A stretch of DNA of 64,000 nt from Shigella phage SHSML-52-1. Location of the stretch: sequence record KX130865, one strand, 5' to 3'. The position numbers were made by a program, and so were the translations under genes. Shown here one piece after another: positions 1 to 64,000 of the stretch. The notes below the pieces were generated by a model. The model was not told the DNA's origin. It made no database searches and worked only from the letters and a program-made list of their open reading frames with translations. Positions within the stretch are counted from its first letter, which is position 1. Each line of letters begins with the position of its first letter.

Positions 1-648
1 TTTGCCTCTATTAACTCTGGTATTCTGCTGAGTCAAGGTAAATTTATTATGACTCGTGCAGTTAATGGCACCACTTATGCGGAAGCAAATATCTCTGATG
101 AAATTGATTTTGACGTAGCACTTTATGATTTGAATAGCTTCTTAAGCATTTTGAGTCTAGTGTCTGATGATGCTGAAATTTCAATGCATACTGATGGCAA
201 TATTAAAATTGCAGATACACGTTCCACAGTTTATTGGCCTGCTGCTGACAAGAGCACTATTGTTTTTCCTAATAAGCCAATTCAGTTCCCGGTGGCTTCT
301 GTTATTACTGAAATTAAAGCTGAAGACCTTCAACAATTGCTTCGAGTTTCACGTGGTCTGCAGATTGATACAATTGCTATTACAAATAAAGATGGTAAAA
401 TTGTTATCAATGGTTACAATAAAGTTGAAGATTCTGGCTTGACCCGTCCTAAGTATTCTTTGACTCTTACTGATTATGATGGTTCTAATAACTTTAACTT
501 CGTAATCAATATGGCTAATATGAAAATTCAGCCGGGTAATTATAAAGTAATGTTGTGGGGAGCTGGTGATAAAGTTGCAGCTAAGTTTGAAAGCTCTCAA
601 GTAAGTTATGTTATTGCAATGGAAGCTGATTCTACTCACGACTTCTAA
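1..648 (+). CDS. 45: DNA polymerase sliding clamp gp45 (5' end cut by window edge)
   Basis: Frame open from base 1 to stop 646-648; translation (…LQQLLRVSRGLQIDTIAIT…EADSTHDF) matches T4-family gp45; followed by 44 and 62 in canonical order. Confidence 0.9.
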   Translation, partial: FASINSGILLSQGKFIMTRAVNGTTYAEANISDEIDFDVALYDLNSFLSILSLVSDDAEISMHTDGNIKIADTRSTVYWPAADKSTIVFPNKPIQFPVASVITEIKAEDLQQLLRVSRGLQIDTIAITNKDGKIVINGYNKVEDSGLTRPKYSLTLTDYDGSNNFNFVINMANMKIQPGNYKVMLWGAGDKVAAKFESSQVSYVIAMEADSTHDF

Positions 649-652
649 GTCA

Positions 653-678
653 AAGCTTTACGTTTACTGTAGTACGAT
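653..678 (+). promoter_or_regulatory. putative middle promoter for gene 44 (MotA-box-like AAGCTTTA 653-660, -10 TACGAT 673-678)
   Basis: Box to -10 spacing 12 bp; same architecture recurs upstream of 39, 42, 56 and 32. Confidence 0.35.
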
Positions 679-680
679 TA

Positions 681-698
681 TGGAGGAGAAATCCTCCA
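681..698 (+). promoter_or_regulatory. stem-loop in gene 44 leader (TGGAGGA-GAAA-TCCTCCA)
   Basis: 7-bp perfect inverted repeat about 25 nt upstream of the gene 44 ATG. Confidence 0.3.
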
Positions 699-723
699 GT
701 TTAATGATAATGAGGAAAATTAC

Positions 724-1686
724 ATGATTACTATCAATTCTAAAGAACACATTCTAGAACAGAAATATCGTCCTTCTTCCATTGACGAATGTATTCTGCC
801 TGCGTATGACCATGCAACATTCAAGTCTTTAGTATCTAAAGGAAAACTTCCTCATATTATTTTGCACTCTCCTTCTCCTGGTACCGGTAAAACAACCGTG
901 GCAAAAGCATTATGTAATGATATCAATGCTGAAATGATGTTCGTCAACGGTTCTGATTGTAAGATTGATTTTGTGCGTGGTCCGTTAACTGCATTTGCTC
1001 GTTCAGTCTCAATGGAAGGCAAGCCTAAAGTTATCGTTATCGATGAATTTGACCGTAGCGGCCTTGCTGAATCACAACGGCACCTTCGTACATTCATGGA
1101 AGAATTCTCTAGTAACTGTTCTATTATTATTACTGCCAACAACATCGATGGAATTATCGAACCGTTACGTAGTCGTTGTCGAGTTATCGAATTCGGACGT
1201 CCAACCGAAGAAGATAAAATCTCGATGATGAAGAAAATGATTCATCGTATGGTTGAAATCTGTAAGAACGAAAATATCAAAATCGCTGATATGAAAGTTG
1301 TTGCAGCTCTGGTTAAAAAGAACTTCCCGGACTTTCGTCGTACAATTGGCCAATTAGACCAGTACTCGTCTAAAGGTGTTCTTGATGCAGGTATTCTGTC
1401 TATCGTAACTAATGACCGTGGCACAGTCTCTGATGTTATCGAAGCAATGAAGAACAAAGATATCAAACAACTTCGTGCATTAGCTCCAAAATATGCTGCA
1501 GATTATTCATGGTTCATTGATAAATTAGTTTCAGAATGTTATGACCAAGTTGCACCTGGTAAAAGTATTATTTCGCTTTACGAAATTGCAGGCGAAAATA
1601 ATAAGTTTCATGGACTAGCTAGTAATATTGAATTACATGTTATGTATATGCTTCTTCAATTGACTTGTGAATTGACTTGGAAATAA
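724..1686 (+). CDS. 44: clamp loader large subunit gp44 (AAA+ ATPase)
   Basis: 320 aa; Walker [15 protein letters not shown] Walker B, SRC motif; position between 45 and 62. Confidence 0.9.
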
Positions 1687-1687
1687 T

Positions 1688-2251
1688 ATGAACTTATTCG
1701 ATGATGACGTCCAACTTAACGAGCACCAAATCGCATGGAAGTCTAATGACGCTGATGCGATTCAAAAATGTGCTGACATGTTTAAAGAAAAACCTGAGAA
1801 TGAATTCTTTAAAATCATTAATGCTATTAATGAAAAGAAATCTATATCAATTGCTCAGGTCGACTACTCAAAATTTATGGTTGAGAACTCATTATCCCAG
1901 TTCCCGGAATGTATGCCAGCTGTTTACATGATGAACTTAGTAGGTTCTGAATTAAGTGATGAAGCGCACTTCAACTATATGATGGCGGCAATTCCGCGTG
2001 GTCGTCGATTCTCTAAATGGGCTAAACTAGTCGAAGACACCTCAGAGTTACTAGTTATCAAACTGTTGATGAAACATTACACAATCAACATGAATGATGC
2101 TACCGAGTATAAGCGGCTCCTTGAAAAAAATAACAAGTTGCCAATAGTCCTTAAAGAACTGAAGGCCATGGTCACTGATGAGTTTCTCAAAGAAGTTACA
2201 AAAAATGTGAAAGAACAAAAACAATTTAAAAAATTAGCATTGGAATGGTAA
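1688..2251 (+). CDS. 62: clamp loader small subunit gp62
   Basis: 187 aa ORF immediately after 44, start 1 nt after the 44 stop; size and position match T4 gene 62. Confidence 0.8.
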
Positions 2252-2253
2252 AA

Positions 2254-2622
2254 ATGATCGAAATTAAATTGAAGAACCCCGAAGATTTTCTTAAAGTCAA
2301 AGAGACTCTAACCCGTATGGGCATCGCTAATAACAAGGATAAAGTTCTTTATCAGTCCTGTCATATCCTCCAAAAGCAAGGTAAATACTACATCGTCCAC
2401 TTTAAAGAAATGCTGCGTATGGACGGACGTCAGGTTGATATTGATGGTGAAGACTATCAGCGACGTGATTCGATTGCTCAGTTGCTTGAAGACTGGGGCT
2501 TGATTGTTATTGAAGACTCTGCTCGTGAAGATCTGTTTGGCCTGACTAATAACTTCCGTGTCATCTCTTTTAAACAGAAAGATGACTGGACTTTGAAAGC
2601 AAAATATACAATTGGTAATTAA
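2254..2622 (+). CDS. regA: translational repressor RegA
   Basis: Matches recalled T4 RegA (…LTRMGIANNKDKVLYQSCHILQK…FKEMLRMDGRQV…); track ORF starts 2245 but ATG 2254 follows the 62 stop and gives the T4-like N-terminus MIEI. Confidence 0.8.
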   Translation: MIEIKLKNPEDFLKVKETLTRMGIANNKDKVLYQSCHILQKQGKYYIVHFKEMLRMDGRQVDIDGEDYQRRDSIAQLLEDWGLIVIEDSAREDLFGLTNNFRVISFKQKDDWTLKAKYTIGN

Positions 2623-2626
2623 AGCA

Positions 2627-2644
2627 ATGGGACTTCGGTCCCAT
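2627..2644 (+). terminator. GC hairpin with UUCG loop (GGGACTTCGGTCCC) between regA and 43
   Basis: Perfect stem with stable tetraloop; not followed by a clean U-run, so may be a partial terminator or part of the gene 43 translational operator. Confidence 0.45.
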
Positions 2645-2703
2645 TTGGAGTATAATAAGTTCATCAACAAACAAAAGACAATAACTCGTCTAAAGGAAAT
2701 TAA

Positions 2704-5415
2704 ATGAAAGAATTTTACTTAACGGTTGAACAGATTGGTGATTCAATTTTTGAACGTTACATCGATTCTAATGGCCGTGAACGTACTCGAGAAGTAGAAT
2801 ATAAACCATCACTGTTTGCTCATTGTCCAGAAAGTCAGGCTACGAAATATTTCGATATCTACGGTAAGCCGTGTACTCGTAAGTTGTTCGCTAATATGCG
2901 TGATGCTTCCCAATGGATTAAACGTATGGAAGATATCGGACTTGAAGCACTTGGCATGGACGATTTCAAATTGGCGTATTTGTCTGACACTTATAACTAT
3001 GAAATCAAATACGACCATACAAAAATTCGTGTGGCTAACTTCGACATCGAAGTAACATCTCCGGACGGGTTCCCTGAGCCGTCACAAGCAAAACATCCGA
3101 TTGATGCTATCACCCATTATGACTCAATTGACGACAGGTTCTACGTATTTGATCTATTGAATTCTCCATATGGTAATGTAGAAGAATGGTCTATCGAAAT
3201 TGCGGCTAAGCTTCAAGAACAAGGTGGTGATGAAGTTCCATCTGAAATTATCGATAAAATCATTTATATGCCGTTCGATAACGAAAAAGAATTGTTGATG
3301 GAATATCTCAACTTCTGGCAACAGAAAACTCCTGTCATTTTGACTGGATGGAACGTTGAGTCATTTGATATTCCATATGTGTATAACCGAATCAAGAATA
3401 TTTTTGGCGAATCTACTGCGAAACGTTTATCGCCACATCGTAAAACTCGTGTTAAAGTTATCGAAAACATGTATGGTTCTCGTGAAATCATTACATTGTT
3501 CGGTATATCTGTTCTTGATTACATTGACCTTTACAAAAAATTCTCTTTTACCAATCAACCGTCGTATTCTCTGGATTACATTTCAGAATTTGAATTGAAC
3601 GTTGGTAAACTGAAATATGACGGCCCTATTTCTAAGCTTCGTGAAAGCAATCACCAACGATATATTTCTTATAACATTATCGACGTGTATCGTGTATTGC
3701 AAATTGATGCTAAACGCCAGTTCATTAACTTGAGCTTGGACATGGGTTATTATGCTAAGATACAGATTCAATCTGTGTTTAGCCCAATTAAAACATGGGA
3801 TGCTATTATTTTTAATAGCCTTAAAGAGCAGAACAAGGTGATTCCGCAAGGTCGTTCTCACCCGGTTCAACCTTATCCTGGCGCTTTTGTTAAGGAACCT
3901 ATTCCAAATCGATACAAATATGTAATGAGTTTCGACCTTACATCTCTGTATCCAAGTATTATTCGCCAAGTGAATATTAGCCCGGAAACAATAGCAGGAA
4001 CGTTTAAAGTAGCTCCACTGCATGATTATATTAACGCAATCGCTGATCGTCCTTCAGATGTGTACAGTTGCTCTCCTAACGGCATGATGTATTATAAAGA
4101 CCGTGATGGTGTAGTTCCAACTGAAATCACTAAGGTCTTTAATCAGCGTAAAGAACATAAAGGTTACATGCTTGCAGCTCAACGTAATGGTGAAATAATT
4201 AAAGAGGCATTGCATAATCCTAATCTTTCTGTTGATGAACCATTAGATGTTGATTATCGTTTCGACTTCACTGATGAGATTAAAGAAAAGATTAAAAAGT
4301 TGTCTGCTAAATCTCTTAATGAAATGTTGTTTAGAGCTCAACGTACTGAAGTTGCAGGTATGACTGCACAAATTAACCGTAAATTGCTTATCAACTCACT
4401 TTATGGTGCACTTGGAAACGTTTGGTTCCGTTATTACGATTTGCGTAATGCAACTGCAATCACAACATTTGGTCAAATGGCTTTACAGTGGATTGAACGT
4501 AAAGTTAATGAATACCTGAATGAAGTTTGTGGTACAGAAGGCGAAGCTTTCGTTCTTTATGGTGATACAGACTCTATTTACGTATCTGCTGATAAAATTA
4601 TCGATAAGGTTGGTGAATCTAAATTCCGTGATACCAACCATTGGGTAGACTTCTTAGATAAGTTCGCTCGTGAACGTATGGAACCTGCTATTGATAGAGG
4701 TTTCCGTGAAATGTGTGAATACATGAACAATAAACAACACTTAATGTTCATGGACCGAGAAGCTATCGCTGGTCCTCCGCTCGGTTCTAAAGGTATTGGT
4801 GGATTCTGGACTGGTAAGAAACGTTATGCATTAAACGTGTGGGATATGGAAGGTACTCGTTACGCTGAGCCTAAACTCAAAATCATGGGTCTCGAAACAC
4901 AGAAATCTTCGACCCCTAAAGCAGTACAGAAAGCTCTTAAAGAATGTATTCGTCGTATGCTTCAAGAAGGTGAAGAATCATTACAAGAATATTTTAAAGA
5001 GTTTGAAAAAGAATTCCGTCAATTGAATTATATTAGCATCGCGTCGGTATCTTCTGCGAATAACATTGCTAAATATGACGTTGGTGGATTCCCTGGTCCT
5101 AAATGTCCGTTCCATATTCGTGGAATTCTGACGTATAACCGGGCTATCAAAGGTAATATTGATGCTCCACAAGTTGTAGAAGGTGAAAAAGTATATGTTC
5201 TGCCTTTACGTGAAGGAAACCCATTCGGTGATAAATGTATCGCATGGCCTTCTGGCACTGAAATCACAGATTTAATTAAAGACGACGTACTTCATTGGAT
5301 GGACTACACTGTTCTCCTTGAGAAGACATTTATTAAACCACTTGAAGGATTCACATCAGCAGCGAAACTCGATTACGAGAAGAAAGCATCTCTGTTCGAT
5401 ATGTTCGATTTTTGA
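2704..5415 (+). CDS. 43: family B DNA polymerase gp43
   Basis: 903 aa; exonuclease motifs (FDIEV, YNIIDV), polymerase motifs (SLYPSII, YGDTDS); N-terminus matches the RB69-type polymerase as recalled. Confidence 0.97.
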   Translation: MKEFYLTVEQIGDSIFERYIDSNGRERTREVEYKPSLFAHCPESQATKYFDIYGKPCTRKLFANMRDASQWIKRMEDIGLEALGMDDFKLAYLSDTYNYEIKYDHTKIRVANFDIEVTSPDGFPEPSQAKHPIDAITHYDSIDDRFYVFDLLNSPYGNVEEWSIEIAAKLQEQGGDEVPSEIIDKIIYMPFDNEKELLMEYLNFWQQKTPVILTGWNVESFDIPYVYNRIKNIFGESTAKRLSPHRKTRVKVIENMYGSREIITLFGISVLDYIDLYKKFSFTNQPSYSLDYISEFELNVGKLKYDGPISKLRESNHQRYISYNIIDVYRVLQIDAKRQFINLSLDMGYYAKIQIQSVFSPIKTWDAIIFNSLKEQNKVIPQGRSHPVQPYPGAFVKEPIPNRYKYVMSFDLTSLYPSIIRQVNISPETIAGTFKVAPLHDYINAIADRPSDVYSCSPNGMMYYKDRDGVVPTEITKVFNQRKEHKGYMLAAQRNGEIIKEALHNPNLSVDEPLDVDYRFDFTDEIKEKIKKLSAKSLNEMLFRAQRTEVAGMTAQINRKLLINSLYGALGNVWFRYYDLRNATAITTFGQMALQWIERKVNEYLNEVCGTEGEAFVLYGDTDSIYVSADKIIDKVGESKFRDTNHWVDFLDKFARERMEPAIDRGFREMCEYMNNKQHLMFMDREAIAGPPLGSKGIGGFWTGKKRYALNVWDMEGTRYAEPKLKIMGLETQKSSTPKAVQKALKECIRRMLQEGEESLQEYFKEFEKEFRQLNYISIASVSSANNIAKYDVGGFPGPKCPFHIRGILTYNRAIKGNIDAPQVVEGEKVYVLPLREGNPFGDKCIAWPSGTEITDLIKDDVLHWMDYTVLLEKTFIKPLEGFTSAAKLDYEKKASLFDMFDF

Positions 5416-5455
5416 TATAATGCCAAGAACGGTAAACTAATTAAATGAGAGAAAT

Positions 5456-6091
5456 ATGAAAACTACACCAATCACTATCGCTATTGACGCAATCGTAAAA
5501 CAAGCTTCATCTCTTGCCACTATGGCTAAAGTAATTAGTCAAAACCCTGCCCGATATAATGCTATTCTTGAAACTCTTCGTCGCCCTGGACTGAGTAATT
5601 ATGAAAGCCGAGTAATTATTACAGGTGTTGGTAAGAATGCTAATATTGCAACTAAAGCTTCTGAGACATTTGCTTCACTAGGTATTCCTAGCATGTATTT
5701 GAACACTGGGCATTATTCTCATGGTGACGCAGGATTTATTGCACCTAATGATGTATTAGTTCACATCAGTCGTTCCGGTAAGACTGAAGAAATGATAGGT
5801 GTTGCTAAACATCTTCGTATGATTCGTCCTCAGGTTAAACAGATTCTGTTACATTGTAACCCTGACATTCCACAAGAATACGAAGCTCTTTTTGATTATA
5901 CGTTCTGTACCGGTATCGCGGTAGAAGTTGACGAGAACTCTTTAGCTCCGACCATGTCTACTACATTGTTGTTAGCGCTTATCGATACGTTCGCTATCAA
6001 CCTTTCATCTGAACGTGGATTTACCTCTAATGATTTCCTTAAGTTCCATCCAGGCGGTGCACTAGGTGCCATGTTACGAGGCGAACAATGA
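5456..6091 (+). CDS. SIS-domain sugar-phosphate isomerase (arabinose-5-phosphate isomerase / KpsF-GutQ-like)
   Basis: 211 aa; SIS signatures VGKNANIA, SRSGKTEE and C-terminal FHPGGALG typical of KdsD/GutQ-type isomerases. Confidence 0.7.
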   Translation: MKTTPITIAIDAIVKQASSLATMAKVISQNPARYNAILETLRRPGLSNYESRVIITGVGKNANIATKASETFASLGIPSMYLNTGHYSHGDAGFIAPNDVLVHISRSGKTEEMIGVAKHLRMIRPQVKQILLHCNPDIPQEYEALFDYTFCTGIAVEVDENSLAPTMSTTLLLALIDTFAINLSSERGFTSNDFLKFHPGGALGAMLRGEQ

Positions 6092-6231
6092 AAGCAATAA
6101 CAATAGGACTTTTACTATTGATGCTTGCCATGACTATCTACTGGAGCTTAACGGCTCCAGTAATGATTCCAACACTTGTAATTGGATGGATTATGATTGG
6201 TCTACAGGCAAAGTATGAATGCTTTAACTAG
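6088..6231 (+). CDS. small hydrophobic protein (47 aa), translationally coupled to the SIS gene
   Basis: ATGA overlap with the SIS stop; two predicted TM segments; not in ORF track (below 60 aa). Confidence 0.25.
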   Translation: MKAITIGLLLLMLAMTIYWSLTAPVMIPTLVIGWIMIGLQAKYECFN

Positions 6232-6244
6232 AATAGTGTACAAT
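6218..6244 (+). promoter_or_regulatory. putative middle promoter (MotA-box AATGCTTTA 6218-6226, -10 TACAAT 6239-6244)
   Basis: Box to -10 spacing 12 bp, about 30 nt upstream of the 6273 ATG. Confidence 0.4.
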
Positions 6245-6272
6245 ACACCTACTTACCAATGAGGACTTCAAC

Positions 6273-7961
6273 ATGAAAAAAGCTGTTATTCTTGGTGCTG
6301 GATTAGCAACTCGTTTATATCCAATTACTCACCATATTCCTAAGGTGCTTGTTAACTATAAACAAGACACTATTCTGAGCAATTTGTATACAATTTATTC
6401 TGACCTTGGCGCAGATGAAATTATTGTAGTAGTTCATTCAAAATTTGCTGAAACTGTTCGAGCTTATTGTGAGCAAGAAGGGTTCAATGTGACTATTCGT
6501 ACAGTTGATGAAGCGTATGGTTCTGCTTATGCTCTTGCTAAATTACACAAAGATTTAGACGGCCATAACGTAATTGTTAACTGGTGTGATATTATTCCTG
6601 ATTTTGGTTCATGGTCTTGGAATGTTAACGCAATCTATGTTAAGGGTGATGAATGTCGATATAATTTCGATGGTGAAAATATCACTAACGTAGGTTCAAC
6701 TGGTGGTAATGTTGTAGGAATTTATCAGTTCAAAGACTGGGAATTCTATATGGGTTCTACTGATGAGGAAATTCATGAATACTGCAAAGGACGTGATTTC
6801 GTAGAATTCCTTTACAGCGGCGCATTCAATAAATCAGAGCTTATGAATATCATCGACCTTGGTGATATGCCTAAACTTGAAAAAGCTCATGAAGTTCGTG
6901 AACTTAATCGTAGTTTTAATGCAGTTGAAATTGGTGAAGAAACGGTAACAAAGATTGCTTTAACAGAACAGGGCGTTGCACTTCAAAAAGATGAAGTCAA
7001 TTGGTATAAGAAAGTTAAATCAGATTCAGTTCCACGGATTGTAAGTTATCATCCTGGCGGCCACTTTATTATGGAACGCATTAAAGGTAAGCCGGCATTT
7101 GAATATATTAAATCCAAATCAAGTCTTGCTCGTCCACAAATTGTTGATGCAATTTTAGATGCACTGAAATTCAGCACAGACACTTATTTTGTAAGTCCTG
7201 AAACTGTTCGCCGTGATTTCACTAAAGAGTTCTATACGAAAGTTATTGATCGTTGTGAAAGCATTCAGCCATTGATTGATTCATTTGGTAAAATCACACA
7301 CGTGAACTACACTAAGATTGGACGTCTGAAGCCAATGTTGAAACAAGCTTTAGAACATCTTATTCGTTATCATAACCGTTCTCAGGGACAGTACTCTGTT
7401 ATTCACGGCGACCCAAACTTCAGTAATACTATGATTACTGATAACGGCGAAGTCAAGTTTATCGACCCTCGTGGATATTTTGGTGAAACCAAGATTTACG
7501 GGCCAAAATTGTACGATGAAGCTAAAGTGCTTTATGCTGTTTCAGGTTATGATGAATTCAATGCTAATCCGACCTGGGGACAGTTTACTATTGATGAAAC
7601 AACTTGTAATGTGACTATTAACATCAATCCATTAGTTTACAAATATGGAAAGATGAGTTCGTTTAACGAGTATCATCATTTGGCTGTAGCAATTATCTGG
7701 ATTGCATTAGGTGGTTATTTCAAGAATAATCCACTTAAAGCGGTAGCCGCCTATTATAAAGGTATGGAACTTCTGACTAAGCAATTACGTAACATGGGCC
7801 GTGTACTTCAAGATGGCTCTATTAGTTATGACGTAGCAGAACCTGTAACGGCTACTCTGATTACAAAAAATCCTGGTAAATGGGTGCTAACTGATAAAGA
7901 AACTGGTGTTTCCTATCGTCCAATCGGCGGCGATATCACTCATCAATGGGAACGAATCTAA
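6273..7961 (+). CDS. bifunctional sugar-1-phosphate nucleotidyltransferase (N-terminal, RmlA-like) / APH-type kinase (C-terminal)
   Basis: 562 aa; N-terminus ILGAGLATRLYPIT resembles RmlA GGSGTRLYPLT; C-terminal HGDPNFSNTMI…FIDPRGYFG resembles the HGDxxxxN / D-x-x-G motifs of APH/choline-kinase-fold kinases. Confidence 0.7.
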   Translation: MKKAVILGAGLATRLYPITHHIPKVLVNYKQDTILSNLYTIYSDLGADEIIVVVHSKFAETVRAYCEQEGFNVTIRTVDEAYGSAYALAKLHKDLDGHNVIVNWCDIIPDFGSWSWNVNAIYVKGDECRYNFDGENITNVGSTGGNVVGIYQFKDWEFYMGSTDEEIHEYCKGRDFVEFLYSGAFNKSELMNIIDLGDMPKLEKAHEVRELNRSFNAVEIGEETVTKIALTEQGVALQKDEVNWYKKVKSDSVPRIVSYHPGGHFIMERIKGKPAFEYIKSKSSLARPQIVDAILDALKFSTDTYFVSPETVRRDFTKEFYTKVIDRCESIQPLIDSFGKITHVNYTKIGRLKPMLKQALEHLIRYHNRSQGQYSVIHGDPNFSNTMITDNGEVKFIDPRGYFGETKIYGPKLYDEAKVLYAVSGYDEFNANPTWGQFTIDETTCNVTININPLVYKYGKMSSFNEYHHLAVAIIWIALGGYFKNNPLKAVAAYYKGMELLTKQLRNMGRVLQDGSISYDVAEPVTATLITKNPGKWVLTDKETGVSYRPIGGDITHQWERI

Positions 7962-8347
7962 TGCACCGTGTAGAAAACATGCTTAATCTTTGTTTTGATG
8001 TCGATGATTGTATAACAGAGTGGAATAACAATCGTGATTACGTGAACTTCAAACCAGATGTCGAAATGGTGTCTGCCATTAATGCCCTGTACGATGCAGG
8101 GCATACCATAACGCTTTACACTGCCCGTGGTATGAAGTCGGTAGGTCCTGGTCGTATAGCAATTGACATTCTCCCAAGTCTGATTCAGAACTTGGAAAAC
8201 ATTGGTTTGAAGTACCATAATTTGCTAACACATAAACCAGTATATGATTGGATTATCGACGACAAAGCTATGCGTCCTGACGAATTCAAAGCTCTTATGA
8301 ATAAAGGCGAATTCGAAACATTTAAATCATATAAACCAAATCTATAA
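7961..8347 (+). CDS. HAD-superfamily phosphatase-like protein
   Basis: N-terminal FDVDDCIT (DxDx[T/V] HAD motif I); track start 7946 but ATG 7961 abuts the upstream stop. Confidence 0.55.
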   Translation: MHRVENMLNLCFDVDDCITEWNNNRDYVNFKPDVEMVSAINALYDAGHTITLYTARGMKSVGPGRIAIDILPSLIQNLENIGLKYHNLLTHKPVYDWIIDDKAMRPDEFKALMNKGEFETFKSYKPNL

Positions 8348-8404
8348 TAATTTAAGTAAGACCTGCAAAAACCATCGCATCAATTAACGCGAGATGCAAA
8401 AAAA

Positions 8405-9565
8405 ATGAATACTTTTAAAATCGGAACGAATTTTGATTTAGCTCTTCTTGATAAAATCGTAGAGCTCAATAAAACCTATCCTAATAGCTTGATAAACGAA
8501 GTATATGGCTCTACAAGAGAAATGGCTTTTGTAGCAGCCAGACCTGATTTTAGGCTTCCTGACGTTGACAAAAAGATGTTAGAAGACTACGTTAAACGTT
8601 GTAACGAATTAGGTATTTGCTTTAACTATACACTCAACACGATAAATCCTGGTTCAAAAAGAGAACTAGTTGAGTGGAAGAAGAAAGCTATTCAGGATTA
8701 TGTTCAGTATCTTTGGTCAATAGGCGTATGGCGTATTACTATCGCTAACCCTGTTGTTATGGAAATTGTTCGTGAAGTCAATAAAGATATTGAGATTGAA
8801 GTTTCAACAATTCTACATGTTGATGCTGTAACTCAAATCAAATACTTACATGACCAATATAACATCAAAAAGGTCTGTTGCGGAATTCATAAGAACCGTT
8901 CAGTTTCTTTCCTGAAGCGTGCAGCAGAGTTTTGCAATAAGAACAATATAATATTTGAAGTTCTTGTAAATGAGTTCTGTTCTAATGCTGGTAAAGGGTA
9001 TACAACACATTGTAGTTATCGTGACTCTTGCTATATTTTCCATAGTACTGATGTTACCGCTGATGATGCTAAATCCTTAAATGGATATCCTATGCAGCAC
9101 TGTATTAAAGCTCGTGATACAGACCCATTTAACTGGTTGAGAACTCGTTTTGTTCGTCCTCAAGATTTGAAACTTTATAATGATATTGGTATCACTCAAT
9201 TCAAAGTTTCAGGACGTACAGGTAGCACAGACTACATTTTGAAAGTTCTTGAAGCATACGCTTCTGAAAAGTTTGAAGGTAATTTGTTAGAACTGTGGAA
9301 GCCTTTAGAGACTATTTTCACTCTTGAAAATGAGACTGAGTTTTCACATACAGTAAATATTGAAACCTCTTTGTTAGATGGCTTTTTAGAAAAAAGGTGG
9401 TTCAGACATCCAGATTTTGATTGTGCTAATGAAATCTGTGGGTCAACGTGTACATATTGTGAAAGGTATTATAAACGTCAATTATCTAAAAACGGGTTAG
9501 CAGAAAACTCCATATCTATTATTGATATAACTAACTCTGATGACGCTTTGAGGTACCCGGAATGA
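8405..9565 (+). CDS. hypothetical Cys-rich protein in the modification block
   Basis: 386 aa; Cys clusters (CSNAGKGYTTHCSYRDSC; CANEICGSTCTYC) suggest metal or Fe-S binding; U32-like fold considered but signature not matched. Confidence 0.6.
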   Translation: MNTFKIGTNFDLALLDKIVELNKTYPNSLINEVYGSTREMAFVAARPDFRLPDVDKKMLEDYVKRCNELGICFNYTLNTINPGSKRELVEWKKKAIQDYVQYLWSIGVWRITIANPVVMEIVREVNKDIEIEVSTILHVDAVTQIKYLHDQYNIKKVCCGIHKNRSVSFLKRAAEFCNKNNIIFEVLVNEFCSNAGKGYTTHCSYRDSCYIFHSTDVTADDAKSLNGYPMQHCIKARDTDPFNWLRTRFVRPQDLKLYNDIGITQFKVSGRTGSTDYILKVLEAYASEKFEGNLLELWKPLETIFTLENETEFSHTVNIETSLLDGFLEKRWFRHPDFDCANEICGSTCTYCERYYKRQLSKNGLAENSISIIDITNSDDALRYPE

Positions 9566-9801
9566 TTTCTAGAAAAAGTTTTAATTATAAACTTAACGAA
9601 GAGATTTTGACTATGAAACTGAACACTAACGAACAAATTCTTAAAAAGGCCCTTATGGGCCTGTTTGAAACCAAAGCGGCTAAAGTGATTAAAGAACCTG
9701 TTCAATTGGAATACTACACTGATGCATTCCTTCATAGTGTTCTTGGAAGTATAGATTCTGAAGCTTTACGTTATATCAACATTGTCAAGAAATTCAAATA
9801 A
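9562..9801 (+). CDS. hypothetical protein (79 aa)
   Basis: Track ORF overlapping the upstream stop; contains a terminator-like hairpin at 9648-9661, so coding status is uncertain. Confidence 0.3.
   Translation: MISRKSFNYKLNEEILTMKLNTNEQILKKALMGLFETKAAKVIKEPVQLEYYTDAFLHSVLGSIDSEALRYINIVKKFK
9648..9661 (+). terminator. hairpin GGCCC-TTAT-GGGCC followed by TGTTTG
   Basis: Perfect 5-bp GC stem inside ORF 9562-9801; possible attenuator after the modification-gene block. Confidence 0.3.
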
Positions 9802-9824
9802 GCTTTACGAATTGAGTATATAAT
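9800..9824 (+). promoter_or_regulatory. putative middle promoter for gene 42 (AAGCTTTA 9800-9807, -10 TATAAT 9819-9824)
   Basis: MotA-box-like element plus consensus -10 about 20 nt upstream of the 9844 ATG. Confidence 0.4.
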
Positions 9825-9843
9825 AAATTGTATTGAGGTAAAC

Positions 9844-10560
9844 ATGGGAAAACATAACACAATGAAATATATCAAAGCCGCAGATTTTCAAGCCGCATTT
9901 AAAGCAGTCAATCGTGAAATTTTAGAAAACCCTGAATTCGTAACTGATTCTCGTATTGGACGTTGTAATGAAATTGGGTCTATGACAGTAGTTGTTGACA
10001 CTCCATCATCATTCAAAATGACCGACCCACGTATTAACCGCATCTCTTATGAATACGCCGAAGACTTCTGGAAGTTTATGATTTCTGGTGGTACCAACGC
10101 AGAAGAAGCGTTTAAGGCATATCCTAATGTCGCTAAATTTATTTCTAAACCAAAATCAGATGTTTTGCCGGCGAACTTCAACACTTTCTATGGTCCTCGC
10201 ATTGCGGCCCAATTACCAACTCTTCTAAAAGAACTTAAAGAAAAACCTAACTCTCGAAGAGTTGTGTTCCAAATTCTAGAAAGTTCTGATCAGGCTTTGC
10301 TTGATTCGGACGAAACACTTGAATATCCATGTACTGACTCAGTGACTTATTATATTCGTGATGGTAAGCTTTATACCCACTGCCATATGCGTTCTCAGAA
10401 CTGTGCTGTTGTTATGCAGTTGGATTTTTATCTCCAAGGAAAATTACTTCATTATATCGCTAACGAATGCGGTGTAGAAGTTGGTGATTATACTCATACC
10501 ATGGTAAGTGCCCATGTGTTTGAACGTGATTTTGATTATGTTAAAGGATTCCTTGACTAA
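9844..10560 (+). CDS. 42: dCMP hydroxymethylase gp42 (thymidylate-synthase fold)
   Basis: 238 aa; PNSRRVVF and CTDSVTYYIRDGKLYTHCHMRSQN match the TS/dCMP-HMase active-site region (catalytic Cys). Confidence 0.85.
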   Translation: MGKHNTMKYIKAADFQAAFKAVNREILENPEFVTDSRIGRCNEIGSMTVVVDTPSSFKMTDPRINRISYEYAEDFWKFMISGGTNAEEAFKAYPNVAKFISKPKSDVLPANFNTFYGPRIAAQLPTLLKELKEKPNSRRVVFQILESSDQALLDSDETLEYPCTDSVTYYIRDGKLYTHCHMRSQNCAVVMQLDFYLQGKLLHYIANECGVEVGDYTHTMVSAHVFERDFDYVKGFLD

Positions 10561-11459
10561 TGGCTATTTTCCGCGTACCAATCTTGAGTATGCGGTCTTA
10601 TGAAACTGGACAGTATGCTATCCTTAAGGATGGCAACTTCCAACTTCATTTGCACCGTGCTAATCCAGGTGATGTGATTACATATCCACGTAATGCATCT
10701 GATATTAAAGAATGTGAACGTCTTTTCCCGGAATTTAAGTTTGTTCCATTATGGTATAAAGATAACGCGTATAACACTCGTAAATATTTCTGGTCTGAAA
10801 ATGAATTTGTGGTTGATTCATTAATTGCTTATTATGATTGTGATTTTCTAATAACAGATATCACTGGATATGACGGCGCTTTTGATGTAGAATTCAATTT
10901 CAATATCACGGCAGACCCTAATAAACCACGTTTTTATATTGACGAATTCTTAAAAACCGATATGTTGTCAGTTAATCGTTCACTTCAAACTACTGTGTTG
11001 AATGAACGTCAAAAGGAAGTGCTGGTTAAAGCCGGTGCAGATGGTAATAAGATTATCGTAACGCAGAAAGTTATACGTCCTTCCATCATGCAGCGTCTTG
11101 TAGGTGATTTGACTCCTATTCATGTAGATGGTATTTTTCATCCATTTCGAATTAGTGATCCGTGTTATCATTTTGAACAAGTGGTTGAATGTGCAATTCA
11201 ATTAGGTCAACCACTTTATATAACCGATCCAAATAATAGCTTCGACAGAAATAAGTATCCTGAAGAAGCGCTGATTCGAATTTTTAAACCAACTAAAACT
11301 GAGTACTATCAAATTCTTAAAGGACGCCCGAAGATTCAATATTTCGAAAATCCTGAAGAAGTATTCCATCCAGGTCTTGGTGAGTTCATCTACTTTAATG
11401 CTTTAATTTCTTCGCCGTATAATATACCTAAATACGAAGATGTCGTAATCGAGGAATAA
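10560..11459 (+). CDS. hypothetical protein at the T4 beta-glucosyltransferase position; candidate hmC-DNA glycosyltransferase
   Basis: 299 aa, TAATG-coupled to gene 42; no family recognised by eye; function inferred from synteny only. Confidence 0.45.
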   Translation: MAIFRVPILSMRSYETGQYAILKDGNFQLHLHRANPGDVITYPRNASDIKECERLFPEFKFVPLWYKDNAYNTRKYFWSENEFVVDSLIAYYDCDFLITDITGYDGAFDVEFNFNITADPNKPRFYIDEFLKTDMLSVNRSLQTTVLNERQKEVLVKAGADGNKIIVTQKVIRPSIMQRLVGDLTPIHVDGIFHPFRISDPCYHFEQVVECAIQLGQPLYITDPNNSFDRNKYPEEALIRIFKPTKTEYYQILKGRPKIQYFENPEEVFHPGLGEFIYFNALISSPYNIPKYEDVVIEE

Positions 11460-11460
11460 A

Positions 11461-12009
11461 ATGGCTAAAATTATTTTAGTAGATGGCCCGGATAATGCCG
11501 GTAAAACAACTTTCATTAATGACATAATGGAAATTAGTGAAAGATATGTAAAGATTGATTTCCCTAAACGAACAGTTGATGGACGTTTCGATGTTAAGTC
11601 TCGAAATGAAGTTGGTTGTTTCGAAACGATGTTGAATTATTTAGACCCTACTAAGATTTATCTGTTAGACCGTGGATATATTAGTAACTGGGTTTATGGA
11701 CGTATTCGACAAGATGCGGACTCTGTTCTTGATGTTTATGAGCAGGATTATGTTCGTCTTTGTCAAAACCATGATGTGTTCACAATTATTTTAACACGTA
11801 ACGAAATGACTGAAAGTTTTGAAGACGACCTTATTACTTTGTCTTCATTCGGTTTTAATACAGTCATTTCACATTTTGAAGAGTTTGCAATTCATAACAA
11901 AATCCAAACATATCAATTACTTAATCATGATGGTGCTAACAAAGTTATAGGATTTAATGCAAGCGAACGTAATAATTTGATTACAGAAATCATTAAATGG
12001 GCTCGTTAA
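11461..12009 (+). CDS. P-loop kinase (thymidylate/deoxynucleoside-kinase-like)
   Basis: 182 aa; Walker A VDGPDNAGKTT and LLDRGY motif resembling the TMK/dNK DRx motif. Confidence 0.55.
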   Translation: MAKIILVDGPDNAGKTTFINDIMEISERYVKIDFPKRTVDGRFDVKSRNEVGCFETMLNYLDPTKIYLLDRGYISNWVYGRIRQDADSVLDVYEQDYVRLCQNHDVFTIILTRNEMTESFEDDLITLSSFGFNTVISHFEEFAIHNKIQTYQLLNHDGANKVIGFNASERNNLITEIIKWAR

Positions 12010-12107
12010 GAGCCATTTAAAGTTTTAAATGCTGTATAACTCTTAGTATATAATCATCTTATCTTTTAAACATGAGTAAAATATAATGATGCCTATGGAA
12101 AAATACA

Positions 12108-13280
12108 ATGTCTGATTTAAAATCTCGTCTGATTAAAGCTTCTACTTCTAAAATGACTGCAGACTTGACTAAGTCTAAGCTGTTTAATAATCGCGATGAA
12201 GTCCCTACTCGTATTCCGATGTTGAATATTGCATTAGGTGGTGCACTGAATGCCGGGTTGCAATCAGGCTTAACTATTTTTGCTGCTCCTTCTAAACACT
12301 TTAAAACGTTGTTTGGGCTGACCATGGTTGCAGCATATATGAAGAAATATAAAGATGCAATCTGTTTGTTTTATGACTCAGAATTCGGTGCTTCAGAATC
12401 TTATTTTCGTTCAATGGGTGTTGATTTAGACCGTGTAGTTCATACTCCGATTCAATCTGTCGAACAACTTAAAGTTGATATGACTAATCAGCTTGACGCG
12501 ATTGAACGCGGTGATAAAGTTATTATCTTTATCGATTCAATCGGTAATACTGCATCTAAGAAAGAAACCGAAGATGCGTTGAACGAGAAAGTTGTAGGTG
12601 ATATGTCTCGTGCTAAGGCACTTAAATCTCTGTTCCGCATTGTGACTCCTTATCTGACTATTAAAGATATTCCATGTGTTGCAATCAACCATACAGCAAT
12701 GGAAATCGGCGGACTATATCCTAAAGAGATTATGGGTGGTGGTACAGGTATTCTTTATTCTGCCAACACGGTATTTTTTATCTCTAAACGTCAGGTTAAA
12801 GAAGGTACAGAATTGACCGGTTATGACTTCACGTTGAAAGCGGAAAAATCTCGTACAGTTAAAGAGAAATCTACTTTCCCGATCACGGTTAATTTTGATG
12901 GCGGTATTGACCCATTCAGTGGCTTGTTAGAAATGGCAACTGAAATTGGTTTTGTAGTTAAGCCTAAAGCCGGGTGGTATGCTCGTGAATTCCTTGACGA
13001 AGAAACAGGCGAAATGATTCGTGAAGAGAAATCATGGCGTGCTAAAGCTACCGATTGTGTAGAATTCTGGGGACCTTTGTTTAAACATAAGCCTTTCCGA
13101 GATGCAATTGAAACTAAATATAAACTAGGTGCTATCTCTTCTATTAAAGAAGTTGATGACGCTGTTAACGACCTTATTAATTGCAAAGCAACAACTAAAG
13201 TTCCGGTTAAAGCTTCTGATGCTCCGTCTGCAGCAGATATAGAAAACGACCTTGACGAAATGGAAGATTTCGATGAATAA
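12108..13280 (+). CDS. uvsX: UvsX recombinase (RecA-like)
   Basis: 390 aa; N-terminus MSDLKSRLIKASTSK and overall sequence match T4 UvsX; acidic C-terminal tail. Confidence 0.95.
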   Translation: MSDLKSRLIKASTSKMTADLTKSKLFNNRDEVPTRIPMLNIALGGALNAGLQSGLTIFAAPSKHFKTLFGLTMVAAYMKKYKDAICLFYDSEFGASESYFRSMGVDLDRVVHTPIQSVEQLKVDMTNQLDAIERGDKVIIFIDSIGNTASKKETEDALNEKVVGDMSRAKALKSLFRIVTPYLTIKDIPCVAINHTAMEIGGLYPKEIMGGGTGILYSANTVFFISKRQVKEGTELTGYDFTLKAEKSRTVKEKSTFPITVNFDGGIDPFSGLLEMATEIGFVVKPKAGWYAREFLDEETGEMIREEKSWRAKATDCVEFWGPLFKHKPFRDAIETKYKLGAISSIKEVDDAVNDLINCKATTKVPVKASDAPSAADIENDLDEMEDFDE

Positions 13281-13614
13281 TCTCGATGATTTAAATCTAG
13301 AAATCGTTGATGAATCCCCTTCTTCGGAAGGGGAAGACATTCGCAAAGAACGAGTGTTTAATGAATCTCTTAAAATTATCCGTTCAGCAATGGAAAATGT
13401 CATTCAAGAGATTCTGATTACACTTGAAGACGGTTCTCATCATATAGTCTATATTACAAAACTAGACTGGGTTGATGGTAAAATCGTAATGGACTTTGCA
13501 GTTCTTGACCAGGACAGAAAAGCAGAACTTGCACCACATGTTGAAAAATGTGTTACAATGCAAATACAACAAGCTTTTAATGAACGGACCAAGAAAAAAT
13601 TTAAATTCTTTTAA
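13273..13614 (+). CDS. 40: small protein at the gene 40 position
   Basis: ATG 13273 overlaps the uvsX stop; track start 13252 is a TTG; assignment by synteny (uvsX-40-41). Confidence 0.5.
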   Translation: MNNLDDLNLEIVDESPSSEGEDIRKERVFNESLKIIRSAMENVIQEILITLEDGSHHIVYITKLDWVDGKIVMDFAVLDQDRKAELAPHVEKCVTMQIQQAFNERTKKKFKFF

Positions 13615-13623
13615 GGAGTTATC

Positions 13624-15066
13624 GTGGTAGAAATTATTTTGTCTCATCTAGTATATGACCAGGCTTATTTTTCTAAGGTCTGGCCTTATATGGATTCTGA
13701 GTATTTTGAGCGTGGACCGGCAAAAAACGTCTTTAAAATTATAAAGAGCCACGTTAACGAATATAATGCAATGCCATCTATCAATGCATTAAAGGTGGCT
13801 TTAGATAACAGTTCTTTAACTGAAGCCGAATATAAAGGAACTTCAGACCTAATTGAAAAATTGGCTGATACTCCTGAAGACCACGAATGGTTGGTTAAAG
13901 AAACTGAGAAATATGTCCAGCAAAAAGCGATGTATAATGCTACGTCCAAAATCATTGAGATTCAGTCTAATGCTGAACTACCTCCAGAACAACGTAACAA
14001 GAAAATGCCTGACGTAGGAGCTATTCCTGATATTATGCGTCAAGCACTTTCAATTTCGTTTGATAGTTATGTTGGGCATGACTGGATGGAAGACTATGAA
14101 GCACGCTGGCTTTCTTATCTGAACAAAGCACGTAAGGTCCCGTTCAAATTAAACATTTTGAATAAAATCACTAAAGGTGGTGCTGAAACCGGTACACTGA
14201 ATGTTTTAATGGCCGGTGTTAACGTCGGCAAATCTTTAGGCCTTTGTTCACTTGCTGCAGATTATCTTCAAACAGGACATAATGTTCTTTATATTTCCAT
14301 GGAAATGGCTGAAGAAGTTTGTGCTAAGCGTATAGATGCAAACATGCTTGACGTATCACTCGATGATATCGATGATGGTAACGTATCTTATGCTGAATAT
14401 AAAGCCAAGATGGAAAAATGGCGTTCAAAAACAACATTAGGACGTTTAGTAGTTAAACAGTATCCTACCGGTGGAGCTAATGCTAATACATTTCGTGCAT
14501 TGCTTAATGAATTGAAACTCAAGAAGAACTTTGTGCCATCTGTAATCATGGTTGATTACTTAGGTATTTGTGGGTCTTGTCGTATCAGAGTTTACACTGA
14601 AAATAGTTACACATTAGTTAAAGCTATCGCAGAAGAACTTCGTGCATTAGCAGTAGAATCTGAAACAGTTCTATGGACTGCAGCTCAAGTAGGACGTGCA
14701 GCATGGGATGCTTCAGACATGAACATGAGTGATATCGCAGAATCAGCAGGTTTACCAGCAACGGCAGATTTCATGTTGGCTGTAATTGAAACTGAAGAAC
14801 TTGCACAAGCTGAACAACAACTTATCAAACAAATCAAATCACGATACGGTGATAAGAATAAGTGGAATAAATTCCTGATGGGTGTACGTAAAGGCAATCA
14901 GAAATGGGTTGAGATTGAGCAAGAAGGCATGAACACACCTAACACAGTAAATGAAAACGCAGGTGCTCAGATGCGTCAGGCAGAGGTGAATCGTACGGAA
15001 CGCGTAGGTAAAGCCAAAGCAACACGTGCTGACCTAGATAGCTTAGCCAACGAGTTAAAATTTTAA
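13624..15066 (+). CDS. 41: replicative DNA helicase gp41 (DnaB family)
   Basis: 480 aa, GTG start after AAGGAG; near-identical to recalled T4 gp41 (MVEIILSHL…, GVNVGKSLGL Walker A). Confidence 0.95.
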   Translation: MVEIILSHLVYDQAYFSKVWPYMDSEYFERGPAKNVFKIIKSHVNEYNAMPSINALKVALDNSSLTEAEYKGTSDLIEKLADTPEDHEWLVKETEKYVQQKAMYNATSKIIEIQSNAELPPEQRNKKMPDVGAIPDIMRQALSISFDSYVGHDWMEDYEARWLSYLNKARKVPFKLNILNKITKGGAETGTLNVLMAGVNVGKSLGLCSLAADYLQTGHNVLYISMEMAEEVCAKRIDANMLDVSLDDIDDGNVSYAEYKAKMEKWRSKTTLGRLVVKQYPTGGANANTFRALLNELKLKKNFVPSVIMVDYLGICGSCRIRVYTENSYTLVKAIAEELRALAVESETVLWTAAQVGRAAWDASDMNMSDIAESAGLPATADFMLAVIETEELAQAEQQLIKQIKSRYGDKNKWNKFLMGVRKGNQKWVEIEQEGMNTPNTVNENAGAQMRQAEVNRTERVGKAKATRADLDSLANELKF

Positions 15067-15070
15067 TAAA

Positions 15071-15090
15071 AAGGAGACTTCGGTCTCCTT
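15071..15090 (+). terminator. rho-independent terminator after gene 41 (AAGGAGAC-UUCG-GUCUCCUU)
   Basis: Perfect 8-bp stem with UUCG loop directly after the gene 41 stop. Confidence 0.65.
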
Positions 15091-15095
15091 TCGGG

Positions 15096-15125
15096 GTTTA
15101 CATCTTCCTCTAGGCATGATATGAT
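15096..15125 (+). promoter_or_regulatory. early promoter (-35 GTTTAC 15096-15101, -10 TATGAT near 15120)
   Basis: T4 early-promoter-like -35 immediately after the terminator, upstream of ORF 15155. Confidence 0.4.
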
Positions 15126-15154
15126 GAACTTACACCAACCAAGAGGAAAACATT

Positions 15155-15529
15155 ATGAATATGTCTCAAGCAATTTTTACTGCAATCACCGAAAACACAA
15201 CTGTTGAAGTAGTTTCTCCGCTGGCAACCTACGTTATTCTTGCTCCTAAAACTATTGTATCTCGTATGGAAAACATGGGCAAACGTATCGTACAAATAGT
15301 TGGAGCTGGAAATCAAAAACTTGATTATCTACGAACCATCAAAGCTTATGAACATTTCCAACTCGAAAAAGGTTCTCCTATCCAGGTAGAACTCGTAAAT
15401 GGTGATATCGTTCGAGCAATGTTCCATCATTTCTATGCGTTGAATGACCCATCTAAAGCGGTTCGTTTAATTGCATACGACGCAAACCAAAACGAAATCA
15501 ATGCAGATATATCTAAATTACGTTTTTAA
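15155..15529 (+). CDS. hypothetical early protein (124 aa)
   Basis: Track ORF with RBS AAGAGGAAAA; no family recognised. Confidence 0.55.
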   Translation: MNMSQAIFTAITENTTVEVVSPLATYVILAPKTIVSRMENMGKRIVQIVGAGNQKLDYLRTIKAYEHFQLEKGSPIQVELVNGDIVRAMFHHFYALNDPSKAVRLIAYDANQNEINADISKLRF

Positions 15530-15578
15530 GTTTACTTCTCCAGTAGTTGTGTTATTATAGACCTATCAACTACTGGAG
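15530..15578 (+). promoter_or_regulatory. PeSL-type cassette: early promoter with 12-bp inverted repeat (CTCCAGTAGTTG / CAACTACTGGAG)
   Basis: -35 GTTTAC 15530-15535, -10 TATTAT 15553-15558 inside the loop; downstream arm contains the RBS GGAG of ORF 15585. Confidence 0.55.
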
Positions 15579-15584
15579 AACAAA

Positions 15585-15902
15585 ATGAAAACCATCGATT
15601 GTAAAGCAGAATTTAAGATTTTTTATCACGGTTCAAGTAGTTCAGCTAACATCGAAAACATGCTTTGTCCTCCTGAAGAAACAGGAGTTCTGTCTGAAAC
15701 TGGACGTAAGAAAAACTTGAATCGTGTATTCTTTACTGAAGATATCGGTTTAGCAAAGATTTATGCAGGACGAGCAGCACGCTCTTATGGAGGTGAACCA
15801 CGTCTCTATCGAGTAATTTCTCCGGTAGACGTAGTTCAAATGAATGATACTAAAGGTGCTACAGTTTATCACGCTGAATGGGCCTTCTGTGAGGAAATCT
15901 AA
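15585..15902 (+). CDS. hypothetical early protein (105 aa)
   Basis: Track ORF directly downstream of a PeSL promoter; no family recognised. Confidence 0.55.
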   Translation: MKTIDCKAEFKIFYHGSSSSANIENMLCPPEETGVLSETGRKKNLNRVFFTEDIGLAKIYAGRAARSYGGEPRLYRVISPVDVVQMNDTKGATVYHAEWAFCEEI

Positions 15903-15909
15903 AATGGAA
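15891..15909 (+). repeat. 19-bp junction repeat GAGGAAATCTAAAATGGAA (copy 1)
   Basis: Identical 19-mer spans stop and next start at two consecutive gene junctions (second copy 16096-16114). Confidence 0.6.
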
Positions 15910-16107
15910 AATATGGCTAAAGTGTTGTTTATTGGTTGGTTTGAAAATGGGAATATGTTTACCAAAGAAGTTACCATGGACGTGTCTGATAAAGACCAAA
16001 TCCTATGGGCCACTTCTCAATTTGCTGAAGTAAATAAAGCTTTAGTTGAAGCATTTGTTGATGATAAGAAAGTTTTTGAATCCGATTGGCGTAAAGAGGA
16101 AATCTAA
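15904..16107 (+). CDS. hypothetical early protein (67 aa)
   Basis: ATG 15904 one nt after the upstream stop; track ORF 15844-16107 in the same frame. Confidence 0.45.
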   Translation: MENMAKVLFIGWFENGNMFTKEVTMDVSDKDQILWATSQFAEVNKALVEAFVDDKKVFESDWRKEEI

Positions 16108-16114
16108 AATGGAA
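16096..16114 (+). repeat. 19-bp junction repeat GAGGAAATCTAAAATGGAA (copy 2)
   Basis: Second identical copy at the next gene junction. Confidence 0.6.
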
Positions 16115-16249
16115 GAAGTAGAATGTGTAGTGTGTGGTTGTAGCGTCTATGAAGACGAAGCTGTTTTCGATGCATATGATAATGCGACTTGTTTAGACTG
16201 CGACCGTGAATCTGAAGAACATGCTTACGAGCATGAAGACGAGGAATAA
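16109..16249 (+). CDS. small acidic zinc-ribbon-like protein (46 aa)
   Basis: CVVCGC…CLDC cysteine pairs plus acidic tail; ATG 16109 within track ORF 16046-16249. Confidence 0.45.
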   Translation: MEEVECVVCGCSVYEDEAVFDAYDNATCLDCDRESEEHAYEHEDEE

Positions 16250-16261
16250 AATAAAATAATT

Positions 16262-16303
16262 GTTTACAGGGGTCTATGGTAGTGATACTATAGACCTATC
16301 AAC
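16262..16303 (+). promoter_or_regulatory. PeSL-type early promoter (GTTTAC 16262-16267; inverted repeat GGTCTAT / ATAGACC)
   Basis: Contains the recurrent TATAGACCTATCAAC core found at seven plus-strand junctions. Confidence 0.5.
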
Positions 16304-16319
16304 TATAGAGGAAATTGAA

Positions 16320-16688
16320 ATGAAAAAATTAATCGCTTTAGCAATGGTATTTGGATTAACCGGATGTGGTGCTCATGGCTTTATCCCTAATAACGTTGGC
16401 CAACTGATTTACAATCCGAATGTTAAACAGTATGACCAACCTAAAGTTGAAGTGGAAGACCCGGTTACTGTAGGTAATCGAATGATTCAAGCTGATGCTC
16501 ATGCTCAACGTTATCGTGACTCTGATACTGTAGCTATGTCAAAAGAACAACGCGTTAAAGAACATTGTCTACAGGCTACTGAAATCGCATTTATTCGCTA
16601 TGTTGAAACAACTGGTAAAGAGCCTACCCAGAAACAAATCGCGAATAACTACGTCCAGTGTATTGAACGTTTAAACAAATTTAATTAA
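16320..16688 (+). CDS. putative lipoprotein
   Basis: Signal peptide with lipobox (MKKLIALAMVFGLTGC); ATG 16320 with RBS AGAGGAAATTGAA; track ORF 16260 begins at an upstream TTG. Confidence 0.55.
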   Translation: MKKLIALAMVFGLTGCGAHGFIPNNVGQLIYNPNVKQYDQPKVEVEDPVTVGNRMIQADAHAQRYRDSDTVAMSKEQRVKEHCLQATEIAFIRYVETTGKEPTQKQIANNYVQCIERLNKFN

Positions 16689-16749
16689 TTGGTTTACACC
16701 AAAGTTAAACCAAGATACTATAAACATAACAAATCAAGAGGAAATTAAC

Positions 16750-16998
16750 ATGGAATTATTCGTGGCTAGTTCAGTAGCAGTTTTAATCGCAGGTATTGGT
16801 TCAATCATCATTTACATGTTGCCTTGGGTAATCGCACTTATTCGTGGCACAAAAAGCACAACAGCAATCTTCTTTGTATCTTTACTCTTTAACTGGACGA
16901 TGGTTGGTTGGATTGGAACTTTAATTTGGTCTATCGTTGCCGAAAAGAAATCGGCTCAGCAGCCTCAACAAGTAATTATTATTCGCGAAAAAGAATAA
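16750..16998 (+). CDS. imm: superinfection immunity (Imm)-like membrane protein
   Basis: 82 aa, two TM segments, motif LPWVIALIRG…WTMVGWIGTLIW resembling the Imm_superinfect family. Confidence 0.5.
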   Translation: MELFVASSVAVLIAGIGSIIIYMLPWVIALIRGTKSTTAIFFVSLLFNWTMVGWIGTLIWSIVAEKKSAQQPQQVIIIREKE

Positions 16999-17002
16999 AC
17001 TT

Positions 17003-17041
17003 GTTTACATTATAGATGGACTATAGTATAGTAGTCCTATC
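17003..17041 (+). promoter_or_regulatory. PeSL-type early promoter (GTTTAC 17003-17008; inverted repeat GGACTA / TAGTCC)
   Basis: Variant core ATAGTAGTCCTATCAAA shared with cassettes at 37980, 38492 and 58821. Confidence 0.5.
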
Positions 17042-17061
17042 AAATCAACTAAGGAGTTAAA

Positions 17062-17355
17062 ATGAAAAAGTTATCATTGGCAGCAATCCTACTTGCAGTA
17101 TCATGTGCACCAGCTCCAGTTACAGCAGGTTATGATAAAGACCTCTGTGAGTGGTCAATGACTGCAAATCAAGAAGATGTTGAACAACAAATCTTCTCTG
17201 ATATCATGAACATCACTAAACGAGACCGTCCTAATATGGTTAATAAAGTTGTTGAACAACTTAAGTCTGGCGGTATCATGCAGTACAACTATGTTTTGTA
17301 TTGTGACCCTAATTTCGATAACAAAGATATCGTAACCGAAATCACAGGTGAATAA
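17062..17355 (+). CDS. sp: spackle-like periplasmic protein
   Basis: 97 aa with signal peptide; GYDKDLCEWSMTA…GGIMQYNYVLYCD resembles T4 Sp as recalled. Confidence 0.55.
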   Translation: MKKLSLAAILLAVSCAPAPVTAGYDKDLCEWSMTANQEDVEQQIFSDIMNITKRDRPNMVNKVVEQLKSGGIMQYNYVLYCDPNFDNKDIVTEITGE

Positions 17356-17356
17356 T

Positions 17357-18007
17357 ATGATTTATTATATGCACAAAAACGCGCCATTTAAATATGGTAA
17401 ATTTCCTAATGCACAATGTTATAATATAACGCCGAATGAAAATAATAACGGATATCATATTGGTGTAATTTTTGTAATTGTTAAAGATAACGAAATCGTC
17501 GCCTGGGCAGATTTTAAAGGTACAACATATGATGTTAATCCAGTGCCTTTCACATATTATAATTTAATGGATTTGGCATACGACTATAATTGGTTTACTC
17601 ATGATACTCTAGCACATGTTGAAGGCGTAGGATTTGACATCTCTTATTCTAGCTATTCATTATGTCCTATGAGCCGAGCTCACGGTAAAGATGTATCATA
17701 TCTTTCAATTCGGAAACGTGTAAACTTCAAACGTAGTACAGAGTATGTTGGTGGACTCTTTGTTAAAGATAATAAAATAACCCGTATTAGTTATCCTTTA
17801 AGTGTAGGTCAAAAAGATGTTGATGTTGATTTAGACTTAACTGAAAATAACATTAATCATATTGCTTCTGTATATTTTGATATCGATGAAAAAATTGTAG
17901 TGTGTGGATACGAATTACCACCTGAAGAAAAGGATGAAACAATTGAAGTCGAATTAGAAATTTCTGTTGATGACCAAATATTTAATGCATTTATGAATCG
18001 AGGTTAA
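17357..18007 (+). CDS. hypothetical protein (216 aa)
   Basis: Track ORF (GTG 17348); ATG 17357 follows the sp stop; no family recognised. Confidence 0.55.
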   Translation: MIYYMHKNAPFKYGKFPNAQCYNITPNENNNGYHIGVIFVIVKDNEIVAWADFKGTTYDVNPVPFTYYNLMDLAYDYNWFTHDTLAHVEGVGFDISYSSYSLCPMSRAHGKDVSYLSIRKRVNFKRSTEYVGGLFVKDNKITRISYPLSVGQKDVDVDLDLTENNINHIASVYFDIDEKIVVCGYELPPEEKDETIEVELEISVDDQIFNAFMNRG

Positions 18008-18008
18008 A

Positions 18009-18206
18009 ATGACTACTGCAATTTGCACTGGTTCTAAAATTAGTGTTTTTACAAGTTTTGAAGATTATGAAGTTGTTTCAAAACACCAATGCCATATTAG
18101 CGTAAAAGCTAATGACGGTGTAATTTGGAATATTCCACAGTATGAAGGCACTACATACGAAGTCACAGATATAAATGGTGACAAAGCAATCTTTGTAATT
18201 GATTAA
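18009..18206 (+). CDS. hypothetical protein (65 aa)
   Basis: Track ORF, start 1 nt after the upstream stop. Confidence 0.45.
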   Translation: MTTAICTGSKISVFTSFEDYEVVSKHQCHISVKANDGVIWNIPQYEGTTYEVTDINGDKAIFVID

Positions 18207-18225
18207 ATATACTCAGGAGGTACCT

Positions 18226-18693
18226 ATGGGTATTATTAACACTGCAATAGATTCTGTTTACGCATATAAGTTTATTCGACTAATGCAAAAACCTTTTACC
18301 GAATGGAAAGCGTATGAAGCCAAAATCATCGACGAACGTGGAAGTGTTCTTAAACGTCCTTCTACTCCCGAAGAGAAAGCGGCTTATACACCTTTTCATG
18401 CTTCAGTTCGTTCAATGAAGCGAATGATGAGTACTGTTCCAGGTCTTAATGGAATGGCCTCAATGATGTCTGCCTGGAGTGCCGTAGCATCCCGCTATAA
18501 CATTACAGAAGAACAACAGAAAGAAATATTTAAAGAACTCCCTTTATTTGAGGATATGGTTGCTGGTGATTCAGGCGGTAGTCCTCAAGCTATTGCATCA
18601 GGAACTACTACAGGTGCAATTGTAAATAAAGGTCCAGAACAAATTCCTTCCAAGAAAAGAAAGCGAATTAAAGTAAATATTAATAAGTTGTGA
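18226..18693 (+). CDS. hypothetical protein with basic C-terminal tail (KKRKRIKVNINKL)
   Basis: ATG 18226 preceded by AGGAGG; track ORF starts 18199. Confidence 0.5.
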   Translation: MGIINTAIDSVYAYKFIRLMQKPFTEWKAYEAKIIDERGSVLKRPSTPEEKAAYTPFHASVRSMKRMMSTVPGLNGMASMMSAWSAVASRYNITEEQQKEIFKELPLFEDMVAGDSGGSPQAIASGTTTGAIVNKGPEQIPSKKRKRIKVNINKL

Positions 18694-18699
18694 TAAGAT

Positions 18700-18719
18700 G
18701 GCCTTATTAATTTAAGGCC
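18700..18719 (+). promoter_or_regulatory. hairpin GGCCTTA-TTAATT-TAAGGCC upstream of gene 61
   Basis: 7-bp perfect inverted repeat in the 39-nt spacer before the gene 61 ATG; no U-run. Confidence 0.35.
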
Positions 18720-18732
18720 TCTGGAGAATACT

Positions 18733-19755
18733 ATGGCTGAATGGATAGATAATGAATTTGCTTATCGTGCGTTTTCTCACCTCCCTCGTTTTAGACAAAT
18801 CAATAATTCAAGCACATTTAAATTAACATTTCGTTGTCCAGTTTGTGGCGACTCCCAGACAGATGCAATGAAAGCTCGCGGATGGTATTATGGCGGTACT
18901 CCAGGTAATGTGCATTGCTATAACTGTCAATACCACAATACAATTTCTGGATACTTAAAAGAGTATGATGAAGAGCTTTATCGCGAATATCTAATGGAAG
19001 TTCGTAAAGAAAAAGCTAGAATGGAACCAAAGATTGAAAAGGTTCCTGAAGCTAAGCCGGAGCCAGAGAAAAAGACTATAAATTCTTTGCCATCTTGTTC
19101 TCGTCTGGACAAGTTGCCTGAAGAGCATCCTATTGTGAAATATGTTAAGTCTCGGTGTATTCCTAAAGAATCGTGGAACAGATTATGGTTCACATTAGAA
19201 TGGCCCAAATTGGTCAACAAGATTCAACCTGGTACGTATAAGAAAGAGATTCCTGAACCGCGTTTAGTGATTCCTATTTTTAATAAAGATGGGAAGGCCG
19301 AGTCATTCCAAGGACGTGCACTTCGTAAAGATGCTCCTCAGAAATATATCACTATTAAAGCGTTTGAGTCTGCAACAAAAATTTATGGTGTTGAACGTGT
19401 TAAGGAAGGAGACGTCTGGGTAATGGAAGGCCCTATTGATAGTTTATTCATACCCAATGCAATCGCTATTACAGGCGGCTCGATAGATTTAGATGTGGTA
19501 CCATTTAAAGAACGTCGGGTATGGGTAATGGATAATGAACCTAGGCATCCGGATACTATAGCTCGTATGAAGCGATTAGTTGATGCAGGCGAACGTGTCA
19601 TGTTCTGGGACCGAGCTCCATGGAGATCAAAGGATGTGAATGATATGGTAATGAAAGAAAATGCAACACCACAAGAAATTTTAGAATATATGAAACAGAA
19701 TATTTCAAGTGGGTTGCATGCTAAAATGAGATTATCTCGTTATTCGAAGATTTAA
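18733..19755 (+). CDS. 61: DNA primase gp61
   Basis: 340 aa; zinc ribbon CPVCGDS…CYNC and overall match to recalled T4 gp61. Confidence 0.93.
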   Translation: MAEWIDNEFAYRAFSHLPRFRQINNSSTFKLTFRCPVCGDSQTDAMKARGWYYGGTPGNVHCYNCQYHNTISGYLKEYDEELYREYLMEVRKEKARMEPKIEKVPEAKPEPEKKTINSLPSCSRLDKLPEEHPIVKYVKSRCIPKESWNRLWFTLEWPKLVNKIQPGTYKKEIPEPRLVIPIFNKDGKAESFQGRALRKDAPQKYITIKAFESATKIYGVERVKEGDVWVMEGPIDSLFIPNAIAITGGSIDLDVVPFKERRVWVMDNEPRHPDTIARMKRLVDAGERVMFWDRAPWRSKDVNDMVMKENATPQEILEYMKQNISSGLHAKMRLSRYSKI

Positions 19756-19949
19756 ACAAGCCCTATAATAGCAAAGGCCAAATCAACTACAGTATCCAAT
19801 GGAATAGAAGGAACTATAATACCATGGGCAACTAACAATGGTGCAATCCCGAAGTTCCATGAAATAATGCCACCTACAACTATTGCAGCGATAGCAGTTT
19901 TCTTTTTATTGCCTTTAATAGCGTTGATTAACGATGGAAGTTTAAACAT
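19752..19949 (-). CDS. small membrane protein (65 aa), antisense to the surrounding early genes
   Basis: Strong RBS AAGGAGATATT before ATG on the minus strand; hydrophobic segments; convergent with gene 61. Confidence 0.45.
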   Translation of the reverse strand: MFKLPSLINAIKGNKKKTAIAAIVVGGIISWNFGIAPLLVAHGIIVPSIPLDTVVDLAFAIIGLV

Positions 19950-19978
19950 AATATCTCCTTAGTTACCTATTATTTATT

Positions 19979-20004
19979 ACGCTTTATAAAATTAATGTTA
20001 GAAT
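19979..20004 (+). promoter_or_regulatory. putative middle promoter for gene 56 (ACGCTTTA 19979-19986, -10 TAGAAT 19999-20004)
   Basis: MotA-box-like element with 12-bp spacing to -10. Confidence 0.4.
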
Positions 20005-20037
20005 TAACTTTCTTATACTGAATTGAAAGGAAAAATA

Positions 20038-20559
20038 ATGGCACACTTTAACGAATGTTCACAACTTATTTCTGGTGTTGATAAAGCAGAAGAAGCTTAT
20101 TTTAATGCTCTGATTCACGAAGATAAAGACCCACTGCAGGTAATGCTTGATATGCAGAAATCTTTACAGGTTCGTCTGGCAAATGACAAGCCTGAACATA
20201 ACAAACATCCTGATGAATTGGCTACTGCTGGTGATGTTGTTGATTGGCTGCGTAATCAGAAAGATTATATTGATGATGAATTCCGTGAACTGCTGACTTC
20301 ACTTGGTGGTATGAGCAATGGTGAAAAAGCCGCTAGCTCTGTATGGAAGCCATGGAAAGCACAACATGCTGAATATCGAAATCGTCGTATCGATGAATTG
20401 TCTCCTGAAGACCAGCTTGAAATTAAATTTGAGATGATTGATATCCTCCACTTTGTTCTGAATATGTTCCAAGGTCTGGGTCTTTCTGCTGAAGAAATCT
20501 TTAAACTTTATTACCTGAAAAATGCTGAAAATTTCGCACGTCAAGACCGAGGTTATTAA
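20038..20559 (+). CDS. 56: dCTP pyrophosphatase gp56 (MazG-like)
   Basis: N-terminus MAHFNEC… and overall match to recalled T4 gp56; track ORF starts at upstream TTG 20023. Confidence 0.9.
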   Translation: MAHFNECSQLISGVDKAEEAYFNALIHEDKDPLQVMLDMQKSLQVRLANDKPEHNKHPDELATAGDVVDWLRNQKDYIDDEFRELLTSLGGMSNGEKAASSVWKPWKAQHAEYRNRRIDELSPEDQLEIKFEMIDILHFVLNMFQGLGLSAEEIFKLYYLKNAENFARQDRGY

Positions 20560-20726
20560 TGGCTCGTTTAAATAAACGCCAACTCAAGAAAGCCCATAAG
20601 AAACGTATTGACCGGCTATTTAAAGATTATAACAAAGAGCTCGTGTGTGAGCTCTTAACTAATCAACTTCGTATGGTTGAAGTTATAGAAGGTCCTGACG
20701 AAATTTTGTCAGTGAAGAAGCTTTAA
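20559..20726 (+). CDS. hypothetical basic protein (55 aa)
   Basis: TAATG overlap with the gene 56 stop; not in track (below 60 aa). Confidence 0.3.
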   Translation: MARLNKRQLKKAHKKRIDRLFKDYNKELVCELLTNQLRMVEVIEGPDEILSVKKL

Positions 20727-20748
20727 AATTAATTATAGAGCATTCAAA

Positions 20749-20973
20749 ATGAAATTTGATTTCTACTCATGGCAAAAAGCCGGGAGACCGGCTACTCGAG
20801 CATTTGGTTCTGATGGATATGATGACAGGCTTCATTGGAAATTTAATAACTCAGATGATTATTCTCCAGTAATCATTAATGGTGATGTTGTTGTATTAGC
20901 TAAATTCGGGTATTTTACTGTTCCACAGGAATTCATTATAAATACACCTGTAATTAAACAACAAAGGAGTTAA
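20749..20973 (+). CDS. hypothetical protein (74 aa)
   Basis: Track ORF; weak RBS; its 3' end carries the soc late promoter. Confidence 0.35.
   Translation: MKFDFYSWQKAGRPATRAFGSDGYDDRLHWKFNNSDDYSPVIINGDVVVLAKFGYFTVPQEFIINTPVIKQQRS
20937..20944 (+). promoter_or_regulatory. late promoter TATAAATA for soc
   Basis: Exact T4 late -10 consensus about 32 nt upstream of the soc ATG, with RBS AAGGAG between. Confidence 0.5.
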
Positions 20974-20975
20974 TT

Positions 20976-21212
20976 ATGGGTGGTTATGTAAACATCAAAA
21001 CCTTTACGCATCCTGCTGGTGAAGGTAAAGAAGTTAAAGGTATGGAAGTTTCTGTGCCGTTTGAGATTTATTCAAACGAACATCGGATTGCAGATTCTCA
21101 TTACCAAATCTTTCCATCAGAAAAGGCAGCTTATTCTACTGTAGTTTCTGATGCAGCTGACTGGAAAACTAAGAACGCTGCAATGTTTACCCCTACACCA
21201 GTAAGTGGTTAA
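20976..21212 (+). CDS. soc: small outer capsid protein Soc
   Basis: 78 aa; GYVNIKTF…HYQIFPSEKAAYSTV matches T4 Soc as recalled. Confidence 0.7.
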   Translation: MGGYVNIKTFTHPAGEGKEVKGMEVSVPFEIYSNEHRIADSHYQIFPSEKAAYSTVVSDAADWKTKNAAMFTPTPVSG

Positions 21213-21219
21213 ATAATTT

Positions 21220-21247
21220 AAGGAATCCTTCGGGATTCCTTTTTTTG
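21220..21247 (+). terminator. rho-independent terminator after soc (AAGGAAUCC-UUCG-GGAUUCCUU + U7)
   Basis: Perfect 9-bp stem, UUCG loop, followed by TTTTTTGTTT. Confidence 0.8.
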
Positions 21248-21255
21248 TTTATACA

Positions 21256-21290
21256 GTTTACATCCACTAAAAACTGTGTTAAGATATTCT
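21256..21290 (+). promoter_or_regulatory. early promoter (-35 GTTTAC 21256-21261)
   Basis: GTTTAC directly after the terminator; -10 not canonical. Confidence 0.3.
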
Positions 21291-21313
21291 TACTTACTCA
21301 AGAGGAGAACAAT

Positions 21314-21541
21314 ATGTTAAATCGTTGGATTAAACCTAATAACACATTAGGTGCTTTGATTGCTCAAGAAGTTTCGTTGAAATACGGTCTTGGATATTAC
21401 GATGATGTAGTCATACACTCATTCATGATGGATGGTGAAGACGTCAAATTTAATGCCGAAATCCGCTGGGATGACGGTGGTGTTCGTTTTGTTCGAGGAA
21501 CAATTAATGCTTACGATGCTGAAGAAGTTATTTGCTGTTAA
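21314..21541 (+). CDS. hypothetical protein (75 aa)
   Basis: ATG 21314 with RBS AGAGGAGAA; track ORF begins upstream at 21245. Confidence 0.45.
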   Translation: MLNRWIKPNNTLGALIAQEVSLKYGLGYYDDVVIHSFMMDGEDVKFNAEIRWDDGGVRFVRGTINAYDAEEVICC

Positions 21542-21554
21542 ACCAGGCGAAGGT

Positions 21555-21755
21555 ATGATGCCTATTCCTGATACACACGAAAAAAGTTGGGAATACATTG
21601 GTGACGGCATGATGGAAGAAGTTATTCGTCCAAAAACAAAACAGGTTAATGCTTCAAGCTCTTCAAGTTATAATCATTCATACGTATCGTCTTGGCCTGG
21701 TGATTCCGGGTCAAGTTATTCTGATTGTAGTTCGGACTCAGGGAGTTGTGATTAA
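21555..21755 (+). CDS. hypothetical Ser-rich protein (66 aa)
   Basis: ATG 21555 after AGGCGAAGG; track ORF 21432-21755 in the same frame. Confidence 0.35.
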   Translation: MMPIPDTHEKSWEYIGDGMMEEVIRPKTKQVNASSSSSYNHSYVSSWPGDSGSSYSDCSSDSGSCD

Positions 21756-21934
21756 TGAACAGAATAGTTAAATGGTTTAAAAGCTGGGACGATGGTGTCG
21801 GTCCAGAAGATTGGCTGGATGTTCTTGAAGAGAATATGGCTAAAGAATTCCAGAAACATGAAGAAAAGCTCGTCGAAGATGAAGGCGAACGTATTGTAAA
21901 ACTTTATATGGGTGAACCATCGAGGAAATTATAA
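21755..21934 (+). CDS. hypothetical acidic protein (59 aa)
   Basis: TAATG-coupled to both neighbours; not in track (below 60 aa). Confidence 0.3.
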   Translation: MNRIVKWFKSWDDGVGPEDWLDVLEENMAKEFQKHEEKLVEDEGERIVKLYMGEPSRKL

Positions 21935-22398
21935 TGGATGCTATGTTATTTAAAATGTATTTGCTTGAAGCCAAGTCGTTTAAACATATACCAGTAGAAG
22001 ATAAGACTCCACTAGAAATAGCTATTCTCATTAACAAAAGTCTAAATAATCCGCAATATATCGTAGAAGAATTCTGCAAATTGCAGATTCCTAAAGGTTA
22101 CAAAATTCGTGTAGAGCGAGTTGGAGCTATTACTCGTTCTAAAAATTCTCCGTTTAGTCTTGAAGAAGGCATAAAGGACTTAGGTTATGAATCCACGGAA
22201 AATGCTGTTTATGTGAATCCTGAAAGGCGTTTAGACCTGTTTGAAAAGCGGGACCATAAGTATTTTGCCAAAAAATACTTTATTACATCATTAGCAGATT
22301 TAGTCCATTTGCAACGAGCTATTTGGAAATTTTTTAAGACAAAAGGTGTAGCGCTAGAAACATTCTCCGAGCAGCCTAGTTTTTATTTAGGTGAATAA
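21934..22398 (+). CDS. hypothetical protein (154 aa)
   Basis: Track ORF; no family recognised. Confidence 0.5.
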   Translation: MDAMLFKMYLLEAKSFKHIPVEDKTPLEIAILINKSLNNPQYIVEEFCKLQIPKGYKIRVERVGAITRSKNSPFSLEEGIKDLGYESTENAVYVNPERRLDLFEKRDHKYFAKKYFITSLADLVHLQRAIWKFFKTKGVALETFSEQPSFYLGE

Positions 22399-22579
22399 TA
22401 TGGACCTTATGAGTATGTTTGACGAGCCTGAAGTTGAGGCTCCTAAAGTGCATCGTAGTGAACTTGTTGATGAACTAGATAGTATTATACAACGACACGG
22501 CTTTAGTTTACCTGTCGAAGCCCTGAAAGACCTTGCCTCTTATTATGACGACCCTCCACCATGGAGTCCTTGGAAATGA
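22391..22579 (+). CDS. hypothetical acidic protein (62 aa)
   Basis: Track ORF overlapping the upstream stop. Confidence 0.4.
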   Translation: MNNMDLMSMFDEPEVEAPKVHRSELVDELDSIIQRHGFSLPVEALKDLASYYDDPPPWSPWK

Positions 22580-22739
22580 AAGAGAAATTTAAAGAGAAAT
22601 TCTTACTAGAAATCAAGGAAAAAGACTTTGAGACATGGTATCGAATGGTGAAAGGGTTGACATTGCTTTTTAAAGCATCGTTATTCATGTTAGAACAACC
22701 TGGCCCAGATGGTCCTTTAGTAGGAAAGCTTAAAAAGTA

Positions 22740-22768
22740 GTTTACATTCCCTCCTCTCGTGTTATGAT
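22740..22768 (+). promoter_or_regulatory. early promoter (-35 GTTTAC 22740-22745, -10 TATGAT 22763-22768)
   Basis: 17-bp spacer; 28 nt upstream of the 22796 ATG. Confidence 0.45.
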
Positions 22769-22795
22769 AGGCTTATCTTTAAATGGAGGTCTATC

Positions 22796-23377
22796 ATGAC
22801 ATGTCAATCTGAACTTCAAGAACGCGAATACCTAACAAATCTTATTGATAGCAAATTCACCCGCCAAGAACAAAACATTCTCTGGGCTTGCACCGATTCT
22901 AAGGAAGACCCGGATTTCCACTATGAATTAGACCATCTTGTTCGTAAGCATATGACTTCTACAGTACCAGTAGAACTCTACCGTGGTGTAACTCCAGAAG
23001 AAGTAGAACATCTTTCATTGTTATCTGTAGGATGCCATTGGTCTCCTGGACGAGTAACATCGTTCACAACTGATTTCAGTACGGCTCGTCAATTCTCTGG
23101 GAGATGGGAATATCAGACGTACACTATTCTTAGTCTCAGGAATGCTCCATTCATTTTTGATTACTACCAAAACATGGTTAACATTGTACTTGCCGGAAAG
23201 AATCCTAAGCATGTTATGGAAGAAACGCGTGTTGACGTCCTAGATATGATTGAATCTGAACAAGAATACATGGTCTCAGGTATCTCTAGATTTGAGATTG
23301 TGGAAATTGAAGACTTAGAATATGACCCTTTATCTCGACTATACAAAATCATTCATTTAAAAATGTTGAATTTTTAG
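22796..23377 (+). CDS. ADP-ribosyltransferase, ModA/ModB-like (paralog 1)
   Basis: 193 aa; R-S-E arrangement (LYRGV, SFTTDFS, EQEYM) typical of arginine-specific mono-ARTs; paralogous to the next gene. Confidence 0.55.
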   Translation: MTCQSELQEREYLTNLIDSKFTRQEQNILWACTDSKEDPDFHYELDHLVRKHMTSTVPVELYRGVTPEEVEHLSLLSVGCHWSPGRVTSFTTDFSTARQFSGRWEYQTYTILSLRNAPFIFDYYQNMVNIVLAGKNPKHVMEETRVDVLDMIESEQEYMVSGISRFEIVEIEDLEYDPLSRLYKIIHLKMLNF

Positions 23378-23406
23378 TGTACAAACTCTACCGACGATGA
23401 TACTAT
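23377..23406 (+). promoter_or_regulatory. early promoter (-35 GTGTAC 23377-23382, -10 TACTAT 23401-23406)
   Basis: 18-bp spacer; upstream of the second ART paralog. Confidence 0.4.
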
Positions 23407-23434
23407 ACCTTTATCAACCACAGGAGAAACCTAA

Positions 23435-24043
23435 ATGTTTATGCCGTATAATGAATGTGAAATTGAGGAAATGGTTCGCCGTGCTCAATGCCCCGAATAT
23501 CAAGATGAATTGCAGTACGAAATTGATAGTCAATTCAACGATAATGAACAAAGCATCCTTTGGCAGTGTATGGAAAACAAGCCAGACTGTATTCAACAGG
23601 AGTTAAGTTCAATCGTTCGTAGAAATTGGACGTCTTCAGTTCCTGAGACAATGTATCGTGGAATCTCTAAGAAAACTATGGCCACACTCGATGATAAAAG
23701 CATTGGTAGTATTATTAAATTTGACAGAGTAATGAGCTTTAGTCCAGTGTTCGGTGTAGCACGTAACTTTGCTTCGTATAATTTTTACGGAACATTTAAT
23801 ATGTTCTGCATCAAAGATGCACCATTTGCTTTCAACTTCCGTGAACATATGCTTAACATGATTCTGGCTGCGCCATCTTGTGAGTTCAATGGAGCTTTCC
23901 CTGAAGCGACAAGACGGTCTAATGCTAGACTTATATCTGACGAATGCGAATTTATGCTCCCTATAGGGACTACACTACGTGTAGATTCTATTATTCAAGA
24001 TGGACGTTATACAATCTGGAATCTGTCTATTGTCAGTTACTGA
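23435..24043 (+). CDS. ADP-ribosyltransferase, ModA/ModB-like (paralog 2)
   Basis: 202 aa; shares N-terminal block (E.QSILW.C…VRRNWTSSVPETMYRGI) with paralog 1; SFSPVFG and ECEFM motifs. Confidence 0.55.
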   Translation: MFMPYNECEIEEMVRRAQCPEYQDELQYEIDSQFNDNEQSILWQCMENKPDCIQQELSSIVRRNWTSSVPETMYRGISKKTMATLDDKSIGSIIKFDRVMSFSPVFGVARNFASYNFYGTFNMFCIKDAPFAFNFREHMLNMILAAPSCEFNGAFPEATRRSNARLISDECEFMLPIGTTLRVDSIIQDGRYTIWNLSIVSY

Positions 24044-24117
24044 CTGAATTGGAATAACCGGATGGAACTCAGAACCATTATAACACATAAAAAATTAAAG
24101 CATTTTATGAAAAAAGA

Positions 24118-24158
24118 GTGTACACTACCTGAGGGCATGATATTATAGACCTATCAGC
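24118..24158 (+). promoter_or_regulatory. PeSL-type early promoter (-35 GTGTAC 24118-24123, -10 TATTAT 24141-24146, core TATAGACCTATCAGC)
   Basis: 17-bp spacer; conserved cassette core. Confidence 0.5.
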
Positions 24159-24196
24159 TAAATGACCTTAACGTCCGTAAGACAGAGGAAAATATT

Positions 24197-24943
24197 ATGT
24201 TATCAAATAATAAAATTAACAAAATCAATCGTCGTCTTGACCACACCAGAGCTTCTGCGAAGAGACGCTCTAAGGATTTTAACTTAGACTTTAATTACCT
24301 TAAAAACATTCTTGATCAAAAGGTCTGCGCTTACTCAGGTGAATCTTTCAATAACTCTGTTGAAGGTGAGAAATTATCCTTAGAACGTTTTAATAACGAT
24401 ATCGGCTACATTAAAGGTAATGTTATCCCAGTTAAGAAAAAATATAACACGGCTCGTTCTGATTTAACATTAGAAGAACTTATTGAGAAACGTGATGCCA
24501 TTGCAAGACGTATCGCTAATCCTTCTGTCCGTAAAGTAGAGAAACTTAATCTCGACGAGAAGAAATGGGCCCAAATTAAAAAGGTTTATGGTACTATTTT
24601 AAAAATCCGAGCAAAACGTGAAAATCGTGTTAAGCATATGGCTAACATGATGAAAAATCAACCTTTATCTAACGAATCTAAACTTAGAATTGTTGCTTTG
24701 AAAGCACGCATTAATGGCTCACATCAAGCAGAAGGCCATGAACTTACTAAACTCAACGTTCTTCTTAAAGGCTCTGACTGGAAAACTAAAACTAAATTAA
24801 CTGATGCTGAATCGCTTTTCGATACATATGATAAAGTTATCCAAGGTCTGCGACGTTTTGAAAAGATTGGTTTCATTGGTAAATTAAAATTGAAACGTGG
24901 CTTACCACTTAGCGCATCATTATTCCAACTGATTAAAGGTTAA
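24197..24943 (+). CDS. basic protein at the srd position (Srd-like, tentative)
   Basis: 248 aa, Lys/Arg-rich; assignment by size and synteny (modA/modB - srd - dda) only. Confidence 0.4.
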   Translation: MLSNNKINKINRRLDHTRASAKRRSKDFNLDFNYLKNILDQKVCAYSGESFNNSVEGEKLSLERFNNDIGYIKGNVIPVKKKYNTARSDLTLEELIEKRDAIARRIANPSVRKVEKLNLDEKKWAQIKKVYGTILKIRAKRENRVKHMANMMKNQPLSNESKLRIVALKARINGSHQAEGHELTKLNVLLKGSDWKTKTKLTDAESLFDTYDKVIQGLRRFEKIGFIGKLKLKRGLPLSASLFQLIKG

Positions 24944-24945
24944 TT

Positions 24946-25257
24946 ATGGTTTATGTATATGCAATAGTTTATCGAGATATGGAAGGATTTACTGTCCCGG
25001 TTCCACTTGATGAGCATCGTCCTGCAGTATTTTTTAGAAAGGATATTGCAGATAAAGTTTTCGATACTTTGAAAACACAGTATAAAACAGATTTAAAAAT
25101 GGGAGTTCTAAGAATGGTCGAAACTCCGCGTAAGTTCTGGTTTAATAAGCTTGAAATGAAACACATTAAACTAGATGCGGAGACGCAAAGATTGTATCAA
25201 CGAATTCTAGATACTGGCCGTATTGTTAGTATTCCAATTGCAGGGACTTTACGATGA
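24946..25257 (+). CDS. hypothetical protein (103 aa)
   Basis: Track ORF, tightly packed between the srd-like gene and dda. Confidence 0.5.
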   Translation: MVYVYAIVYRDMEGFTVPVPLDEHRPAVFFRKDIADKVFDTLKTQYKTDLKMGVLRMVETPRKFWFNKLEMKHIKLDAETQRLYQRILDTGRIVSIPIAGTLR

Positions 25258-26567
25258 CATTTGATGATTTGACTGAAGGCCAGAAAAACGCCTTCAACGT
25301 TGTTATGAAAGCTATTAAAGAAAAGAAACATCACGTAACTATTAACGGGCCTGCTGGTACAGGTAAAACAACCCTTACTAGATTCATCGTTGAAGCTCTT
25401 ATTTCTGCCGGAGAATCAGGTATTATTTTAGCAGCCCCTACACATGCTGCTAAAAAGGTTCTAAGCAAACTTGCCGGTCAAGAAGCATCGACTATTCATA
25501 GCATTCTTAAAATCAACCCAACTACATACGAAGAAAACGTATTGTTTGAACAGAAAAAGGTTCCCGACTTAGCCTTGTGTCGTGTACTGTTATTTGATGA
25601 AGCGTCAATGTGCGACCGTTCTCTGTTTAAAATAATGTTAGCTAGTATCCCTAAATGGTGCACAGTAATTGGAATTGGTGACCGATGCCAGATTCGACCG
25701 GTAGACCCAGGCGAATCAACTGCGTATCTAAGTCCTTTCTTCACTCACAAAGACTTCGTGCAATGCGACCTTACAGAAGTTAAACGTAGCAATGCGCCAA
25801 TTATTGATGTTGCGACTGATATTCGTAATGGCAAATGGATTTATGATAAAGTAGTTGATGGGCATGGTGTTCATGGATATACAGACCTTAAATCGTATAT
25901 GATGAATTATTTTAATGTCGTTAAAACTCCTGAAGACCTTTTCGAAAATCGAATGATGGCATTCACAAATAAGTCGGTGGACAAGTTGAATTCAATTATT
26001 CGCCGAAAACTTTTTGAAACAGAAAAGCCATTTATTAAAGACGAAGTCATTGTTCTACAAGAGCCACTTACTAAGACATATAAGCTAGATGGCAAAAATA
26101 TGACCGAAATGCTTTTCAATAACGGGCAATTCGTTCGTATTCGAGACGCTGTAGAAACGTCTACATTCGTTAAAGCACGCGGTGTTTCAGGCGAATATAT
26201 GATACGATACTGGAATCTTACAGTAGAAACATATGGGGATGATGAAGAATACATCCGCGAAGATATAAAGGTTATTTCTTCCGAAGAAGAGCTTTATAAA
26301 TTCAATTTGTTTTTGGCTAAGACCGCAGAAACATACAAATTTTGGAATAAAGGTGGTAAAGCTCCATGGAGCGAATTCTGGGATGCTAAACGTATGTTCA
26401 CTAAGGTGAAGGCACTACCAGTATCAACCTTCCATAAGGCCCAGGGTATGTCTGTTGACACGGCCTTTGTTTATACACCGTGTATCCATTATGCCGATTC
26501 AGAATTAGCTAAACAGTTATTATATGTCGGCACAACTCGTGGTCGTTTTGACGTCCATTTTATTTGA
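25254..26567 (+). CDS. dda: Dda DNA helicase (SF1)
   Basis: 437 aa; N-terminus MTFDDLTEGQKNAFN…GPAGTGKTT matches recalled T4 Dda. Confidence 0.95.
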   Translation: MTFDDLTEGQKNAFNVVMKAIKEKKHHVTINGPAGTGKTTLTRFIVEALISAGESGIILAAPTHAAKKVLSKLAGQEASTIHSILKINPTTYEENVLFEQKKVPDLALCRVLLFDEASMCDRSLFKIMLASIPKWCTVIGIGDRCQIRPVDPGESTAYLSPFFTHKDFVQCDLTEVKRSNAPIIDVATDIRNGKWIYDKVVDGHGVHGYTDLKSYMMNYFNVVKTPEDLFENRMMAFTNKSVDKLNSIIRRKLFETEKPFIKDEVIVLQEPLTKTYKLDGKNMTEMLFNNGQFVRIRDAVETSTFVKARGVSGEYMIRYWNLTVETYGDDEEYIREDIKVISSEEELYKFNLFLAKTAETYKFWNKGGKAPWSEFWDAKRMFTKVKALPVSTFHKAQGMSVDTAFVYTPCIHYADSELAKQLLYVGTTRGRFDVHFI

Positions 26568-26576
26568 GAGAAAATT

Positions 26577-27254
26577 ATGAGCACTGATGTTATTATAGAT
26601 TTTGAAACATTCGGCAATACATCAAAAGCGGCTGTTATTGACCTTGCGGTTATTGCATATAATTCCGACCCTGAAGTTGTTGAATCATTTGAAGAACTTG
26701 TTCAACGAGGTAAGCGAATTAAATTTAATTTAGCTTCTCAGAAAGGGAAGCGAGTTTTCGCTAAATCCACTATGAAATGGTGGAAAGAACAATCGGCTGA
26801 AGCACGTAAAAACTTGGCCCCGTCTGAAGACGATGTCACTACGCTTGAAGGCATTAAAATCTTTTTAGATTATTGTCGAGCTAATAAAGTTGACCAATGG
26901 AAATCACAGATGTGGTGCCGTGGTATGAGCTTTGACTTCCCGATATTGGTCGATTTGATTCGTGACCTCTATCGTGATGAAGGTGTTCTTGAACCAGATA
27001 TTGATACTGATAAATTAGAACCGGTTAAATTCTGGGCTCAACGTGATATTCGTACGGCAATCGAAGCTTACTCGTTGACACGAGGATTAAGTATGTGTCC
27101 ATTACCGATGGGTACGCTAAAAGGATTCGTTGCCCATGATAGTATTCATGATTGTGCTAAAGATATTTTGATGTTAAAATATGCTCAGCGTTATGCGCTT
27201 GGCCTTGAAGATGTCCCTGAGAATCCTGACCCGTTAAGTGTAAAACAGCGATAA
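26577..27254 (+). CDS. dexA: exonuclease A (DexA, DEDD 3'-5' exonuclease)
   Basis: 225 aa; N-terminal DFETFG exo motif; position after dda. Confidence 0.8.
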   Translation: MSTDVIIDFETFGNTSKAAVIDLAVIAYNSDPEVVESFEELVQRGKRIKFNLASQKGKRVFAKSTMKWWKEQSAEARKNLAPSEDDVTTLEGIKIFLDYCRANKVDQWKSQMWCRGMSFDFPILVDLIRDLYRDEGVLEPDIDTDKLEPVKFWAQRDIRTAIEAYSLTRGLSMCPLPMGTLKGFVAHDSIHDCAKDILMLKYAQRYALGLEDVPENPDPLSVKQR

Positions 27255-27258
27255 ACCA

Positions 27259-27288
27259 GTTTACAACCAAGGATGGTTGGAGTATAAT
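27259..27288 (+). promoter_or_regulatory. early promoter (-35 GTTTAC 27259-27264, -10 TATAAT 27283-27288)
   Basis: Consensus hexamers with 18-bp spacer containing CAACCAAGGATGGTTG. Confidence 0.55.
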
Positions 27289-27318
27289 CTTTCTATCTTA
27301 ACTAAACAGGAAAACATT

Positions 27319-27813
27319 ATGAATATCAATACTACGGCTACTTACATCCTGAAAGACGAAAAACAAATCAACTGGTACGGTGCTTCAGTGCGAGCTTATG
27401 AAAAGTTTTGTGAAATTTTAGGCGCCACTCAAGGTAATAGTTTCACTATTGTTAACTTCATCAAACAAGCTGAAGGCCCTTGGTTATTCTTAGAAATTAA
27501 AAATTCATATGGTACAATTTCTACTACCGCCCTTCCAAGCACCGACTTTGAACTGTTGATTGAAGAAGTAGAACCCGTTAAAGACATCTGTATTGATATG
27601 GATATCGCTTGTATGTACGGTACTCTTATTAAGCCTATTGAGCCTACTGATTTGCTGTGTAAATATGTTTCAATTCGACGCCCATTCGCTGGTCCAGTAA
27701 ATGGATGGGTAACTGATCAGTGGATTGAAGACGGTGTTGAACTTCTTAACGTTGTTCATGCCGGTGATTTTAGTGTGGTTCCACGTAGTGCTGTGGTTAA
27801 TATCCTTAATTAA
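27319..27813 (+). CDS. hypothetical protein, tandem paralog A
   Basis: C-terminal block VTDQWIEDGVELLNVVHAGDFSVV shared with 27878 and 28343 ORFs; ATG 27319 lies downstream of the promoter. Confidence 0.5.
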   Translation: MNINTTATYILKDEKQINWYGASVRAYEKFCEILGATQGNSFTIVNFIKQAEGPWLFLEIKNSYGTISTTALPSTDFELLIEEVEPVKDICIDMDIACMYGTLIKPIEPTDLLCKYVSIRRPFAGPVNGWVTDQWIEDGVELLNVVHAGDFSVVPRSAVVNILN

Positions 27814-27815
27814 TG

Positions 27816-27845
27816 TTGTACATCCAAGGACGGATGGAGTATAAT
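27816..27845 (+). promoter_or_regulatory. early promoter (-35 TTGTAC 27816-27821, -10 TATAAT 27840-27845)
   Basis: Paralogous to the 27259 promoter (CATCCAAGGACGGATGGAGTATAAT). Confidence 0.55.
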
Positions 27846-27877
27846 GAATTCAACTTAAACAAAGAGAGAGAGAAATT

Positions 27878-28333
27878 ATGATTACTATTGGTGAAATTAA
27901 GCGTGTATCATCTGCATCTCGTTCTAAAGCTGCAGGTCGTCTGGTTGAAGTTGTCGGACTTCGTACTAATGGTACTGGACGTGTTAAAGAAGTTAAAGTT
28001 CGAATCATTCCTAGTTCCGGAAAAACTGAAACTCAGTACGCTTACGTAAGTCCTAAATTCTTGGAAACTCATGTGAGCGCTCATTTTGCTTCTACTGAAC
28101 CTAATGTACAGTTCAAATGGGCCTTGTGTAAAGGTGTTGAATTCCAGACTGATAAAGAATTTGATTACATCGACGAATACGGCTATCCAAGCACAACTGA
28201 TATCATGTGTGGCTTCATTAGTGACCAATGGGTAGAAGATGGTGAAAAGTTATACAATATCGTATTCTTAGGTGACTTCAGAGTTGTTAAAGAATCTGAA
28301 ATCACTCGCTATGTATCTCCTCGTAAAGCTTAA
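27878..28333 (+). CDS. hypothetical protein, tandem paralog B
   Basis: 151 aa; internal duplication plus shared C-terminal block ISDQWVEDGEKLYNIVFLGDFRVV. Confidence 0.55.
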   Translation: MITIGEIKRVSSASRSKAAGRLVEVVGLRTNGTGRVKEVKVRIIPSSGKTETQYAYVSPKFLETHVSAHFASTEPNVQFKWALCKGVEFQTDKEFDYIDEYGYPSTTDIMCGFISDQWVEDGEKLYNIVFLGDFRVVKESEITRYVSPRKA

Positions 28334-28342
28334 GGAATTATT

Positions 28343-28762
28343 ATGAATATTGCAAATCTCTCTATTGGTGATTACGTACACGTATCGGATGCTTCTCGCT
28401 CTAAAGTTGCTGGTAAGTTGGTTGAAGTTCTTTATGTAAGTGATCCTGTTTTTGGTCGCAATGAAGTTAAAGTTCGTGATGCTGATGGCAACATTGGTTA
28501 CGTTAAAAGCCAGTTCATTGAGCCAGAAGAAAAAGCGTTCAAATGGGGACTATGCAGATCAGTTTCTGTTGAAAAAGACCATGAATTCACTATTGCTGCG
28601 GCAACTGATGGAACACCATGGAAAACTAAGCAAATCGCTGGATTTATTAGCGACCGTTGGGTAGAAGATGGTGTCAAGCTTTATAACATTGTTTTTGCCG
28701 GGCAGTTCATGGTAGTTCCTGAATTCCAAATTAAAAAATATAGCCCAGCTGCTTTCGCATAA
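28343..28762 (+). CDS. hypothetical protein, tandem paralog C
   Basis: 139 aa; SDASRSKVAGKLVEV and ISDRWVEDGVKLYNIVFAGQFMVV shared with paralog B. Confidence 0.55.
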   Translation: MNIANLSIGDYVHVSDASRSKVAGKLVEVLYVSDPVFGRNEVKVRDADGNIGYVKSQFIEPEEKAFKWGLCRSVSVEKDHEFTIAAATDGTPWKTKQIAGFISDRWVEDGVKLYNIVFAGQFMVVPEFQIKKYSPAAFA

Positions 28763-28766
28763 AGTT

Positions 28767-28816
28767 GTTTACTTCTCCTCTGGTTTTGATATTATAACCA
28801 TATCAACCAGAGGAGA
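28767..28816 (+). promoter_or_regulatory. PeSL-type cassette: early promoter with 11-bp inverted repeat (CTCCTCTGGTT / AACCAGAGGAG)
   Basis: -35 GTTTAC 28767-28772, -10 TATTAT 28790-28795; downstream arm includes RBS GAGGAG of ORF 28822. Confidence 0.55.
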
Positions 28817-28821
28817 ATAAT

Positions 28822-29346
28822 ATGTTAGTTTATCGCGTAGAACGTAGTTTTTGTACTCAACGTGAATCATTACCAGGAATTGTTATCGAAGACGGTAAAG
28901 CCGTCAGAATTTGGGAAACCTCTTGGAATAAAGAACCTCTCTCACCTTACGGTTGGTCTGGCACTGACAACTCTGAAGAAACATGGGAGTTCCTTGATAA
29001 ACATGGAATAATCTCAGGTAACTTCTACCATCACGGCGACAACTATAATGTCCCTAATCGTCCTACAGTAAATGAAGACAAACTCCTTGAACAAAATATC
29101 TTAAGATACCATAGAATTGAGCACACATTTGAATTGAACAAAGATTGGGCTCAAGGGTTCTATTTTGGATTTGAAAGCGTTGACGCGGTTTATGCATGGT
29201 TTGATGACCAGGTGGATGTTGAACTCTTGAAAGCTAAAGGATACTACATCGCGGTCTATGAAGCACCTGATTTCATCCTCGGAAGTTGTCAATTAATGTT
29301 TAGACGTTCATTGGCAGAACAAGTTGATTTTATTTTGCTAAAATGA
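28822..29346 (+). CDS. hypothetical protein (174 aa)
   Basis: Track ORF after a PeSL promoter; no family recognised. Confidence 0.55.
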   Translation: MLVYRVERSFCTQRESLPGIVIEDGKAVRIWETSWNKEPLSPYGWSGTDNSEETWEFLDKHGIISGNFYHHGDNYNVPNRPTVNEDKLLEQNILRYHRIEHTFELNKDWAQGFYFGFESVDAVYAWFDDQVDVELLKAKGYYIAVYEAPDFILGSCQLMFRRSLAEQVDFILLK

Positions 29347-29389
29347 TGTACAACAACTATGGTCTATGATACTATAGACCTATCAAAAC
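29346..29389 (+). promoter_or_regulatory. PeSL-type element (inverted repeat GGTCTAT / ATAGACC; core TATAGACCTATCAAAAC)
   Basis: Conserved cassette core upstream of the 29404 ATG; -35 weak (ATGTAC). Confidence 0.4.
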
Positions 29390-29403
29390 AAGAGGAGAAT
29401 ATT

Positions 29404-29631
29404 ATGAAACGTCAAATCATTAAAAACGTAACTACTGATTCAAACATCGATGAGTTTGAAGATGTTCTGTTTAATCCTGATTTAGTTGTTGTACAGAAAA
29501 ACTGGACTGAATTTTTATGCTACACTGAAGTGGTTTACGTTTACGAAAAACTCGGTGATGAAATGCCTATCTATGGTATCTTCCGTGAAATCACTGAAAA
29601 CGGTACAACTTATTGGAAGGAAACTTACTAA
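29404..29631 (+). CDS. hypothetical protein (75 aa)
   Basis: ATG 29404 after AGAGGAGAA; track ORF starts 29359. Confidence 0.45.
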
Positions 29632-30035
29632 TGGCTAATAAATTCCGCGTTAACTCATGGTACAAATTTAAAGATAAACGTGCCCAAGAAGAGTTTATTA
29701 AAAACCACACTGATAATGGGATTTACGCACGACGTCTTGGCATGGAACCATTTAAAGTATTAGATGTTGACCATCTTGGACGTCCTACTAAAATTGTGAC
29801 ATCTACTGGCATGGTTGGATACGCAACAGGCGGTGATATCCTTGATGAAAACTTTATCTGGCTCTCTACGAATGAAGCAGAGTTCTTTGATGAAGTGGAA
29901 AATCCATACCAAGCTTCTGAAGAGCAAGAACAGATAGAAGATTTCACAGAATTCCCGGTAATGAAAGTTACTATCGAAAATAACGACCAGGCATGGTCTT
30001 TGTATCAAATGTTGAAAGCACATTTTAAGGAATAA
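29631..30035 (+). CDS. hypothetical acidic protein (134 aa)
   Basis: TAATG-coupled to the upstream ORF; track ORF 29613-30035. Confidence 0.5.
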
Positions 30036-30037
30036 TA

Positions 30038-30217
30038 ATGCCGTTATACGACTATAAATGTCAATCTGAAGATTGTGGCCATGAATATGAAAAAATTAAA
30101 AGGATTTCTGAACGAGAAAACGATGTTTGCCCTGAATGTCATCGTCTGTCTACTCGTCGGGTTTCTGCTCCTAAACATGTGAACGGTGGTTTTTACGACT
30201 TACTTAAGAAGGGATAA
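30038..30217 (+). CDS. zinc-ribbon protein (FmdB-like, 59 aa)
   Basis: MPLYDYKCQSEDCGHEYE…DVCPECH: CxxC…CxxC pattern of the FmdB regulatory zinc-ribbon family; not in track. Confidence 0.45.
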   Translation: MPLYDYKCQSEDCGHEYEKIKRISERENDVCPECHRLSTRRVSAPKHVNGGFYDLLKKG

Positions 30218-30219
30218 TT

Positions 30220-30645
30220 ATGGCTTTTAAAGGTTTTGAAGTTGGTAAGAAATATCGTATTATCAAAGGTCAAGAAGATAATTTCTTGAGAATTCTTAAT
30301 ACAACTGGTAAACGTCTTAACACTAATCTGCATACTACTTTATTGTCTAAAGATTTTATTGTGGAAGAGATGATTGGTTACGGTGTTTCAGTGATTGCTG
30401 TAGAAGCCGTAGGCGATTACGGCCGAACTATTCATAGTATGCAAGGTGATATTCTAATTTACGGTGCAGAATTTAAATTCTTTGAAGAAGTTCTTGAATC
30501 AGATACAGCCGTCGATTTCAAAAAAGGCTCTATAGAATTTGTTGATGGTTCGGTGATCGTATCAGGCGATGTGGTCATTACAGTTAAAAGTGAACAAGGG
30601 CGTTTGGCTGCAATTGATGCACTTCAGAAAATTAAATTTAAATAA
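30220..30645 (+). CDS. hypothetical protein (141 aa)
   Basis: Track ORF followed by a terminator. Confidence 0.55.
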   Translation: MAFKGFEVGKKYRIIKGQEDNFLRILNTTGKRLNTNLHTTLLSKDFIVEEMIGYGVSVIAVEAVGDYGRTIHSMQGDILIYGAEFKFFEEVLESDTAVDFKKGSIEFVDGSVIVSGDVVITVKSEQGRLAAIDALQKIKFK

Positions 30646-30665
30646 GGGCTTCGGCCCTTTTTGCT
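30645..30665 (+). terminator. rho-independent terminator (AGGGC-UUCG-GCCCU + U-run)
   Basis: Hairpin overlapping the stop codon, followed by TTTTTGCTTT. Confidence 0.7.
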
Positions 30666-30686
30666 TTAGATTTCGGATGATAGAAT
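30661..30686 (+). promoter_or_regulatory. putative middle promoter for gene 39 (TTGCTTTA 30661-30668, -10 TAGAAT 30681-30686)
   Basis: Near-consensus MotA box with 12-bp spacing. Confidence 0.45.
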
Positions 30687-30708
30687 ACCTTCATAACGAG
30701 GAGACAAC

Positions 30709-32526
30709 ATGATTAAAAATGAAATTAAGGTATTGTCAGATGTAGAACATATTAAGAAACGTAGTGGTATGTATATTGGTTCTTCTGCCAAAGAAGCCCA
30801 CGAGCGTTTTTTGTTTGGTAAATATCAACAAGTTGAATATGTTCCTGGTCTGGTTAAATTAATCGATGAGATTATTGACAACTCGGTTGATGAAGCTATT
30901 CGTACATCATTTAAGTTTGCAAATAAAATTGATGTGCAAATTAAAAATAATCAAGTTTCGGTGGAAGATAACGGACGTGGTATTCCTCAAGGTTTAGTTA
31001 CCGACCAAACGGGTGAACAAATTCCTGGGCCTGTAGCAGCCTGGACTATTCCAAAGGCAGGTGGTAACTTTGGTGATGACTCTGAACGCAAGACTGGTGG
31101 TATGAACGGCGTCGGGAGTAGTTTAACTAATATCTTCTCTACGTTGTTTACAGGCATCACGTCAGATGGTGAAAATGAAATCACTGTTAACTGTTCAAAC
31201 GGAATGGAAAACAAATCATGGTCTTCTAAGAAATCTAAAGGTAAAGGCACTAAAGTAATCTTCACTCCTGATTTCTCTTCATTTGAAGAGCATAATTTAT
31301 CTCAAATTTATTTAGATATTACTTTAGACCGACTTCAAACATTGGCAGTCGTTTATCCTGATATCAAGTTCACATTTAATGGTAAAAAGGTCGATGGTAA
31401 TTTTAAACGATTTGCTAAACAATTTGGTGAAGATAACATCATTCAAGAAAATGATAAAGTCTCTATAGCATTCACAACATCACCAGATGGCTTCCGTCAT
31501 TTAACTTATGTGAATAACATCCATACTAAAAATGGTGGACATCATGTTGAATGTGTAATGGACGATATCTGCGAACATCTTTTGCCGGGTATTAAAAAGA
31601 AATATAAGGGTATTGAAGTCACTAAAGCTCGTGTTAAAGAATGTCTCACAATGTTGATGTTTATTAGAGACATGAGCAACATGCGTTTTGATTCTCAGAC
31701 TAAAGAACGTTTAACGTCAACGTATGGTGATATTCGTAATCATATCCAATTAGATGCTAAGAAAATTGCTCAGGCGCTTCTTAAAAACGAAGCCTTGATT
31801 ATGCCTATTGTTGAAGCAGCATTAGCTCGTAAATTGGCGGCAGAAAAGGCTGCAGAAACTAAAGCAGCTAAAAAGGCAACTAAAGCTAAGGTTCATAAGC
31901 ATATTAAAGCTAACCAATGTGGTAAAGATGCAGATACGACATTGTTCTTAACAGAAGGTGATTCTGCAATTGGTTATCTCATTGATGTTCGTGACCGTGA
32001 ACTACATGGTGGATTCCCATTACGTGGTAAGGTAATGAATAGCTGGGGTATGTCATATGCTGATATGATGAAGAACAAAGAGCTCTTTGATATCTGTGCT
32101 ATCACAGGTCTTATTCTTGGTGAAAAGGCAGAGAATACGAACTATCGTAATATTGCAATTATGACCGATGCCGATCATGACGGTCTTGGAAGTATTTATC
32201 CGGCTTTGCTTGCTTTCTTTAGTAATTGGCCTGAATTGTTTGAACAAGGACGTATTCGCTTTGTTAAAACGCCTGTAATTATTGCACAAATTGGCAAAAC
32301 TCAAAAATGGTTTTATACTGTAGCTGAGTATGAAGAAGTTAAAGATACACTGCCTAAGCATAGTATTCGATACATCAAGGGATTGGGCTCCCTTGAAAAG
32401 TCAGAATATCGTGAAATGATTCAGAACCCTGTGTACGACGTAGTTAAACTTCCTGAAAATTGGAAAGAACTATTTGAAATGTTGTTGGGTGATGATTCAG
32501 AACTTCGTAAAGAATGGATGTCCTAA
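30709..32526 (+). CDS. 39: topoisomerase II large (GyrB-like ATPase) subunit, contiguous gp39+gp60
   Basis: 605 aa single ORF with GHKL ATPase and TOPRIM regions; no split gene 60 or bypass gap. Confidence 0.9.
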   Translation: MIKNEIKVLSDVEHIKKRSGMYIGSSAKEAHERFLFGKYQQVEYVPGLVKLIDEIIDNSVDEAIRTSFKFANKIDVQIKNNQVSVEDNGRGIPQGLVTDQTGEQIPGPVAAWTIPKAGGNFGDDSERKTGGMNGVGSSLTNIFSTLFTGITSDGENEITVNCSNGMENKSWSSKKSKGKGTKVIFTPDFSSFEEHNLSQIYLDITLDRLQTLAVVYPDIKFTFNGKKVDGNFKRFAKQFGEDNIIQENDKVSIAFTTSPDGFRHLTYVNNIHTKNGGHHVECVMDDICEHLLPGIKKKYKGIEVTKARVKECLTMLMFIRDMSNMRFDSQTKERLTSTYGDIRNHIQLDAKKIAQALLKNEALIMPIVEAALARKLAAEKAAETKAAKKATKAKVHKHIKANQCGKDADTTLFLTEGDSAIGYLIDVRDRELHGGFPLRGKVMNSWGMSYADMMKNKELFDICAITGLILGEKAENTNYRNIAIMTDADHDGLGSIYPALLAFFSNWPELFEQGRIRFVKTPVIIAQIGKTQKWFYTVAEYEEVKDTLPKHSIRYIKGLGSLEKSEYREMIQNPVYDVVKLPENWKELFEMLLGDDSELRKEWMS

Positions 32527-32542
32527 GCTCCTTAGGGAGCTT
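32525..32542 (+). terminator. hairpin AAGCTCC-TTAG-GGAGCTT after gene 39
   Basis: 7-bp stem overlapping the stop codon, followed by a T-rich tract. Confidence 0.45.
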
Positions 32543-32568
32543 CATTTTAATTTTAATAAGGCTTAATT

Positions 32569-33669
32569 ATGAAAGTTATGTTTATCCCATCTCGCGCAGT
32601 CCCATTTAACCCAGAACGTGTACAAGGTGGTCTTGAAGCAGTACATTTAAATGTGTTGAAATATTTAGTTTCTATCGGTGCTGATATTGATTATATCGGC
32701 TTTGATAATGACACATTTGGTGATTGGAAGGTTAATCATCATCCTGTTGGTCATCTGACTAAATTCAGTCTAGGTATGAGTTATACTATGGCTCGTAAGA
32801 TTGTTGAACTAGCCGGCATCCATGAATACGATTTTGTTGTTACTATGGAACCGACTAAACTAACCGTTCAGGCAATTAAAGACGCAGGTCTCTCTAAAGT
32901 TCATAAGAATTTTATGGCAACACCATTTGAACCGGTATCTCGTGGCATTGTTCAAATTTGGGACCAGACTATTCAAATTCATAAGAATGGTGGTAAGAGC
33001 TATGCTCCTACTAAAGCCTTCCGTGAATTTGAACGTAAATATTGTTATATGACTTCAGGTCTGACTGACAAAATTGATTATGATTATTGGCGAGCAAATC
33101 CGTTGTTTGAAGCCGAAGATTATCCGGTTATTTGTTTGAATGAGAAACCTGAAGTTCTTCCGGCGACTGATCTGATTATTAGTGCACAACGTTATGACAC
33201 TAAAATGCGTCGTACTGATGTTGCTCTTGAAGCGATTAAAGCACTAGGCGAAAATGGTGTAGGATACTGTCCTAGTAAATGGGCACCACCGGCTAAGTAT
33301 CCTGTTATTATTGATGCTCCACACAGTGAAATCATGGAACGTCTTAAAACAGCTAAAGCACTTATCAATACGTGTCCTGACACGGGTACGGTAGAGAATA
33401 GTTCTATTGAAGCCATCTCTAAAGGTGTCCCTGTGATTCAGTTAGTTTTTAAGGATTATCCGCACGCGACATTCGAATATGACCCAGATACTGTGCGTGT
33501 AGAAATTGATTCCTCTACTCCTAAGAAAGAAGTAGTTGCGCTTTACACAAAAGCTGTATTAGAATTCACTGACACATACGAAGCTCGAGTTAAACGTGCT
33601 GAAGCAGTATGGAAGAAGTATAACCGAGATGCGGTTGTTGCGATGTGGGATAAAATCTTCACAGCGTAA
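32569..33669 (+). CDS. GT-B-fold glycosyltransferase (GT4-like); candidate hmC-DNA sugar transferase
   Basis: 366 aa; C-terminal TGTVENSSIEAISKGVPVIQ resembles the GT4 E-x7-E sugar-donor motif; sits between 39 and rIIA. Confidence 0.6.
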   Translation: MKVMFIPSRAVPFNPERVQGGLEAVHLNVLKYLVSIGADIDYIGFDNDTFGDWKVNHHPVGHLTKFSLGMSYTMARKIVELAGIHEYDFVVTMEPTKLTVQAIKDAGLSKVHKNFMATPFEPVSRGIVQIWDQTIQIHKNGGKSYAPTKAFREFERKYCYMTSGLTDKIDYDYWRANPLFEAEDYPVICLNEKPEVLPATDLIISAQRYDTKMRRTDVALEAIKALGENGVGYCPSKWAPPAKYPVIIDAPHSEIMERLKTAKALINTCPDTGTVENSSIEAISKGVPVIQLVFKDYPHATFEYDPDTVRVEIDSSTPKKEVVALYTKAVLEFTDTYEARVKRAEAVWKKYNRDAVVAMWDKIFTA

Positions 33670-33685
33670 ATCCTGAATCGCCTGA

Positions 33686-33736
33686 GGCACTATTACACAT
33701 AAGATGATAGATTATATGGTCTTTAGTAATAGTGCC
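33686..33736. repeat. 11-bp perfect inverted repeat (GGCACTATTAC / GTAATAGTGCC) with 29-nt loop
   Basis: Arms at 33686-33696 and 33726-33736 in the intergenic region after the glycosyltransferase. Confidence 0.6.
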
Positions 33737-33761
33737 CTAGGAATCTACTGAAGAGAATATT

Positions 33762-33962
33762 ATGAGAACATATAACGTGGACTTGGAACTTTTTGATAAA
33801 GCAGTGCTCCGGGAATTCCGGCTTATCCAAAGATTTTTTGATATCGAATCAGCAGAGTCCTTTAAAGAACGCTTTAAAGAAATTCGATATAAAATACAAA
33901 CCGATACAGCTACTAAAGAAGAACTTCTTGAAGTAGCAGAAATTTTTAAACGTAACTTGTGA
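33762..33962 (+). CDS. hypothetical protein (66 aa)
   Basis: Track ORF immediately upstream of rIIA. Confidence 0.4.
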   Translation: MRTYNVDLELFDKAVLREFRLIQRFFDIESAESFKERFKEIRYKIQTDTATKEELLEVAEIFKRNL

Positions 33963-33974
33963 TGAGAGAAAAAT

Positions 33975-36188
33975 ATGATTATTGAAACGGCTAAAGAAAC
34001 GATTATTGGTTCAGGCGGTAAGAGCACAGCATTCACTATTCAAGGCAATAGCAAAGTTTATAAGATTTTGTCTAATGACCTTTATACAAACAAAGAATTG
34101 GCTTGTGTACGTGAATTAATCACAAACTGTATTGATGGACAAATTCTTAATGGTTGCACTGATAAGTTTATTGTTCAGGCTCCAGGTCGTTTAGACCCAC
34201 GTTTTGTAGTTCGAGACTTTGGTCCTGGTATGAGTGATTTCACCATTAGAGGTAATGACGAAGAGCCAGGAATCTATAATTCATATTTTGCTTCAACTAA
34301 AACATCGAGTAACGATTTCATTGGTGGATTCGGACTCGGCTCTAAAGCTCCGCTAGCATATACCGATACATTTAACCTTACGTCTTATCACAACGGTGAA
34401 GTTCGTGGTTACGTAATCTACCAAGATGACACAGGTCCACAAATTAAGCTGACCTTTGTAGATAAGATGGGTCCTGATGACCGTACGGGTGTAGAAGTAG
34501 TCGTACCGGTTAACCCGGAAGATTTTGAAAAGTTCGCATCCGAAATTGCATATGTTATGCGTCCTCTAGGTGATATTGCAGAAGTTCGTGGTGTTAAAGA
34601 TATTAAATACTTCCCTGAATTTGACGATGTATATTTGGCCAAGGAAGCTCCATGGGGTGAACGCGGTAATATCATGGCTGTTTACGGTGGTATTGTATAT
34701 CCAATCGGAAGTGTTATTAAAGAACAAACATGGATGATGACTCGATGCACCACAGCTTATATTAAATTCCCTATGGGTGAACTAGACGTAGCTCCGTCTC
34801 GTGAAGCATTGTCATTTGATAAACGTACAGTAGCAAATATCCATAAACGCGTTGCAGAAATCGATGCTAAATTGTTCGCTGAAGATTCTAAGAAATGGAT
34901 TGATTGTAAATACCCACGTCATGTGTTCCGTGAAATTGATTCTCTTGGTTATACCGCTCGTAAATACATGGAAAAGGCTGGGTCTAATATTGAATCACTG
35001 AAATACTCTAAAGAACAACTAACTTATTCTGAGTTGTACAAACGTTTTAAAATGGGGCCTGAGTGGTGTAATCTTGGCGTCGTATATGATATCGTTGAAT
35101 CCCCTCGTCTTCGTCGTATTCGTGAAAGTGGTAGCTCATCATCGACCATTTCAATTAACAGCCTGATTGGCATTAACATTAAAAATGTTGAAATCGTTAT
35201 TGACGACGTTAAGGGACGCGTTCCATTAATGCGAGCTCTTAATTCAATTGAAATGTCTAAAGACGAGGTTAAATTAACTGGTAAAGTTCCACGCGGTTTT
35301 GGTAAAAGTGTACTATTCGTTGACCCTACAGACGAAGATGCAATGAAACTTCTGGAACGCCTTAAAGTTATCTTTGATGGCGACAACATTAACATGTACA
35401 AGACTTCAGAGCTTTTACAAATCGTTAAGCCATGGATTGAAGTCAGGAAACGGACTAATGAGCCTCGTCCTAAATCGCCAAGTGCTCATCGATTCTTTAA
35501 GAATGAAAACGACGTTTGGGTATCAGAAGATCTCTTTATTCCGGCAAGTGAAGCAGATGAAATCCAAGGTTATGCTATAGTTCGTAATCGTTCTAATGCT
35601 GAATGTCTTGATGCAGATAAAGGTTGGTTGAACTATGACTCCAATTTCTTGACTCGTATTGCTGATTTGTCAGGTATTAAAGAGTTCACTGTAGTTCGTC
35701 CACAGATTGCTAAGAAAGTTCGTAAACTTGGTGAAGTAGAATGCTTGTTCGAAAAATCAATTAATGACTATATTATGCTAATCGATAAAGTGGATTATGA
35801 TGAGTATGTATCACCAAGTCGTAGAGCACAGCCTTATTTGAATCATATTACTCGTAATGAAGAGCTTAACTTCCTTAGTAAGTATTTTAGCTCTAAGAAC
35901 AAAGAAATCAGTAAAGACTTTGCAAAACTCTCCACAGTAAATAATCGCTGGGGATGGAATCGATTCGCAGGTGCTACTAATACAGACCTGAATAAGAAGT
36001 TAGAATTGTGTGCTAAAATTTTCGATAAGCTTAAAGATAATGCTTACGATAATGATGATAAAATGGTTATTGAATTCGAAACCAATTATCATATTGTGTC
36101 AGAATACATGGGACGACGTGGTACTCTTTCAAAAGAACAGGTCGCTCAAATCGTTAAATTCATGAAGGCCGTGGAAGCGGCCAAATAA
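33975..36188 (+). CDS. rIIA: rIIA membrane-associated protein
   Basis: 737 aa; extensive match to recalled T4 rIIA (…LYTNK…VRELITN…RLDPRFV…FGPGMSDF…). Confidence 0.95.
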   Translation: MIIETAKETIIGSGGKSTAFTIQGNSKVYKILSNDLYTNKELACVRELITNCIDGQILNGCTDKFIVQAPGRLDPRFVVRDFGPGMSDFTIRGNDEEPGIYNSYFASTKTSSNDFIGGFGLGSKAPLAYTDTFNLTSYHNGEVRGYVIYQDDTGPQIKLTFVDKMGPDDRTGVEVVVPVNPEDFEKFASEIAYVMRPLGDIAEVRGVKDIKYFPEFDDVYLAKEAPWGERGNIMAVYGGIVYPIGSVIKEQTWMMTRCTTAYIKFPMGELDVAPSREALSFDKRTVANIHKRVAEIDAKLFAEDSKKWIDCKYPRHVFREIDSLGYTARKYMEKAGSNIESLKYSKEQLTYSELYKRFKMGPEWCNLGVVYDIVESPRLRRIRESGSSSSTISINSLIGINIKNVEIVIDDVKGRVPLMRALNSIEMSKDEVKLTGKVPRGFGKSVLFVDPTDEDAMKLLERLKVIFDGDNINMYKTSELLQIVKPWIEVRKRTNEPRPKSPSAHRFFKNENDVWVSEDLFIPASEADEIQGYAIVRNRSNAECLDADKGWLNYDSNFLTRIADLSGIKEFTVVRPQIAKKVRKLGEVECLFEKSINDYIMLIDKVDYDEYVSPSRRAQPYLNHITRNEELNFLSKYFSSKNKEISKDFAKLSTVNNRWGWNRFAGATNTDLNKKLELCAKIFDKLKDNAYDNDDKMVIEFETNYHIVSEYMGRRGTLSKEQVAQIVKFMKAVEAAK

Positions 36189-36197
36189 GGAAACATT

Positions 36198-37145
36198 ATG
36201 TACAATATCAAATGCTTGTCCCAAGAAGAACAGTTAGAAGCTTACGGCCTGGTTGAATCAGGCAAATGGACTCGTAAAGAAATTGCCGATTACTTCGACA
36301 TTTCAACAGATACTCTTCGTAAGATTGTTAAGAATTTTAAAGCAGAAGGCGTTGTCCCTGAATCAAACGATGCCTCTTATGTAATCGAAGAAGTTCCAGA
36401 AAATGATGAACCTATTATCGGCGGACATCGTCCTGAAATCGTATGGAACGCGTCATCTAAATTTATTTCAATTATTGAAGGACGCGTAGCATACAATGCG
36501 ACCCCATCAAGTCATGCAAATTTTGAAGAAATTAAAGCTAATCTGGTCGCAGGAAACCTTAGTAAAGCTGTCGAACTTATTAACATCAAGAAAGCTATTA
36601 GTAAGTTTGTTGATGGTAATGTTGTTATTGAAGGTGGTAGTTTATTTTATCAAGGTATAGAGATTCGTTCTGGCCTGGTTAATCGTATTATTGATTCTAT
36701 GGAAAAAGGCGAAGACTTTAAATTCTATCTGCCGTTCCTTGAAAACCTGTTAGAAAACCCAAGCGAAAAAGCTGTACAACGTTTATTCGACTTCTTGGTT
36801 GCAAACGATATTGAAATCACTGAAGATGGGTATTTCTATGCATGGAAAGTAGTTCGTAAGGACTATTTAGACTGCTATAGTGGTACATTTGATAACTCCC
36901 CAGGTAAAGTTGTTTCAATGCCTCGTACTCGAGTTAACGACGATGATACTCAAACCTGTTCTCGCGGTCTCCACGTTTGTGCTAAATCTTATATTCGCCA
37001 CTTTGGTTCTAGCTCAGATAAAGTTGTTAAGGTTAAAGTTCATCCACGTGATGTTGTATCCATCCCAGTTGACTACGGTGATGCTAAGATGCGTACTTGT
37101 CGTTATGAAGTAATTTCAGACGTTACTGAATTATTTGCAGAATAA
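36198..37145 (+). CDS. rIIB: rIIB protein
   Basis: 315 aa; MYNIKCL… and conserved C-terminal half (GGSLFYQ…PGKVVSMPRTRVNDDDTQTCSRGLHVC…) match T4 rIIB. Confidence 0.95.
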   Translation: MYNIKCLSQEEQLEAYGLVESGKWTRKEIADYFDISTDTLRKIVKNFKAEGVVPESNDASYVIEEVPENDEPIIGGHRPEIVWNASSKFISIIEGRVAYNATPSSHANFEEIKANLVAGNLSKAVELINIKKAISKFVDGNVVIEGGSLFYQGIEIRSGLVNRIIDSMEKGEDFKFYLPFLENLLENPSEKAVQRLFDFLVANDIEITEDGYFYAWKVVRKDYLDCYSGTFDNSPGKVVSMPRTRVNDDDTQTCSRGLHVCAKSYIRHFGSSSDKVVKVKVHPRDVVSIPVDYGDAKMRTCRYEVISDVTELFAE

Positions 37146-37150
37146 TAATT

Positions 37151-37176
37151 GGGGACTTCGGTCCCCTTTTTTCTTT
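37151..37176 (+). terminator. rho-independent terminator after rIIB (GGGGAC-UUCG-GUCCCC + U-run)
   Basis: Perfect hairpin followed by TTTTTTCTTT. Confidence 0.8.
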
Positions 37177-37186
37177 AGGGGTAATT

Positions 37187-37474
37187 ATGATTCATCCATT
37201 TGACGTATCAGAATCCAAAATTGCTAATCTTCGTGGTCATCATAAGTGTAAATCAGTTTATTGTGCTAAATTGGTAAAACACCCAGGTGATGCACACTAC
37301 GGCTGGTTAGAATGCGACGAAGTTGTTATTGAAATCCCACCGGTAGATGCAGAATATCTTGAAGAAGGTGACCGCATTTATTTTGGCGAACTACACATCA
37401 GAGGTATCTATGGTAAAGACGAACTTGGGACTGTTGAGGCTGAAGAATCTTCCGACATTTATCCTGTCGAATGA
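37187..37474 (+). CDS. hypothetical protein (95 aa)
   Basis: Track ORF; Cys/His-containing (HHKCKSVYC). Confidence 0.4.
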   Translation: MIHPFDVSESKIANLRGHHKCKSVYCAKLVKHPGDAHYGWLECDEVVIEIPPVDAEYLEEGDRIYFGELHIRGIYGKDELGTVEAEESSDIYPVE

Positions 37475-37490
37475 GTTTTTGACTAGTGAA

Positions 37491-37967
37491 ATGAAAGTGA
37501 AGATTGCTGACACTGCTCGGTACTCGTTGAAACAAGATCCAGGTCAAATAAAAGAAGACGTTGTTCGACGTTGTAAGGTTGCAGTCTTTGCAGAGTATGT
37601 AGTAGCAAATTGGCTAGACGGATATGTTAATAAAGGTAATGAAGACGTAGAAGACCCGTACACGTATGCGTGGGACGTGTTAGCCCATCCTAAATATTGT
37701 GGAATTCGTGTAGAAGTCAAGACACATCAGATGGATTCTAAATGGATTTCTGTTACCACAGGATACAGTGGTGATTATCCAGGCGGCAACGGAATCAACA
37801 TAGGGCCCTTCCTTAATCATCGAGTCGCTGACTGTATTATTATATTGAATGTCAAAGAAACCTCACCTGACGTCTTCTCTTATTCTATAAAGTTCGTGGG
37901 AGACCATGAAGACCTAAAGAAAATCGTCCGCAAGAGCAACTACAACGGCTGGTATCTTCATCTTTAA
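37491..37967 (+). CDS. putative PD-(D/E)xK-type nuclease at the denB position
   Basis: ATG 37491 within track ORF 37347-37967; AWDVLAHPKYCGIRVEVKTH resembles a D…E-x-K nuclease core; synteny with T4 denB. Confidence 0.35.
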   Translation: MKVKIADTARYSLKQDPGQIKEDVVRRCKVAVFAEYVVANWLDGYVNKGNEDVEDPYTYAWDVLAHPKYCGIRVEVKTHQMDSKWISVTTGYSGDYPGGNGINIGPFLNHRVADCIIILNVKETSPDVFSYSIKFVGDHEDLKKIVRKSNYNGWYLHL

Positions 37968-37979
37968 TTTCATAAAAGT

Positions 37980-38016
37980 GTTTACAACTAAGTAGGACTA
38001 TGATATAGTAGTCCTA
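37980..38016 (+). promoter_or_regulatory. PeSL-type early promoter (GTTTAC 37980-37985; 8-bp inverted repeat TAGGACTA / TAGTCCTA)
   Basis: Variant core ATAGTAGTCCTATC. Confidence 0.5.
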
Positions 38017-38035
38017 TCTAAAAGAGGATAACATC

Positions 38036-38299
38036 ATGAAATTTAAATTTTTCTACGCAAAACATAAAGTAACAGGCGAATTTGTTTCAATGTACAACAC
38101 TGCAGATGACGAAGGGATGATTTATACCCATTTGGGTCTATCTCATTGGGACTCGGACGTGCCTTATATGTCATCTGAAGCCGAAATAACTCGTTTAGTT
38201 AACGGACATATGAACGACCATTTTGGTGTTATTCTTTCTAAAGACCTTAAAGAGGTTATCAACAAAGGATATATGGAACTCGCGGAAGTTGAGATATGA
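38036..38299 (+). CDS. hypothetical protein (87 aa)
   Basis: Track ORF with RBS AAGAGGATAA. Confidence 0.5.
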   Translation: MKFKFFYAKHKVTGEFVSMYNTADDEGMIYTHLGLSHWDSDVPYMSSEAEITRLVNGHMNDHFGVILSKDLKEVINKGYMELAEVEI

Positions 38300-38382
38300 G
38301 CTCTAAAATGTGGATCGGAATATGGTTGCTTAGTATCCCAATGATTTGTATAATATTTTCAATTGTGTTGAGGTACTTATGA
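38296..38382 (+). CDS. small hydrophobic peptide (28 aa)
   Basis: ATGA-coupled to the upstream ORF; single TM-like segment; not in track. Confidence 0.25.
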   Translation: MSSKMWIGIWLLSIPMICIIFSIVLRYL

Positions 38383-38489
38383 AAAATGCACTTCTTATTG
38401 TACTAAGAACAATTTGTGATACGGGTTTTTACATTGCATGTTCGTTCACTGGAACATGGTTGGCTTTAACATATTTTAATGTAATTTAA
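38379..38489 (+). CDS. small hydrophobic peptide (36 aa)
   Basis: ATGA-coupled to the preceding peptide ORF; not in track. Confidence 0.25.
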   Translation: MKNALLIVLRTICDTGFYIACSFTGTWLALTYFNVI

Positions 38490-38491
38490 TT

Positions 38492-38530
38492 GTTTACAAC
38501 ACAGTAGGATTATGGTATAGTAGTCCTACT
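38492..38530 (+). promoter_or_regulatory. PeSL-type early promoter (GTTTAC 38492-38497; inverted repeat AGTAGGA / TCCTACT)
   Basis: Cassette upstream of ORF 38550. Confidence 0.5.
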
Positions 38531-38549
38531 GAAACATGAGGAACACAAA

Positions 38550-38750
38550 ATGGCTAAGCTTTTTAAAGATGTTGAAATTGGTGAAAAATTCGTCCTGAAT
38601 AATGGACAGCAGCTTATTCGTGTAGCTTCTATAGCCGGACAAACTCATAACTGCATTGCCCCAACGTGTTGGACTCGATTCTTTATTGAAGATGACACTG
38701 AATGTTTAACTGTTGAAGAGCTTTTTGAACGTTCTGATATGGCCGAATAA
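38550..38750 (+). CDS. hypothetical protein (66 aa)
   Basis: Track ORF with RBS TGAGGAACA. Confidence 0.5.
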   Translation: MAKLFKDVEIGEKFVLNNGQQLIRVASIAGQTHNCIAPTCWTRFFIEDDTECLTVEELFERSDMAE

Positions 38751-38826
38751 AATTGTACAAACTCTTGAGAGCAGAGTATAATGCTCTCATGGATTACAAA
38801 AACATTAATCAATTGAGGAAATTAGC

Positions 38827-39273
38827 ATGTCCAAATATTTAACTCGTAAAGACCTTCTGGCAGTTGGCGGTGAAGTTGTTGCAGTAGTTCGTAATGGCGA
38901 ATACGGTTCTGAAGTTTCTAAAGAGTTTCGTTCTCGTGAAGGTTTTTACTTCTTTGTTAAAGGTTCATCTGACTGGCGACAAGTAGCAGCACGATTCTTT
39001 GTAGGACGTCAACGTTCTAAACAAGGGTTGGATGCAATTCTTTCTCACATTCGTCAAGGCCGTTCACAACTCGCCCGTACCATGGGCACTAATAATATTG
39101 AATATGACGTAATCTTTGTTTCAGCCAAGAACATGAAACCCCTGACTACTGGTTATGGTAAAGGTCAATTGGCTCTGGCATTCACTCGCAACCATACATC
39201 AGAATATCAAACACTCACTGAAATGAACCGTCTTCTGGCCGATAATTTCAAATTCATTCTGCAGAGTTACTAA
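38827..39273 (+). CDS. ndd: nucleoid disruption protein Ndd
   Basis: 148 aa; [12 protein letters not shown]…[14 protein letters not shown]…[15 protein letters not shown]…LADNFKF matches recalled T4 Ndd. Confidence 0.85.
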
Positions 39274-39280
39274 TTTATAC

Positions 39281-39314
39281 AGGCCTATTAAGTTAGGCCT
39301 TTAATTTATTTTTG
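39281..39314 (+). terminator. terminator after ndd (AGGCCUA-UUAAGU-UAGGCCU + U-rich)
   Basis: 7-bp stem followed by TTAATTTATTTTTG. Confidence 0.6.
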
Positions 39315-39325
39315 AGGTAATTAAA

Positions 39326-39472
39326 ATGGTATCATGGATTATTGCATTGTTGTGTTGGTCGTTTTTATTCGTTAACACTTTAGTTACAGGCGAAACAACA
39401 GTATTTCAACAGGCCGTATCACAAGGCACCTTAGCGGTCTTAGCTCTTTTTAACGTGTTAAAAGGCGAGTAA
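39326..39472 (+). CDS. small membrane protein (48 aa)
   Basis: RBS GAGG; hydrophobic; TAATG-coupled to the next small ORF; not in track. Confidence 0.35.
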   Translation: MVSWIIALLCWSFLFVNTLVTGETTVFQQAVSQGTLAVLALFNVLKGE

Positions 39473-39612
39473 TGATTAAGAAAATCTTAGCAGGAGCCTT
39501 CGGGCTCTTGTTGTTGCTTACGGTTCTGTACTATGGTGTGATGTTTGGACTAATCCAAGTAGTGCTTTTCATTTCAGATGTTATAATGGATATTCGTTCA
39601 TTAATATGGTGA
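39472..39612 (+). CDS. small membrane protein (46 aa)
   Basis: Hydrophobic; ends 4 nt before the gene 52 ATG. Confidence 0.35.
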   Translation: MIKKILAGAFGLLLLLTVLYYGVMFGLIQVVLFISDVIMDIRSLIW

Positions 39613-39616
39613 AAAT

Positions 39617-40942
39617 ATGCAATTGAATTCTCGTAATCTAAAAAGTATTATTGATAACGAAGCCTTAGCATATGCGATGTACACCGTTGAAAACCGTGCA
39701 ATCCCAAACATGATTGATGGATTTAAGCCGGTTCAACGTTTTGTGGTTCATCGTGCATTAGATTTGGCTCGTGGTAATAAAGAAAAATTTCATAAACTTG
39801 CGTCAATTGCAGGCGGTGTTGCAGATTTAGGTTATCACCATGGTGAATCTTCTGCACAAGATGCAGGTGCATTGATGGCTAACACATGGAACAACAACTA
39901 TCCACTGTTAGATGGCCAAGGCAACTTTGGTTCTAGAACAGTCCAAAAAGCTGCAGCATCTCGTTATATTTTTGCTCGTGTAAGTAAAAATTTCTATAAC
40001 GTATATAAAGATACTGAATATGCTCCAGCTCATGAAGATAAAGAACACGTTCCACCAAAATTCTATCTTCCTATTATTCCGACAGTTCTTTTGAATGGTG
40101 TATCTGGTATTGCAACCGGTTACGCAACAAATATTCTGCCTCATAGTTTTAAATCGGTAAAAAAGGCTGTATTACAAGCTCTTCAAGGTAAAAATGTCAC
40201 TAAGCCAAAAGTTGAATTCCCGGAATTCCATGGTGAAGTACATGAAGTTGATGGGCGTTATGAGATTCACGGAACATATAAGTTCACATCTCGCACTCAA
40301 ATGCAGATAACTGAAATCCCATATAAATTCGACCGTGAAACGTATGTGAGTAAGGTTCTTGACCCGTTGGAAGACAAAGGTCTAATCTCATGGGAAGATG
40401 ATTGTGGTGAACACGGCTTTGGGTTTAAGGTGAAGTTCCGTAAAGAGTACTCGCTTCCTGATGATGAAGAGCTACGTCATGAAAAAATCATGAAAGATTT
40501 TAGTCTCATCGAACGTCGTTCACAAAACATCACAGTGATTAATGAAAAGGGTAAATTAGCAGTCTACGATAACGTAGTGGACTTAATCAAAGATTTTGTT
40601 GAAGTCCGTAAGACTTACGTTCAGAAACGTATTGACAACAAAATCCTTGAATCTGAAAAAGCATTTAAACTGGCTTTTGCTAAGGCACACTTCATCAAAA
40701 AAGTTATCAACGGTGAAATCGTGATTCAGGGCAAGACTCGTAAAGCTTTGACTGAAGAGCTAGCACAAATCGAAATGTACAAAGAACATGTCGATAAACT
40801 GGTGGGTCTTAACATCTTCCATATCACTTCCGACGAAGCACGTAAACTAGCAGAAGAAGCTAAAGCTAAGAAAGAAGAAAATGAGTATTGGAAGTCTACT
40901 GATGTTGTGACAGAGTACACTAAAGACTTGGAGGCACTTTGA
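39617..40942 (+). CDS. 52: topoisomerase II medium subunit gp52 (GyrA-like)
   Basis: 441 aa; N-terminus MQLNSRNLKSIIDNEALAYAMYTVENRAIPNMIDGFKPVQRF matches T4 gp52. Confidence 0.93.
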   Translation: MQLNSRNLKSIIDNEALAYAMYTVENRAIPNMIDGFKPVQRFVVHRALDLARGNKEKFHKLASIAGGVADLGYHHGESSAQDAGALMANTWNNNYPLLDGQGNFGSRTVQKAAASRYIFARVSKNFYNVYKDTEYAPAHEDKEHVPPKFYLPIIPTVLLNGVSGIATGYATNILPHSFKSVKKAVLQALQGKNVTKPKVEFPEFHGEVHEVDGRYEIHGTYKFTSRTQMQITEIPYKFDRETYVSKVLDPLEDKGLISWEDDCGEHGFGFKVKFRKEYSLPDDEELRHEKIMKDFSLIERRSQNITVINEKGKLAVYDNVVDLIKDFVEVRKTYVQKRIDNKILESEKAFKLAFAKAHFIKKVINGEIVIQGKTRKALTEELAQIEMYKEHVDKLVGLNIFHITSDEARKLAEEAKAKKEENEYWKSTDVVTEYTKDLEAL

Positions 40943-41017
40943 GTGCCCTAGCCTTAGGATTTCTCGGTGCAATAGCTGCACTAGTGATTTGGCTGTATTG
41001 GTTGGACAAACATGATT

Positions 41018-41055
41018 AGGGAGCTTCGGCTCCCTTTTGTGCATTTTTTTCTCAC
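41018..41055 (+). terminator. rho-independent terminator after gene 52 (AGGGAGC-UUCG-GCUCCCU + U-run)
   Basis: Perfect hairpin followed by TTTGTGCATTTTTTT. Confidence 0.7.
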
Positions 41056-41060
41056 AAAAC

Positions 41061-41138
41061 AGTTTACATGTGCTTCAAACATGATATTATAGACCTATCA
41101 AAACAAAACAGCCAAATTGGAGAAATAAAATGTCTAAA
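41061..41138 (+). repeat. promoter/RBS/start cassette, direct-repeat copy 1 (GTTTAC, MotA-box TGCTTCA, -10 TATTAT, GGAGAAATAAAATGTCTAAA)
   Basis: About 76 bp, roughly 85-90% identical to 41382-41457. Confidence 0.6.
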
Positions 41139-41345
41139 ATGAAATTAACCCAAAACACAACTACTCGTTTCGGTAAAGTTAAACCTGGTATGAATGCTCT
41201 CCGTAAAGCACTTGTTGAAGAATTAAATTTCTTAGAAGTTGAAATCAATTCTTTAGTGGTTCGCGGTTCAAATGGACATCATTTAGAAAAGCTTCGTTCT
41301 AAAAAGGCAAAACTTATTAGCCTTATTAAAGAAATGAGTTTGTAA
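41130..41345 (+). CDS. hypothetical basic protein (71 aa)
   Basis: Track ORF; starts MSK like motA because of the duplicated cassette. Confidence 0.5.
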   Translation: MSKMKLTQNTTTRFGKVKPGMNALRKALVEELNFLEVEINSLVVRGSNGHHLEKLRSKKAKLISLIKEMSL

Positions 41346-41354
41346 ATTTTACCA

Positions 41355-41374
41355 GGGCTTTTGAAAAAGAGCCC
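41355..41374 (+). promoter_or_regulatory. hairpin GGGCT…AGCCC between ORF 41130 and the motA cassette
   Basis: 5-bp GC stem with A/T-rich loop, followed by AAAATAAAG. Confidence 0.3.
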
Positions 41375-41381
41375 AAAATAA

Positions 41382-41457
41382 AGTTTACTTTTGCTTCAAA
41401 CATGATATTATAGACCTATCAAAACAAATACTAATTTGGAGAAATAAAATGTCTAAA
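41382..41457 (+). repeat. promoter/RBS/start cassette, direct-repeat copy 2 (drives motA)
   Basis: GTTTAC 41383-41388, TGCTTCA, -10 TATTAT 41406-41411, identical RBS and MSK start. Confidence 0.6.
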
Positions 41458-42081
41458 GTTACTTACATCATCAAAGCTTCTGAAAACGCTCTGAATGAAA
41501 AAACTGCTGCAATAATGGTTTATATCATTAAGAACAACTTCACCACTGCTGCCAATGTCCGTGAAGCTCTGGAAGCAGAATACAGTGCATCAGTTGTTAA
41601 CTCTAACATTGGTGTATTGATTAAGAAAGGTTTAGTCGAAAAATCCGGTGATGGACTTGTAGCAACAGGCGAAGCAATGGATATTATCCAAAAAGCTGCA
41701 GACCTCTTTGCCCAAGAAAATGCTCCAGAACTTCTTCAGAAACGTAACACCAGAAAAGCACGTGGAGTTACTCCTGAAATGCATGAATTAGCAAACTTTG
41801 TTTTTGAAAATATTAAAGATAAAGTTGAAGTTAAAGAAATTGGTGAAAACCGTAGTAACTTAGAAGTTCGATTCGCTAAACGAGTTCTAGGCATTCGCCA
41901 AATTGAAATTCGACGAGATGGCGCTCTTAGAATCTTTGCATACAACATGTCAGAAACTGAATCAAAGCTGTTTACTTCTCTTGAAAATGATGTTAAGATT
42001 AAGATCGGTGGTAAATATACTTACATTGACTTCCCTAATGTGTCTAAAGAAATCATTACCCTTGTAACTAACGTACTGTGA
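41449..42081 (+). CDS. motA: middle transcription activator MotA
   Basis: 210 aa; MSKVTYIIKAS…VVNSNIGVLIKKGLVEKSGDGL…QENAPELL matches recalled T4 MotA. Confidence 0.9.
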   Translation: MSKVTYIIKASENALNEKTAAIMVYIIKNNFTTAANVREALEAEYSASVVNSNIGVLIKKGLVEKSGDGLVATGEAMDIIQKAADLFAQENAPELLQKRNTRKARGVTPEMHELANFVFENIKDKVEVKEIGENRSNLEVRFAKRVLGIRQIEIRRDGALRIFAYNMSETESKLFTSLENDVKIKIGGKYTYIDFPNVSKEIITLVTNVL

Positions 42082-42091
42082 GGAATACATA

Positions 42092-42421
42092 ATGAATAAG
42101 CTGAATATTATTAACGAACTTCGTAAATGTGCAGAACCTACTCAGGAAGGATGGGATATTTGGTACCACGGGGCTTATTTAGGGACAATTGTAAAGATTA
42201 AAGCAGGCCAATATACGGTTATTCGTGAAAATAATGACGCGCCATTTGGCCTTCGTAAAAACTACATGGCAGCGATCAGTTCATTTGTTGATGCAGCTTA
42301 CGAAATCTATAAAGAAGATTATAAAGAATATCAGCAGTCACAACCGGTTATTCGTTCGATTGGTGTAAATAAACAAGCACAAAAATCTATTTGGCAACGT
42401 ATTAAGGAATGGTTTAAATGA
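42092..42421 (+). CDS. hypothetical protein (109 aa)
   Basis: Track ORF. Confidence 0.5.
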
Positions 42422-42879
42422 AAACTTTTAAAGAACGTTTAGCTCTGTTAGATAAAGCTTTGTCGCGTGAGACTCCGGAAAGTCTGGCTGCTAAATTAGC
42501 TTCTTACGGTGGTGAATATACAGAACAAAATGTTTTAGACGAAGTTCCTGAAATCTGTTGGCAGACTCTGTATTGGGATGAAAACCAAAAGTATCAACGA
42601 CGAATTGTCTGCGCAGCCAACCGTTTTAAATTAAAAGATGGACGAACTCTTATTATTCCAGGTGCTCGTCATTATTCTAAAGATATGGCAGAAGTTTTAG
42701 ATGTAGTTAAACCTCAATTAGTTACTCAACAAGTTTGTGATGATGACCAAGGGTTTATTGACCAATATAGTAATTATTGGACACGTGAAGAAGCAATGAT
42801 TATTGCAACTTACGCTGGACAAGTACGTATTGAACGTGGTGGTAATGAAAAAGAACTTTACTCTGAGGACCTTTACTAA
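42418..42879 (+). CDS. hypothetical protein (153 aa)
   Basis: Track ORF, ATGA-coupled. Confidence 0.5.
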
Positions 42880-43160
42880 TGAATCTTAAACAACTCCAGA
42901 TTGATGCTATTGAAGCCCACATTAATCATATCAAACGCCTGAATGTTATGATGGAAGAAAATTATGGTATGTATGCTAATCAGCCTGGTTGGGATGCTTT
43001 AGATCATCCTTATTTGGTTAATTTATGTAAAGGTGATACGTTAGCAATTATTCGTGATGGGTTAAAACCTTTCTTGCGCGACATGTATATTAAAATGAAC
43101 GAAGAAATTATTAGCTCGTTGCAATATCAATTAAGGAAATTAGATGATGAGAATAATTGA
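42879..43160 (+). CDS. hypothetical protein (93 aa)
   Basis: Track ORF, TAATG-coupled. Confidence 0.45.
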   Translation: MNLKQLQIDAIEAHINHIKRLNVMMEENYGMYANQPGWDALDHPYLVNLCKGDTLAIIRDGLKPFLRDMYIKMNEEIISSLQYQLRKLDDENN

Positions 43161-43371
43161 TTCTAAAGCAGATTATTTTAATTCTGTTAATGATAAGAAT
43201 AAAGCTTTAATTCGCCACTTTATTACTGAGATGGGTTATACTGACTCTAAAGATTTGAAAGAGCACATTATCGAATGTTCTGTGGCTAAAAAGTTTTCTT
43301 TCACAGACAAATGTTTAAATGAGGTTATAAATCATTATGAACAATCTTGTAGCAAAACACGATTTCAATAA
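43144..43371 (+). CDS. hypothetical protein (75 aa)
   Basis: Track ORF. Confidence 0.4.
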   Translation: MMRIIDSKADYFNSVNDKNKALIRHFITEMGYTDSKDLKEHIIECSVAKKFSFTDKCLNEVINHYEQSCSKTRFQ

Positions 43372-43445
43372 GGCTTCTGTCCATAAGGACAAGAAGAAAT
43401 CAGAACTTCAATCTAAACGCAAACAAAAACATAAGGGTAAAGACT

Positions 43446-43745
43446 ATGCTTACTAAAATCAAAGAAAATCCTGCCACTGAACTTGTTATTCGTTGTGAAG
43501 AACTTGCAGAGCTTTATCAGGTTAACCGAGAAGTGTGTCGTAGTGTTATCGTAGATATGGAAGACGAAGTATGTTCTCGTATTCCTTTTAGTGTCGATTT
43601 CAATCACATGAAGCCTGGTGAAATCACTATCGTCTTTGGTTCTGACTATACTGAAGAACGGGCTCTTAATGCCCTAGAATATGAAATGTCATTCTTCGAC
43701 ATACAGGACTACATTGATAGTTATAAGGAACAATATGAGTCATAA
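43446..43745 (+). CDS. hypothetical acidic protein (99 aa)
   Basis: Track ORF; acidic composition; lies in the region where T4 has arn, but no sequence-level assignment. Confidence 0.45.
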   Translation: MLTKIKENPATELVIRCEELAELYQVNREVCRSVIVDMEDEVCSRIPFSVDFNHMKPGEITIVFGSDYTEERALNALEYEMSFFDIQDYIDSYKEQYES

Positions 43746-43896
43746 TCTTCAGAACGTAGTAGAGGCCGAACGTGAGCGTGAGGCTTTAGTCTATAATGAA
43801 CTATTAGCTCCGTTCTTAGCCTTACACTCGTACGAACAGGAAGACTACATTGATTATGTTAAAAGCGTAGAAAAAGCCGTTTACAATCAACACTGA
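43735..43896 (+). CDS. hypothetical protein (53 aa)
   Basis: ATG 43735 after TAAGGAACAAT; in frame with track ORF 43681-43896. Confidence 0.3.
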   Translation: MSHNLQNVVEAEREREALVYNELLAPFLALHSYEQEDYIDYVKSVEKAVYNQH

Positions 43897-43908
43897 TAAT
43901 GGTACTAT
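43879..43908 (+). promoter_or_regulatory. early promoter for asiA (-35 GTTTAC 43879-43884, -10 TACTAT 43903-43908)
   Basis: 18-bp spacer; -35 lies inside the preceding small ORF. Confidence 0.35.
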
Positions 43909-43942
43909 ATCCATATCAACCAAGTGGAATGAATAAAACGTT

Positions 43943-44215
43943 ATGAATAAAGACATTGAAATCGTACGTGAAATTATTACTATTGCTTCTATTTTGATTA
44001 AATTCTCTAGGGAAGATATTGTTGAAGACCGAGCAAGTTTCATCGGATTCTTGAATGAGATTGGAATTAAAAAAGATGGTCGGCAGCTAAATCAGAATTC
44101 GTTCAGAAAACTAATTACAAATTTAACTGCCGAAGAAAAGAAAACACTGATTAGTGAATTCAATGAAGGTTTTGAAAATATTTATCGTCATTTAGCGATG
44201 TATTCTAACAACTAA
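43943..44215 (+). CDS. asiA: anti-sigma-70 protein AsiA
   Basis: 90 aa; MNKDIEIVREIITIASILIKFSREDIVEDRASFIGFLNEIG…NEGFENIYRHLAMY matches T4 AsiA. Confidence 0.9.
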   Translation: MNKDIEIVREIITIASILIKFSREDIVEDRASFIGFLNEIGIKKDGRQLNQNSFRKLITNLTAEEKKTLISEFNEGFENIYRHLAMYSNN

Positions 44216-44875
44216 TTATTTAGCCCTTCCTAGTATTCGGACCGCTTGGTTGCATATAGCTGCTAAGCGATCTTCCTCAAGTATATTACTCCCCTTATAC
44301 CAATACATCGTCACAGTTCCAGCATAGATGTTATCCAAATTAAAGTATGGACAACTATACATATAAGAAAGTTCAGCAGTCTTAGATTTTGTAGGCAAAA
44401 ATGCAAATTCTGATTTAGACGAGAAATGACGGCCACTTAAATGAATTATATATTCATTGGCCGTTTTATCCACCGGGAATCCCCCAAGGGACTTTTCAGA
44501 AATTGTGCTAGGCAGTTTGCCTTCATAAGCTATAAGGTCGACGAAATAATTTAAGTTTTTAGGTCTGAAAGAATACACAGCACTAAAATCTGCACCAGAT
44601 GAGATATGAACTATTTGCAGTTGTTCTAGAGCCGCAGATTCAAAACGTAAAGCTCGTTCTTTTTGGATTATTTCAGTATAAGTATCATACTTAGATCTTA
44701 CATAATAATCCAGCAAAATACTTCCTTTGTACCATATTAGTGCCATTAGGAACAAAAGAATAATTACCGCTACTCGGGACATTAAAACCTTTCCAGTAGC
44801 GTTATCTTTGAAAATACGATCTAGCAACCCAAATAGAATATCACTAAGCGAAAATGATACTTTTGGTGTTGCCAT
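44216..44875 (-). CDS. t: holin T
   Basis: 219 aa; N-terminal TM segment and conserved periplasmic domain (…LEQLQIVHISSGADFSAVYSFRPKNLNYFVD…YMYSCPYFNLDNIYAGT…) match T4 holin. Confidence 0.9.
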   Translation of the reverse strand: MATPKVSFSLSDILFGLLDRIFKDNATGKVLMSRVAVIILLFLMALIWYKGSILLDYYVRSKYDTYTEIIQKERALRFESAALEQLQIVHISSGADFSAVYSFRPKNLNYFVDLIAYEGKLPSTISEKSLGGFPVDKTANEYIIHLSGRHFSSKSEFAFLPTKSKTAELSYMYSCPYFNLDNIYAGTVTMYWYKGSNILEEDRLAAICNQAVRILGRAK

Positions 44876-44884
44876 AATACCTCC

Positions 44885-45436
44885 TTACTTAAAGATATTT
44901 ATAATCGCTTTGATAATAGATTTGTTTTCAAGGTCAGGGAATTTAGGGAATTCGCCGCCAAGATGTTCATGTTTTTCTAAAAGGGCAAAGAATTTTTTGA
45001 GCTCTTTAAATTTTCGTTTTTCTTCTCTATTAGCAACCTCTGCGTCAATAAGAGAACTTAAAACACTGAATAATTTATAGAGTTCATGAATTTTCTTATC
45101 ACGTTGAACTACACGTTTATATGCTTCATCTTCCTTCCACCCGTCGTCGGTCCAAATGTCAAATTCACCAGGTTCTTCTGTAGTAACATTTTGAAGAGCA
45201 CCTGGAGTGTCAATAACAATTTTTTGCTTATCATATGTCCATACTGTTTTTCCTCGATGGTCTTCAACATATACCCATTCTTGCTCGCGTTCGTCAAATA
45301 TAACAGCATAGCCTTCTTTAGGGTCTAAAGGTTTTTTTGGTGTCGAATGAGCTGGAAATCCTACGCCTTTTAATGGTTTATAATTTTCTTCTTTGTAAAA
45401 TTCTTTAGTGTCAAAATAATAGTGATAGAGTTTCAT
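44885..45436 (-). CDS. 38: tail fiber assembly chaperone gp38 (T4-type)
   Basis: 183 aa; MKLYHYYFDTKEFYKEENYKP… matches recalled T4 gp38; directly downstream of gene 37. Confidence 0.8.
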   Translation of the reverse strand: MKLYHYYFDTKEFYKEENYKPLKGVGFPAHSTPKKPLDPKEGYAVIFDEREQEWVYVEDHRGKTVWTYDKQKIVIDTPGALQNVTTEEPGEFDIWTDDGWKEDEAYKRVVQRDKKIHELYKLFSVLSSLIDAEVANREEKRKFKELKKFFALLEKHEHLGGEFPKFPDLENKSIIKAIINIFK

Positions 45437-45446
45437 ATTATAAAAA

Positions 45447-45460
45447 GGGACAGAAGTCCC
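45447..45460 (-). terminator. hairpin GGGAC-UUCU-GUCCC + U5 between genes 37 and 38
   Basis: Read on the minus strand: perfect 5-bp GC stem followed by TTTTTAT. Confidence 0.5.
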
Positions 45461-45466
45461 TTCTCC

Positions 45467-48400
45467 TTATGCTAAACGAACGATATAGTTAAAAGCAACG
45501 TTTTTAACAGTGTTTTCTGTATTTCCTGTGGCATTTACAGTTATTGTATGTCCATGGGAACCAATTGCAACAGTATGAGAATGAGCACCAATACCCACCG
45601 AATGGGTATGAGCACCAATACCTACCGTATGAGCATGGTTACCCGTAGAGCTAGTAGTTCCTGACCAACTATGGGTGTGGGCACCGTCATTTGATGTTTT
45701 ACCGACCTTAGTTGCTAAAGTCGAACCAGTGATACCTGAGTTAATTTTAGCATATGAGTTTGCACCTATCGTAGTAACCCCGTCTCTAAACAAATCGTTT
45801 GCCCATGCAGCAGTGACCTGTGGACCTGAACGCGCGTGTTGGTGAGCTCCTGCGGAACTAGTATTACCACTCACTGTATGGTTATGGTTACCAGTGGTAT
45901 TACTGGTCTTAGTACCATAATCAAAGCTTGAAGTCGTTTTGCTACCGTAATCAAAACTAGAAGTGGTCTTAGTACCCAAATCTGTGCTTGATGCACTTGC
46001 ACTATGGCTATGTGACTTAACACCATCTGCTTCTGTACTTAATACAGCGCGCCCAGATGGTTTACCCTTGATAGTTTGACCACGCATATCAGGCAGAGCG
46101 CCAGAAGGATACACCGCAGCTAACTTAGGATACAAGCCAGTATCAAATGTTTGGCCTTCCATTATGGCATAACCTTCAGGAGGTGTATCAGTAGGCCAAG
46201 GAATCGGAGCACCAATTGGGTAACTCGAGACAATATCCGTCTTAAGGTTATTTATTGTGGTATTCAAGTTAGCAAAGTTGCCAGAACCACCAGTAATATT
46301 ACCATCAGTACCGAATTGAGCATTACCAACTTTTAATGGTTTAGTAATATCGACAGAATCAGAGTTTAATGCAATACCATGTGAATATGTGTAGCTGTGC
46401 ATACGAACGACGTTGCCGCCATCTCCAATACCTAAATACCATTTCGGAACATCTGCTTTACGTCCTTGAATGAAGTTAGAAGACTCTTGTGTTGGAGCAT
46501 TTATTCTAATAGCATCTGATGCCATATTTACTGTTATGCGTTGACCAGCCGTAGTTCCAGCCGCTTCTACTTTAAATCTACCGCCGCCGATATCTACATC
46601 ATGATCCATGGAAACTTTACCAGTACTTAATGTAATATAGAACGGACGTAAATTAGAAATACCACCTGATTCACCAACATTCTGTGGAGTTGGAATAATA
46701 TAAAGCTTATCTTCAGAACGACGGAAAATAGCCCCGTATTCAGCATCGTAAATACGGAAAGCATCAGCAGTCCCGCCAATTTTAACCTGTCCAGTAATTG
46801 AGGCACCACCTTGAACAAACAATCCATTATTCATTGTAACGTTGCCAACTAGAGTGCTTAATCCGTTAACTCTAAGACTTCCGTCGGTTATTAAGCTTCC
46901 TCTAGCATTAACCTGTCCATTGAACTGAGTTACAACAGGGCCTGTAGTTTCAGAACCGGTCGGAGCTACGCGTTGAGAATAGAAATAATAACCTTGGCCA
47001 TCAGAAACCTCAAATACGGTTTCTCGAGCTTTATCACCAGTAGCATTAAATGAGTTACCCCATGCTTTCACGGTCACATAACTTTTGTTCTGACCTGCAC
47101 GAGTACCGCCTTCCCAAAGGATTTGTTTGGTGCCATCAATACCTGAAGCCGCTTTAAAAACTAGAGAAGCATTAGTTCCATCACCATTAAAATATAATCC
47201 ATTATTAAGTTTTAACGTTTGAACAGAAGCGATGGTACCATCAGCACGCAAATTTAACGAATTTGAACCAGTTTTAATATCTAAAATGCCAGGCTCAACA
47301 AGAAGCCCATCACCCATACTAACGGACATACGACCAGTGCCACGGAAATAGTGATACATCTTGGCATTGCTGCTATAACCAATATGAGTCTGACCGTCAC
47401 CGTTATTATTACCATCAACATCGGTACGCGCAGTAAACATTGCTTGGTTGTTATTTGGGTAATCCCAAGTAGAACCAGAATCTCGACTATAACCAACCAT
47501 CAATTTTTTAGTACTGTTAATACCGTTATTAAGAATAGTGCCGGCAGAAATACCATTCGCAACTAAATCGATAACCCCGTCACGAACCCATTTAATACCA
47601 GTATCATTGTCACCAATTGCAATACCTTTACCAAACGAAACCAATGGATAACGTCCTTGGTCACCAACATCAGCAAGACCTATACCTATCGAATTAGCAA
47701 CAGACATACGCCCATCTGTGGTATAAGACCATTGATAAACTTCAGCATTACGTCCCGTCCAATACGAAATATTCTGTGGTTTACCTGAACGAGCATCGGC
47801 AACTTCATGGAAAATAGCAGAAGAAACATGTCCGCGGAATTTACGAAGGTAGTTTATACCATTAGTATCCAAATCTGTTTCGGTTGGAGTATAGTGCCAA
47901 GTCGGTAATGAAACTAAATCATATGCAGTATCAATATTAGTGTCCCAAGATTTAGTGCTCACATTGATATTTTTGGTAATAACTTTAGGACCAATTAAAG
48001 AACCAGCTTTAGTTTCAATATTACTTTGAGTAACTAAATATCCATTAGATACTAATAAACTTCCGGAATCAACTTGAAAATTACCGTTTCGATTAAAAGT
48101 CCAGTATTTTGAAGTCCCGGTTTCATCAATATAATGGAATTTAAAACTACCTTCGTTTACTAATGTACCAGCAGAAAAAGTTCCATCTTTATAGCGTTGT
48201 TTAATCAGTGGATGGTATTCTGAAACAGAAGTAGTTGAACTTAAATCTGTAAAGATAGGGGCTTTATTCGAATGTTGGTTAGCCCAAGCGCCATTTCCAG
48301 TGGTTTTAGGTAAAAATTCAATGTATTTTCCTGCATAAACAAACTGATTTCCATTGAGATTATACGTGCCGTTTTGTAAATAATCGCCAGTTTGAGTTAC

Positions 48401-48583
48401 ATTACCGTTAATATCCCCACCCTTAGCAAAGCCTAGGCTAATAATATTACCGAGGTCATCTTTAGTAAAAAGAGTTCGGTCTTTTAAGTTTATCGCTAAT
48501 TCGCCTTCGGCTAATTGTGCTGCAGTAGGATTAACTCCTGCCACTTTGCTTCTTTTAAATTGTATCTGTTTTAATGTAGCCAT
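45467..48583 (-). CDS. 37: long tail fiber distal subunit gp37 (receptor-binding, C-terminal His-box)
   Basis: 1038 aa; conserved N-terminus [13 protein letters not shown]…; C-terminal HxH repeats ([33 protein letters not shown]) and …NYIVRLA end as in T4 gp37. Confidence 0.9.
45577..45632 (-). repeat. tandem repeat of about 27 bp encoding His-box units in gene 37
   Basis: ATGAGCACCAATACC(C/T)ACCG(A/T)ATG repeated head-to-tail; coordinates approximate. Confidence 0.5.
45914..45967 (-). repeat. imperfect tandem repeat of about 27 bp in gene 37 (encodes KTTSSFDYG x2)
   Basis: Two adjacent near-identical units; coordinates approximate. Confidence 0.45.
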
Positions 48584-48591
48584 AAGTCCTC

Positions 48592-49254
48592 TTAATAATA
48601 GCCGAAATCTTGAACAGAATCTTTAATTACAATCTGGTCGAAACGAGGAACATGATTAGCCTCAGACGCCGGATTCTGTGAGAAAAAGTTTGGTGCTGTT
48701 AAAGTACCAGTCATGGTATCGCCTTTACGCAATACACGGGAATTTGCGTTATCCGTAACAATATTTATTCGACCATCAACATAGTCCTTTCTAGTAAGGT
48801 CATTCGCTGCTATAGGAGCAGCTGCATTACTTCTTATTTGACCTACTGCTGTCATAACGCCTTTTGTACTAATATCACCATTACGTGCATTAATTACAAC
48901 AGTTCGGTCTGCTGAACCTTGTGATGATTTAAAACCAATACCATTCCACGAAACGATGTCAATATTTGCCATAGCAAAGGTAGCTGCATCACCGTTACCT
49001 GGATAAACACCGCACTGTTGACTACTACCTATAGTAGGAACATGTACTCCTCCATTAAATCGAACAGTCGCGGCGTAAGTACCACCATTAGCTTTAGAAA
49101 CGAAATCGTTATCAGCAGCTTGCGGTTTATTATATTCTGAATAGAGTTTAAACGTTTTATACAGGACGTCATCACCTGCTGGCATTAAAGGGAAATTACC
49201 TTGATGCCATATAACAGCACCGCCAGTTGTACTACCAGCTTTTAAATCGGCCAT
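48592..49254 (-). CDS. 36: long tail fiber distal connector gp36
   Basis: 220 aa; position between 35 and 37; RBS AAGGAG. Confidence 0.8.
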
Positions 49255-49278
49255 AGTTGTCTCCTTATATGTATACCA

Positions 49279-49286
49279 TATTTATA
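49279..49286 (-). promoter_or_regulatory. late promoter TATAAATA for gene 36
   Basis: Exact late consensus on the minus strand about 25 nt upstream of the gene 36 ATG. Confidence 0.5.
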
Positions 49287-49293
49287 CAAAAAT

Positions 49294-49311
49294 GGGAGAC
49301 CGAAGTCTCCC
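49294..49311 (-). terminator. rho-independent terminator after gene 35 (GGGAGAC-UUCG-GUCUCCC + U-run)
   Basis: Perfect 7-bp stem on the minus strand followed by ATTTTTG. Confidence 0.65.
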
Positions 49312-49322
49312 TAAATTTATTC

Positions 49323-50444
49323 TTATGCTTCTTTAAATTCTTGTCCAAATACCTTACCAGTATCAGTTGAAGATTGAGTAGGTAGTGTCATTATGTCTGG
49401 GGCACTTAAAGATTCTGAAACATAATTTACACGAATACCATTTATACCAAACTCGGCCGGTTTTGAAACGCTTCCATTACATGATACTTCAGTGAATATA
49501 ACGTTTCTTAATCCACCTTGGCCGACTGGAGCTGTACGATAACAATAAATCGTGAACCCGTCAGCACCAGCAGGAATTTCTATGTAGTCTTCATATATCT
49601 TCCATTCACCTGCGCTCCCATCAAAGTTTATATCTTTAAATGAAATAGGTGAAGTAGAAGGAGATTTAAAGAAACGAATAGAAAGTCGTGTCGTCCCTTG
49701 TGCTAACAAATCAGCATCGGCCATTAGTTGGAATTTCATATAAAGGAAATCTCCAGGCTTCAATTTATACCCAGCGAGAGGCGTAATAATGGATGTTGTA
49801 GGCATCCTTTTAATTTCGTTATTAGTACCTCCAACGGCAGATAAAAATGTGTCTGTCGATTCGTACGTACGTCTAGGGAAGCCGGTAGCACCAATATCAT
49901 CGATCGTGTCGTACACAACATCAAGTGGTGTACTATAGTCAGTTGAAGTTTTCTTATTACTATACTTAATATGTTCTAATGCTATAGCATTCTTACCAGA
50001 AATATAAAATGCAGAATAAGAAATGTCCACTATATTTAAAACTTGTTGAGCTAATGGAATAGCAGAACTCCCAGCTTTGGTAAACCATGCAAGAACTTCT
50101 GGTGGAAAGTTTGTTTTAGCGTTAGTAACAAGAGCAAATATAAAATTTGAAGCATATGTGTCCATGAAAGTAACAAATGCACTTGACGTTGCGTCGTTTT
50201 CAGTAGAGAAATTATATGACTTAGATTCAACTACTGCACCTGTTGTAGGATTTATTACACGAACGTTTAATCCAACGGAAAAAACCTGGGACCCAAGTGG
50301 ATTATCTTGGAACTTAATATAAGTAGGAGATGTTGATAGCGGACAAGAGCCCGCTATGCTTAATTTAAATCGTACTGAATTGCTTTCCGATAAAAATGGC
50401 GTTTGGACGTATCCTTGTCCAAACTTAGCCATAAATTTTTCCAT
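49323..50444 (-). CDS. 35: long tail fiber hinge protein gp35
   Basis: 373 aa; position between 34 and 36. Confidence 0.8.
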   Translation of the reverse strand: MEKFMAKFGQGYVQTPFLSESNSVRFKLSIAGSCPLSTSPTYIKFQDNPLGSQVFSVGLNVRVINPTTGAVVESKSYNFSTENDATSSAFVTFMDTYASNFIFALVTNAKTNFPPEVLAWFTKAGSSAIPLAQQVLNIVDISYSAFYISGKNAIALEHIKYSNKKTSTDYSTPLDVVYDTIDDIGATGFPRRTYESTDTFLSAVGGTNNEIKRMPTTSIITPLAGYKLKPGDFLYMKFQLMADADLLAQGTTRLSIRFFKSPSTSPISFKDINFDGSAGEWKIYEDYIEIPAGADGFTIYCYRTAPVGQGGLRNVIFTEVSCNGSVSKPAEFGINGIRVNYVSESLSAPDIMTLPTQSSTDTGKVFGQEFKEA

Positions 50445-50452
50445 AATACCTC

Positions 50453-53400
50453 TTATTCAATCCACTCGAATTTAACAGATTTATTCACAGGGTCTGGAAT
50501 AATGCGGACATTACCAATCCTTAAGAAATCCCTTATTGTCAAGTTTCCGATTGTTGCATTATCAGAAGGTAAAGCACCAATATCAGAAGGTTGAGGAGGG
50601 TTTCCGCCATCAAATACCTGAACAAAACTTGACCAAGAATTTTTAGTTTTCTGCCATGTACGTGTCCAACGGGTTGTACGTGCCTCTGGAGTTGTTGGAT
50701 AAGTAATCCAATCTTGGTAAAGCGAATCAAGTGTATTACCAAACTGAGTCAATGTACCAGGAGATTTAACTTCTTCGCCACGTTCTAAGTATGGAAGCCC
50801 AGTCACTTCATTAGTTTTTTCAACCATTTTAAAATAACCCGGGAACTGGTTATAAGTGGCTGAATCGTTAATATCGATTGACCAGAATCCTACGGTATCA
50901 GATGTTGGCGCCCGGGTATATAAATCAGATGTTTTAGAACCCTGAGAACGAATTCTCGAGTTAACAGTTAAACCACCTGAATTTATAGTAGCACCTTTGG
51001 CAATGATTAAGCCTTCACCAATCGTTACTTGGCCAGATGCATTATTAATAGCCAAAGGACGTAATCCATTAAATCCACCGGTCTGATCACCGGATGCAGT
51101 AAGCATAAAATAGGTATTAGCAGCATCATTACGAATAAAGAATCCGTAATCACCGCTAATTGCTCTGAAAGCATTTGCAGACTTGCTAATGAATTCACCA
51201 TTGGCTGTGACTGAACGACCAAATGTTGCAACGCCATTAACATTCATCAAACCGGAAGCATTAATGTTTATTGGCATTACAGTACCATTAATGCTAAACG
51301 CTATATTCCCATCTTTATTACGTTGAGAATAAAAATGATTAGACGTTTCATCACCAACTTCAAATACAGTAGAACGTGTTGTATCTGATCCGCCACCAAA
51401 CTGATTTCCCCATACTCTGATAGTCATCGTCTGTGCTGGGTTAGTTCCAGTTTGAGGTCCTTTTTCAAAAATCAGACGAGTTGCTGTTCCAGTATTAGAA
51501 ATAGTTAATGTACTATTTGCCGAAACTGAACCACCAAACGTAGCAGTACTAGATGATACAAGAGGGGCACTCAGATTCGTTTGTTGGGTTAAGGTTAGTG
51601 AACCATTAACCGTCTGTGCAATATCCCTACGAATGAACTGAGATGAATCTAGACCATCCAATAAATTTGCATCAGCAGCTTTTGCTTTTAATGGCAAATA
51701 ATTTGCTAATACACGGTTTAATTCATATGGAGAAATAGCATAACTATTTTTCTCGTAAAGATTCAGATCCTGGGTACTACCTTGAGTATCGTCACCAACG
51801 AATGTAATAGAACCGGATGAAGTTTTAACGAATCCGCGAATTGCTGTAGTAGCAGCCCATGTTGGTTCATTCTGGACAATCCATTTTAAATTCTTAGGAG
51901 ATACAGCAGTATTAGCAGAAGTTCCTGTTACAGTTTCAGCCTGAGTAGCAACCTTAATTACGCCTTCAGACGTTTCAGTGGACTTAGTCCCTAAAAGCTT
52001 TTTAGGAGTAATAAGAACATCATCTAAAGTTCCTGCATTAGATTCTGCCTGGGTCGCTACTCGAAGTGTACCACGTTGTGTTTCATTTGCTTTAGAAATA
52101 TCAAGAGTATAATGGTTCCACAAGGTTCCTTCTTCAATAAGTCCGGAATCAGAATTAACACTGGTACGGTCAGAAGAATCAAAATGAGTTTTAATTTTCA
52201 GTGGAGTCGAGATACGAGTATCATCAGTTCCAGTATCAAATTCAACTTGCGTAGCAAGTTCGGCTATGCCGGATAATCCTTCCGTAGCTTTCCTATCATT
52301 TAACGTCTTAGGCGTTACTGCACGTGTATAATCAGTCCCAGCATTAGTTTCTGCTTGCGTAGCAATTTCAATTAAACCAATACGTCCATCAGTAGAAGTT
52401 TTCTTATGTAGTGTTTCAGGAGTTACTACAGCGTGAGAATAACCTGCTTGTGATTGACCAGCAATTACTTCACTATCAACAGCTAAAATTACTGCACCTT
52501 GTTGAGCATAAGTTGCTTTATATTGGTCAAGGGCTTTAGGAGAAATAGTTAAATTATTTACGGTTTTATTATAAACGTTAGTGCCTGCGGCCCCACGAGT
52601 TTCAGCAGGAGTAGCAGAAGTAGTTGATACATATTTAACTATACCAGATAGTGTTTCAGAACCCTGACGTGCCTGCAATTTCTTAGGTGTAATAATCGTT
52701 GTGTCATCAAGACCGGCATCAGTTTCAGCCTGAGTAGCAATTTCAGCAAGACCACGACGAGTTTCAGTTGCTGTACGCTCATTTAATTTTTTAGGCGTAA
52801 CAATAGTATCGTCCACAAATGCTGCTGTGGAATTCTGGTTAACTTGTGCTGTTGTAGCAATTTTAGCGATACCACGTCGAGCTTCAGTTGCTGTACGATT
52901 TGCCAACGTTTCAGGAGTAATAGCCACTTCTTTAGCTGGAGTATTCTCTAAATCAACATTTGCTTGCGCTTGAGTAGCAAGAGCAATAACACCTAAACGA
53001 GCTCGTGTAGCATCAGTTCCAGCATCAACACGTTCTACCGTAGGGACATTCTGTTGCACAACCCAATAACGTGTACCAGCAACGGTGTCTTCGATATACG
53101 CTAATTCTAATACAGGAACATATGAAGTAGTGCCATTGAATTCTAGTTCAGTAACAGAGACCCATTGAGCATCAGGTGGATATTCAGAACGTTTAGGGAA
53201 CTGAAGCAATGCAACAGTGGAAGCAATTGTATCACCTTCGGCAGCTTTAATTTTTACTGTTTGACCTTTACGCATGTAGTTCATTGAAATTTTAACAGTG
53301 TCACCACTCAAAATTCCGGTAGGCAGCGTAAGATTAATAGTTCCGGTTGTAGCGTTATTTGTGCCAAAGATAAGAACTTCTTCATTTGGACGAATATTTG

Positions 53401-54328
53401 AATCCGCACGGATAATACGAAGACGCGATTTCTGGTCGCCTTCCCATATACGCCATAAACTATTTGCAGCATCAAAAACAAAAAACGCGTCAGAGTCATT
53501 TCTGCCTTCAGCAATATGAGTCCCGACTTCACCAATAGACGTTGTATCATCAAATGTTTTAACAATTGTATGATACAGTGGGTTTAATCTATCTAAATCG
53601 ACTAGGCTGATTATATCACCATTGTTAGCATTACGTGGAAGTGTAATGTTGATTGGTGCTGCACTAGTAAAACGACGAACGATAAAATCATTTGCTTGTG
53701 CTTGATATGGTGTCGCAGGTGTAACAGTGATTGATTCTTTACCATAATCGGTAATATACATCTGCCACAAACGATTACTAAACACAAACAATAGTTGTGA
53801 ACGTGGGCGCGTCATTAAAACCGTACGAACTTGTTCACCTCTAAAGTTTAAAATACTCTGTACAGACGCGTTAATCTGTACTTTAACTGTCCCGGTTCGT
53901 CCACCAATATCAGCCAAAACAACAGTATCACCATCAACTGGAGTATTTGGCAATGTAAAAACCATATCATTGCCGGCACCAGTGTTAACCGAAATCGATT
54001 CACCTGAAGAAAGTTGATAAGTCCCAGAAGCGACAGTTATCCATTGTGCATCAGTACGAACTGCACGCCATTGTAAAAGGTTAAATGCCCCGGAAGGAGA
54101 CACGATATCATTTATTGCTTGATATAAACGGTTGTCATAAAGAACAACAAATCCTTTGTTATATCCACGCGTAGAATCATATACTTGAACGGTGTTTTCT
54201 TGTACCAGGAAGTCAACGTTTACGCCATCAGTACCTACTGTACGGTCGGCTAATGCTACGTTAACAATCTTGTCGCCACCGGCGTCCAGACCGTCTTCGG
54301 CTCTGAACTTACGTTTGATGTCGGCCAT
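50453..54328 (-). CDS. 34: long tail fiber proximal subunit gp34
   Basis: 1291 aa; N-terminus MADIKRKFRAEDGLDAGGDKIVNVALADR…; repeated shaft motifs (…IATQAE.NAGTD…). Confidence 0.9.
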   Translation of the reverse strand: MADIKRKFRAEDGLDAGGDKIVNVALADRTVGTDGVNVDFLVQENTVQVYDSTRGYNKGFVVLYDNRLYQAINDIVSPSGAFNLLQWRAVRTDAQWITVASGTYQLSSGESISVNTGAGNDMVFTLPNTPVDGDTVVLADIGGRTGTVKVQINASVQSILNFRGEQVRTVLMTRPRSQLLFVFSNRLWQMYITDYGKESITVTPATPYQAQANDFIVRRFTSAAPINITLPRNANNGDIISLVDLDRLNPLYHTIVKTFDDTTSIGEVGTHIAEGRNDSDAFFVFDAANSLWRIWEGDQKSRLRIIRADSNIRPNEEVLIFGTNNATTGTINLTLPTGILSGDTVKISMNYMRKGQTVKIKAAEGDTIASTVALLQFPKRSEYPPDAQWVSVTELEFNGTTSYVPVLELAYIEDTVAGTRYWVVQQNVPTVERVDAGTDATRARLGVIALATQAQANVDLENTPAKEVAITPETLANRTATEARRGIAKIATTAQVNQNSTAAFVDDTIVTPKKLNERTATETRRGLAEIATQAETDAGLDDTTIITPKKLQARQGSETLSGIVKYVSTTSATPAETRGAAGTNVYNKTVNNLTISPKALDQYKATYAQQGAVILAVDSEVIAGQSQAGYSHAVVTPETLHKKTSTDGRIGLIEIATQAETNAGTDYTRAVTPKTLNDRKATEGLSGIAELATQVEFDTGTDDTRISTPLKIKTHFDSSDRTSVNSDSGLIEEGTLWNHYTLDISKANETQRGTLRVATQAESNAGTLDDVLITPKKLLGTKSTETSEGVIKVATQAETVTGTSANTAVSPKNLKWIVQNEPTWAATTAIRGFVKTSSGSITFVGDDTQGSTQDLNLYEKNSYAISPYELNRVLANYLPLKAKAADANLLDGLDSSQFIRRDIAQTVNGSLTLTQQTNLSAPLVSSSTATFGGSVSANSTLTISNTGTATRLIFEKGPQTGTNPAQTMTIRVWGNQFGGGSDTTRSTVFEVGDETSNHFYSQRNKDGNIAFSINGTVMPININASGLMNVNGVATFGRSVTANGEFISKSANAFRAISGDYGFFIRNDAANTYFMLTASGDQTGGFNGLRPLAINNASGQVTIGEGLIIAKGATINSGGLTVNSRIRSQGSKTSDLYTRAPTSDTVGFWSIDINDSATYNQFPGYFKMVEKTNEVTGLPYLERGEEVKSPGTLTQFGNTLDSLYQDWITYPTTPEARTTRWTRTWQKTKNSWSSFVQVFDGGNPPQPSDIGALPSDNATIGNLTIRDFLRIGNVRIIPDPVNKSVKFEWIE

Positions 54329-54358
54329 TCGTTTTTCCTTTATTGTTTCAATAATACT

Positions 54359-54366
54359 TATTTATA
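54359..54366 (-). promoter_or_regulatory. late promoter TATAAATA for the tail-fiber operon (gene 34)
   Basis: Exact late consensus on the minus strand about 31 nt upstream of the gene 34 ATG. Confidence 0.55.
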
Positions 54367-54369
54367 CCA

Positions 54370-54399
54370 GTTTACGCTTTCAAATGAGTGTGTTACTAT
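54370..54399 (+). promoter_or_regulatory. early promoter for the rnh-dsbA-33-59 cluster (-35 GTTTAC 54370-54375, -10 TACTAT 54394-54399)
   Basis: 18-bp spacer; divergent from the gene 34 late promoter. Confidence 0.4.
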
Positions 54400-54431
54400 A
54401 GACAAGTTGACTAACTGAACAAGAGGTTCAT

Positions 54432-55349
54432 ATGGATTTAGAAATGATGTTGGATGAAGATTACAAAGAAGGTATTGCACTTGCCGACTTTAGTAACATT
54501 GCGTTGGCAGCCGCATTAAACAACTTTGAAGATGGCGATAAAATTACTGTTCCAATGGTTCGCCATGTAATATTGAATTCAATTCGTAAAAACGTAGTGA
54601 TGTTCCGTAAGCAAGGCTATACAAAATTTGTATTGTGTATGGATAATGCTACTTCAGGTTATTGGCGACGTGACTTTGCTTACTATTACAAGAAAAATCG
54701 CAAAACCGATCGTGAAGCTTCAAAGTGGGATTGGGAAGGATATTTTACTGCACTCCATCAAGTTGTTGATGAGATTAAGAAATACATGCCATACGTTGTA
54801 ATGGATATTGACAAGTATGAAGCGGATGACCATATTGGTGTATTAACTAAATATTTGTCATTAGCTGGTCATAAGGTATGTATTGTTGCATCAGATGGTG
54901 ACTTTACACAATTACACAAATATCCTAACGTTAAACAGTGGTCGCCACCACAGAAAAAATGGGTTAAAATTAAGAATGGTTCTGCTGAAATTGATTGCAT
55001 GACTAAAATTCTTAAAGGCGACCGTAAGGATGGTGTTGCATCTGTTCGAGTTCGTGGTGACTTCTGGTTTACTCGAGTTGAAGGTGAACGAACTCCAAGC
55101 ATGAAAACATCAATTATTGAAGCAATTGCTAACGACCGTTCTCAAGCTGAAGTATTATTAAGTGCAGAAGAATATAAACGGTATCAAGAAAATTTGGTTC
55201 TCATTGATTTTGATTATATCCCTGATAATATTGCTTCAACCATTATAGAGTATTATAACTCATATAAACAACAACCTAAAGGCAAGATTTATTCATATTT
55301 TGTAAAATCTGGTCTTTCTAAATTAACAAGTGTAATTAATGAATTCTGA
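54432..55349 (+). CDS. rnh: RNase H (5'-3' exonuclease / flap endonuclease)
   Basis: 305 aa; MDLEMMLDEDYKEGIALADFSNIALAAA… and overall match to recalled T4 RNase H. Confidence 0.85.
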   Translation: MDLEMMLDEDYKEGIALADFSNIALAAALNNFEDGDKITVPMVRHVILNSIRKNVVMFRKQGYTKFVLCMDNATSGYWRRDFAYYYKKNRKTDREASKWDWEGYFTALHQVVDEIKKYMPYVVMDIDKYEADDHIGVLTKYLSLAGHKVCIVASDGDFTQLHKYPNVKQWSPPQKKWVKIKNGSAEIDCMTKILKGDRKDGVASVRVRGDFWFTRVEGERTPSMKTSIIEAIANDRSQAEVLLSAEEYKRYQENLVLIDFDYIPDNIASTIIEYYNSYKQQPKGKIYSYFVKSGLSKLTSVINEF

Positions 55350-55356
55350 GGTAAAC

Positions 55357-55626
55357 ATGGCTAAGAAAGAAGCAGTTGAATTTAATCAAGATGTGCATGG
55401 TGAAGAACTGGCTAAACTAGTCAAGGAAGCTTCCGATAACAAACTTAAAATTTCTGGTTATAATGAACTGATTAAAGACATTCGTACTCGTGCTAAAGAA
55501 GAGCTTGGCGTCGATGGAAAAATGTTTAATCGTTTGTTAGCTCTTTATCATAAAGACGCACGTGACCAATTTGAAGCTGAAAACGAAGAGGTAGTCGAGC
55601 TTTATGACACAGTTTTCACTAAGTGA
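55357..55626 (+). CDS. dsbA: dsDNA-binding protein DsbA (late transcription)
   Basis: ATG 55357 gives an 89-aa protein MAKKEAVEF…ISGYNELIKDIRTRAKEELGVDGKMFNRLLALYHKD… matching T4 DsbA; track ORF starts 55339. Confidence 0.8.
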   Translation: MAKKEAVEFNQDVHGEELAKLVKEASDNKLKISGYNELIKDIRTRAKEELGVDGKMFNRLLALYHKDARDQFEAENEEVVELYDTVFTK

Positions 55627-55942
55627 TATTAAACCGGTTGATGAGACCGGTTTATCTGAACAAGAATTAACAGTAAAACACGATAAAGATGATATCGCTA
55701 AATTGCTTGACCGACAAGAAAATGGATTCATTATCGAATCCATGGTTGAAAAATTTGGTATGTCTTATTTAGAAGCAACAACTGCTTTCTTGGAAGAAAA
55801 TTCTATTCCAGAAACACAATTTGCTAAATTTATTCCTACAGGAATTGTTGAAAAAATTACAAGCGAAGCAATTGACGAAAATATGCTTCGCCCATCAGTT
55901 GCTCGTGGTGAAAAAACTAATACGTTAGATTTCTTATTATGA
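55604..55942 (+). CDS. 33: late transcription co-activator gp33
   Basis: 112 aa; MTQFSLSDIKPVDETGLSEQEL…FLEENSIPETQFAKFIP…NTLDFLL matches T4 gp33. Confidence 0.9.
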   Translation: MTQFSLSDIKPVDETGLSEQELTVKHDKDDIAKLLDRQENGFIIESMVEKFGMSYLEATTAFLEENSIPETQFAKFIPTGIVEKITSEAIDENMLRPSVARGEKTNTLDFLL

Positions 55943-56622
55943 AATACGTTGTGTATAAAACTACCAATAAAATAAATGGTAAAATTTATATAGGCGTACA
56001 CAAAAAACATAAAGAGAAAGATTGGTATATTGGATCAGGCCGCGCTATATTAGCGGCCAAAGCTAAATATGGACTAAAAAATTTTTATACCGAAATTCTT
56101 TATGAATATGATAATGACAAGGACGCCTATAAAAAAGAAGCAGAATTGGTTAACGAAGATTTTGTTTTGCGAGATGATACTTATAACTTAGTTCCCGGTG
56201 GTAAAGGTGGTCCTGGTAAAAAACAAAGTGATGAAGCTAAAAGGTCTATTTCACTTTCTAAATTAGGTAAACCTAGATCTGAAGAGACTAAGGCTAAAGT
56301 ATCTAAAACAAGACTAGAAAGAAAAATACCGTCACCTAATAAGGGTAAGAAACTATCTGAAGCTCACAAATTGGCCTTGAGTAAAGTCCGAAAAGGGCGA
56401 AAAACGAATAAGCCGATGCCTGATTCAACCAAAGAAGCTCTTAGAATAGCAAATTCAAAGCCGCATTCTAAAGAAAGAACTATTAAAAAACAAAAACCTA
56501 TAATTATTGATGGTACAAAATACGCCTCGTGTAAAGAAGTTTCAAATGTTTTTAATATTTCTGCGTCTTTAGTTACATATAGACTTAAATCTTCAAAATG
56601 GTCCGGATGGAAATATGATTAA
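55939..56622 (+). CDS. GIY-YIG homing endonuclease (Seg-like)
   Basis: 227 aa; N-terminal KYVVYKTTNKINGKIYIGVH…YIGSG…NLVPGG GIY-YIG domain; Lys-rich NUMOD-like repeats and a C-terminal DNA-binding region. Confidence 0.8.
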   Translation: MKYVVYKTTNKINGKIYIGVHKKHKEKDWYIGSGRAILAAKAKYGLKNFYTEILYEYDNDKDAYKKEAELVNEDFVLRDDTYNLVPGGKGGPGKKQSDEAKRSISLSKLGKPRSEETKAKVSKTRLERKIPSPNKGKKLSEAHKLALSKVRKGRKTNKPMPDSTKEALRIANSKPHSKERTIKKQKPIIIDGTKYASCKEVSNVFNISASLVTYRLKSSKWSGWKYD

Positions 56623-57268
56623 AATACGCATGCCTCCTGATGGAGAACGTTATATTAATGGAAAATCGGTATATAAACTATACTTGATGTGCAAAAACCA
56701 TTTTGGTGGTCGGTATGACGTAATCAAATATAACTGGTGCATGCGTGTTTCGGATAATGCGTATCAAAAACGCCGAGATAAATATTTCTTTGAGAAACTA
56801 GCAGAGAAATATAAGTTAAAGGAACTCACCTTGATATTCATCAGTAACTTAGTTGCTAACCAAGATGCATGGATTGGTGAGATATCAGACGCTGATGCAT
56901 TAGTTTTCTATAGGGAATATATTGGACGACTCAAACAAGCCAAGGAGACGTTTGCTGAAGATGTACGTAACATCTACTATTTCAGTAAGAAAGTGGAAGT
57001 TAGTGCGCTTCAAGAGATATTTGATTATAATAATAAAGTTCAGTCGAGCTACATATTTAAATTGCTACAAAGCAATATAATTTCATTTGAAACCTTCTTG
57101 TTGTTGGATTCATTCTTGAATATTATAGATAAGCATGACGAACTTACTGACAATTTAGTCTGGCAAAATTATTCTACCAAATTAAAGGCATATCGAAAAA
57201 TACTTCAAATCGATGGAAATGCTGCTAAGAAATTGTTCATAGAAACAATCAAATCATGTAAGTATTAA
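56615..57268 (+). CDS. 59: helicase loader gp59
   Basis: 217 aa; MIKIRMPPDGERYINGKSVYKLYLM…NWCMRVSDNAYQKRRDKYFF… matches T4 gp59. Confidence 0.93.
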   Translation: MIKIRMPPDGERYINGKSVYKLYLMCKNHFGGRYDVIKYNWCMRVSDNAYQKRRDKYFFEKLAEKYKLKELTLIFISNLVANQDAWIGEISDADALVFYREYIGRLKQAKETFAEDVRNIYYFSKKVEVSALQEIFDYNNKVQSSYIFKLLQSNIISFETFLLLDSFLNIIDKHDELTDNLVWQNYSTKLKAYRKILQIDGNAAKKLFIETIKSCKY

Positions 57269-57292
57269 GCTTTATTTCTTGTGTGTTAAAAT
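57267..57292 (+). promoter_or_regulatory. putative middle promoter for gene 32 (AAGCTTTA 57267-57274, -10 TAAAAT 57287-57292)
   Basis: MotA-box-like element with 12-bp spacing. Confidence 0.4.
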
Positions 57293-57297
57293 TACTT

Positions 57298-57305
57298 TAT
57301 AAATA
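57298..57305 (+). promoter_or_regulatory. late promoter TATAAATA upstream of gene 32
   Basis: Exact late consensus about 97 nt upstream of the gene 32 ATG. Confidence 0.45.
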
Positions 57306-57315
57306 AATCATACCA

Positions 57316-57339
57316 GCTACGAGGTATAAGTGTCGTAGC
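57316..57339 (+). promoter_or_regulatory. stem-loop in gene 32 leader (GCTACGA…TCGTAGC)
   Basis: 7-bp perfect inverted repeat with 10-nt loop at the 5' end of the leader, where T4 has a pseudoknot. Confidence 0.35.
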
Positions 57340-57351
57340 AACCAACTGTAA

Positions 57352-57402
57352 ATAAATTAAATAATCTAAATAATCTAAATAATCTAAATAAAGGTAAATA
57401 TA
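57352..57402 (+). repeat. A/U-rich tandem repeats (ATAATCTAA x3 plus degenerate copies) adjacent to the gene 32 start; putative gp32 translational operator
   Basis: Three perfect 9-bp units at 57361-57387 flanked by related copies; unstructured A/U-rich tract before the RBS. Confidence 0.55.
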
Positions 57403-58305
57403 ATGTTTAAACGTAAATCTACTGCTGACCTCGCTGCTCAAATGGCTAAACTGAACGGTAACAAAGGTTTCTCTTCAGAAGATAAAGGCGAATGGAAGCT
57501 GAAGCTAGATGCATCAGGTAATGGTCAAGCGGTAATTCGTTTCCTGCCAGCAAAAACTGATGACGCACTACCATTTGCAATTCTTGTTAACCACGGTTTC
57601 AAGAAAAATGGTAAATGGTATATTGAAAATTGCTCTTCTACACATGGTGATTACGACTCTTGTCCTGTATGTCAGTACATTAGTAAAAATGACCTGTACA
57701 ATACCAACAAAACTGAATATTCTCAACTGAAACGTAAAACTTCTTATTGGGCTAATATTCTGGTTGTTAAAGACCCTCAAGCTCCAGATAACGAAGGTAA
57801 AGTATTTAAATATCGTTTCGGTAAAAAGATTTGGGACAAAATCAATGCAATGATTGCAGTTGATACCGAAATGGGTGAAACTCCGGTTGATGTTACTTGT
57901 CCGTTTGAAGGTGCCAACTTCGTTCTGAAAGCTAAGCAGGTTTCCGGTTTTAGCAACTATGACGAATCTAAATTCTTGGGTCAATCTGAAATTCCTCGTA
58001 TTAATGACGAAGCATTCCAGAAAGAACTATATGACCAGATGGTAGACCTTACTACTTTGACGGCTAAAGACCAGTTCAAGTCCTTTGAAAAATTAAATGA
58101 ATCTTTCGCTAAGGTTCTTGGTACTGCCGCTCTTGGTGGTGCAGCAGCCGCAGCAGCTTCTGTTGCAGATAAAGTTGCTTCTGACCTTGACGATTTTGAT
58201 AAAGACATGGAAGCCTTTAGTTCTGCAAAAACTGAAGATGACTTCATGAGCTCTACCTCATCCTCTGATGATGGCGACCTCGATGACCTGTTAGCTGGTC
58301 TATAA
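57403..58305 (+). CDS. 32: single-stranded DNA-binding protein gp32
   Basis: 300 aa; [36 protein letters not shown]…; zinc-site Cys/His; acidic C-terminus; matches T4 gp32. Confidence 0.97.
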
Positions 58306-58311
58306 TAAATT

Positions 58312-58335
58312 GGGAGACTTCGGTCTCCCTTTTGA
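58312..58335 (+). terminator. rho-independent terminator after gene 32 (GGGAGAC-UUCG-GUCUCCC + U-run)
   Basis: Perfect 7-bp stem, UUCG loop, followed by TTTTGAG. Confidence 0.75.
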
Positions 58336-58359
58336 GTATCTGTAAATTGCCGAAAAAGT

Positions 58360-58405
58360 TGTTTACTTCTTCCCTTGTTTACTTCTTCCCTGGATGTGTT
58401 AGTAT
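58360..58405 (+). promoter_or_regulatory. early promoter with tandemly duplicated -35 region (TGTTTACTTCTTCCCT x2) and -10 TAGTAT
   Basis: 16-bp unit at 58360-58375 and 58376-58391; second GTTTAC is 17 bp from the -10 at 58400-58405. Confidence 0.5.
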
Positions 58406-58434
58406 AGACCTATTAACAACATGAGGAAACCAAA

Positions 58435-58821
58435 ATGGAAATCGGAAAATCTTATATCATCAACCCTTTATTTAAAGACGACTTTGCTAACGAGTGCCGT
58501 TGCAATACAATAATGCTAAATTTAATAGAGAAGCACGGACCTAGTTTTGTTGTAGATGAAATGGAAAGTGATGATTGTGCTGGTGAATGTGTGGTACGTG
58601 TAACTATGGAAGATGGCACTGAATACATGGCGAGTGGCCCACTTGAGACGTATTTTGAGATTTACTCTGAAGAATTCAAATACTTTACTGAGGTAGATTT
58701 AGTAAAACCTCAACCTACTAACGAAGGTATAACTTTAGGTGTAACAAAAATCCATTGTATCGTAGATGAAACCAACGTCGACGAAATCATCGAACTTTTG
58801 CAAAAAACTTTTAAAAAGTAG
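58435..58821 (+). CDS. hypothetical acidic protein (128 aa)
   Basis: Track ORF with RBS TGAGGAAACC. Confidence 0.5.
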   Translation: MEIGKSYIINPLFKDDFANECRCNTIMLNLIEKHGPSFVVDEMESDDCAGECVVRVTMEDGTEYMASGPLETYFEIYSEEFKYFTEVDLVKPQPTNEGITLGVTKIHCIVDETNVDEIIELLQKTFKK

Positions 58822-58860
58822 TTTATAACAAGATAGGGCTATGTTATAGTAGTCCTATCA
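58821..58860 (+). promoter_or_regulatory. PeSL-type early promoter (-35 GTTTAT 58821-58826; inverted repeat GATAGG / CCTATC)
   Basis: Variant core ATAGTAGTCCTATCAAA. Confidence 0.45.
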
Positions 58861-58884
58861 AATAAAAGTGAAGAGGAGAATAAA

Positions 58885-59133
58885 ATGAGATTGCAACGCC
58901 AGAGCATCAAAGATTCAGAAGTTAGAGGTAAATGGTACTTCAACATCGTTGGTAAAGACGCTGAACTCCTTGAACAAGCTGAAGAAGCTTTACGTGAAAT
59001 GGGTTGGAACGAAGAATGTGATGGATGTCCACTCTACGAAGATGGTGAAAGCGCAGGATTCTGGATTCACCACTCTGATGTTGAATCGTTTAAAGCTGAT
59101 TGGAAAGTTGTTAAGAAAAATCTGAGGAAATAA
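58885..59133 (+). CDS. hypothetical protein (82 aa)
   Basis: Track ORF with RBS AAGAGGAGAA. Confidence 0.5.
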   Translation: MRLQRQSIKDSEVRGKWYFNIVGKDAELLEQAEEALREMGWNEECDGCPLYEDGESAGFWIHHSDVESFKADWKVVKKNLRK

Positions 59134-59135
59134 AA

Positions 59136-59723
59136 ATGCTTAAATTAGTATTCGCATGCGCACCATCTAAAACAGTTGATGATAAACTGGAATATGCTTT
59201 TGGATTAGGTGATGGACTTCCATGGAAGCATATCAAACAAGATATGAGTAACTTTGTTGCTCGCACTAAAAACACTGTAATGGTTATGGGTGCTAAGACT
59301 TTTGCATCATTACCTCGTCTACTACCAGATCGTACTCATGTGGTTGTCACTGATATGGCCAGAAAACTGCCTAGGACTAAAACTGATGAACTTGCACGGT
59401 TCTATATCACCCAATCTGAATTTATTACATTGGTAACAGGTGGTGAAATTAACTTGTTTAGCCCTGCAACTGATGTACCGTTTAAACTTTCTACCGAACA
59501 TGTTGATGTATCTGTTATCGGCGGTCCTGCTCTACTTAAACAAGCATTGCCTTATGCCGATGAAATTGTGATGACTAAAATCATTAAGAAATGTCGTGTT
59601 AATTCCGATGTTCAACTTGATAAAGATTTCATCCAAGATATTATGCTTCAACGTTCTATGGTAGAATCTCATTACTACAGAATCGATGAACTCACCGAAA
59701 TTACTGAGAGCGTATATAAATGA
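59136..59723 (+). CDS. frd: dihydrofolate reductase
   Basis: 195 aa; LGDGLPW and VIGGPALL DHFR motifs; matches recalled T4 Frd. Confidence 0.9.
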   Translation: MLKLVFACAPSKTVDDKLEYAFGLGDGLPWKHIKQDMSNFVARTKNTVMVMGAKTFASLPRLLPDRTHVVVTDMARKLPRTKTDELARFYITQSEFITLVTGGEINLFSPATDVPFKLSTEHVDVSVIGGPALLKQALPYADEIVMTKIIKKCRVNSDVQLDKDFIQDIMLQRSMVESHYYRIDELTEITESVYK

Positions 59724-60580
59724 AACAATACCAATACCTGATTAATGATATCCTAGAAAATGGCTACGAAACAGACGACCGTACAGGCACAGGAACAATT
59801 GCCCTGTTCGGAACTAAATTACATTGGGACCTGACTAAAGGATTCCCTGCAGTAACAACTAAGAAATTAGCATGGAAAGCTTGTATTGCCGAGTTACTGT
59901 GGTTCATGTCTGGTTCTACTAATGTTAATGAATTACGTCTTCGTACTCATGGTAGTCTAATTGAAGGTAAAACTATTTGGGACGACAACTATGAAAATCA
60001 GGCAAAAGACCTTGGATATCATAGCGGCGAACTTGGTCCTATTTATGGTAAGCAATGGCGTGATTTCGGTGGTGTGGACCAATTAGTTGAAACAATCGAC
60101 CGTATTAAAAAATTACCAACTGATCGTCGTCAAATTGTTTCTGCATGGAACCCAGCCGAAATTGACCAAATGGCTCTTCCTCCTTGTCATATGTTCTATC
60201 AATTTAATGTGCGTAATGGACATCTTGATTTACAATGGTATCAACGCAGTGTAGATGTTTTCTTGGGCCTGCCGTTCAACATTGCCTCGTACGCTGCCTT
60301 GACGCATATTGTGGCTAAGATGTGTAATCTTATCCCAGGTGATTTAGTGTTCTCAGGCGGCAACACGCATATCTACAGCAATCATGTAGAACAATGCAAA
60401 GAAGTTCTTCGTCGTGAACCTAAAGAGTTATGTTCTCTTGAAATTAATTGGCCTAGTAATTTTGAGAATTGGCCTACAAAAATCCAAATGGACTGGGTTA
60501 CTGGAACGATGACACATTCTGATTTCGTTCTTAAAAATTACGAATCTCATCCAGCTATCAAAGCTAAAATGGCGGTATAA
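59720..60580 (+). CDS. td: thymidylate synthase (uninterrupted)
   Basis: 286 aa contiguous ORF with active-site PPCH and DRR motifs; no intron interrupting the reading frame. Confidence 0.93.
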   Translation: MKQYQYLINDILENGYETDDRTGTGTIALFGTKLHWDLTKGFPAVTTKKLAWKACIAELLWFMSGSTNVNELRLRTHGSLIEGKTIWDDNYENQAKDLGYHSGELGPIYGKQWRDFGGVDQLVETIDRIKKLPTDRRQIVSAWNPAEIDQMALPPCHMFYQFNVRNGHLDLQWYQRSVDVFLGLPFNIASYAALTHIVAKMCNLIPGDLVFSGGNTHIYSNHVEQCKEVLRREPKELCSLEINWPSNFENWPTKIQMDWVTGTMTHSDFVLKNYESHPAIKAKMAV

Positions 60581-60581
60581 A

Positions 60582-60836
60582 ATGATTTTACGTTTTATTA
60601 ATTCATATGGCACCACAATTTTTGAAATGAAAAATCCAAGTGAACTGGATATCCCTTCACCAAATAGTGAAATCACAGTTAAAGGTGAACGATTCATTTG
60701 TTATTCACATGAACGAATTTATGAATATCGTGAATTCTGTGGTGGATTCGGTATAGAAAAAGAACCGTTGGTTTATTTTAATATCACGGTCTTGACTCCT
60801 AAAGAATATGAAGAAATTATTGCAGAGGACATGTAA
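60582..60836 (+). CDS. hypothetical protein (84 aa)
   Basis: Track ORF between td and nrdA. Confidence 0.45.
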   Translation: MILRFINSYGTTIFEMKNPSELDIPSPNSEITVKGERFICYSHERIYEYREFCGGFGIEKEPLVYFNITVLTPKEYEEIIAEDM

Positions 60837-61141
60837 TGAAAATGTGCCGCGTTGTGAATAAATATAAATCCGATTTTGATGTTAATATTCATCGTGGCAC
60901 ATTCTGGGGAAATTATGTAGGCAAGGATGCCTCTTCCCGAGAAGAAGCTATTGAGCTTTTCAAAAAGGATTTTATTAAGAGAATTAAGTGTGGAGAAATC
61001 ACAAAAGCTCATCTAGAACCTTTACGTGGTATGCGTCTGGGATGCACATGTAAACCAAAAGCCTGTCACGGTGATATAATAGCTCTAGTGGTTAATAAAC
61101 TTTTTAAAGACGAATTTAATATAGAGGACATATGCAAGTAA
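60836..61141 (+). CDS. hypothetical protein (101 aa)
   Basis: Track ORF, TAATG-coupled; several Cys/His residues. Confidence 0.5.
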   Translation: MKMCRVVNKYKSDFDVNIHRGTFWGNYVGKDASSREEAIELFKKDFIKRIKCGEITKAHLEPLRGMRLGCTCKPKACHGDIIALVVNKLFKDEFNIEDICK

Positions 61142-63387
61142 CTAAGAGCAGTGGCGTATCCCAAAATTTTGATGCACAGAAAATTATCCAGGTTCTGACC
61201 TGGCAATGTGAAGGAACACAAATTGACCCATATGAATTGTACGAAGAAATTAAGACCCATCTTGTCGACGGGATGAGCACCAAAGATATCCAGAAGATTT
61301 GTATTAAAGTTGCAGCTAACTCGATTTCTGTCGAAGAACCTGATTATCAGTATGTCGCCGCCAAAGGGCTAATGTTTGCACTTCGTAAAGATGTATATGG
61401 GCAGTTTGAACCGCCTGCTTTTATCGACCATATTTCTTATTGTGTTAATGAAGGCAAATACGACCCTGAGCTGTTGTCTCAATATTCAGCAGAAGAAATC
61501 ATTTATCTCGATTCACAGATTAAACATGAACGAGACTTTGACCTGACTTATGCTGGTGCTATGCAGCTTAAAGAAAAATATCTAGTTAAAGATAAAACAA
61601 CTGGGAAGATTTATGAAACTCCACAGTTTGCTATCATGGCTATTGGCATGGCCTTACATCAAGACGAAACTCATGACCGTTTGAAACATATTATTCGTTT
61701 TTATGATGCCGTTTCTACTCATCAAGTTTCATTGCCTACTCCAATTATGGCAGGTGCTCGTACTCCGACTCGCCAGTTCTCTAGTTGTGTAGTTATTGAA
61801 GCCGGTGATTCGTTAAAATCTATTAACAAAACTTCAGCATCAATTATTGAATATATTTCTAAACGAGCTGGTATAGGTATCAACGTTGGTATGCTTCGTG
61901 CAGAAGGTTCTAAGATCGGTATGGGCGAAGTTCGACATACGGGTGTTATTCCATTCTGGAAACATTTCCAAACTGCAGTAAAATCTTGTTCTCAAGGTGG
62001 TATTCGTGGTGGTGCTGCTACAGCGTATTATCCGATGTGGCACTTAGAAGTAGAGAACCTATTAGTTCTGAAAAATAACAAAGGCGTGGATGAAAACCGT
62101 ATTCGACATATGGACTACGGAATTCAGATTAATGACCTTATGATGGAACGCCTTGGTAAAAATGATTATATTACTTTATTTAGCCCTCACGAAATGTCAG
62201 GCGAACTATACTACTCGTTCTTTGAAGATCAAGATAAATTCCGTGAGCTTTATGAGAAAGCTGAAAAAGACCCAACAATCAGAAAGAAAAGAATCAAAGC
62301 ACTAGAACTCTTTGAATTGTTCATGACTGAACGTTCTGGCACTGCTCGAATTTATCCACAGTTTGTTGATAACACGAATAACTACACTCCGTTTATTCGT
62401 GAAAAAGCTCCAATTCGTCAGAGTAACTTATGTTGTGAAATCGCTATTCCAACTAATGATGTGAATGGTCCTGATGCTGAAATTGGTTTATGTACGTTAT
62501 CTGCTTTTGTATTAGATAAATTTGATTGGCAAGACCAAGATAAAATTAATGAACTTGCTGAAGTACAAGTACGTGCACTTGATAACCTGTTAGACTATCA
62601 AGATTATCCGGTCCCAGAAGCTTTAAAAGCTAAAAAGCGTCGTAATCTTGGTGTTGGTGTTACGAACTATGCTGCATGGTTAGCTTCTAACTTTGCTTCA
62701 TATGAAGACGCTAACGATTTGACTCATGAATTGTTTGAGAGATTGCAATATGGCCTTATCAAAGCTTCAATCAAACTCGCCAAAGAAAAAGGACCTTGTG
62801 AGTATTATTCAGACACTAAATGGTCTAGAGGCGAATTACCTATCGACTGGTACAATAAAAAAATTGACCAAATCGCAGCCCCGAACTACGTCTGTGACTG
62901 GGAAGAACTTCGAGCTGAACTCAAAGAACATGGAATTCGTAACTCAACGTTGTCTGCACTCATGCCTTGTGAGTCAAGCAGTCAAGTATCTAACTCTACA
63001 AACGGGATTGAACCGCCGCGTGGTCCAGTGAGTATTAAAGAATCTAAAGAAGGCAACTTCCGTCAGGTTGTTCCTAATATTGAACACAACATGGGTCTTT
63101 ATGACTATGCGTGGAAACTCGCTAAGAAAGGTAATAAGCCTTATCTGACACAAGTTGTTATCATGTTAAAATGGGTGTGCCAATCTGCTTCTGCTAATAC
63201 ATACTACGACCCTTCAGTCTTTGAGAAAGGCAAAGTGCCAATGTCTGTAATGCTTGATGACTTGCTTTACTTCTGGTACTTTGGTGGTAAGAACCTTTAC
63301 TATCATAACACTCGAGATGGTTCTGGTACAGATGACTATGAGTTAGAAACGCCTAAAGCTGAAGATTGCTCCGCTTGTAAGCTTTAA
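61132..63387 (+). CDS. nrdA: aerobic ribonucleotide reductase large subunit NrdA
   Basis: 751 aa; N-terminal ATP-cone, catalytic-site motifs (NLCCEI, ALMPCESSSQ) and C-terminal Cys pair. Confidence 0.95.
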   Translation: MQVTKSSGVSQNFDAQKIIQVLTWQCEGTQIDPYELYEEIKTHLVDGMSTKDIQKICIKVAANSISVEEPDYQYVAAKGLMFALRKDVYGQFEPPAFIDHISYCVNEGKYDPELLSQYSAEEIIYLDSQIKHERDFDLTYAGAMQLKEKYLVKDKTTGKIYETPQFAIMAIGMALHQDETHDRLKHIIRFYDAVSTHQVSLPTPIMAGARTPTRQFSSCVVIEAGDSLKSINKTSASIIEYISKRAGIGINVGMLRAEGSKIGMGEVRHTGVIPFWKHFQTAVKSCSQGGIRGGAATAYYPMWHLEVENLLVLKNNKGVDENRIRHMDYGIQINDLMMERLGKNDYITLFSPHEMSGELYYSFFEDQDKFRELYEKAEKDPTIRKKRIKALELFELFMTERSGTARIYPQFVDNTNNYTPFIREKAPIRQSNLCCEIAIPTNDVNGPDAEIGLCTLSAFVLDKFDWQDQDKINELAEVQVRALDNLLDYQDYPVPEALKAKKRRNLGVGVTNYAAWLASNFASYEDANDLTHELFERLQYGLIKASIKLAKEKGPCEYYSDTKWSRGELPIDWYNKKIDQIAAPNYVCDWEELRAELKEHGIRNSTLSALMPCESSSQVSNSTNGIEPPRGPVSIKESKEGNFRQVVPNIEHNMGLYDYAWKLAKKGNKPYLTQVVIMLKWVCQSASANTYYDPSVFEKGKVPMSVMLDDLLYFWYFGGKNLYYHNTRDGSGTDDYELETPKAEDCSACKL

Positions 63388-63437
63388 GAATTTTGTTTAT
63401 AATTGACTCATGGATGAGTCACTATTGAGAGAATATA

Positions 63438-64000
63438 ATGAGTACAGTTTTTAATACCCAAAAAGTTGATGTTTTGAATGAACCAATGTTCTTTGGTTCC
63501 GGTCTTGGCCTTGCGCGTTACGATATTCAACGCCATAAAGTTTTTGAAGAGCTTATTGAAAAGCAATTGTCGTTTTTTTGGCGCCCTGAAGAGGTAAACT
63601 TGATGTTGGACTCTGCGCAGTTCAATAAGCTTCCACAGTTCCAACAGAACATCTTTACGAACAACCTTAAGTATCAATCATTATTGGATTCTATCCAAGG
63701 CAGGGCACCATCTGCGGTACTTATGGCATTACTTTCCGACCCTTCATTAGATACATGGGTTGCTACATGGACATTCAGTGAAACCATTCACTCTCGTTCA
63801 TATACTCATATCATGCGAAATCTTTATACTGATCCATCGAAGGTATTTGATGAGATTGTATTAGATGAAGCAATTATGAAACGTGCGGAATCAATCGGCA
63901 AATATTATGATGATGTTCTAGTTAAAACACGTGAATGGGAAAATGCTAAAGAAATTTTTAAATGTTTTTCCGAAAATGAATATGATTTGGATGCATATTC
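63438..64000 (+). CDS. nrdB: ribonucleotide reductase small subunit NrdB (3' end beyond window)
   Basis: ATG 63438 after GAGAGAATATA; frame open to the window end; FFWRPEEV and TWTFSETIHSRSY are R2-type iron-site motifs; not in track because no stop. Confidence 0.85.
   Translation, partial: MSTVFNTQKVDVLNEPMFFGSGLGLARYDIQRHKVFEELIEKQLSFFWRPEEVNLMLDSAQFNKLPQFQQNIFTNNLKYQSLLDSIQGRAPSAVLMALLSDPSLDTWVATWTFSETIHSRSYTHIMRNLYTDPSKVFDEIVLDEAIMKRAESIGKYYDDVLVKTREWENAKEIFKCFSENEYDLDAY

Follow-up and report, generated by a model that had tools for sequence, protein, structure and literature searches.

Three perfect 9-nt repeats upstream of gene 32 in Shigella phage SHSML-52-1: a probable length variant of the RB69-type gp32 operator

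Directly upstream of gene 32 of Shigella phage SHSML-52-1, a short leader carries promoter-like elements, a base-paired element and a tandem repeat. Does this leader embody a new design of autogenous control by gp32, or is it a version of an operator already known from related phages? The region studied comprises positions 57267-57402 of a 64-kb stretch of sequence record KX130865 (hereafter the window). A preliminary description, made from the sequence alone, had listed a MotA-box promoter, the late promoter motif TATAAATA, a 7-bp stem and three perfect repeats, and all of these were found in this region at the positions given. We consider it probable that this region serves as the regulatory leader of gene 32 in an RB69-like (Mosigvirus) phage, with the triple repeat representing a tolerated length variant of small effect.

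Genes and promoters around the leader

The window phage belongs to Mosigvirus, the genus of RB69, and its closest relative is Shigella phage Shf125875. A similarity search with the locus matched 152 records, mostly Mosigvirus. The best match was Shf125875 (KM407600 / NC_025437), whose gene 59-32 intergenic region is 99.3% identical over 57200-57480, with one substitution in the middle-promoter spacer, and contains three perfect repeat units too. In the Shf125875 record two CDSs are annotated and the leader is not. The genes and putative transcription signals of the locus are:

56615-57268, + strand: gene 59 (helicase loader) CDS, from the ORF list; annotated thus in Shf125875, RB69 and others
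57007-57031, + strand: second MotA-box/-10 match, GCTTCA-N13-TATAAT, inside gene 59 (pattern match)
57265-57274, + strand: MotA-box-like TTAAGCTTTA, from sequence; invariant in 17 Mosigvirus leaders
57266-57268, + strand: gene 59 stop codon TAA, overlapping the MotA box
57287-57292, + strand: putative middle promoter -10 element TAAAAT, 12 nt after the MotA box (pattern match 57269-57292)
57298-57305, + strand: putative late promoter TATAAATA, exact match; annotated as late promoter in the record of phage SA79RD
57403-58305, + strand: gene 32 (gp32, single-stranded DNA binding protein, 300 aa), from the ORF list and homology
58312-58337, + strand: intrinsic terminator 3′ of gene 32, GGGAGACTTCGGTCTCCC then TTTT (terminator scan)

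The T4-like layout that had been proposed (a middle and a late promoter, then a structured 5′ element and an A/U tract serving cooperative autorepression by gp32) is supported by the homology of the leader to the RB69 operator and by the encoded gp32, which is 93% identical to RB69 gp32 and 83% identical to T4 gp32. Residues 1-75, including the N-terminal cooperativity segment with KRKST at 3-7, are the same as in RB69 gp32, and the Zn-finger Cys/His residues are kept. An ORF of 49 aa on the minus strand (57292-57441, with a 'DYLDYLDYL' stretch) was dismissed as arising from the repeat; it runs antisense to the beginning of gene 32. Scanning 56600-58500 against Rfam (E ≤ 10) returned chance matches of snoRNA type only and no family for the leader element; Rfam appears to hold no model for the gene 32 pseudoknot.

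T4-type middle promoters combine a MotA box wwwTGCTTtA near -30 with a sigma-70 -10 element TAnnnT located 12 ± 1 bp downstream (PMC2988021), and a motA orthologue is present in RB69 (PMC1524935). Box, spacing and -10 element upstream of gene 32 agree with this consensus, except for one mismatch in TTAAGCTTTA (A for the conserved T before GCTT). Box and -10 element are conserved among the relatives while the spacer varies, and variant -10 elements retain the form TAnnnT (TAGAAT in moha and pEB20). In the window, the pattern GCTTYA-N11-13-TANNNT was found 28 times, with 5.5 occurrences expected. Based on the -12 to -7 numbering of the -10 element, transcription is predicted to start near 57299. 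The second match, within gene 59, carries the label of a T4-like middle promoter in the SA79RD record and may be a further middle promoter from which gene 32 is transcribed.

In T4-type late promoters, TATAAATA occupies positions -13 to -6 (PMC1524935). With the same placement in the leader, late transcription is predicted to begin near U57311, on the 5′ border of the pseudoknot described below; RNA starting there would lose the first nucleotide of stem 1. A gp33 gene, so annotated in relatives, lies at 55604-55942, and motif, position and gp33 gene fit a predicted T4-type late promoter. Since TATAAATA alone is not enriched in the 64-kb window (5 found, 7.5 expected), support for the late promoter comes from conservation and position: the motif is invariant in 17 Mosigvirus leaders and precedes the pseudoknot in five further lineages.

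The promoter block is compact, occupying 42 bp directly after the gene 59 stop, and T2-type leaders show the same dual arrangement. T4 also has a documented middle promoter (P32) and TATAAATA upstream of gene 32, in the same order of middle promoter, late promoter and pseudoknot and with the same MotA box to -10 spacing of 12-13 bp. However, the T4 promoters are located about 150-200 nt upstream, inside segG, whereas those of the window abut the pseudoknot, and the MotA box reads AGCTTTA in the window rather than TGCTTTA. With two stacked promoters, one presumably MotA/AsiA-dependent and the other presumably gp55-dependent, gene 32 could therefore have transcripts of its own during both the middle and the late phase of infection.

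A pseudoknot at the 5′ end of the leader

The gene 32 operator of RB69 has been characterised experimentally (Borjac-Natour, Petrov & Karam 2004; PMC535899). Probing supports a pseudoknot and a single-stranded segment from -1 to -45; the gp32 footprint extends from -14 to -61, the tract A(-45) to A(-1) is protected by gp32, and gp32 represses its own translation both in vivo and in vitro (PMC535899). The window contains a 30-nt sequence identical to the probed RB69 pseudoknot, and 57310-57339 is accordingly predicted to form an H-type pseudoknot with a stem 1 of 5 bp, a single A as loop 1, a stem 2 of 7 bp and a loop 2 of 5 nt:

57310-57314, + strand: stem 1 5′ arm AUACC, pairing with 57323-57327
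57315, + strand: loop 1, single A; invariant in 8 of 8 lineages
57316-57322, + strand: stem 2 5′ arm GCUACGA, pairing with 57333-57339
57323-57327, + strand: stem 1 3′ arm GGUAU (covariation)
57328-57332, + strand: loop 2 AAGUG, identical in T4 and RB69
57333-57339, + strand: stem 2 3′ arm UCGUAGC (covariation)

The pairing of GCTACGA with TCGTAGC, originally described as a stem-loop, is confirmed by the fold of the stem region (-10.7 kcal/mol, z = -3.35; 2 of 200 shuffles equally good) and by covariation in stem 2. The 7-bp stem, though real, is only half of the structure: stem 1, formed by AUACC and GGUAU, had been missed, and the element is a pseudoknot instead. Folded alone, the hairpins reach -8.4 kcal/mol (stem 2) and -3.4 kcal/mol (stem 1). 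Across eight T4-like lineages, 95.8% of cells pair in the two stems, compared with 25-53% when the partner is slid by 1-3 columns; for stem 2, the value is 100%. Compensatory changes were detected at 7 of the 12 pairs (three of five in stem 1 and four of seven in stem 2), and the observed covariation score was reached by none of 500 shuffles. Owing to the variable length of loop 2, a MAFFT alignment of the natural pseudoknot sequences put the 3′ arm of stem 1 in the wrong place. Pairs were counted on rows of equal length, with loop 2 cut to its last 2 nt and with L035 and L036 excluded, which apparently possess both stems but carry a 10-nt insert.

RNA structure prediction, suggested earlier as a check, found the stem region significant and the tract unstructured, but the MFE fold of the leader (57299-57440) did not recover the pseudoknot and formed a long-range helix to codons 9-12 instead. 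Pseudoknots are outside the model of ViennaRNA. The helix between the pseudoknot region and codons 9-12 was set aside as not significant (z = -0.70).

The gene 32 site of T4, T2 and T6 (a pseudoknot followed by a UUAAA/UAAA tract) has the same architecture and is homologous in sequence to that of the window. Stem 2 differs from its T4 counterpart by one compensatory pair (C-G in the window, U-A in T4), and loop 1 (A), the AACUGU motif after the knot and an A/U tract overlapping the RBS are common to both. The rpsO operator of E. coli likewise involves an autogenous repressor, S15, whose target is a pseudoknot in the leader of its own mRNA (PMC3014915). The two operators share no sequence relationship, and S15 traps the ribosome and does not polymerise along a lattice, so the likeness is an analogy only.

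The A/U tract and its variable repeat

Between the pseudoknot and the AUG, the following elements were identified:

57340-57402, + strand: A/U-rich tract of 63 nt (57% A, 29% U), the presumed cooperative gp32 lattice
57344-57352, + strand: AACUGUAAA motif, directly 3′ of the pseudoknot; shared by most of the T4-like gene 32 leaders compared
57349-57393, + strand: array of five 9-nt units (Tandem Repeats Finder, repeat search and alignment with RB69, which has 3 units)
57349-57357, + strand: array unit 1, TAAATAAAT
57358-57366, 57367-57375 and 57376-57384, + strand: array units 2-4, each TAAATAATC
57367-57384, + strand: the 18 nt extra with respect to RB69 (two TAAATAATC units), from alignment; which two of the three identical units count as extra is arbitrary
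57385-57393, + strand: array unit 5, TAAATAAAG
57391-57395, + strand: Shine-Dalgarno (SD) sequence AAGGU, 7 nt before the AUG, corresponding to G(-10) and G(-9) of RB69

The tract consists of 86% A+U and includes seven UAAA elements. No significant fold was predicted within it (MFE -1.0 kcal/mol, z = +0.94), and the computed accessibility of the SD was unchanged over 0 to 6 unit copies. Tandem Repeats Finder reported 57349-57391 with a period of 9, 4.8 copies and 94% matches. The sequence ATAATCTAA occurs three times at 57361-57387, ending 16 nt before the ATG at 57403, and the repeats sit upstream of the SD. This is the sole perfect tandem of at least three copies with a period of 6-15 in the 64-kb window; such repeats arose in three of 300 sequences simulated from a first-order Markov model of the window.

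The RB69 locus shares with the window the gene order 59-32 without an intervening segG, a nearly identical promoter block (a few middle-promoter spacer positions differ), the SD context and a tract built of TAAATAANN units. However, the RB69 tract measures 45 nt and has one TAAATAATC unit, while that of the window measures 63 nt and has three perfect units. The only large difference between the two leaders is thus an insertion of 18 nt, exactly two TAAATAATC units, which the window and Shf125875 have but RB69 and most Mosigvirus genomes lack. The repeat had been called different and strikingly periodic compared with T4. The periodic array is real, but it does not constitute a new operator design, since the RB69 tract already contains three degenerate 9-nt units of which this is an expansion. 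Compared with T4-type phages, the unit has 9 nt (UAAAUAANN) instead of 5 nt (UUAAA), and the tract is 63 nt long instead of the 39 nt of T4.

Length variation of the tract is widespread. Mosigvirus genomes form an allelic series with 3, 4 or 5 units of TAAATAANN, and T4/T2-type phages (Tequatrovirus) have 2-5 UUAAA units. The expanded unit is not always the same one: mogra and PhAPEC2 have two copies of unit 1, LNA2 and the metagenome locus L105 have two copies of unit 2, and unit 2 is triplicated in the window phage and Shf125875, the only ones among the records compared with the allele of three perfect copies. In 59 evenly spaced records out of the 152, the tract was extended by 18 nt in one and by 9 to 11 nt in eight, and had the base length in 45; these frequencies are indirect, being derived from alignment lengths in the phage collection because exact-pattern scans yielded too few loci (three in IMG/VR and four in the metagenome collection). 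One contig (L008) encodes a 100% identical gp32 and yet has a single copy of the unit, so the protein has not changed along with the repeat. The tract is a slippage-prone array, and the extra copies most likely arose by replication slippage. No relevant account of a repeat polymorphism in the gene 32 leader turned up in the literature searched.

An early concern was that the repeats might lie outside the mature transcript. They are located 3′ of both predicted starts (about 57299 and about 57311), and the mature 5′ end in T4, where RNase E trims the gene 32 RNA at -71, is just 5′ of the pseudoknot; the repeats should therefore fall within every gene 32 mRNA. RNase E processing of the gene 32 RNA of the window phage would be expected by extrapolation from RB69 and T4.

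Lattice length, gp32 autoregulation and competing explanations

The locus combines a gp32 orthologue downstream, a 5′ pseudoknot, an unstructured A/U tract running through SD and AUG, and a gp32 with the N-terminal segment and the ssDNA-binding core. We regard the leader as the longest allele of an already known operator, a system characterised in RB69. By analogy with RB69 and T4, regulation would proceed as follows. Transcripts initiated at the predicted middle and late promoters would fold at their 5′ ends into the compact H-type pseudoknot, followed by the 63-nt structure-free tract that holds SD and AUG. Once there is more free gp32 than single-stranded DNA to bind it, the protein would nucleate at or next to the pseudoknot and polymerise cooperatively along the tract, covering the RBS and switching off its own translation; binding and repression at the three-unit allele are likewise extrapolated from RB69 and T4. 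The two extra units would lengthen the gp32 lattice from the 45 nt of RB69 to 63 nt, with room for roughly 2.5 additional gp32 monomers, and would leave pseudoknot, SD, protein and predicted RNA structure as before. In a finite-lattice model (n = 7, omega = 1000), the concentration for half-occlusion shifted by at most 1.4-fold between 45 and 63 nt, a value to be taken as an order-of-magnitude guide given the register artefacts of this crude model, notably at 45 nt. The most likely consequence would thus be small, i.e. a slightly lower or sharper repression threshold. A larger effect than modelled may still occur, as RB69 gp32 and T4 gp32 contact the tract differently.

Possibly, repeat number acts as an adaptive rheostat, with selection resetting the gp32 concentration for shut-off or the translation efficiency of the leader, and with different settings suiting different hosts or replication loads. 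Length changes recur independently, with different units and in two genera, next to an invariant pseudoknot and promoters; they lie exactly in the segment protected by RB69 gp32, and in cooperative-lattice theory the length of the lattice is expected to matter to some degree. We nevertheless judge such selection unlikely: the modelled shift is small, identical gp32 proteins occur with one and with three copies, the three-copy allele is rare (1 of the 59 sampled records), and mutation bias alone gives recurrent changes by unit multiples in any tandem array. Equally doubtful in our estimate is the related proposal that the tract is a built-in microsatellite whose frequent unit changes (9 nt in RB69-like, 5 nt in T4-like phages) reset the set point or yield of gp32. 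If true, phage populations would have a heritable and quickly reversible dial for the gp32 level, and the window would represent its highest setting so far.

Other explanations assign the repeats to a different factor or to no regulatory role in RNA. Binding of another RNA-binding regulator, such as an RB69-type RegA, instead of or besides gp32 would fit the RB69 RegA SELEX sequence AAUAAUAAUAAnA, i.e. UAA triplets (review PMC3014915), as UAA triplets are abundant in the tract and the unit UAAAUAAUC has two UAA and one AAUAAU. We consider this very unlikely, given that gene 32 is not named as a RegA target in the available part of that review, that RegA binds at the AUG or immediately beside it, whereas the extra units are 19-45 nt upstream, and that the homologous tract was footprinted and repressed by RB69 gp32 alone. 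Slightly less probable still is that the GC-containing hairpin is a gene 59 terminator or merely a 5′ stabilising stem-loop, with the A/U repeats as a spacer. The hairpin is annotated as a rho-independent terminator in the SA79RD GenBank record, and the T4 gene 32 mRNA is unusually stable, although polycistronic read-through RNA is a further source of gene 32 expression in T4 (both in PMC3014915). However, the stem is followed 3′ by AACCAACUG, which has no U-run, and the terminator scan reported no site there; an intrinsic terminator was rejected on the lack of the U-run. Stem 1, needless for a simple terminator, covaries as well, and a stabilising role could go together with the operator and would not replace it. 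Least credible of all, to the point of near-exclusion, is a function of the repeats in DNA, as iterons or as the A+T-rich unwinding element of a middle-promoter-dependent origin. In the T4 origins ori(uvsY) and ori(34), a MotA-dependent promoter is followed by an A+T-rich unwinding element, an arrangement that the layout of the gene 32 leader superficially resembles. Yet neither T4 nor RB69 is known to have an origin at gene 32, the tract belongs to a transcribed leader with an experimentally supported role in RNA, and unit number varies freely, with very short alleles included.

The gp32 operator, our preferred reading of this leader, carries a caution for annotators, namely that the leader hairpin is not a terminator. 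It also bears on a classic case of regulation, in which gp32 gauges its own free concentration via cooperative binding to an unstructured mRNA lattice. In these phages the lattice forms a natural allelic series in which pseudoknot and SD stay the same, as does the protein in at least one case, and the series offers ready-made constructs for relating lattice length to the threshold and steepness of repression.

Leader layout and pseudoknot

A 281-nt leader query matched 152 phage records, nearly all Mosigvirus (the RB69 genus), with Shigella phage Shf125875 as top match (99.3%); RB69 matched at 89%. The gp32 encoded in the window is 93% identical to RB69 gp32 (residues 1-75 are the same) and 83% identical to T4 gp32. 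The region between genes 59 and 32 contains the following elements.

Features of the gene 32 leader
57265-57274: MotA-box-like TTAAGCTTTA, followed 3' by a 12-nt spacer before the -10
57266-57268: stop codon TAA of gene 59 (helicase loader)
57287-57292: middle-promoter -10, TAAAAT
57298-57305: TATAAATA, late promoter motif
57316-57322 and 57333-57339: stem arms GCTACGA and complementary TCGTAGC
57361-57387: three perfect copies of ATAATCTAA, the last ending 16 nt 5' of the ATG
57403: gene 32 start codon ATG

The MotA box, late promoter motif, 7-bp stem and perfect repeats were all present where the preliminary description had placed them. The stem had been described as a stem-loop, but a second stem had been overlooked: AUACC (57310-57314) pairs with GGUAU (57323-57327) in the loop of the 7-bp stem, giving an H-type pseudoknot with a single A as loop 1 and AAGUG as loop 2. 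Taken singly, stem 2 (7 bp) has an energy of -8.4 kcal/mol and stem 1 of -3.4 kcal/mol; the local fold of the stem region has z = -3.35.

Covariation was analyzed in upstream regions of gp32-encoding IMG/VR loci from many T4-like lineages. Eight distinct pseudoknot sequences were found, with six different stem-2 sequences. After trimming loop 2 to equal length, 95.8% of alignment cells held standard pairs, compared with 25-53% when, as a control, the 3' partners were offset by 1-3 columns. Changes on both sides occurred in 7 of 12 pairs, and none of 500 shuffles matched the observed covariation score. No Rfam family matched the leader element. The pseudoknot core (57315-57325) is also complementary at 9 of 11 positions to gene 32 codons 9-12 (57428-57438); the whole-leader minimum free energy (MFE) structure picks this helix, in a fold no better than shuffles.

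The leader was aligned with those of RB69, mogra and T4. The pseudoknot is identical in RB69, whereas T4 differs by one compensatory pair in stem 2 (C-G in the window, U-A in T4) and has a G-U in stem 1 where the window has A-U; the window also has one more A-U pair at the outer end of stem 1. The RB69 leader was found to be single-stranded from -1 to -45, with a segment further upstream behaving as the predicted pseudoknot; RB69 gp32 gave a strong footprint from U(-14) to G(-61) and a weak one from U(-2) to G(-9), and repressed its own mRNA about 4-fold in vivo and also in vitro (Borjac-Natour et al. 2004, PMC535899). For T4, passages of the review by Uzan and Miller (PMC3014915) describe gp32 nucleation at the pseudoknot and cooperative spread over a UUAA(A)-rich tract to the ribosome-binding site, as well as RNase E cleavage of all gene 32 mRNAs at -71, 4 nt 5' of the pseudoknot. 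Leader homology and the RB69 footprint and repression results support the T4-like operator layout proposed for gp32 autorepression.

The A/U-rich tract and its alleles

Tandem Repeats Finder (TRF) reported a period-9 array of 4.8 copies at 57349-57391. Read in register, it comprises five units (TAAATAAAT, three copies of TAAATAATC, and TAAATAAAG), the last extending into the Shine-Dalgarno (SD) sequence AAGGU. Across the 64-kb window it is the sole perfect tandem that has a period of 6-15 and at least three copies, and a comparable one arose in just 3 of 300 Markov simulations. The top TRF score in the window belongs to 45560-45637 (27-nt period, 2.9 copies, 78% matches). Positions 57340-57420 are nearly devoid of predicted structure (MFE -1.0 kcal/mol, z +0.94), and the predicted accessibility of SD and AUG is unaltered across 0 to 6 units.

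In 17 Mosigvirus leaders aligned to the window, the pseudoknot was invariant and the promoters nearly so; length differences were restricted to the tract between pseudoknot and AUG. Tequatrovirus (T4- and T2-type phages) tracts were likewise polymorphic in copy number, with a unit of their own, UUAAA.

Tract alleles (L numbers denote loci from IMG/VR, metagenome and phage collections)
Three units (TAAATAAAT, TAAATAATC, TAAATAAAG): RB69, SA79RD, IMG/VR contig L008
Unit 1 duplicated: mogra, PhAPEC2
Unit 2 duplicated: LNA2, metagenome locus L105
Duplicate carrying one substitution: p000y
Unit 2 triplicated: window, Shf125875
Shorter diverged tracts: NBG1, phi25-307, F2
UUAAA, two copies: SHFML-26, L018
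UUAAA, three copies: T4
UUAAA, four copies: SfPhi01, JEP6
UUAAA, five copies: SG1, HY03

Allele sizes were read from alignment lengths in 59 full-length records sampled at even spacing: one was 18 nt longer, eight were 9 to 11 nt longer, five were 6 nt longer, and 45 had the base length or less. UUAAA copy number varied on T4-type and T2-type pseudoknot backgrounds alike (loci L106-L110, L018, L001). Expansion of different units by lineage and genus points to recurrent replication slippage as the probable source of the length changes.

The repeat had been presented as different from the known operator. The sole large difference from RB69 is instead an 18-nt insertion, i.e. two additional TAAATAATC units, with pseudoknot-AUG distances of 63 nt (window), 45 nt (RB69) and 39 nt (T4). 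As judged from these alignments, the leader repeat is a polymorphic array, an expansion of the RB69 tract and no new design. The window holds the longest allele seen within a well-characterised operator family; this allele was already present, unremarked, in the GenBank record of Shf125875. Since L008 combines a single-copy tract with a gp32 100% identical to that of the window, no protein change accompanies the repeat.

Predicted transcript starts and neighboring sequences

The MotA-box consensus is wwwTGCTTtA, separated from the -10 element by 12 +/- 1 bp (PMC2988021), and the window site fits consensus and spacing with one deviation. GCTTYA-N11-13-TANNNT occurs 28 times in the window against 5.5 expected, a five-fold enrichment; a second match lies within gene 59 (57007-57031). 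Across Mosigvirus, MotA box and TAnnnT are kept and the spacer varies. In T4-type late promoters, TATAAATA spans -13 to -6 (PMC1524935). It is no commoner than chance in the window (5 observed, 7.5 expected); the leader copy is invariant across the aligned Mosigvirus leaders, and the motif also lies 5' of the pseudoknot in T2-type phages and loci L022, L026, L027 and L028. In T4, by comparison, the documented middle promoter P32 (start -204) and TATAAATA (-158 to -151) both lie within the inserted segG gene.

Standard promoter numbering would put the middle start near 57299 and the late one near U57311; the late 5' end would then lie at the pseudoknot edge, resembling RNase E-trimmed T4 mRNA. 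The repeats lie 3' of both predicted starts and hence, by geometry, inside either transcript. In several lineages (window, 57298-57314; L026, L027, L028), TATAAATA is just 3-5 nt from stem 1, and the predicted late start falls at its 5' arm or 1-3 nt inside; in the window, stem 1 would be cut to 4 bp. The stability of the pseudoknot might therefore not be the same in late as in middle transcripts. An inverted repeat (57263-57277/57386-57400, 13 of 15 complementary) joins the gene 59 stop/MotA-box region to the last repeat unit and gene 32 SD. Only read-through transcripts that start at promoters further upstream would carry both arms, so pairing of the arms, which is AU-rich with no covariation seen, could mask the SD on polycistronic RNA before processing.

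AACTGT(A/T/C)AA follows the pseudoknot in the window (57344-57352), T4, T2-type phages, L022 and L026-28, and occurs two to four times in leaders of pseudoknot-less T4-like phages (among loci L009-L033), where it lies inside the gene 59 3' end (...KQLFIKTVKNCKY*) adjoining the gene 32 SD. The window's AACTGTAAATA after the pseudoknot equals this gene 59 end, which hints that the promoter-plus-pseudoknot block (57269-57343) may have been inserted into the gene 59 stop region, or duplicated from it.

Between genes 33 and 59 lies an ORF of 227 aa for a seg-like GIY-YIG homing endonuclease (55939-56622, + strand). Of 163 matching phage records, only 27 match it over its full length (Shf125875 among them, RB69 not); T4 has the analogous mobile segG on the opposite side of gene 59, beside gene 32. 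Directly past the gene 32 terminator, a 16-bp perfect direct repeat, TTGTTTACTTCTTCCC (two copies, 58359-58391, + strand), doubles a GTTTAC -35-like box. The second GTTTAC (58377-58382) is followed by 17 nt ending in TGT and by TAGTAT (58400-58405), and the arrangement resembles an early promoter of the T4 type that would serve the ORF coming next (58435-58821).

Expected effect of the added units

The best-supported reading is that the RB69/T4 autorepression mechanism would operate here on a lattice 18 nt longer. The site size of gp32 is roughly 7 nt per monomer, and the tract would accommodate about 2.5 additional monomers. In a finite-lattice cooperative binding model (n = 7, omega = 1000, nucleation bonuses 1 to 30000), the concentration for SD half-occlusion shifted at most 1.4-fold between 45-nt and 63-nt tracts, with register artefacts present. 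From this small modelled shift, we expect the extra units to lower or sharpen the repression threshold slightly.

Most simply, the triple-unit allele is a tolerated slippage variant. Unit number could instead serve as an adaptive rheostat, which we regard as unlikely, the recurrence of length changes being the sole positive evidence. RegA binding at the UAA-rich repeats is considerably less probable still: RB69 RegA selects UAA triplets, according to passages in PMC3014915, but the additional units are distant from the AUG and gp32 by itself suffices in RB69. Slightly lower again we place, jointly, the hairpin acting as a terminator or a stabilising stem. The SA79RD record OL960576 (L101, 317-350) labels pseudoknot stem 2 a rho-independent terminator; however, no U-run follows the stem, a terminator scan found none there, and stem 1 covaries too. 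Lacking the U-run, that label looks like a misannotation. An origin or iteron role of the repeats as DNA found no support.

The interest of the element is modest and lies in the natural allelic series of lattice lengths, against which the cooperative-lattice model of gp32 autoregulation could be tested.
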